Shown: positions 1 to 4,921 of the stretch, piece by piece
How positions within the stretch are numbered: position 1 is the stretch's first letter
Layout: every line of letters begins with the position of its first letter
Virus record (IMG/VR): IMGVR_UViG_2529293142_000015
Span: 1 to 4,921 of that record
Direction: 5' to 3' (one strand)
Length of the DNA stretch: 4,921 nucleotides
From: a virus
Lineage: Duplodnaviria; Heunggongvirae; Uroviricota; Caudoviricetes
The notes under the pieces: model-generated
What the model saw: the letters and a program-made list of their open reading frames with translations, nothing else
Databases searched by the model: none
What the model was told of the DNA's origin: nothing
Translations under genes and position numbers: made by a program

Positions 1-681
1 CATACTGTTAATCGCGTCATCCTGGACGCAACACATCAGAACCGCATTATTGCAGAGCTGGTTATTCCTCCAGAAACGGGCGGATTCTGGATCCGGGAAA
101 TTGGTGTATTTGATGAGCACGGCGATTTAATCGCGGTGGGCAATACTGCCGAAAGTTACAAGCCAGCCGTTGCCGAAGGGTCCGGACGTGCACAAACATT
201 TCGCACCATTCTGACCGTATCCAGCACTGCCACTGTGGCGCTTACCGTGGATAACACCATGGTGATGGCCACAGTGGATTACGTGGATAACAAACTGAAA
301 GAGCATGAACAGTCACGACGTCACCCGGATGCCTCGCTGACCGCAAAAGGCTTTGTTCAACTCAGTAGCGCCACTAACAGCGATTCTGAAACGCTGGCGG
401 CAACGCCAAAAGCAGTTAAGGCCGCGTATGACCTGGCTAACGGGAAATACACCGCACAGGATGCAACGACAGCACAGAAAGGGATAGTTCAGCTCAGCAG
501 CGCGACCAACAGCACATCTGAAATGCTGGCGGCAACGCCAAAGTCGGTAAAGGCAGCCTATGACCTTGCTAACGGGAAATATACCGCTCAGGACGCTACG
601 ACAGCACAAAAAGGATTGTCCAGCTCAGTAGTGCAACCAACAGCGCATCTGAAACGCTTGCCGCGACACCGAAAGCAGTGA
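1..681 (+). CDS. stf: Side tail fibre protein Stf, 5' portion (5'-partial; truncated by a 1-nt deletion at 613-615, then runs out of frame to TGA at 679-681)
   Basis: Frame 1 is open from nt 1 with no stop, so the true start lies upstream. The translation (..[32 protein letters not shown]..) resembles the conserved N-terminal region of lambda Stf / P2 gpH-type fibres, followed by two 44-aa tail-fibre repeats (..[39 protein letters not shown]). After 614 the frame-1 product becomes nonsense ([21 protein letters not shown]) while frame 3 continues the repeat. Confidence 0.85.
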
Positions 682-700
682 AAGCAGCTAATGATAATGC
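349..700 (+). repeat. Tail-fibre repeat array: two complete 132-bp (44-codon) units at 349-480 and 481-612, plus a partial, frameshifted third unit from 613
   Basis: Direct comparison of the DNA and the translations: units start at exactly 349, 481 and 613 (period 132 nt). The copies share the protein motif but differ at many synonymous positions. Confidence 0.85.
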
Positions 701-1832
701 GAATGGTCGGGTACCTTCTGCCCGTAAGGTGAATGGTAAGGCGCTTTCAGCGGATATAACACTGACGCCGAAAGATATTGGTACGCTTAACTCAACAACA
801 ATGTCATTCAGCGGTGGTGCTGGTTGGTTCAAATTAGCAACGGTAACCATGCCACAGGCGAGTTCTGTTGTTTCAATTACGTTGATTGGTGGCGCGGGAT
901 TTAACGTGGGGTCACCTCAACAGGCAGGTATATCTGAACTTGTTTTGCGTGCAGGTAATGGTAATCCGAAGGGGATTACTGGTGCTTTATGGCAGCGCAC
1001 ATCGACAGGGTTTACAAATTTTGCCTGGGTCAATACATCTGGTGATACTTACGATATTTACGTTGCAATCGGAAATTATGCGACTGGTGTAAATATTCAA
1101 TGGGATTATACCAGTAATGCCAGCGTGACTATTCATACGTCACCAGCATATTCTGCTAATAAGCCGGAAGGGTTAACGGACGGTACAGTTTATTCACTCT
1201 ATACGCCATCAGAGCAGTTTTATCCGCCTGGCGCACCAATCCCGTGGCCATCAGATACCGTTCCGTCTGGTTATGCCCTGATGCAGGGGCAGACTTTTGA
1301 CAAATCTGCTTACCCGAAACTTGCAGTTGCTTATCCGTCAGGCGTGATCCCTGATATGCGTGGCTGGACGATTAAGGGCAAGCCCGCCAGTGGTCGTGCC
1401 GTATTGTCTCAGGAACAGGACGGCATTAAATCGCACACCCACAGCGCCAGCGCATCCAGTACGGATTTGGGGACGAAAACCACATCGTCGTTTGATTACG
1501 GTACTAAAACGACCAGTTCATTTGATTACGGCACAAAAACCACAAATAGCGCAGGAGCTCATTCACACAATATACCTGTTGGTCACACTGGCGCGGGGAA
1601 TGGTGTATCAGCCGGTTATAACGCTGCGTTAGGTACTGGTACCACGTCGAGCGCAGGAGGGCATGCTCACAATGTATATATTGGTGCCCATAACCACACT
1701 ATCGGCATTGGTGCTCATGCCCATTCTGTCATTATTGGTCCCCACGGACACACCATCACCGTTAATGCTACGGGGAACGCAGAAAACACCGTAAAAAACA
1801 TCGCATTTAACTATATTGTGAGGCTTGCATAA
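678..1832 (+). CDS. stf: Side tail fibre protein Stf, 3' portion (homology actually begins at 615; 678 is only the first GTG in that frame)
   Basis: Frame 3 from 615 reads [25 protein letters not shown].., a third copy of the tail-fibre repeat, and continues into a distal domain with a [10 protein letters not shown] tandem and many HxH motifs ([33 protein letters not shown]), ending ..[11 protein letters not shown]. This is the pattern of the lambda Stf / T4 gp37-type receptor-binding tip. The stop TAA at 1830-1832 overlaps the tfa ATG. Confidence 0.85.
1470..1550 (+). repeat. 30-bp in-frame tandem repeat (about 2.7 copies) encoding [10 protein letters not shown] in the Stf distal domain
   Basis: Units at 1470-1499 (ggg acg aaa acc aca tcg tcg ttt gat tac), 1500-1529 (ggt act aaa acg acc agt tca ttt gat tac) and a partial copy from 1530 (ggc aca aaa acc aca aat agc). 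The protein is identical between full copies while the DNA differs at wobble positions. Confidence 0.8.
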
Positions 1833-2431
1833 TGACATTCAGAATGAGTGAACAATCACGGACCATAAAAATTTATAATCTGCTGGTCGGAACCAATGAA
1901 TTTATTGGTGAAGGTGATGCATACATTCCACCTCATACAGGTCTGCCTGCAAATAGTACTGATATTGCTCCGCCAGATATTCCAGCTGGCTTCGTGGCTG
2001 TTTTCAACAGTGATGGGGCGTCCTGGCATCTCGTTGAAGATCATCGTGGTAAAACGGTTTATGACGTGGCTTCCGGCGACGCGTTATTTATTTCTGAACT
2101 CGGTCCGTTACCGGAAAATGTCACCTGGTTGTCGCCGGAAGGGGAATATCAGAAGTGGAACGGCATAGCCTGGGTGAAGGATACGGAAGCAGAAAAAGTG
2201 TTCCGGATACGGGAGGCGGAAGAAACAAAAAACAGCCTCATGCAGGTAGCCAGTGAGCATATTTCGCCACTTCAAGATGCCGTAGATTTGAATATTGCAA
2301 CAGAGGAAGAAACATCGTTACTGGTGGCATGGAAGAAGTATCGAGTGCTGCTGAACCGTGTTGATACATCAAGAGCACCGGATATTGAGTGGCCAGCTTC
2401 CCCAGTGGAATCAAGGAGTAAACAAGCATAA
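1832..2431 (+). CDS. tfa: Tail fibre assembly protein (lambda Tfa / P2 gpG family chaperone)
   Basis: 199-aa ORF beginning [61 protein letters not shown].., which closely matches my recollection of lambda Tfa. It lies immediately 3' of stf with a TAATG stop/start overlap, and GAGG sits 8 nt upstream of the ATG. Confidence 0.9.
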
Positions 2432-2525
2432 AGGCTTTCATTTCAAACCATTGTAGTCCAGTTTTTTGTATAGTACCCTGCTCATTACGGATGACATGTG
2501 TGATTTGGAATTTCAGGGTACCATT

Positions 2526-3179
2526 ATGAATGTTATTTCATCGTTAAAACAGCTTAACAGACAGCGAAATATTAAAACAAAAAAGATAAAGACGAAGGCC
2601 AGACTGGCATTTCTAAAAATGCGATACAGAAGGAAAACATCATTACAGCCGGATAGTTATAAAACAGTGTGCATTTTCATGCACATGCAAGCCATTGGTG
2701 ACGGCATCGTTACCTCAGGGTTTATTAAACAACTTCAAAAATCCGGTATGGTGGTATATGTGATAGCACCTTCAAGAGTATCATTCCTCTTTACTGACAT
2801 TGTTGGCGTGGATGCCTTTATATCTTACGAGAAAAATAAATTTAACGAACTAAAAGCAAAGATAAAAAAACTGAATGTAGATCTTGTTGTTGACTTCTCA
2901 AATTTTGATAACACAGCGATAACCAGATTGCAAACACTACATTTACTTAGACCTAAACACTCTATCTGTTTTAATCATCCTGCCGTAACTATTTTTGATA
3001 CAAATATAATCGATAATCGTTCCATTCACACATCTGAAAGAATGAAAAAAGTTTTATCTTTACTAAAGATAAAAAATAATAATTATGCTGCAGCGCTTAA
3101 TTTTGACAACAAAATATATGAACCAGCAAATATTGTTGCAAATGAATTCAGGAAAAAAACAAAAATTAGTTATATTTAA
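2526..3179 (+). CDS. Glycosyltransferase family 9 (heptosyltransferase-like), N-terminal fragment; ends out of frame at TAA 3177-3179 after the A7 tract
   Basis: The translation contains ..KTVCIFMHMQAIGDGIVTSGFIKQL.. (compare the GT9 N-terminal strand plus the S.LGD motif of WaaC/WaaF) and ..VDLVVDFSNFDNTAITRLQTLHLLRPKHSICFNH.. (compare the ..DLVIDLQG...S..L....ga..riG.. region). Start chosen at ATG 2526 because AGGG lies 7 nt upstream; the ORF-track start 2466 is TTG, and ATG 2496 and ATG 2619 are alternatives. The region is very AT-rich. Confidence 0.6.
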   Translation: MNVISSLKQLNRQRNIKTKKIKTKARLAFLKMRYRRKTSLQPDSYKTVCIFMHMQAIGDGIVTSGFIKQLQKSGMVVYVIAPSRVSFLFTDIVGVDAFISYEKNKFNELKAKIKKLNVDLVVDFSNFDNTAITRLQTLHLLRPKHSICFNHPAVTIFDTNIIDNRSIHTSERMKKVLSLLKIKNNNYAAALNFDNKIYEPANIVANEFRKKTKISYI

Positions 3180-3702
3180 CCCTTATGGCTCTCAGAATAG
3201 CAGAACCTTATCTGATGAACAGATAAAAAAAGTACTAGCTTACCTTAATAACCTTAAGGGATATCACACAATAGTTTTTAATATGGGAAAACAGATTAAT
3301 CACAATGGATTGGATAATGTGTCTCTATCTCCATTTTCTGATGCCGGATGTTCATTTGCATTGGTTCGCCATGCTGATTTTGTTATAACTGTAGATACTG
3401 CCATTGTACATTTAGCCAGTGCATTAAACATTAGACAATACTGTATATATAATAACAGAATGCATGAAGGAAAATTCGAAAATAATATTGTGTGGGGGCC
3501 AAACAGCAAATTAGCGACTCAACTCACCACATCCGAACATCTAAGGTCTGAAGGGGGCGACGATATGCATAAATTCGACATAATGATCTTAATTAATGCT
3601 ATCAAACAAGATTTGACAAACGATATACCGAATTACCACTCGGATTTAGGTTGTAAAAATAGTTCCAGAAACCCAGAATTAGAAAGTAGCAATTCTTTAT
3701 AA
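3085..3702 (+). CDS. Glycosyltransferase family 9 (heptosyltransferase-like), C-terminal fragment (homology clear from about 3160; 3085 is only the first ATG in this frame)
   Basis: The translation ..KKQKLVIFNPYGSQNSRTLSDEQIKKVLAYL..GYHTIVFNMG.. and ..FALVRHADFVITVDTAIVHLASALNIRQYCIYN.. parallels the WaaC/WaaF C-terminal domain (..AKFVVSVDTGLSHLTAALDRPNITVYG.. / ..CKAIVTNDSGLMHVAAALNRPLVALYG..). It is in the +1 frame relative to the N-terminal fragment. Removing one A from the A7 tract fuses the two into one GT9-sized protein of about 390 aa from ATG 2526 (about 360 aa from ATG 2619). Confidence 0.6.
   Translation: MLQRLILTTKYMNQQILLQMNSGKKQKLVIFNPYGSQNSRTLSDEQIKKVLAYLNNLKGYHTIVFNMGKQINHNGLDNVSLSPFSDAGCSFALVRHADFVITVDTAIVHLASALNIRQYCIYNNRMHEGKFENNIVWGPNSKLATQLTTSEHLRSEGGDDMHKFDIMILINAIKQDLTNDIPNYHSDLGCKNSSRNPELESSNSL
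3153..3159 (+). repeat. A7 homopolymer at the junction of the two glycosyltransferase reading frames (followed by C and an A5 run)
   Basis: Sequence ggAAAAAAAcAAAAAtta. The upstream frame reads R-K-K-T-K-I-S-Y-I-stop; the +1 frame reads G-K-K-Q-K-L-V-I-F-N-P-Y-G-S. A6 or A9 would give an in-frame fusion (..NEFRKKQKLVIFNPYGS..). Confidence 0.75.
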
Positions 3703-3755
3703 AGTAGAAACCTCAACAGTTTTATCAGGACCTACGATATATTATATAACAACAA

Positions 3756-3789
3756 GCCGCCCATTACCCAATATGAGGGTATTGGCGGC
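3756..3789. terminator. Imperfect GC-rich hairpin between convergent genes; candidate bidirectional or minus-strand terminator
   Basis: The left arm gccgccc-attaccc (3756-3769) pairs with gggtatt-ggcggc (3777-3789): 12 of 14 positions pair, including 6 consecutive GC pairs, around a 7-nt loop aatatga. It lies in the 96-bp gap between the GT9 stop (3702) and the gpU stop (3799-3801). A U-rich run follows only on the minus-strand transcript (rc of 3741-3755 is ttgttgttatataat). Confidence 0.3.
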
Positions 3790-3798
3790 AATGTAAAA

Positions 3799-4293
3799 TC
3801 AGAACAGTCCTTTAACTGAACTGGCCGCGCTGTTAAGAGATGATGTCACCTTATCTTTGAAGCCGGACAGCATATCGCTGAACGATGAGGATTGCAGGCG
3901 CTCCCGCAAATCCTCATCACAGCGTTCAAGGGTCAGTGAAAATTCTATCTTTTTCGCCTTACCGTAGCGATCAAACTCGGAACGGGTCGTATTCGTTCCG
4001 GTCAGGACATACATGCCGTAAATCTGCCCGACACCATCAATCAAAGGCCAGGGTCGTCCTGTATACGCCTGCGTGGTCAGCAGCGACAGCGACACTTCGC
4101 CACCTGTAATTTCAGGATAAAGCACACCAGAAAGCACGATGCGATCATCACCTGCACCGATATACTGCCAGCTTGCTGAACGGTTAACGCGTTCATTTTT
4201 CACATGCCGCCAGCTTTTGTTTTGCTGTAACTGCTGATGCGGCAGCGTGCGCAGCTCAAAAACAAACATGCCGTAGATCATCATCATGGCCAT
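3799..4293 (-). CDS. Phage tail protein, P2 gpU family
   Basis: The 164-aa ORF (MAMMMIYGMFVFELRTLPHQQLQQNKSWRH..LSGVLYPEITGG..LIDGVGQIYGMYVLTG..KIEFSLTLERCDED..) matches the pattern I recall for P2 gpU. GAGGAG sits 2 nt before the first ATG (4293) and 8 nt before the second (4287), so the true start is probably 4287. The upstream gene's stop overlaps the SD (TGAGGAG), indicating coupling. Confidence 0.75.
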   Translation of the reverse strand: MAMMMIYGMFVFELRTLPHQQLQQNKSWRHVKNERVNRSASWQYIGAGDDRIVLSGVLYPEITGGEVSLSLLTTQAYTGRPWPLIDGVGQIYGMYVLTGTNTTRSEFDRYGKAKKIEFSLTLERCDEDLRERLQSSSFSDMLSGFKDKVTSSLNSAASSVKGLF

Positions 4294-4299
4294 GACTCC

Positions 4300-4921
4300 T
4301 CAATCTTTATCGTAAAAACTTCCACGCCCGGCACGGGCGCGCCGTTCCATTTCTGCCCTGATCATTTCACCGACCAGTTTCGCCAGTTCGCGGGGATTCT
4401 GCGTAACAACGTTATGCAGATGAACATGAATTTCACCACCAAATCCGGAGGCAACAGGCTCCCGGTTACGGAAAGTTGCAGGAACTGATGCCACTGGCGA
4501 TCGTATGGCCTCCGCCACCGGGCGGGAGCTGGCCGCAACAACAGGGACCAGCGCCGGAGGCAGCGGAGCCGGAACTACGGGTGTGATATTAATTGCGGGG
4601 GCAGGCTTACTGACCTGCGCAATCTTCCGCTCCTGCCACTCCCCACGAACAGCAAGTGCGCGGGGCAGGTTCTTAAAGACAATATCGCCGGGGCCAATGC
4701 GTTTTTTCGTCTCATCAACCAGCTTACCTGTGTTATCAGCAATTTTGCTGAGTCTGCGTAGCGTCCCGGTATTGCTGTCTGTGAGCGGTTTGTTGTCTTT
4801 GGGCTTATCACCTCCGGTGCCATTGCCATTTTCCACAGGCTTCGGCGGATTGATTTTCGCCAGGTCCCCCTGAAGCAAGGCAACCTTGTCCTGAAGAATG
4901 GCCGCACGCTGTGCGTCTTCG
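4300..4921 (-). CDS. Tail tape-measure protein, C-terminal portion (P2 gpT-like; 5' end beyond the right window edge)
   Basis: The minus-strand frame is open from the window edge (EDAQRAAILQDKVALLQGDLAK..) to TGA at 4300-4302; the 4878 'start' in the ORF track is only a TTG. It sits immediately upstream of and coupled to the gpU-like gene, as for T-U in P2-type tail operons. It has a Pro/Ala-rich low-complexity stretch and a GC-rich composition. The assignment rests on synteny and general character, not a specific motif. Confidence 0.6.
   Translation of the reverse strand, partial: EDAQRAAILQDKVALLQGDLAKINPPKPVENGNGTGGDKPKDNKPLTDSNTGTLRRLSKIADNTGKLVDETKKRIGPGDIVFKNLPRALAVRGEWQERKIAQVSKPAPAINITPVVPAPLPPALVPVVAASSRPVAEAIRSPVASVPATFRNREPVASGFGGEIHVHLHNVVTQNPRELAKLVGEMIRAEMERRARAGRGSFYDKD

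Follow-up and report, generated by a model that had tools for sequence, protein, structure and literature searches.

The window that we analysed, a stretch of 4,921 bases from a putative E. coli prophage, carries a tail-fibre gene from which the beginning is cut off, the 610 codons that remain (positions 1-1832) lying in two reading frames. The question that this locus raises is whether one missing base has cost the prophage its fibre, whether the two frames are joined by recoding or by a reversible switch, or whether the base is missing from the record and present in the cell. The features on which the answer depends are the following.

1-681, plus strand: 5' part of the fibre gene, H, in frame 1; the start lies off the window, window codon 1 is H residue 62, and the predicted product of 287 aa consists of the native residues to Gly266 and 21 out-of-frame residues ending at TGA 679-681.
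334-719, plus strand: three PF03406 fibre repeats (about 334-456, 466-588 and 598-719) with a period of 44 aa or 132 nt, the third of which carries the lesion; the boundaries of the first are from Pfam (residues 173-213) and those of the second and third are extrapolated from the 132-nt period.
608-612, plus strand: a run of five A, directly 5' of the lesion and of the same length in intact relatives.
613-616, plus strand: the lesion, GGAT in the window and GGAAT in every intact relative.
615-1832, plus strand: 3' part of H in frame 3, which encodes what is left of repeat 3, then the shaft, the Collar domain (PF07484) and a C-terminal tip rich in His with HxH motifs; translation could begin at GTG 678 at the earliest, for a product of 384 aa, and this GTG overlaps the frame-1 stop as GTGA.
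1832-2431, plus strand: tfa, tail-fibre assembly chaperone (PF02413), intact, 199 aa.
2526-3702, plus strand: cargo gene for a glycosyltransferase of family 9 (GT9), 392 aa when intact, here split by two one-base A losses within 3153-3165.
3799-4293, minus strand: P2 gpU-type tail protein (PF06995), intact.
4300-4921, minus strand: 3' end of the tape-measure gene, at the end of the window.

Direct reading and translation confirm the coordinates of the original prediction, made from the sequence alone, that a one-nucleotide deletion frameshifts the tail-fibre gene. The register is lost at 613-616, frame 1 ends at TGA 679-681, and frame 3 is open to a stop at 1830-1832. The repeats contain AAA GGC TTT (346-354), AAA GGG ATA (478-486) and, in the third, AAA GG ATT (610-617). 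The base missing from the third had been taken for a G of a G run; alignment to intact relatives, which read AAA GGA ATT GTC, shows that the loss is of one A from an AA dinucleotide, the window having GGATT for GGAATT with A615 as the survivor. The lost A belongs to the codon pair Gly266-Ile267 (GGA-ATT), near the start of the third repeat. A correctable run of two or three G, as had been proposed, is therefore not what is present, since the change is from GGA-ATT to GG-ATT and the 101 fetched loci contain the site 104 times and read AA each time. The same count answers the suggestion that intact homologues might also lack the base, as none of them did. The placement of the break in the third repeat was correct; its placement exactly at the start of that repeat was not, the break lying about six residues in. 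It follows residue 266, and the third repeat spans approximately residues 261-301 when the 44-aa period is extrapolated from the first Pfam repeat (173-213). Tandem Repeats Finder reports a period of 132 nt at 355-688 (2.5 copies, 81% matches), and Pfam finds three PF03406 repeats in the intact H allele. Reinserting the A yields a protein that matches residues 62-671 of P0001 without a difference; P0001 is an intact H allele of 671 aa that is recorded on 81 public contigs.

The identity of the gene required correction. It had been named as the stf gene of lambda, a label that is displaced by the P2-type baseplate neighbours and the PF12571 N-terminal domain found in relatives that are 99.8-99.9% identical to the window. 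In these relatives, GPW, Baseplate_J and Tail_P2_I genes precede the fibre gene. In near-identical prophages it is followed by tfa, the cargo gene and then, on the opposite strand, gpU and the tape-measure gene, as in phage P88, and the sheath, tube, E, tape-measure and U genes converge on the fibre gene from this other side. The gene order characteristic of a P2/P88-type H (baseplate J, I, H, tfa and then opposite-strand U and tape measure) was thus found, as were the domains of this type when the intact allele was compared with Pfam (PF12571, 5e-54; PF03406 three times, 2.6e-60; PF07484, 2.3e-11). Both the PF12571 domain and the synteny are visible in the closest relative, L016 (GCA_000225185.3), which is 99.9% identical to the window. 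Positions 3792-4921 have 98.3% identity to phage P88 and are also similar to other Xuanwuvirus genomes. The window gene shares with H of the P2-type, P88-like (Xuanwuvirus) phages the order of PF12571, the PF03406 repeats and the PF07484 Collar and its position between tail protein I and tfa, and differs in that the window copy is frameshifted, the intact form being P0001. Judged from sequence and gene order, the window belongs to an E. coli prophage that is a P88-like myovirus (Xuanwuvirus, P2-type), and its fibre gene is H.

H is nonetheless a mosaic gene, and the stf label arose because H shares segments with lambdoid fibre genes. True lambdoid stf genes, which lie downstream of J and lom, share 98-99.8% identity with window positions 355-1508, and positions 1223-2402 have 89% DNA identity to lambda-type stf/tfa. 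At two true lambdoid stf loci (L003 and L005), only the middle segment is in common with the window. The mosaicism with lambdoid stf is limited to the middle and C-terminal parts of H. Among complete E. coli genomes, none matched window positions 1-2450 at more than 93.5%. The assembly collection has the exact Tfa protein in over 1,600 of its blocks. Two other features of this region can be mentioned. Within the C-terminal tip of H (window 1430-1790) are tandemly repeated units and several HxH motifs (SHTHS, AHSHN, GHAHN, AHNHT, AHAHS and PHGHT), which we take to resemble the metal-binding needle at the tips of T4 gp37 and lambda Stf. On the plus strand, positions 2175-2373, inside the tfa coding sequence, score 187 bits for the Rfam family IS009 (RF02111), whose gathering score is 117; this match probably reflects a family built on the prophage tfa region and not a separate RNA gene.

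Fibre genes are well known to undergo frameshifts (PMC12617516, PMC2762979), and in one study stf was lost under selection mostly by frameshift, in 15 of 19 mutated isolates (PMC2762979). The view that the lesion is of the same kind as the stf frameshift of lambda PaPa, and a different allele, stands, as the site, the base and the fragment sizes all differ (PMC12617516). In PaPa (orf-401/orf-314; intact in Ur-lambda), as in the window, a one-base deletion gives rise to N- and C-terminal ORFs (PMC12617516), and both lesions are in or beside a homologous PF03406 repeat. The contexts are not alike: stf of PaPa lies after J-lom in a siphovirus, whereas H of the window lies after P2-type baseplate genes in a myovirus. 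Nor are the products, since in the lambda-type allele a C is missing just past the repeat and the ORFs are of 401 aa and, for the C-terminal part, 314 aa, whereas in the window an A is missing early in the last repeat and the fragments are of 287 aa and 384 aa. The lambda-type stf of HK630, which according to its annotation lacks a C present in Ur-lambda, stops after 401 aa, its last residues being ...VMDETNRKAHWTVRH; this stop is just past the repeat homologous to H residues 243-298 and about 30 codons downstream of the equivalent of the window lesion. The PaPa stf allele was rejected as an explanation for the window because the gene is not after J/lom, the base lost is not a C and the ORFs are not of 401 and 314 aa.

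The side fibres of lambda are accessory structures, whereas in P2-type phages H encodes the only fibre of the virion and is an essential late gene needed for adsorption. Translation from the H start would yield a 287-aa fragment, of which 266 residues are native (the PF12571 baseplate-attachment domain and two repeats) and 21 are nonsense. The remaining 405 residues, two-thirds of the protein and the part that binds the receptor (what is left of the shaft, the Collar and the tip), lie in frame 3, where no start precedes GTG 678. The fibre would not be made as one chain, leaving the baseplate end unlinked from the receptor end, and any particles produced would be without functional fibres and should not adsorb. 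Lambda that lacks Stf shows slower adsorption (PMC12617516); for the window prophage, non-adsorbing particles and not merely a slower adsorption would be expected, because H is the only fibre of a P2-type virion. A loss of this sort would be ordinary mutational decay of a prophage in which GT9 is already frameshifted and whose closest sister has a tfa frameshift of its own.

To revert, H would need a +1 change that falls between two stops, that of frame 3 at about 570 and that of frame 1 at 679. The A5 run at 608-612 would be the likeliest position for this change, giving Gly266Arg, and would be the only nearby place for a compensating +1 insertion or a rare -1 slip. The other route of repair is recombination with the many near-identical fibre segments of E. 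coli. In its general form, the lesion is like the frameshifted fibre pseudogenes of decaying or cryptic E. coli prophages, in which a small indel breaks a structural gene and the neighbours are intact; comparable cases annotated in RefSeq are a truncated 'phage tail protein' pseudogene in L004 and a frameshifted tail-tube gene in L002. It is unlike these pseudogenes in that the window lesion is single and very recent, with the rest of H identical to the functional allele. In two further loci, L013 and L011 (GCA_026135305.1 and GCA_025988925.1), the prophage is truncated, with an integrase remnant that abuts tfa and with H and the baseplate genes missing, evidence that in other lineages the element has decayed on a larger scale.

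Among everything searched, the lesion is private to the window sequence. Comparison of positions 520-760 with 5,426 complete E. coli genomes gave 446 records at 99% identity or above; the top-ranked of these have 242 bases against the 241 of the window, the one extra base being the only difference, and a 100% match to the lesion state was absent among the 5,426 genomes. With 446 near-identical records, the top-ranked ones one base apart, the break is not a chance reading of the window. GGAATT is also the reading in each of eleven prophages with 99.8-99.9% identity along the entire window. An exact 39-mer with the lesion had no match in GTDB species representative genomes, IMG/VR or JGI metagenomes, and the intact 40-mer was present in 87 IMG/VR contigs. 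At the protein level, the 384-aa and 343-aa C-terminal fragments of H were absent from the assembly index, and the truncated H products were absent from a set of 15 billion proteins, a result that for the N-terminal fragment applies to sources sharing the N-terminus of L016, as the first 61 residues of the 287-aa query were taken from L016 and a source with another N-terminus would escape. A protein search with the junction and the nonsense tail returned 30 candidates, which were in-frame repeats and two unrelated frameshifted fragments; no protein with the junction was among them.

Our best reading of these data is a recent, private and unprogrammed inactivating deletion in a decaying prophage, which we regard as probable, though by no means securely so. 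We infer all three elements of it: the loss of function, the recency and the origin in a true mutation rather than in a base-calling error. A real deletion is supported by the only private substitutions of the window relative to the 11 near-identical prophages, at 108 and 186. Both 108A and 186A leave the amino acid unchanged, being third-position variants found naturally in other H alleles, and they co-occur in many other H alleles of IMG/VR viral contigs; the local consensus therefore looks like real biology and not like noise. Hence, three private changes within the first 615 nt are not the sign of a bad region that they might seem, the two substitutions being cleared as natural co-occurring variants. 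The 108/186 pair itself points to recombination over a short patch of the N-terminal part of H. Mutagenesis of the type caused by diversity-generating retroelements (DGR) was considered for these changes and rejected, as they go to A and not from A, are synonymous and have an N-terminal location. The other long runs of the window, listed as A or T of 6 or more and G or C of 5, match the lengths in relatives (A7 at 2864 and 3225; A6 at 1793, 2227, 2579, 3045 and 3071; T6 at 2462 and 4702). Further decay in the prophage lineage, in the form of the GT9 double lesion common to the window and L016 and the private tfa frameshift of L016, fits with a real deletion.

There are also points against a real deletion. 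Dinucleotides lose a base by mutation only at a low rate. The lesion is carried by none of the other assemblies and collections that were searched. The differences from the closest relative are two indels and two substitutions, which is a high share of indels for real evolution. The alternative is that H is intact in the cell (GGAATT) and that one A was dropped in base-calling or consensus, possibly through an indel-prone platform, low coverage or the merging of reads from the paralogous fibre genes of other prophages; we consider this a serious possibility, though not the likely one. Such an error would account for a lesion that is private in every search when the intact 40-mer is common (the 87 IMG/VR contigs). 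Also in its favour, all indels between the window and its near-identical relatives are losses of a single A in an A run (AA to A in H; A8 to A7 and A6 to A5 in GT9), and the A6-to-A5 state of GT9 was restricted, among the 101 fetched loci, to L016, the pair L108 and L045, and the window. Positions 355-1508 have 98-99.8% identity to stf genes of lambdoid prophages, which often occur in several copies per genome; the segment is present more than once in many genomes, in up to five places, and this carries a higher risk of consensus error. However, an AA dinucleotide is not a typical homopolymer or site of systematic error, the remaining long runs listed above agree with relatives, and the two nearby substitutions, as natural synonymous variants, indicate that the region is not generally noisy. 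Moreover, not all differences in A runs need be errors, as the A8 tract of GT9 also varies in other draft assemblies (A7 in L105 and A9 in L110).

The comparison with single-base indel errors of draft genomes (454 or long-read homopolymer miscalls) gives a similarly divided result. The window resembles them in having a private one-base A loss that makes an apparent pseudogene, and the same class of difference is present in the 454-derived sister L016 and in L206 and L207; it differs in that the run is here of only 2 nt and the longer runs of the window are correct. L206 (contig of ENA ERZ21549424, 1633-4828) and L207 (GCA_026135185.1) have fibre genes with the same repeat that are fragmented by multiple indels into several short ORFs, and this breakage in other assemblies also favours an error in the window. 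The breaks in these two loci are likely to be assembly-error pseudo-frameshifts in this gene family, and the assembly naming and multiple frameshifts suggest long-read data.

Data from the 454 platform are prone to errors in homopolymer length. The closest relative, L016, was assembled with Celera from 454 Titanium reads (PMC3491183), and it has a private A6-to-A5 change in tfa, which counts further towards an error in the window. L016 differs from the window at four positions: the substitutions at 108 and 186, the A missing from H of the window and an A missing from an A6 run of tfa in L016. The last of these (L016 7308-7724; the run corresponds to window 2227-2232) cuts Tfa to 138 aa, and the run is A6 in all 23 other loci. 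As the assembly is 454-derived, the tfa loss of L016 may itself be an error. If it is true, sister prophages have each lost a different part of the fibre module, independently of one another.

The GT9 gene, unlike H at the lesion site, varies in the length of an A tract. This tract, at 3153-3165, is A7-C-A5 in the window, compared with A8-C-A6 in intact copies of 392 aa. Among near-identical prophages, A8-C-A6 was found in 16 loci, A7-C-A6 in L105, A9-C-A6 in L110, A8-C-A5 in L108 and L045, A7-C-A5 in L016 as well as in the window, and a G-interrupted form, AAGAAAAA-C-A6, in three loci. The state in the window was found in none of 49 complete E. coli genomes that have the gene. This tract looks like a slippage-prone sequence, possibly a phase-variable switch in a prophage-borne glycosyltransferase of the LPS type, and platform errors may contribute to the variation.

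The variation in GT9 shows that slippage-type variation occurs in the element, and it is the one point in favour of phase variation at H, in which the site would be a reversible slipped-strand switch turning the fibre on and off. However, a run of 2 nt (AA or A) is far under the tract lengths that slip at useful rates, and there was no length polymorphism at the site, which read AA in all 104 occurrences of the 101 loci and in the top-ranked of the 446 genome records. We consider such a switch at H to be extremely unlikely.

Recoding would offer another means of making a fibre from the two frames, either through a -1 slip of tRNA-Lys on A-AAA (609-612) that gives a low level of full-length protein or through termination at TGA 679-681 coupled to re-initiation at GTG 678, with the two fragments then assembling. 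The A5 run is directly 5' of the lesion, a -1 slip made in silico restores the correct frame (...QKRIVQ...) with Gly266Arg as the only change, and the frame-1 stop and the frame-3 GTG overlap as GTGA. Against these points, no X-XXY-YYZ heptamer is present: in the zero frame, CAA-AAA-GGA, the P-site Lys re-pairs but the A site cannot move from GGA to AGG. The 88 nt at 613-700 fold at -19.8 kcal/mol against a mean of -19.2 for shuffled sequences (z = -0.19), and an Rfam search of the window shows no recoding or frameshift element. The A5 run and GTGA are unchanged in intact relatives and hence have not been selected for a recoding role, the shifted two-frame arrangement was found in none of the 101 loci, and two fragments would have no covalent link between the baseplate-binding and the receptor-binding parts. 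A programmed -1 frameshift was accordingly rejected on the heptamer, the stimulatory structure and the conservation of the arrangement, and recoding in either form appears to us very unlikely. The GTGA at 678-681 has a layout used for the coupling of termination and re-initiation; intact relatives have the same bases, so the overlap came about by chance with the lesion and is not designed. A more speculative proposal, which we also hold to be very improbable, is that a real lesion is tolerated through a low level of full-length Gly266Arg fibre (by the tRNA-Lys slip on A-AAA or by frequent A5-to-A6 insertion), keeping a throttled and stochastic infectivity, and that the fibre and cargo region of P88-like prophages would be, together with the GT9 tract, a cluster of slippage-controlled switches.

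In summary, we favour a recent inactivating deletion of one A in gene H of a decaying P88-like prophage. If the deletion is real, the prophage would be unable to build its only fibre and would be trapped in its host unless rescued by reversion or recombination. It would then be a routine step of prophage decay and mainly a matter of annotation, the gene being an H pseudogene and not stf. If it is an artefact, it would be a quality flag for the source assembly only. With either outcome, knowledge of fibre biology is unchanged, and the variation of the A tracts in the GT9 gene may be a more promising lead than the lesion in H.

What the first reader, a model, noticed from the sequence alone, without database searches (positions are those of the whole stretch)
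2432..3750. AT-rich cargo gene between tail-fibre and tail modules encodes a GT9 (heptosyltransferase-like) glycosyltransferase
G+C drops abruptly right after the tfa stop (hand counts of about 23% and 35% in two 60-nt samples, against about 57-73% in the flanks), the signature of horizontally acquired cargo at the classic insertion spot downstream of tail-fibre genes. The encoded protein carries GT9 hallmark motifs in both halves (N-terminal ..AIGDG.. strand and C-terminal ..FVITVDTAIVHLASALN..). GT9 enzymes are typically LPS inner-core heptosyltransferases (WaaC/WaaF/WaaQ) or related sugar transferases, so a phage-borne copy suggests lysogenic conversion of LPS or another surface glycan, for example receptor masking or superinfection exclusion. 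Phage glycan-modifying cargo that I know of is mostly the gtrABC or O-acetylase type, so a GT9 gene here would be unusual.
Basis: partly seen in the sequence, partly recalled or inferred. Interest (0 to 1): 0.8.

Follow-up and report, generated by a model that had tools for sequence, protein, structure and literature searches.

The report
Prophage-borne LPS-type GT9 glycosyltransferase gene
An AT-rich gene inserted after the tail-fibre genes of an E. coli P2-family prophage encodes a heptosyltransferase-like (GT9) enzyme that most likely adds a sugar to the LPS core; the same gene family rides behind the tail fibres of unrelated prophages, but the copy here is broken by two one-base losses that look like sequencing errors.

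Summary

New here: relatives at 45-57% identity sit inside chromosomal waa/LPS loci. Others sit directly behind tail-fibre genes in at least three unrelated prophage types, often paired with a hexapeptide acyltransferase, GT2 or GT25. O157-type prophages hold such an acyltransferase in the same slot.

The best reading is cytoplasmic LPS-core modification (lysogenic conversion or receptor masking). This is inferred, not shown.

Corrections: the intact allele has A8-C-A6 where the window has A7-C-A5, so the window lost two bases and does not carry one extra A. No complete genome shares this, and a third homopolymer loss breaks the fibre gene, so an assembly artefact is likely. No promoter was found. 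The finding is a new variant of a known kind, of moderate interest.

The parts
2405..3743 (.). AT-rich cargo segment (about 1.34 kb, G+C about 0.34) inserted between tfa and gpU
   Evidence: Homology to O157 prophage L093, which carries different cargo, ends at 2404 and resumes at 3744. The segment is present in 49 of 5,426 genomes.
2526..3702 (+). GT9-family glycosyltransferase gene. The intact form is 1179 nt / 392 aa. Here it is 2 nt short and split into 2526..3179 and the frame that ends at 3702.
3153..3165 (+). Frameshift site: A7-C-A5 here against A8-C-A6 (or AAGAAAAAC-A6) in all intact alleles
   Evidence: None of the 49 complete genomes shares the window's tract.
2526..2660 (+). Codons 1-45: very basic N-terminal helix (14 K/R, 1 D/E), absent from WaaC/WaaF and conserved in the family. 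Inferred to be a membrane-surface anchor.
   Evidence: Alignments A1/A2. Model helix 2-33. Charge and hydropathy.
2697..2702 (+). Codons G58-D59: the invariant GD motif, equivalent to WaaC Gly12-Asp13 (catalytic base)
   Evidence: Invariant in 35-36 sequences. It lies at the strand 1 / helix 1 junction of the model. The role of Asp13 is from bioRxiv 10.1101/2021.06.16.448588 and PMC3559599. The equivalence rests on an ungapped motif alignment and is an inference.
3394..3411 (+). Codons D291-T-A-I-V-H296: the heptosyltransferase signature D(T/S)(G/A)xxH, equivalent to WaaC D261...H266
   Evidence: hhalign mapping. D291, T292 and H296 are invariant. The signature definition is from PMC3559599.
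1832..2431 (+). Tail-fibre assembly gene (P2 G / Caudo_TAP), immediately upstream. No terminator lies between it and the GT9 gene.
   Evidence: Pfam PF02413, E 2e-44. Terminator scan and folding.
1..1832 (+). Tail-fibre gene H (the 5' end lies outside the window), broken by a 1-nt loss at 613-615
   Evidence: Pfam Phage_tail_fib, Phage_fiber_2 and Collar. Indel found against L002/L087/L088.
3799..4293 (-). gpU tail gene, convergent with the GT9 gene
   Evidence: Pfam PF06995, E 1.5e-38.
3756..3789 (-). GC-rich hairpin (GCCGCC...GGCGGC) followed by UUGUUGUU on the minus strand. It is the terminator of the tail operon and is backbone, not cargo. It is the only hairpin available to end GT9 transcription.
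   Evidence: Fold at -21.6 kcal/mol, z -2.05. It lies inside the region shared with L093.
2473..2521 (+). Leader hairpin whose 8-bp stem (2473-2480 / 2514-2521) covers the AGGG Shine-Dalgarno-like motif 7 nt before the ATG
   Evidence: Fold at -18.7 kcal/mol, z -2.30, with 7 of 200 shuffles as good. The leader is invariant among E. coli alleles, so no covariation test is possible.
4300..4921 (-). 3' end of the tape-measure gene (gpT)
   Evidence: ORF. Annotation of the matching loci.

Best explanation
The segment is a horizontally acquired cargo gene of a P2-family prophage. It sits in the variable slot just after the tail-fibre (H) and fibre-assembly (G/tfa) genes. It encodes a soluble, peripherally membrane-associated GT-B enzyme of CAZy-type family 9. 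Working model: at the cytoplasmic face of the inner membrane it transfers a sugar, most likely a heptose from ADP-heptose, onto the lipid A-core oligosaccharide before export. The probable target is the outer core or a side branch. This would alter the LPS core displayed by the lysogen. The likely benefit is masking of a core receptor, giving exclusion of related core-binding phages or tailocins and less re-adsorption of progeny, possibly with side effects on O-antigen ligation or serum and bile resistance. Shown: cargo status, GT9 fold, intact catalytic and donor motifs in the family, chromosomal relatives in LPS loci, and recurrent placement behind tail fibres in unrelated prophages. Inferred: acceptor, donor sugar, timing of expression and phenotype. 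In this particular sequence the gene is out of frame by two single-A losses. I think these are more likely an assembly or basecalling artefact (about 60-65%) than a true pseudogene.
For: Cargo status: 49 of 5,426 genomes carry it, against about 4,400 that match the flanks. G+C is 0.33 against 0.49-0.54. The breakpoints are 2404/3744. It occurs in near-complete P2-family prophages.

Active site: G58-D59, D291-T292 and H296 are invariant. S223 and R227 are nearly invariant and align to WaaC T188 and K192. DTAIVH fits the published signature D(T/S)(G/A)xxH.

LPS link: P0009 (55% identity) lies within a waa operon, between GT8/GT8C genes and waaA-coaD-mutM. The Gilliamella copy lies among four GT8 genes, MsbA-like genes and a second GT9. 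The Orbus copy is beside a GT2, a GT9 and EptA-like sulfatases. Two copies lie at asmA-galF, ahead of O-antigen genes. Partners on mobile elements are GT25, GT2 and hexapeptide acyltransferase.

Phage linkage: the gene lies directly after fibre/Caudo_TAP genes in E217/Pam3-like, Mu-like and other Providencia-type prophages. The same E. coli slot holds a hexapeptide acyltransferase in O157-type prophages. That protein is 40% identical to the acyltransferase beside the Providencia phage GT9.

Concept precedent: glycosyltransferases in the tail-fibre hypervariable region of P2-like xenorhabdicin loci have been proposed to tailor LPS for self-resistance (PMC13280938). Receptor-masking genes are known to sit next to RBP genes (PMC11990801).

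Artefact reading: all three indels against relatives are 1-nt homopolymer contractions, and two of them are 6 nt apart. None of the 49 genomes shares them.
Against: There is no experimental datum for any member of this clade, and no paper mentions the accessions. No sigma-70 promoter above chance was found upstream, and no RfaH ops element. With no terminator after tfa, the gene may be read through from the late tail-fibre operon. That fits lysogenic conversion poorly. NCBIfam equivalog scores for WaaQ and WaaC are far below cut-off (27 against 467; 23 against 185). The enzyme is therefore not an orthologue of any characterised heptosyltransferase, and the donor sugar is not established. Lys192 is Arg here, and the Glu222 equivalent is not conserved in the alignment. 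The fibre tip is not specific to this cargo: a prophage carrying the acyltransferase has a tip 95% identical. PADLOC has no match. The copy in this window is out of frame, so if the sequence is correct it makes no enzyme here.
Confidence: 0.6

Rival explanations
1. The frameshift is real. In this strain the cargo gene, and the fibre gene H, are decaying pseudogenes of a defective prophage, so nothing functional is made here.
For: Two genes in 4.9 kb are broken. Several carriers are obvious prophage remnants (L001, L002). One genome has the gene disrupted by an IS element (CH468). Natural indels also favour homopolymers.
Against: Two separate 1-nt contractions 6 nt apart, plus a third in a G run, against only 8 substitutions over 3.2 kb relative to L001. 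This is the typical pattern of homopolymer under-calling. All 49 complete genomes keep the in-frame tract length.
Confidence: 0.35
2. The enzyme does modify LPS, but the selected benefit goes to the host (serum, bile or antimicrobial-peptide resistance, immune evasion, altered O-antigen attachment) and not to phage exclusion.
For: The LPS-locus relatives are the same as for the main model. Carriers come from many hosts and pathotypes. There is no exclusive link to one fibre tip.
Against: The gene is repeatedly placed directly behind receptor-binding genes in unrelated prophages. The two benefits are also not mutually exclusive.
Confidence: 0.2
3. The acceptor is another surface glycan (O-antigen, ECA, capsule) and not the LPS core.
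For: Two chromosomal relatives sit at asmA-galF, at the head of O-antigen-type clusters. Partner genes (GT2, acyltransferase) are also common in O-antigen loci.
Against: GT9 enzymes characterised so far act on lipid A-core. The closest contexts are waa operons with WaaA, WaaP-type kinase and GT8C enzymes. GT25 partners are LOS-core enzymes.
Confidence: 0.12
4. It is a protein heptosyltransferase of the TibC/AAH type that glycosylates an autotransporter or the phage's own Ser-rich tail fibre.
For: It is a GT9-like fold next to a fibre gene with Ser/Thr-rich repeats. An Aah/TibC-like protein is annotated in phage metagenomes.
Confidence: 0.04
5. The poly-A tract is a phase-variation switch, as in LOS glycosyltransferases of Haemophilus and Neisseria, and the window shows the OFF state.
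For: The break lies in a homopolymer inside a surface-glycan gene.
Against: All 49 complete genomes have the same in-frame length. In the commonest allele the run is interrupted (AAGAAAAAC). Providencia homologues have different residues at this point. The OFF state needs two simultaneous slips.
Confidence: 0.04

Closest known systems
LPS heptosyltransferases WaaC (HepI), WaaF (HepII), WaaQ (HepIII) and the K-12 outer-core WaaU (CAZy GT9)
   Different: Identity is only 12-15%. NCBIfam equivalog scores are far below threshold. The family has an extra 45-residue highly basic N-terminal helix, and the E. coli clade has a disordered C-terminal tail of about 22 residues. The gene is carried by prophages. 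Donor and acceptor are untested.
Seroconverting prophage modules (gtrABC glucosylation; Oac/OafA O-acetylases of Shigella, Salmonella and E. coli phages)
   Same: Temperate-phage cargo of low G+C that changes a surface glycan used as a phage receptor. The expected outcome is superinfection exclusion or antigenic change.
   Different: Those systems act on the O-antigen at the periplasmic face, through Und-P-sugar carriers or integral-membrane acyltransferases, and usually sit near int/att. This protein is a soluble cytoplasmic GT9 with no transmembrane segment. It is predicted to act on lipid A-core before export and sits behind the tail-fibre genes.
P2 Z/fun slot and receptor-masking genes encoded next to RBP genes (T5 llp, T1/phi80 cor)
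   Same: The same genomic logic: a non-structural gene beside the receptor-binding module that protects the infected or lysogenic cell. The slot lies after G/tfa, which is where P2 carries Z/fun (from my own knowledge of the P2 map).
   Different: Llp and Cor are small lipoproteins that block protein receptors. Here an enzyme would remodel a glycan receptor.
Glycosyltransferase genes in the hypervariable tail-fibre region of P2-like xenorhabdicin tailocin loci (PMC13280938)
   Same: P2-type contractile tail locus with glycosyltransferases beside the fibre genes, proposed to tailor LPS for self-resistance.
   Different: Those are described generically as a glycosyltransferase and a mannosyltransferase. 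Homology to this GT9 clade was not tested here. They belong to tailocins, not an integrating phage.
TibC/AAH bacterial autotransporter heptosyltransferases
   Same: GT9-like fold and ADP-heptose donor.

Membership tests
CAZy/Pfam glycosyltransferase family 9 (PF01075) | Profile match above the curated threshold | tested here: met
   26.4 bits against a gathering score of 22, E 5e-6. Only the C-terminal domain matches (residues 210-311). Many homologues carry precomputed PF01075 hits.
CAZy/Pfam glycosyltransferase family 9 (PF01075) | GT-B two-Rossmann fold closest to solved GT9 structures | tested here: met
CAZy/Pfam glycosyltransferase family 9 (PF01075) | N-terminal catalytic Asp (WaaC Asp13) in a GD motif after strand 1 | tested here: met
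   G58-D59 are invariant in 35-36 sequences. They lie at the strand 47-51 / helix 57-72 junction. There is an ungapped match to WaaC 1-19. hhalign did not cover this region, so the equivalence is inferred.
Heptosyltransferases (ADP-heptose donors) | Signature D(T/S)(G/A)xxH (WaaC D261...H266), which contacts the heptose | tested here: met
   D291-T-A-I-V-H296. D, T and H are invariant and align to WaaC 261-266. The signature is from PMC3559599.
Heptosyltransferases (ADP-heptose donors) | Lys192 and Glu222 equivalents (heptose O5/O6 and ribose contacts) | tested here: inconclusive
   R227 (nearly invariant) aligns to K192, and N259 aligns to E222 in a low-confidence stretch. PMC3559599 notes that these positions vary among proven heptosyltransferases.
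Heptosyltransferases (ADP-heptose donors) | Demonstrated transfer of heptose to an LPS acceptor | not testable with these tools
   Needs an enzymology or LPS mass-spectrometry experiment.
WaaC / WaaQ orthologues (NCBIfam equivalogs TIGR02193, NF007742) | Score above the equivalog cut-off | tested here: not met
   22.8 against 185.3, and 27.3 against 467. It is not an orthologue of the inner-core enzymes.
TibC/AAH protein heptosyltransferases | Closest fold match, a conserved Cys cluster (iron finger) and an adjacent autotransporter substrate gene | tested here: not met
Phage moron (autonomous cargo cassette) | Deviant composition and presence/absence polymorphism within an otherwise conserved phage backbone | tested here: met
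Phage moron (autonomous cargo cassette) | Own promoter and terminator | tested here: inconclusive
   No promoter above chance was found. The best -10 is TATAGT at 2469-2474, with a poor -35. There is no terminator between tfa and the gene. The only downstream hairpin is the backbone gpU terminator.
gtrABC / Oac-type seroconversion modules | Integral-membrane components (GtrA flippase, Gtr type-specific transferase, or acyltransferase-3) | tested here: not met
   It is a single gene. The maximum 19-residue hydropathy is 1.53, within a Rossmann strand. There are no such Pfam hits.
Phase-variable LOS glycosyltransferases | A homopolymer tract conserved as a tract but variable in length between isolates | tested here: not met
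   All 49 genomes are in-frame and of equal length. The tract is interrupted by G in most alleles.
Catalogued anti-phage defence systems (PADLOC-DB 2.0) | Match to any defence-system protein model | tested here: not met
   No family at E up to 1.

The most novel reading that the evidence does not exclude
This clade is a portable, phage-borne LPS-core remodelling enzyme. It would be a cytoplasmic GT9, probably a heptosyltransferase, that temperate phages of several unrelated tail types carry directly behind their receptor-binding genes, interchangeably or together with acyltransferase, GT2 and GT25 partners. Its role would be to mask a core-oligosaccharide receptor. That would make it a core-level counterpart of O-antigen seroconversion, a mode of lysogenic conversion and superinfection exclusion that I could not find described experimentally.
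Probability: 0.4. Interest if true: 0.6.

Novelty: new variant of a known kind. Interest (0 to 1): 0.45.

Why it matters
Phage-driven change of surface glycans is well known for O-antigens. Modification of the LPS core by a phage-borne cytoplasmic glycosyltransferase has not, as far as I could find, been demonstrated. The core is the terminal receptor for many coliphages, including P2-type phages, and for tailocins. A mobile core-tailoring gene would therefore affect phage host range, phage-therapy cocktail design, tailocin sensitivity and core typing of E. coli. It could also affect O-antigen ligation and innate immune recognition. The recurring cargo set behind tail-fibre genes (GT9, hexapeptide acyltransferase, GT2, GT25) gives a concrete, testable list of candidate receptor-masking genes.

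Tried and rejected
1. Anti-phage defence system: PADLOC gave no hit. The two P2-hotspot papers do not mention glycosyltransferases.
2. Phase variation at the poly-A tract: rejected, because there is no length variation in 49 genomes and the tract is interrupted in most alleles.
3. TibC-type protein heptosylation: rejected on fold rank and the absence of a Cys cluster.
4. Matched pairing of fibre tip and cargo: not supported, because an acyltransferase-bearing prophage has a fibre tip 95% identical.
5. Own promoter or RfaH ops element: none found.
6. Isolated phage genomes: tblastn against 50,697 phage records found only 23%-identical hits in two Campylobacter phage records, so the gene is known only from prophages.
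7. Sequence search of the PDB with the family profile was uninformative (WaaC E 0.09). Structure comparison was needed.
8. Literature search for the protein accessions and the PHROG id found nothing. A search for GT9 together with tail fibre assembly also found nothing.
9. The AFDB fold library was unavailable.
10. Covariation support for the leader hairpin: impossible, because the leader is invariant.
Full report
WHAT IS IN THE WINDOW. The 4,921-base window is the tail region of a P2-family prophage of Escherichia coli. On the plus strand lie the tail-fibre gene H (Phage_tail_fib, two Phage_fiber_2 repeats, Collar domain; its 5' end is outside the window and it stops at 1832) and the fibre-assembly gene G/tfa (1832-2431; Caudo_TAP, E 2e-44). 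On the minus strand lie gpU (3799-4293; Phage_P2_GpU, E 1.5e-38) and the end of the tape-measure gene (from 4300 to the window's end). Between tfa and gpU lies the finding.

CHECK OF THE OBSERVATION. G+C is 0.339 for 2432-3798 and 0.331 for the gene, against 0.491 upstream and 0.536 downstream. In 200-nt windows it falls from 0.475 to 0.36 across position 2400, reaches 0.265 at 3001-3200 and recovers by 3800. Comparison with an O157:H7 prophage that carries different cargo fixes the boundaries. Homology stops at 2404, inside the last 27 nt of tfa, and resumes at 3744. The segment is accessory: 49 of 5,426 complete E. coli genomes have it, whereas roughly 4,400 match the flanking tail genes. 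In strains M9 and STEC1585 it sits in a near-complete P2-family prophage. In others it sits in remnants.

THE FRAMESHIFT. The gene starts at ATG 2526 and ends at 3702, but it is split into two ORFs. Intact alleles are 1,179 nt / 392 aa (WP_040082324.1, WP_001100987.1). At the break they read A8-C-A6, or AAGAAAAAC-A6, where the window has A7 (3153-3159)-C-A5 (3161-3165). One A has therefore been lost from each of two adjacent runs. The only other indel between the window and its relatives is also a single-base homopolymer contraction, at 613-615, and it breaks gene H. None of the 49 complete genomes shares the window's tract. Three homopolymer contractions against only 8 substitutions in 3.2 kb relative to the closest relative is the pattern of basecalling or assembly error. 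I rate artefact at about 60-65% and true pseudogene at about 35%. A phase-variation switch is unlikely, because the tract length is constant across genomes and the A run is interrupted by G in the commonest allele.

Across the family, G58-D59, D291-T292 and H296 are invariant. I verified the WaaC sequence against PDB 2gt1 and profile-aligned it to the family. D291/T292/H296 fall on WaaC D261/T262/H266, R227 on K192 and S223 on T188. These are the residues reported to bind the heptose hydroxyls and the pyrophosphate, and Asp13 is the catalytic base (bioRxiv 10.1101/2021.06.16.448588). DTAIVH fits the published heptosyltransferase signature D(T/S)(G/A)xxH (PMC3559599). G58-D59 matches WaaC G12-D13 in an ungapped alignment of strand 1 and helix 1. 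This step is an inference, because hhalign did not cover it.

Two features set the clade apart. It has a 45-residue N-terminal extension that forms one long helix with 14 K/R and 1 D/E (family median net charge +11). It has no transmembrane segment. I infer a peripheral anchor on the anionic inner-membrane surface.

WHERE THE RELATIVES LIVE. The clade is small: 35 clusters in a 5.8-billion-protein search, and 118 representatives at E up to 1e-30 in the exhaustive search.

Chromosomal members sit in LPS loci.
- P0009 (55% identity) lies inside a waa operon: WaaL-like, GT9, GT4, WaaP-type kinase, GT4, two GT8+GT8C genes, the homologue, then WaaA-CoaD-MutM-rpmGB.
- The Gilliamella copy lies among four GT8 genes, two MsbA-like transporters and a second GT9.
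- The Orbus copy is beside a GT2, another GT9 and two EptA-like sulfatase-family genes.
- Two further copies lie between asmA and a galF-like gene, at the head of O-antigen-type clusters.

Mobile members repeat the window's layout in unrelated phages.
- In Providencia stuartii and P. alcalifaciens the gene follows the Collar-domain fibre and Caudo_TAP of an E217/Pam3-like myovirus prophage.
- In P. rettgeri it follows the fibre and Caudo_TAP of a Mu-like tail and is paired with a GT2.
- In another contig it follows Caudo_TAP, with an EptA-like gene nearby.
- Two copies on integrase-bearing elements are paired with GT25, a family of LOS-core transferases.
- One copy follows a portal gene.

The tfa genes next to the E. 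coli and Providencia copies are 44% identical. In every phage the gene is more AT-rich than its surroundings.

In O157:H7-type P2-family prophages the very same slot holds a 190-aa hexapeptide-repeat acyltransferase, annotated 'serine O-acetyltransferase', with G+C 0.34. This protein is 40% identical over its full length (E 2e-44) to the acyltransferase that sits beside the GT9 gene in the P. alcalifaciens prophage. The slot after the tail-fibre genes is thus a recurrent home for a small set of glycan-tailoring genes.

HOW IT MOST LIKELY WORKS. Shown: it is cargo, it is a GT9 with an intact active site in the family, its nearest relatives are LPS-locus genes, and it travels behind receptor-binding genes. 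Inferred: it adds a sugar, probably a heptose, to lipid A-core at the cytoplasmic face. The position of the waa-operon relative, after the GT8 outer-core enzymes, points to an outer-core or side-branch addition. The altered core would mask a receptor for related phages or tailocins. The general logic is established for other systems: receptor-masking genes sit next to RBP genes, and temperate phages glycosylate or acetylate glycan receptors (PMC11990801). The same idea has been proposed for glycosyltransferases in the tail-fibre region of P2-like xenorhabdicin loci (PMC13280938).

Weak points:
- No promoter above chance and no ops element were found.
- No terminator separates tfa from the gene, unlike the acyltransferase-type cargo, where a strong hairpin follows tfa. 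Expression may therefore be late read-through and not lysogenic.
- The fibre tip is not specific to the cargo.
- The donor sugar is unproven.

COMPARISON AND NOVELTY. The GT9 identity is already in RefSeq annotation, and the protein is in PHROG 36326 ('unknown function'). GT9-like proteins are also annotated in phage metagenomes. I found no paper on this protein or on a phage-borne GT9 that modifies LPS. Compared with gtrABC/Oac seroconversion it differs in enzyme class, cellular compartment, predicted target (core, not O-antigen) and genomic position. I therefore class it as a new variant of a known kind (phage-encoded surface-glycan modification), of moderate interest. The specific copy in this window is probably mis-assembled or defective.

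Noticed in passing
window 608-617: The tail-fibre gene H is also out of frame. The window has AAAAAGGATTG where relatives have AAAAAGGGATTG or AAAAAGGAATTG. This splits H into ORFs ending at 681 and starting at 678. With the two A-run losses in the GT9 gene, all three indels in the window are homopolymer contractions.
   Followed up: partly
L093 4578-5150 (minus strand); L098 4623-5195; L004 11167-11733: O157:H7-type P2-family prophages carry a 190-aa hexapeptide-repeat acyltransferase ('serine O-acetyltransferase', G+C 0.34) in the same tfa-gpU slot. It is 40% identical (E 2e-44) to the acyltransferase next to the phage GT9 in Providencia alcalifaciens. It is a candidate O-acetylating receptor modifier.
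   Followed up: partly
window 3799-4921; L087 23898-29473; L001 21370-26955: The FI-FII-E-T-U tail block is inverted relative to the canonical P2/186 gene order (my knowledge of the P2 map). H-G-cargo therefore converges on gpU, and gene D follows head-to-head with FI. In L087 and L088 the D-like gene is annotated at only 801 nt, against 1110 nt in L001.
   Followed up: no
window 2473-2521: A leader hairpin (8-bp stem GUACCCUG/CAGGGUAC, -18.7 kcal/mol, z -2.3) would occlude the AGGG ribosome-binding motif of the GT9 gene. The leader is invariant among five E. coli alleles, so covariation cannot be assessed.
   Followed up: partly
L096 3557-4309; L097 3808-4551; L090 8144-9118; L095 1371-2888: Mobile copies of the GT9 gene are paired with other LPS-type genes: GT25 (twice, on integrase-bearing elements), GT2 (30% identical to the GT2 beside the chromosomal Orbus copy), and an EptA-like sulfatase-family gene near a Caudo_TAP gene.
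   Followed up: partly
phrog_36326 against residues 52-392 of the protein: The PHROG profile for this protein starts at residue 52, so phage-derived gene calls seem to use the internal Met52. The conserved, highly basic residues 1-45 show that the true start is the ATG at window 2526.
   Followed up: partly
MG065691.1 142249-143205; MG065686.1 30918-31874: The only matches in 50,697 deposited phage genomes are 23%-identical GT9-like ORFs in two unannotated 174-kb Campylobacter phage records (A11a, A18a).
   Followed up: no
window 340-680: Gene H contains tandem copies of a unit of about 40 residues (..[41 protein letters not shown]..). GT9-bearing prophages differ in how much of this region they share with the window (matches start at 1, 346 or 711), which suggests repeat-number variation in the fibre shaft.
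   Followed up: no
L087 6189-7464 and 30913-32660; L088 5008-6286: The same prophages carry further accessory genes (ParM/ParR-like partition pair, PIN-domain protein, Hok/Gef toxin, Com/methyltransferase) at other variable positions.
   Followed up: no

What the first reader, a model, noticed from the sequence alone, without database searches (positions are those of the whole stretch)
3142..3170. Homopolymeric A7 tract puts the glycosyltransferase out of frame: candidate phase-variable ON/OFF switch, pseudogene, or homopolymer sequencing error
The two GT9 halves are in frames 0 and +1, and the frame switch is most parsimoniously at ggAAAAAAAc (3153-3159). A6 or A9 gives one continuous protein (..ANEFRKKQKLVIFNPYGS..), while the observed A7 terminates after the N-domain. 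Slipped-strand mispairing at such tracts is an established mechanism of phase variation for surface-glycan glycosyltransferases in several pathogens. A7 is short for efficient slippage, so genuine inactivation or a read error are equally live. The shift could lie anywhere in 3073-3160, where both frames are open.
Basis: partly seen in the sequence, partly recalled or inferred. Interest (0 to 1): 0.7.

Follow-up and report, generated by a model that had tools for sequence, protein, structure and literature searches.

The report
Slippery poly-A run switches off prophage glycosyltransferase
A run of A's inside a sugar-transferase gene carried by an E. coli prophage repeatedly gains or loses bases in related strains; this copy is in an OFF state, partly through a real slip and probably partly through a sequencing error.

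Summary
The A7 run (3153-3159) and the frame break are real in the window. Intact alleles read A8-C-A6 or AAGAAAAA-C-A6 and encode a 392-aa GT9 glycosyltransferase. The window reads A7-C-A5, so it has two separate 1-nt losses in adjacent A runs. The window comes from STEC isolate 031, sequenced by 454 only, and two assembly versions disagree at two other runs nearby, so I first suspected a pure artefact. An exact look-up of the 139-aa ORF left by a -1 shift then found at least 24 contigs with a split gene. Seven of the ten shown read A7-C-A6 and one reads A10-C-A6. Three different prophage backbones each hold near-identical members (0-8 SNPs in 6 kb) with different first-run lengths. The first run is therefore a genuine slippage hot spot, and the window's A7 is most likely real. 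The second-run A5 occurs only in the 454 data and one other older assembly, and is probably an undercall or secondary decay. The G-interrupted allele never varied (0 of 59). Reversible, adaptive phase variation is not shown. This is a new member of a known kind, of moderate interest.

The parts
2526..3702 (+). GT9-family glycosyltransferase gene, prophage cargo, disrupted in this window. The intact form is 1179 nt and 392 aa.
   Evidence: Intact 392-aa CDS annotated at the same place in 48 of 49 complete E. coli genomes. Pfam PF01075 27.5 bits against a cut-off of 22. AlphaFold model pLDDT 90.4, GT-B fold closest to GT9 structures 3TOV, WaaC and WaaF. GC 33% against 47-56% in the flanking genes.
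2526..3179 (+). N-terminal ORF, 217 aa, ending ...ANEFRKKTKISYI*. It covers the N-terminal (acceptor) Rossmann domain only.
   Evidence: This exact product (WP_094192246.1) is on record on a single contig, AFDY02000019.1.
3085..3702 (+). C-terminal ORF in the +1 frame (205 aa from ATG 3085; called as 194 aa from ATG 3118). It covers the nucleotide-sugar-binding domain.
   Evidence: The 194-aa product is found only in AFDY02 and in the Logan assembly of SRR057628.
3153..3159 (+). First A run, A7 here. It is A8 in ON alleles of the same lineage (codons K210 K211 N212), A7 or A10 in other OFF alleles, and AAGAAAAA in the common stable allele. This is the slippage hot spot.
3160..3160 (+). Single C separating the two A runs
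3161..3165 (+). Second A run, A5 here. It is A6 in every other sequence except L019/L026 (AIGW01). Probably a 454 undercall or a secondary slip.
   Evidence: L032 is identical to the window over 2461-4921 except for A6 here.
3177..3179 (+). Premature stop (TAA) of the N-terminal frame
3283..3702 (+). 139-aa ORF, the C-terminal remnant that gene callers report in -1 or +2 alleles. It was used as the exact-match probe that revealed the other OFF alleles.
   Evidence: at least 24 contigs in 29 index blocks.

Best explanation
The gene is a 392-aa GT9-family glycosyltransferase (GT-B fold). It is carried as low-GC cargo between the tail-fibre assembly gene and the tail genes of a P2-like E. coli prophage.

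In one allelic lineage, codons 210-212 are written AAA AAA AAC, which gives an uninterrupted A8 run followed by C and A6. This A8 run is a slipped-strand mispairing hot spot. Replication slippage repeatedly changes it to A7 or A10. That shifts the frame at the linker between the two Rossmann domains and stops translation at residue 214 or 215. The whole donor-binding domain is lost and the enzyme is off.

The window carries the A7 (OFF) state, most likely as a real, inherited allele of its prophage clade. The additional loss of one A in the next run (A6 to A5) is seen only in the 454-derived data of this strain and in one other older assembly. It is most likely a flow-sequencing undercall. Less likely, it is a second neutral slip in a gene that was already dead.

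What is shown: the tract states, their recurrence on independent backbones, and the truncation point.

What is inferred: replication slippage as the cause, loss of enzyme function, the artefactual nature of the A5, and a role of the enzyme in modifying LPS core.
For: - Tract alleles: the window is A7-C-A5. Intact relatives are A8-C-A6 or AAGAAAAA-C-A6.
- An exact look-up of the 139-aa remnant ORF found at least 24 contigs. Of the 10 shown, 7 are A7-C-A6 (one a MEGAHIT metagenome contig; two contigs seen in 4 and 5 samples), 1 is A10-C-A6, 1 is A8-C-A5, and 1 is A8-C-A6 with a different lesion.
- Over 6.16 kb downstream, three backbones lie 125-436 SNPs apart. Each holds near-identical members with different first-run lengths: L030 and L031 (A7), L029 (A10) and L020 (A8) at 0-1 SNP; L027 and L028 (A7) against L009 (A8) at 7-8 SNPs; L033 (A7) against L026 (A8) at 2 SNPs.
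- L032 is identical to the window over 2461-4921 except for A6 in the second run.
- In Logan and ENA contigs only the first run varies.
- The chain is conserved through the junction in 36 homologues, with N219 and P220 invariant.
- In the model, the tract lies between helix 199-210 and strand 214-219, the first strand of the C-terminal domain.
- The source is 454-only. Two versions of the same strain's sequence disagree at runs w615 and w2227, and each disagreement breaks a conserved gene. The Logan contig of SRR057628 starts with exactly the five A's that the A5 and A6 versions share.
- Flow-based platforms are known to miscall homopolymer lengths and create false pseudogenes (PMC7604302).
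- Precedent: recurrent A9-to-A8 and A8-to-A7 slipped-strand frameshifts in the A. baumannii capsule glycosyltransferase gtr6 (PMC10249906).
Against: - I could not verify the sequencing platforms of the Logan runs.
- One A7 contig (L033) also has a CC-to-C frameshift in its tape-measure gene, so not every supporting contig is above suspicion.
- All three assemblies showing A7-C-A5 (the window, AFDY02 and the Logan assembly of SRR057628) probably derive from the same 454 reads. The window's own A7 is supported only indirectly, through clade relatives.
- The second-run A5 is shared with L026, a close relative, so it could be real.
- L004 and L026 show no other homopolymer errors across 9 runs of 6 or more over 6.16 kb, so these assemblies are not grossly noisy.
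- Loss of enzyme function and the enzyme's substrate were not tested.
Confidence: 0.6

Rival explanations
1. Pure sequencing artefact. Isolate 031 really carries the intact A8-C-A6 gene, and both 1-nt losses are 454 homopolymer undercalls carried into every assembly of the same reads.
For: - The data are 454 Titanium only.
- Two versions of the same region disagree at two other runs, and each disagreement makes a frameshift.
- The Logan contig breaks exactly at one of those runs.
- Both changes are -1 in A runs, and the 1177-nt gene has no substitution against L001.
- The truncated products are unique to this strain's data among about 15 billion proteins.
- Platform bias of this kind is documented (PMC7604302).
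Against: - A7 in the first run occurs in at least 7 independent contigs from other runs and a MEGAHIT metagenome. These include L032 and L033 in the window's own clade.
- The Logan contig runs through the tract without a break, unlike at the discordant run at 2227.
- AFDY02 has no homopolymer discrepancy across 9 further runs of 6 or more in the next 6 kb.
Confidence: 0.15
2. Fixed, decaying pseudogene. Both losses are real. The gene was inactivated once by a slip and has since picked up a second neutral slip. There is no switching back and no regulatory meaning.
For: - All four distinct clade-I sequences are out of frame in some way.
- OFF contigs recur unchanged in 4-5 samples, so they are stably inherited.
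- The A5 is shared with L026.
- The same gene is also knocked out by ISKpn26 in strain CH468, so loss of the gene is tolerated.
- OFF alleles are a small minority.
Against: - Two or three slips against 0-1 substitutions in the gene is an odd ratio for neutral decay.
- The A5 does not follow the tree. L033 (A6) is 2 SNPs from L026 (A5) and 13 SNPs from L004 (A5).
- The A5, the A5 at 2579 and the A6 at 3225 are each private to an NCBI assembly and never appear in Logan or ENA contigs.
Confidence: 0.15
3. True contingency locus. The A8 run is a maintained, reversible ON/OFF switch that lets lysogens vary a surface glycan, for example LPS core used as a phage receptor or seen by the host.
For: - ON and OFF lengths occur among near-identical prophages on three backbones.
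- In clade I, L026 has A8 while its 2-SNP neighbour L033 has A7. This can be read as a reversion.
- The target is a surface-glycan type enzyme placed next to tail-fibre genes.
- Some partial proteins in public assemblies end or start exactly at the run (P0007 ends ...ANEFR, P0009 starts NKKLVIF). This is what a mixed population could cause.
- The A. baumannii gtr6 case is a parallel.
Against: - The run is only one base longer than other A7 runs expected from composition.
- The commonest allele has the run interrupted by a synonymous G and never varied (0 of 59).
- Homologues do not conserve the tract.
- ON outnumbers OFF by roughly 1000 or more contigs to a few dozen.
- Parsimony cannot tell reversion from repeated loss.
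- No within-culture data are available.
Confidence: 0.2
4. Recoding. The shifted gene still yields full-length enzyme through transcriptional slippage or ribosomal frameshifting on the A-rich site.
For: An A7-C-A5 stretch is the kind of sequence on which RNA polymerase or ribosomes can slip. This rests on general knowledge, not on a test done here.
Against: - The C-terminal half is in the +1 frame. The -1 frame meets TAG at 3167-3169, so a -1 ribosomal shift cannot rescue it.
- Thousands of copies encode the protein in one frame.
- No conserved stimulatory element was looked for or found.
Confidence: 0.03

Closest known systems
Slipped-strand frameshifts in poly-A tracts of the Acinetobacter baumannii capsule glycosyltransferase gtr6 (PMC10249906)
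   Same: Both involve short poly-A runs (A9 to A8, A8 to A7) inside a surface-glycan glycosyltransferase gene. Both show independent recurrence of the same frameshift, and in both the protein is truncated.
   Different: In gtr6 the mutants were selected in the laboratory by phage, and the phenotype (an altered capsule) is known. Here the evidence is only comparative, the gene is on a prophage, the substrate is unknown, and no selection has been shown.
Homopolymer phase-variable LOS/LPS glycosyltransferases of Neisseria, Haemophilus, Campylobacter and Helicobacter (general knowledge; reviewed in the introduction of PMC4746626)
   Same: A repeat inside the ORF whose length sets the frame, with ON and OFF alleles among close relatives, in a glycan-modifying enzyme.
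   Different: Those tracts are usually poly-G/C or tetranucleotide repeats. They are longer, are maintained, and switch at high measured rates. This one is an A8 run in an AT-rich gene, it is interrupted in most alleles, and neither rate nor reversibility has been measured.
LPS core heptosyltransferases WaaC, WaaF and WaaQ (CAZy GT9)
   Same: Pfam PF01075 hit above threshold. The predicted GT-B fold is closest to 3TOV, 2H1H/6DFE (WaaC) and 1PSW (WaaF). The Orbus homologue lies among LPS genes.
   Different: Only 12-17% identity to these structures. NCBIfam equivalog scores are far below cut-off (24 against 467 bits; 23 against 185 bits). The protein has an extra basic N-terminal helix of about 45 residues and is prophage-borne. 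Donor and acceptor are unknown.
False pseudogenes from 454 or Ion Torrent homopolymer miscalls (PMC7604302)
   Same: The source is 454-only, the changes are -1 in A runs, and assembly versions disagree at nearby runs.
   Different: The first-run A7 is reproduced in independent assemblies of related prophages, so at most the second-run change fits this category.

Membership tests
Slipped-strand (simple-sequence) phase-variable locus | A repeat tract inside the ORF whose length change shifts the reading frame | tested here: met
   A8 gives 392 aa. A7 gives 214 aa and A10 gives 215 aa.
Slipped-strand (simple-sequence) phase-variable locus | In-frame and out-of-frame tract lengths among very close relatives, arising independently | tested here: met
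   Three backbones each hold A8 and A7 or A10 members 0-8 SNPs apart over 6.16 kb.
Slipped-strand (simple-sequence) phase-variable locus | Reversibility (OFF to ON) within a lineage | tested here: inconclusive
   In clade I, L026 (A8) against L033 (A7) can be explained equally well by one reversion or by two losses.
Slipped-strand (simple-sequence) phase-variable locus | High-frequency switching within a clonal culture (mixed tract lengths in reads) | not testable with these tools
   No raw reads were available. The only hint is that some public partial proteins end or start at the run.
Slipped-strand (simple-sequence) phase-variable locus | A tract longer than composition predicts, and maintained across alleles or homologues | tested here: not met
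   A runs of 7 or more appear in 55% of shuffles. 48 of 49 complete genomes carry the G-interrupted form. The homologues vary in this region.
Glycosyltransferase family 9 (Pfam PF01075) | Sequence match above the curated threshold | tested here: met
   27.5 bits against a cut-off of 22, residues 204-312.
Glycosyltransferase family 9 (Pfam PF01075) | GT-B two-domain fold closest to solved GT9 enzymes | tested here: met
   Model pLDDT 90.4. Top Foldseek hits are 3TOV, WaaC and WaaF, at E-values of 1e-13 to 1e-10.
LPS heptosyltransferase orthologues (WaaC, WaaF, WaaQ) | Score at or above the NCBIfam equivalog cut-off | tested here: not met
   24 against 467 bits (RfaQ) and 23.4 against 185 bits (heptosyltransferase I).
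LPS heptosyltransferase orthologues (WaaC, WaaF, WaaQ) | ADP-heptose donor and LPS core acceptor | not testable with these tools
   Context only: the Orbus homologue lies beside a GT9, a GT2, EptA-like sulfatases and LapAB.
Flow-sequencing homopolymer artefact | Data from a flow-based platform, with the change confined to homopolymer length | tested here: met
   454 Titanium only. Both changes are -1 in A runs.
Flow-sequencing homopolymer artefact | The change is not reproduced in independent data | tested here: inconclusive
   First run: A7 is reproduced in independent contigs of the same clade, so the criterion is not met for that run. Second run: A5 is absent from all Logan and ENA contigs but present in AIGW01, whose platform is unknown.
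P2-like prophage cargo gene (moron) at the tail-fibre/tail junction | Sits between conserved phage modules, has deviant composition, and is replaced by other cargo in related prophages | tested here: met
   Lies between the tail-fibre assembly gene and gpU. GC is 33% against about 50%. Related prophages carry serine acetyltransferase or macro-domain genes at the same place.

The most novel reading that the evidence does not exclude
The uninterrupted A8 allele is a working contingency switch in E. coli. It would be a reversible, slippage-driven ON/OFF control of a prophage-encoded LPS-core-modifying GT9 enzyme. It would let a lysogen population hedge between a modified and an unmodified surface, for phage-receptor masking or host recognition. 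The common AAG allele would be a naturally locked-ON form.
Probability: 0.2. Interest if true: 0.6.

Novelty: new member of a known kind. Interest (0 to 1): 0.4.

Why it matters
Simple-sequence contingency loci are thought to be rare in E. coli. A prophage cargo glycosyltransferase with a recurrently slipping A8 run, alongside a natural synonymous locked allele, gives a ready-made pair of alleles for testing. One could ask whether slippage-driven ON/OFF variation of a surface glycan matters for lysogens, for example in phage adsorption, superinfection exclusion or host interaction.

There is also a practical lesson. The window's frameshift is a composite of a probably real slip and a probably artefactual one. 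Pseudogene calls in 454-era assemblies need independent data, and a census limited to complete genomes (49 of 49 in frame) can miss a real polymorphism.

Tried and rejected
- **Pure 454 artefact.** This was my working conclusion. It rested on the unique truncated products, the 454-only source, version-discordant runs, and 49 of 49 complete genomes plus 5 of 5 metagenome contigs being in frame. I gave it up as the sole explanation after the exact look-up of the 139-aa remnant ORF.
- **Ribosomal -1 frameshifting.** Rejected. The C-terminal half is in the +1 frame and the -1 frame hits TAG.
- **A single 2-nt deletion.** Impossible from either in-frame allele.
- **Promoter and terminator scan around the gene.** Promoter-like sites were no more frequent than in shuffles (7 found against a mean of 6.3). 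Three terminator-like sites were found against a mean of 1.0 (sd 0.9), all on the minus strand, and I did not follow them up.
- **Searches with no result.** GenBank phage collection, no DNA match. GTDB representative genomes, no match to the tract pattern. PADLOC, no defence-system match. PDB by sequence, nothing meaningful. Literature search for the protein accessions, the IMG genome id and AIGW, nothing.
- I could not examine the contigs that end at the tract.
- **The window's own record.** I could not identify it. Its tail-fibre fragment is not on record under any tested start codon. It is most simply a superseded version of the AFDY assembly.
- **Clade members elsewhere.** None among complete genomes (best 99.0%). 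Only L019 in IMG/VR.

Full report
**What is in the window.** The 4921-base window is part of a P2-like prophage:
- the end of the tail-fibre gene (to 1832);
- a tail-fibre assembly gene (1832-2431);
- a low-GC gene for a family-9 glycosyltransferase (2526-3702, + strand);
- on the minus strand, gpU (3799-4293) and the end of the tape-measure gene.

The A7 run is at 3153-3159. The N-terminal ORF (2526-3179, 217 aa) stops at TAA 3177-3179. The C-terminal part reads in the +1 frame (3085-3702) and holds the Pfam GT9 match. An A7 run is not remarkable here. The gene is 33% GC and 38% A and has three A7 runs, and 55% of shuffles have at least one.

**What the intact gene looks like.** Forty-nine complete E. 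coli genomes carry the gene. Forty-eight have it annotated as one 392-aa 'glycosyltransferase family 9 protein', and one has it broken by ISKpn26. Aligned to them, the window differs in length at two places, not one:

| Sequence | Tract between AGG and TTAG |
|---|---|
| Intact, uninterrupted allele | A8-C-A6 |
| Intact, commoner allele | AAGAAAAA-C-A6 |
| Window | A7-C-A5 |

No single 2-nt deletion links these. Apart from the two gaps, the window's gene is identical to that of L001. Thirty-six homologues of 360-400 aa (E. coli, Providencia, Orbus) are conserved straight through the junction (K-K-L-V-I-F-N-P, with N219 and P220 invariant). The model (pLDDT 90.4) is a GT-B fold closest to GT9 structures 3TOV, WaaC and WaaF. 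The tract encodes the linker between helix 199-210 and the first strand (214-219) of the C-terminal nucleotide-sugar domain. A truncation here removes the whole donor-binding domain.

**Provenance, and why I first thought it was an artefact.**
- The exact 217-aa product exists on one contig only, AFDY02000019.1 of GCA_000225185.3.
- AFDY is STEC isolate 031, sequenced only on 454 Titanium and assembled with Celera (PMC3491183).
- The window is 99.92% identical to that contig. It differs by two substitutions and two homopolymer lengths. At w615 the window has GGATTG against GGAATTG, which breaks the tail-fibre gene in the window only. At w2227 the window has A6 against A5, which breaks the assembly gene in AFDY02 only. 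All relatives have the longer, in-frame form at both sites.
- A Logan assembly of run SRR057628 equals the window over 2228-3907. It starts with exactly the five A's shared by the A5 and A6 versions, as an unresolved bubble in the reads would produce.
- Flow-based platforms are known to miscall run lengths and create false pseudogenes (PMC7604302).
- Pattern scans found only in-frame tracts elsewhere: 49 of 49 complete genomes, 5 of 5 metagenome contigs and 8 of 9 IMG/VR contigs.

**What changed the picture.** The one odd IMG/VR contig (L019, A8-C-A5) is a close but distinct relative. To identify its genome I looked up the 139-aa ORF that remains when the gene is shifted by -1 (window 3283-3699). 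It is on at least 24 contigs (29 index blocks). The ten shown break down as follows:

| Tract | Contigs |
|---|---|
| A7-C-A6 | L027 (a MEGAHIT metagenome contig), L028 (seen in 5 samples), L030, L031, L032 (seen in 4 samples), L033, L034 |
| A10-C-A6 | L029 |
| A8-C-A5 | L026 (AIGW01, the genome of L019) |
| A8-C-A6, with a separate -1 in the A7 run at 3225 | L025 |

Over 6.16 kb downstream of the tract, three backbones lie 125-436 SNPs apart. Each holds near-identical members with different first-run lengths:
- L030 and L031 (A7), L029 (A10) and L020 (A8): 0-1 SNP apart.
- L027 and L028 (A7) against L009 (A8): 7-8 SNPs apart.
- L033 (A7) against L026 (A8): 2 SNPs apart.

The first run has therefore changed length at least three or four times independently, while hardly any substitutions occurred. 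In the window's own clade (eight shared tape-measure SNPs), L032 is identical to the window over 2461-4921 except that its second run is A6. The window's A7 is thus most likely a real, inherited state.

**The second run.** A5 occurs only in the 454-derived data of isolate 031 and in L019/L026. All Logan and ENA contigs have A6. The other private run changes (A5 at 2579 in L026, A6 at 3225 in L025) are also confined to single NCBI assemblies. The A5 does not follow the tree: L033 (A6) is 2 SNPs from L026 and 13 from L004. I read it as probably a flow-sequencing undercall. It could also be a real secondary slip. AFDY02 and AIGW01 show no other homopolymer discrepancies across 9 further runs in the next 6 kb, and I could not find the platform of AIGW01.

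**How it most likely works.** In the lineage whose product is P0001, codons 210-212 are AAA AAA AAC. All three intact loci with the uninterrupted run encode P0001, which is on at least 1000 contigs. Replication slippage in this A8 run gives A7 or A10, with termination at residue 214 or 215 and loss of the donor-binding domain. The commoner allele (P0002, also on at least 1000 contigs) has AAG as its first lysine codon. This breaks the run, and it showed no length variants in 59 unbiased observations. It looks like a stable form, although I could not run the matching targeted look-up for it.

OFF alleles are a small minority and are inherited unchanged across several samples. This looks like a mutational hot spot that makes recurrent loss-of-function alleles. 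Whether it also switches back, and whether that is selected, is open. Parsimony cannot separate one reversion from two losses in clade I.

**What the enzyme does (inference).** It is GT9 by Pfam and by fold, but it is not an orthologue of WaaC, WaaF or WaaQ (24 against 467 bits). It has an extra basic N-terminal helix. In Providencia the homologue again follows a prophage baseplate and fibre module. In Orbus it lies among LPS genes: a GT9, a GT2, two EptA-like sulfatases and LapAB. The same slot in related E. coli prophages holds serine acetyltransferase or macro-domain genes. A role in modifying LPS core, the kind of surface P2-like phages bind (general knowledge), is plausible but untested.

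**Comparison with known systems.** The closest documented case is A. baumannii gtr6. There, A9-to-A8 and A8-to-A7 slipped-strand frameshifts recur in a capsule glycosyltransferase under phage selection (PMC10249906). Classical phase-variable LOS and LPS transferases share the logic, but their tracts are longer and maintained and their switching rates have been measured. Two defining features could not be shown here (reversibility and within-culture switching). One was not met (tract maintenance). No paper mentions this protein. I rate it a new member of a known kind, of moderate interest.

Noticed in passing
window 601-640 (site 615): The tail-fibre gene is frameshifted in the window (ORFs 136-681 and 678-1832) because GGAATTG reads GGATTG. 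AFDY02 (L004) and L002 have the in-frame form. This is almost certainly an assembly or consensus error in this version.
   Followed up: yes
window 2227-2232; L004 9691-9707: The A6 run in the tail-fibre assembly gene is A5 in AFDY02, which truncates that protein to 138 aa (a product unique to that contig). The window and all relatives have A6. The Logan contig of SRR057628 begins exactly at this run, which suggests mixed read calls there.
   Followed up: yes
L012 (NZ_CM166354.1, strain CH468) 3179-4377: The same GT9 gene is interrupted by an IS5-like ISKpn26 element near codon 250. This is an independent, genuine inactivation of the gene.
   Followed up: partly
proteins P0007, P0009: Public 'partial' proteins end at ...ANEFR (just before the run) or begin at NKKLVIF (just after it). 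Some assemblies therefore break exactly at the first A run. This could reflect mixed tract lengths within a culture. The contigs could not be fetched.
   Followed up: no
window 2432-3798 and one search hits H75-H96: The slot between the tail-fibre assembly gene and gpU is a variable cargo site. Related P2-like prophages carry a serine acetyltransferase there, or a macro-domain protein plus a serine O-acetyltransferase, instead of the GT9 gene.
   Followed up: partly
L004 11274-18126: The tail block (sheath, tube, gpE, tape measure, gpU) lies on the opposite strand to the fibre genes and to gpD. It is inverted relative to the canonical P2 order as I recall it. The arrangement is shared by all related loci seen.
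   Followed up: no
L004 18476-20059; L005 20176-20316: A GmrSD_N-domain gene (527 aa) sits between gpD and ogr in the isolate 031 prophage, with a weak Hok/Gef-like ORF after ogr. L019 carries a different 932-aa gene at that place. This looks like another cargo or defence hot spot.
   Followed up: no
L033 1222-4028: The tape-measure gene of this Logan contig is split (233 + 697 aa) by a CC-to-C change relative to L004 and L026. This is either a real lesion or an assembly error, and it is a caution about that contig's quality.
   Followed up: partly
L025 (GCA_053662135.1), window-equivalent 3187 and 3225-3231: This copy has the ON tract A8-C-A6 but is broken by a -1 in another A7 run (3225-3231), and it also has a G-to-A change at 3187. 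The platform is unknown, so this could be a second slippage site or an error.
   Followed up: no
window 337-690: The tail-fibre gene contains about 132-nt direct repeats that encode repeated ...[36 protein letters not shown]... units. The C-terminal part (about 1440-1780) is rich in His-x-His motifs.
   Followed up: no
PMC3491183 Table 1 and Table A1: Accession AFDY00000000 is assigned to isolate 031 in Table 1 and to 'H.I.8' in the appendix table. One of the two is probably a misprint.
   Followed up: no

What the first reader, a model, noticed from the sequence alone, without database searches (positions are those of the whole stretch)
3700..3801. Convergent module junction: the P2-type tail operon ends after gpU with no gpD, abutting the AT-rich cargo
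In P2-type phages the order is T-U-D, all on one strand together with the fibre genes H and G. Here T-U run on the minus strand towards a plus-strand stf-tfa-GT9 unit, and where D would be expected there is a 96-bp gap containing a GC-rich imperfect hairpin (3756-3789) and an AT-rich quasi-palindrome (3737-3748). This suggests a mosaic recombination joint, a truncated P2-like remnant next to a lambdoid fibre module, or an inversion. The hairpin may stop convergent transcripts colliding.
Basis: inference. Interest (0 to 1): 0.55.

Follow-up and report, generated by a model that had tools for sequence, protein, structure and literature searches.

The report
Normal P88-type phage tail gene junction
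The "missing gpD" junction is the normal gene order of a common group of P2-related E. coli prophages (phage P88 type), where two tail operons meet tail to tail at a terminator hairpin and gpD lies a few kilobases away, so it is ordinary.

Summary
The GT9 gene stops at 3702 and gpU, on the minus strand, stops at 3799-3801. The 96-bp gap between them holds a hairpin at 3756-3789. No gpD follows U.

Bases 3792-4921 are 98.3% identical to the inducible phage P88 (Peduoviridae, Xuanwuvirus). P88's complete genome reads J-I-H-G on one strand, then U-T-E'-E-FII-FI on the other, then gpD and ogr. E. coli M9, UTI89 and O111 prophages have the same order. So do about 40 of the 43 loci in 20 or more Enterobacterales genera whose U is at least 55% identical to the window's; the rest are too short, too degraded or rearranged to read. 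Only distant relatives (U 46% or less, P2 included) have the colinear T-U-D order. gpD is therefore relocated, not lost.

The fibre is a P2-type gpH by its N-terminus. Only its distal part and tfa resemble lambda stf-tfa.

The hairpin is most likely the terminator of the FI-to-U operon. A hairpin sits just after U's stop in most relatives, with unrelated sequences and two compensatory pair changes.

The G|U interval is a variable cargo slot. It holds GT9 here, acetyltransferases or an invertible fibre segment elsewhere, and usually nothing.

Low interest; already known.

The parts
1..1832 (+). Tail fibre gene (gpH orthologue). It is cut at the window's 5' end and is broken in this copy by a 1-nt deletion near 619 (frames 1-681 and 678-1832).
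   Evidence: PF12571 N-terminal fibre domain, PF03406 repeats and PF07484 collar domain. The window starts inside the H gene of the aligned M9 prophage. Bases 355-2397 and 1223-2402 are 89-91% identical to lambdoid stf-tfa.
1832..2431 (+). Tail fibre assembly gene (gpG / tfa).
   Evidence: PF02413 Caudo_TAP, E 2.4e-44.
2526..3702 (+). AT-rich cargo gene for a glycosyltransferase family 9-like protein. In this copy it is frameshifted by a 2-nt deletion in an A-rich run near 3159.
   Evidence: PF01075 at 27 bits. Intact 392-aa copies exist in M9 and MEI7BO1-21, and the only indel is at 3159. GC is 26-37% against 49-53% in the flanks. The cassette is present in 49 of 5426 E. coli genomes.
3703..3798 (.). 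The 96-bp convergent intergenic gap between the 3' end of the cargo gene and the 3' end of gpU.
   Evidence: Homology with other prophage variants breaks at 3763, 3781, 3792 or 3797.
3756..3789 (-). Imperfect GC-rich hairpin beginning 9 nt after the gpU stop codon. Proposed intrinsic terminator of the FI-FII-E-E'-T-U late operon.
   Evidence: Folding gives -20.3 kcal/mol, z = -4.5. A hairpin sits just after the U stop in every E. coli variant and in most other genera, with unrelated sequences. Two compensatory pair changes separate it from the 98224-type hairpin.
3737..3755 (-). U-rich tail of the proposed terminator (5'-UUGUUGUUAUAUAAUAUAU on the minus-strand RNA).
   Evidence: Sequence and fold of the minus strand.
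3799..4293 (-). gpU tail protein gene.
   Evidence: PF06995, E 1.5e-38. phrog_76 tail protein. 98.3% nucleotide identity to P88.
4300..4921 (-). 3' end of the tape measure gene (gpT). It runs off the window.
   Evidence: 98.3% nucleotide identity to the P88 tape measure gene. Annotated as tape measure in every E. coli match.

Best explanation
The window covers the place where two late tail operons of a P88-type P2-family prophage meet tail to tail. In this lineage the FI-FII-E-E'-T-U block lies in the opposite orientation to P2. The V-W-J-I-H-G operon, followed here by a GT9 cargo gene, therefore converges on the 3' end of gpU. gpD sits beyond FI and is transcribed divergently from it, towards ogr. 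The 96-bp gap is the shared 3' region. Its hairpin, followed by a U-rich tract on the minus-strand RNA, most likely terminates the FI-to-U transcript. That would stop it reading antisense into the cargo and fibre genes. The interval between tfa and U is a variable slot that takes accessory cassettes. Shown: the gene order, its conservation, the presence of gpD, the hairpin and its positional conservation. Inferred: that the hairpin terminates transcription, and how gpD is transcribed.
For: 1. Identity to P88. Bases 3792-4921 are 98.3% identical to P88. P88's complete genome has H-G on one strand, U-T-E'-E-FII-FI on the other, then gpD.
2. P88 and the related phiSM are inducible or active temperate phages (abstract; PMC6456863), so this order is compatible with a viable virus.
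3. Same order in whole E. coli prophages: M9, 98224, O111 11128 and UTI89.
4. Same order in about 40 of the 43 GTDB species loci with U at least 55% identical, from Salmonella to Xenorhabdus. The remaining 3 are too short, too degraded or further rearranged to read. All loci with U at 46% or less that can be read, P2 included, are colinear T-U-D.
5. gpD is a full 366-369 aa ORF with PF05954.
6. P88-type U is found in 1346 of 5426 complete E. coli genomes.
7. The hairpin is significantly stable. Four hairpin types, unrelated or only partly homologous in sequence, lie 9-12 nt after the U stop in E. coli. Most other genera show canonical GC stems with T-runs.
8. Two double compensatory changes (G-C to A-T and C-G to T-A) separate the window-type from the 98224-type hairpin. 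An 8-nt loop deletion in L065 leaves the stem intact.
9. An Ogr-type TGT-N12-ACA box and a -10-like hexamer are conserved upstream of FI at P2-like spacing (77-88 nt against 83 nt in P2). The late promoter therefore travelled with the block.
10. The slot content varies: nothing, invertase plus alternative fibres, acetyltransferase, or GT9.
Against: The window itself ends inside T, so FI, gpD and ogr of this particular genome were not seen. The fibre and GT9 genes both carry frameshifts, so this copy may be decaying, or the frameshifts may be sequencing errors. One close relative, MEI7BO1-21, is a deletion remnant. The U-tract after the hairpin is interrupted by G residues, and the simple terminator scan did not report this hairpin, since its stem is imperfect. 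On the plus strand no U-tract follows the hairpin, so how the H-G-GT9 transcript ends is unexplained. A few relatives (L007, L021/22, L037-39) show no convincing hairpin in the first 70 nt after U. There are no transcript data.
Confidence: 0.88

Rival explanations
1. The junction is a recent local recombination joint: a truncated P2-like remnant that has lost gpD, fused to a fibre module from a lambdoid prophage.
For: The distal fibre and tfa are 89-91% identical to lambda-type stf-tfa. The window carries two frameshifted genes. One relative, MEI7BO1-21, is a deletion remnant.
Against: The identical arrangement occurs in the complete inducible phage P88 and in whole prophages, and in about 40 loci across many genera. 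gpD is present in full in all of them. The fibre's N-terminus is P2-H type and continues J-I-H in relatives. Even the MEI7BO1-21 remnant keeps U through FI, gpD and ogr.
Confidence: 0.04
2. The FI-to-U block is a programmed invertible segment, flipped by a site-specific invertase in the way the Mu G or P1 C segments are, and the window caught one orientation.
For: P88, UTI89 and several other loci carry a DNA invertase gene in exactly this interval, next to an invertible alternative-fibre segment.
Against: The orientation of FI-to-U relative to J-I-H and gpD-ogr is the same in nearly every locus of the clade, with or without an invertase. The window and M9 have no invertase gene in the slot. 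No inverted repeats flank the block in M9. The invertase-associated segment in P88 covers only the alternative fibre and tfa genes.
Confidence: 0.02
3. The hairpin is not a terminator. It would instead be a leftover recombination or insertion scar, or an RNA-stabilising 3' structure belonging to the GT9 cassette, with no role in ending the U transcript.
For: The hairpin always travels with the GT9 cassette: 48 genomes cover the whole cassette query, which includes it, and 48 span the GT9-to-U junction. The U-tract is imperfect and the scanning tool did not call the site. The breakpoints between slot variants fall inside or next to the hairpin, at 3763, 3781 and 3792.
Against: Loci with no cargo at all, and loci with unrelated cargo, also have a hairpin just after the U stop, often a textbook terminator. 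Compensatory changes preserve the stem. The two roles are not exclusive: each cassette may bring or keep a terminator at its edge.
Confidence: 0.12

Closest known systems
Escherichia phage P88 (Peduoviridae, genus Xuanwuvirus; NC_026014) and P88-like prophages such as those of UTI89, O111:H- 11128 and Citrobacter phage phiSM
   Same: U and the T 3' end are 98.3% identical. The fibre and tfa operon converges on the 3' end of U in the same way. FI-to-U is inverted relative to P2, and gpD and ogr lie beyond FI. A hairpin follows the U stop.
   Different: P88 and UTI89 carry an invertible alternative fibre/tfa segment and a DNA invertase in the G|U slot, and their hairpin is a perfect two-way terminator (A-run, stem, T-run). 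The window has an AT-rich GT9 gene and an imperfect hairpin with a U-rich tract on the U strand only. The window's fibre and GT9 genes are frameshifted.
Bacteriophage P2 (Peduovirus P2), F operon FI-FII-E-E'-T-U-D
   Same: The same genes in the same internal order from FI to U. An Ogr-type TGT-N12-ACA activator site lies upstream of FI at similar spacing. An accessory-gene slot follows G, occupied by Z/fun in P2.
   Different: In P2 the operon is colinear with V-W-J-I-H-G, and D starts at the last base of U. Here the block is inverted, D is detached from the operon, and U is the last gene, followed by a terminator-like hairpin. P2 U is only 46% identical in protein.
P2-type tailocin loci with a hypervariable fibre region (xenorhabdicin xnp1/xbp1 and relatives)
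   Same: Glycosyltransferase genes often sit in the variable region next to the fibre genes, and LPS tailoring for self-resistance has been proposed (PMC13280938). The Xenorhabdus and Photorhabdus loci recovered here have the same inverted FI-to-U order.
   Different: Those are headless tailocin loci with many fibre genes. The glycosyltransferases described there were not shown to be GT9 relatives of this protein. The E. coli relatives here are complete prophages.

Membership tests
P88-type (Xuanwuvirus-like) P2-family prophage | Tail genes U and T closely related to those of P88 | tested here: met
   Bases 3792-4921 are 98.3% identical to P88.
P88-type (Xuanwuvirus-like) P2-family prophage | The H-G operon converges on the 3' end of U on the opposite strand | tested here: met
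   Fibre, tfa and GT9 on the plus strand, U and T on the minus strand. Same in P88, M9, UTI89 and O111.
P88-type (Xuanwuvirus-like) P2-family prophage | FI-FII-E-E' upstream of T on the same strand, with gpD and ogr divergent beyond FI | not testable with these tools
   The window ends inside T. The feature holds in every close relative fetched, and gpD there matches PF05954.
Canonical P2 order (Peduovirus P2) | D immediately follows U on the same strand, and the F operon is colinear with H-G | tested here: not met
   No D frame follows U, and the orientation is convergent. P2 reference.
Rho-independent (intrinsic) terminator | Stable GC-rich stem-loop directly after the last gene | tested here: met
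   -20.3 kcal/mol, z = -4.5, beginning 9 nt after the U stop.
Rho-independent (intrinsic) terminator | U-tract immediately 3' of the stem | tested here: inconclusive
   The minus strand reads UUGUUGUUAUAU, which is U-rich but interrupted. The plus strand has no U-tract. The simple scan did not call the site.
Rho-independent (intrinsic) terminator | Structure conserved at the same position in relatives despite sequence change | tested here: met
   Four E. coli hairpin types and many canonical terminators in other genera. Two compensatory pair changes.
Rho-independent (intrinsic) terminator | Transcript 3' ends at the site | not testable with these tools
   No transcript data were available.
Invertase-driven invertible segment (Mu G / P1 C type) | Invertase gene next to the segment and inverted crossover repeats at both ends | tested here: not met
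   There is no invertase in the window or in M9's slot. No flanking inverted repeats around FI-to-U. The orientation is invariant across nearly all loci.
Lambdoid side tail fibre module (stf-tfa) | Whole fibre gene, N-terminus included, of lambda Stf type within a lambdoid tail cluster | tested here: not met
   Only 355-2402 resembles lambdoid stf-tfa, at 89-91%. The N-terminus is PF12571, and the first 200 residues of the M9 counterpart are 98% identical to P88 gpH.
Prophage cargo (moron) cassette | Atypical base composition, variable presence at a fixed slot, and its own transcription signals | tested here: inconclusive
   Composition and variable occupancy are met. No convincing promoter was found in 2432-2525. 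The hairpin travels with the cassette.
Glycosyltransferase family 9 (LPS heptosyltransferases) | Significant match to the family profile, and to a named equivalog | tested here: inconclusive
   PF01075 scores 27 bits, just above its cut-off of 22, over part of the domain. RfaQ and heptosyltransferase I score 23-25 bits, far below their cut-offs of 467 and 185. No relative with a solved structure was found by sequence.

The most novel reading that the evidence does not exclude
The inversion may have rewired the clade in two ways. First, it split gpD from the F operon and placed it back to back with FI. A single dyad-symmetric Ogr box could then switch on both divergent late promoters: its centre lies 77-88 nt from the FI ATG and 68-71 nt from the gpD ATG in 7 of 8 genera. 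Second, it created a convergent, terminator-bounded G|U slot that collects envelope-modifying cargo next to the fibre genes, namely GT9 and hexapeptide acetyltransferases. Such cargo could change the LPS receptor and protect lysogens from phages or tailocins of their own kind.
Probability: 0.3. Interest if true: 0.4.

Novelty: already known. Interest (0 to 1): 0.14.

Why it matters
It matters little as a discovery. The arrangement is the deposited, annotated gene order of an ICTV-classified genus, and P88-type U occurs in about a quarter of complete E. coli genomes. It is useful for annotation: a P2-like tail operon that ends at U facing the fibre genes should not be read as truncated or mosaic. 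PGAP often shortens gpD in this group, which can add to the impression that gpD is missing. The G|U slot is a good place to look for lysogenic-conversion genes.

Tried and rejected
- Exact source of the window: none of the records listed in the searches of complete RefSeq E. coli genomes matches the whole window exactly. The best whole-window match is 96.8%. The junction itself is 100% identical in MEI7BO1-21, which is a deletion remnant and therefore not the same locus.
- gpD fragment in the gap: I looked for a gpD 5' fragment in the 96-bp gap as an inversion scar. There is none, and gpD is whole elsewhere.
- Inverted repeats flanking the FI-to-U block: none at the boundaries.
- Rfam scan of 3500-4000 at a permissive threshold: no match.
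- Sigma-70 promoter scan for the GT9 gene: nothing in 2432-2525, and the window-wide counts are no higher than in shuffles.
- Exact TGT-N12-ACA search in the E. coli FI-gpD spacer: no exact match. The box appears only with one mismatch, and was recognised by alignment with other genera.
- Literature: the P88 paper, the C. rodentium prophage paper, the Dickeya tailocin paper and a tailocin review do not mention the inversion. I found no paper that discusses it explicitly among those searched.
- GT9 function: no solved relative by sequence, and only a PHROG of unknown function. No isolated phage in the collection carries it, apart from a 23%-identical Campylobacter phage gene.
- I did not use the large protein database searches or structure prediction, because the answer did not depend on them.

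Full report
**What is in the window.** The plus strand carries three genes.
- A tail fibre gene runs from 1 to 1832. It has a PF12571 N-terminal fibre domain, PF03406 repeats and a PF07484 collar domain.
- A fibre assembly gene runs from 1832 to 2431 (PF02413).
- An AT-rich gene runs from 2526 to 3702 and gives a weak match to glycosyltransferase family 9 (PF01075, 27 bits).

The minus strand carries gpU at 3799-4293 (PF06995, E 1.5e-38) and the 3' end of the tape measure gene at 4300-4921.

The gap 3703-3798 is 96 bp. The only inverted repeat in 3650-3850 is 3756-3764 / 3781-3789. As RNA, 3750-3800 folds at -20.3 kcal/mol with z = -4.5 against dinucleotide shuffles. GC falls to 26-37% across the GT9 gene and returns to 49-53% in gpU.

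**Where the sequence belongs.** Bases 3792-4921 are 98.3% identical to Escherichia phage P88 (Peduoviridae, genus Xuanwuvirus) and to several related phages. P88's complete annotated genome reads as follows:
- V-W-J-I-H-G on one strand;
- an invertible alternative fibre/tfa pair and a DNA invertase;
- U-T-E'-E-FII-FI on the opposite strand;
- a 366-aa tail protein on the first strand again, with an ogr-like frame after it (found by tblastn) and then hok.

That 366-aa protein, and its 369-aa counterpart in E. coli M9, match PF05954 Phage_GPD. P88 was induced from E. coli K88 and lyses other strains. The related phiSM of Citrobacter rodentium is an active temperate phage (abstract; PMC6456863). 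This gene order is therefore that of viable viruses.

**The order in E. coli.** The whole window aligns at about 96% to prophages of several strains. In strain M9 the context is a complete P2-like prophage with this order: J-I-H-G, GT9, then U-T-E'-E-FII-FI reversed, then gpD, a PIN-domain gene, ogr and hok. Strains 98224, O111:H- 11128 and UTI89 show the same architecture with other content between tfa and U.

P88-type U is found in 1346 of 5426 complete E. coli genomes. The canonical P2 U-D junction is found in 1570. Both arrangements are common.

**How old the arrangement is.** A scan of one genome per GTDB species with the gpU protein returned 55 loci. I placed P88 and P2 reference proteins on them by tblastn.
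- Forty-three loci have U at least 55% identical to the window's, and about 40 of them show the P88-type order. They come from Salmonella, Serratia, Enterobacter, Kosakonia, Trabulsiella, Symbiopectobacterium, Mixta, Pantoea, Izhakiella, Kluyvera, Klebsiella, Yokenella, Edwardsiella, Citrobacter, Morganella, Providencia, Photorhabdus and Xenorhabdus.
- The remaining three could not be read. L025 and L047 show only T and U and are too short or too degraded. L012 is further rearranged.
- All loci with U at 46% or less that can be read are colinear: J-I-H, then FI-FII-T-U-D. They come from Idiomarina, Acinetobacter, Chitinimonas and Halomonas, and they include P2 itself.

The inversion of FI-to-U is therefore an old event fixed in a large Enterobacterales clade, not something that happened at this locus. 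No inverted repeats flank the block, and its orientation is the same in nearly every locus. It is not a programmed switch.

gpD is relocated, not missing.

**The fibre.** The window begins about 60 codons into H of the aligned M9 prophage. Its N-terminal domain is the P2-H type. The first 200 residues of the M9 counterpart are 98% identical to P88 gpH. From about 355 onward the fibre and tfa are 89-91% identical to side tail fibre genes of lambda and other lambdoid phages. Exchange of distal fibre parts between P2, lambda, Mu and P1 is long established (my own knowledge of the literature on the P2 H and G genes). The unit is the end of the P2-type baseplate and fibre operon, not a lambdoid module placed beside a remnant.

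**The gap and the hairpin.** On the minus strand the gpU stop is followed by 9 nt, the hairpin, and then UUGUUGUUAUAUAAUAUAU.

An alignment of the junction in seven E. coli prophages and phages shows common sequence only from the U stop region onward. Every variant nevertheless has a hairpin 9-12 nt after the stop:
- the window type;
- a half-related type in strains 98224 and 2015C-3107;
- an unrelated type in O111 and CRE1540;
- a perfect A-run, stem and T-run in P88 and UTI89, which could terminate transcripts from both directions.

The window type and the 98224 type differ by two double compensatory changes (G-C to A-T and C-G to T-A). A third strain has an 8-nt loop deletion that keeps the stem.

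In other genera the first 70 nt after U usually contain a textbook terminator. Examples are GCGGGC...GCCCGC plus T-rich tails in Enterobacter, Kosakonia and Trabulsiella, and clear stems with T-runs in Morganella, Providencia, Yokenella and Kluyvera. A minority show nothing convincing (L007, L021/22, L037-39).

In the colinear relatives the same position is occupied by the start of D. I conclude that the hairpin is the terminator that ends the FI-to-U operon. This rests on position and comparison. I have no transcript data, and the simple scan did not call the site because its stem is imperfect. On the plus strand no U-tract follows the hairpin, so the end of the H-G-GT9 transcript is unexplained. 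Rfam has no match here. The AT-rich quasi-palindrome is simply part of the U-rich tail.

**The slot.** In most genera tfa and U face each other across only 60-160 bp. The interval is filled in some lineages:
- by an invertase with alternative fibre genes (P88, UTI89, L024, L034, L042, L044);
- by a hexapeptide-repeat acetyltransferase on the U strand (O111, 98224, CRE1540, 2015C-3107);
- by 1.7-4 kb of content I did not identify (L029, L031, L037, L040, L052);
- by GT9.

The GT9 cassette is in 49 of 5426 E. coli genomes, nearly all at 99% identity, never on plasmids, and as a single copy in all but one genome. In 48 of them the match covers the whole query, hairpin included, and 48 genomes span the GT9-to-U junction. 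No isolated phage in the collection carries the gene, though a PHROG of unknown function matches it at 806 bits. Its assignment to GT9 is weak.

A recent study of P2-type xenorhabdicin loci reports frequent glycosyltransferase genes in the variable fibre region and proposes LPS tailoring for self-resistance (PMC13280938). That is a reasonable lead for this gene, but nothing here tests it.

**How gpD may be expressed (outside the window; inference).** A TGT-N12-ACA-like box is conserved upstream of FI. It is exact in Kosakonia, Kluyvera and Photorhabdus and has one mismatch in E. coli. Its centre lies 77-88 nt from the FI ATG, against 83 nt for the annotated pF activator site of P2. A -10-like GATTAT follows at conserved spacing. 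The late promoter therefore moved with the block.

The same box centre lies 68-71 nt from the gpD ATG in 7 of the 8 genera measured. Because the site is a dyad, one bound activator could serve both divergent promoters. This is a hypothesis only.

**Verdict.** The feature is the ordinary gene order of a known phage genus and of a very common E. coli prophage type.

Noticed in passing
window 3150-3165: The GT9 gene is split into two frames (2526-3179 and 3085-3702) by a 2-nt deletion plus one substitution in an A-rich run, compared with the intact 392-aa copies in M9 and MEI7BO1-21. This is the only difference from the MEI7 copy. It could be a real pseudogene, slippage in the A-run, or an assembly error.
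   Followed up: partly
window 610-625: The fibre gene loses its frame in the third PF03406 repeat. The sequence 'ggattgtccagctc' reads as if one G were missing, compared with the two preceding repeats. The gene continues in another frame from 678.
   Followed up: partly
L001 29474-30740 (E. coli M9); also L004, L005, L006: RefSeq PGAP annotates gpD in many P88-type prophages as an 801-nt 'VgrG/Pvc8 family' gene, plus a spurious 93-nt antisense pseudogene. A full 369-aa ORF with a Shine-Dalgarno sequence starts at 29631 and matches PF05954. This under-annotation could make gpD look truncated or absent.
   Followed up: yes
L001 29553-29570 and equivalent positions in L009, L017, L024, L027, L029, L038, L044: A conserved TGT-N12-ACA-like box lies in the FI-gpD divergent spacer at nearly fixed distances from both start codons: 77-88 nt to FI, and 68-71 nt to gpD in 7 of 8 genera. 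A conserved CGCGCGCGTG block lies on the gpD side. This may be one Ogr site serving two divergent late promoters.
   Followed up: partly
L003 16373-31100 (E. coli MEI7BO1-21): A deletion derivative of the GT9-carrying prophage lies between btuC and ihfA. It keeps int, a repressor-like gene, a 138-nt fibre fragment, tfa, GT9, U through FI, gpD, ogr and hok. It lacks the head, lysis and baseplate genes.
   Followed up: no
L012 10600-16400 (Trabulsiella odontotermitis): This is the one locus of the clade in which I and the H N-terminus lie on the same strand as U. They are bracketed by two invertase genes, which suggests a further and larger invertase-associated rearrangement.
   Followed up: no
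L005 8291-8863, L004 8304-8849, L063, L064, L065: In O111, in two further serogroup-designated strains (O157:H7, O103) and in many other E. coli listed, the same slot appears to hold a hexapeptide-repeat acetyltransferase, annotated as serine acetyltransferase. It is on the U strand, downstream of the hairpin. There are two versions only 36-37% identical, and one copy (L065) is disrupted by IS1.
   Followed up: partly
window 4322-4341 (minus strand): A strong terminator-like hairpin (8 pairs, 7 of them G-C) followed by GAAGTTTTTA lies inside the last codons of the tape measure gene, just before the gpU start. It is the top hit of the terminator scan. It may be chance or an internal attenuator.
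   Followed up: no
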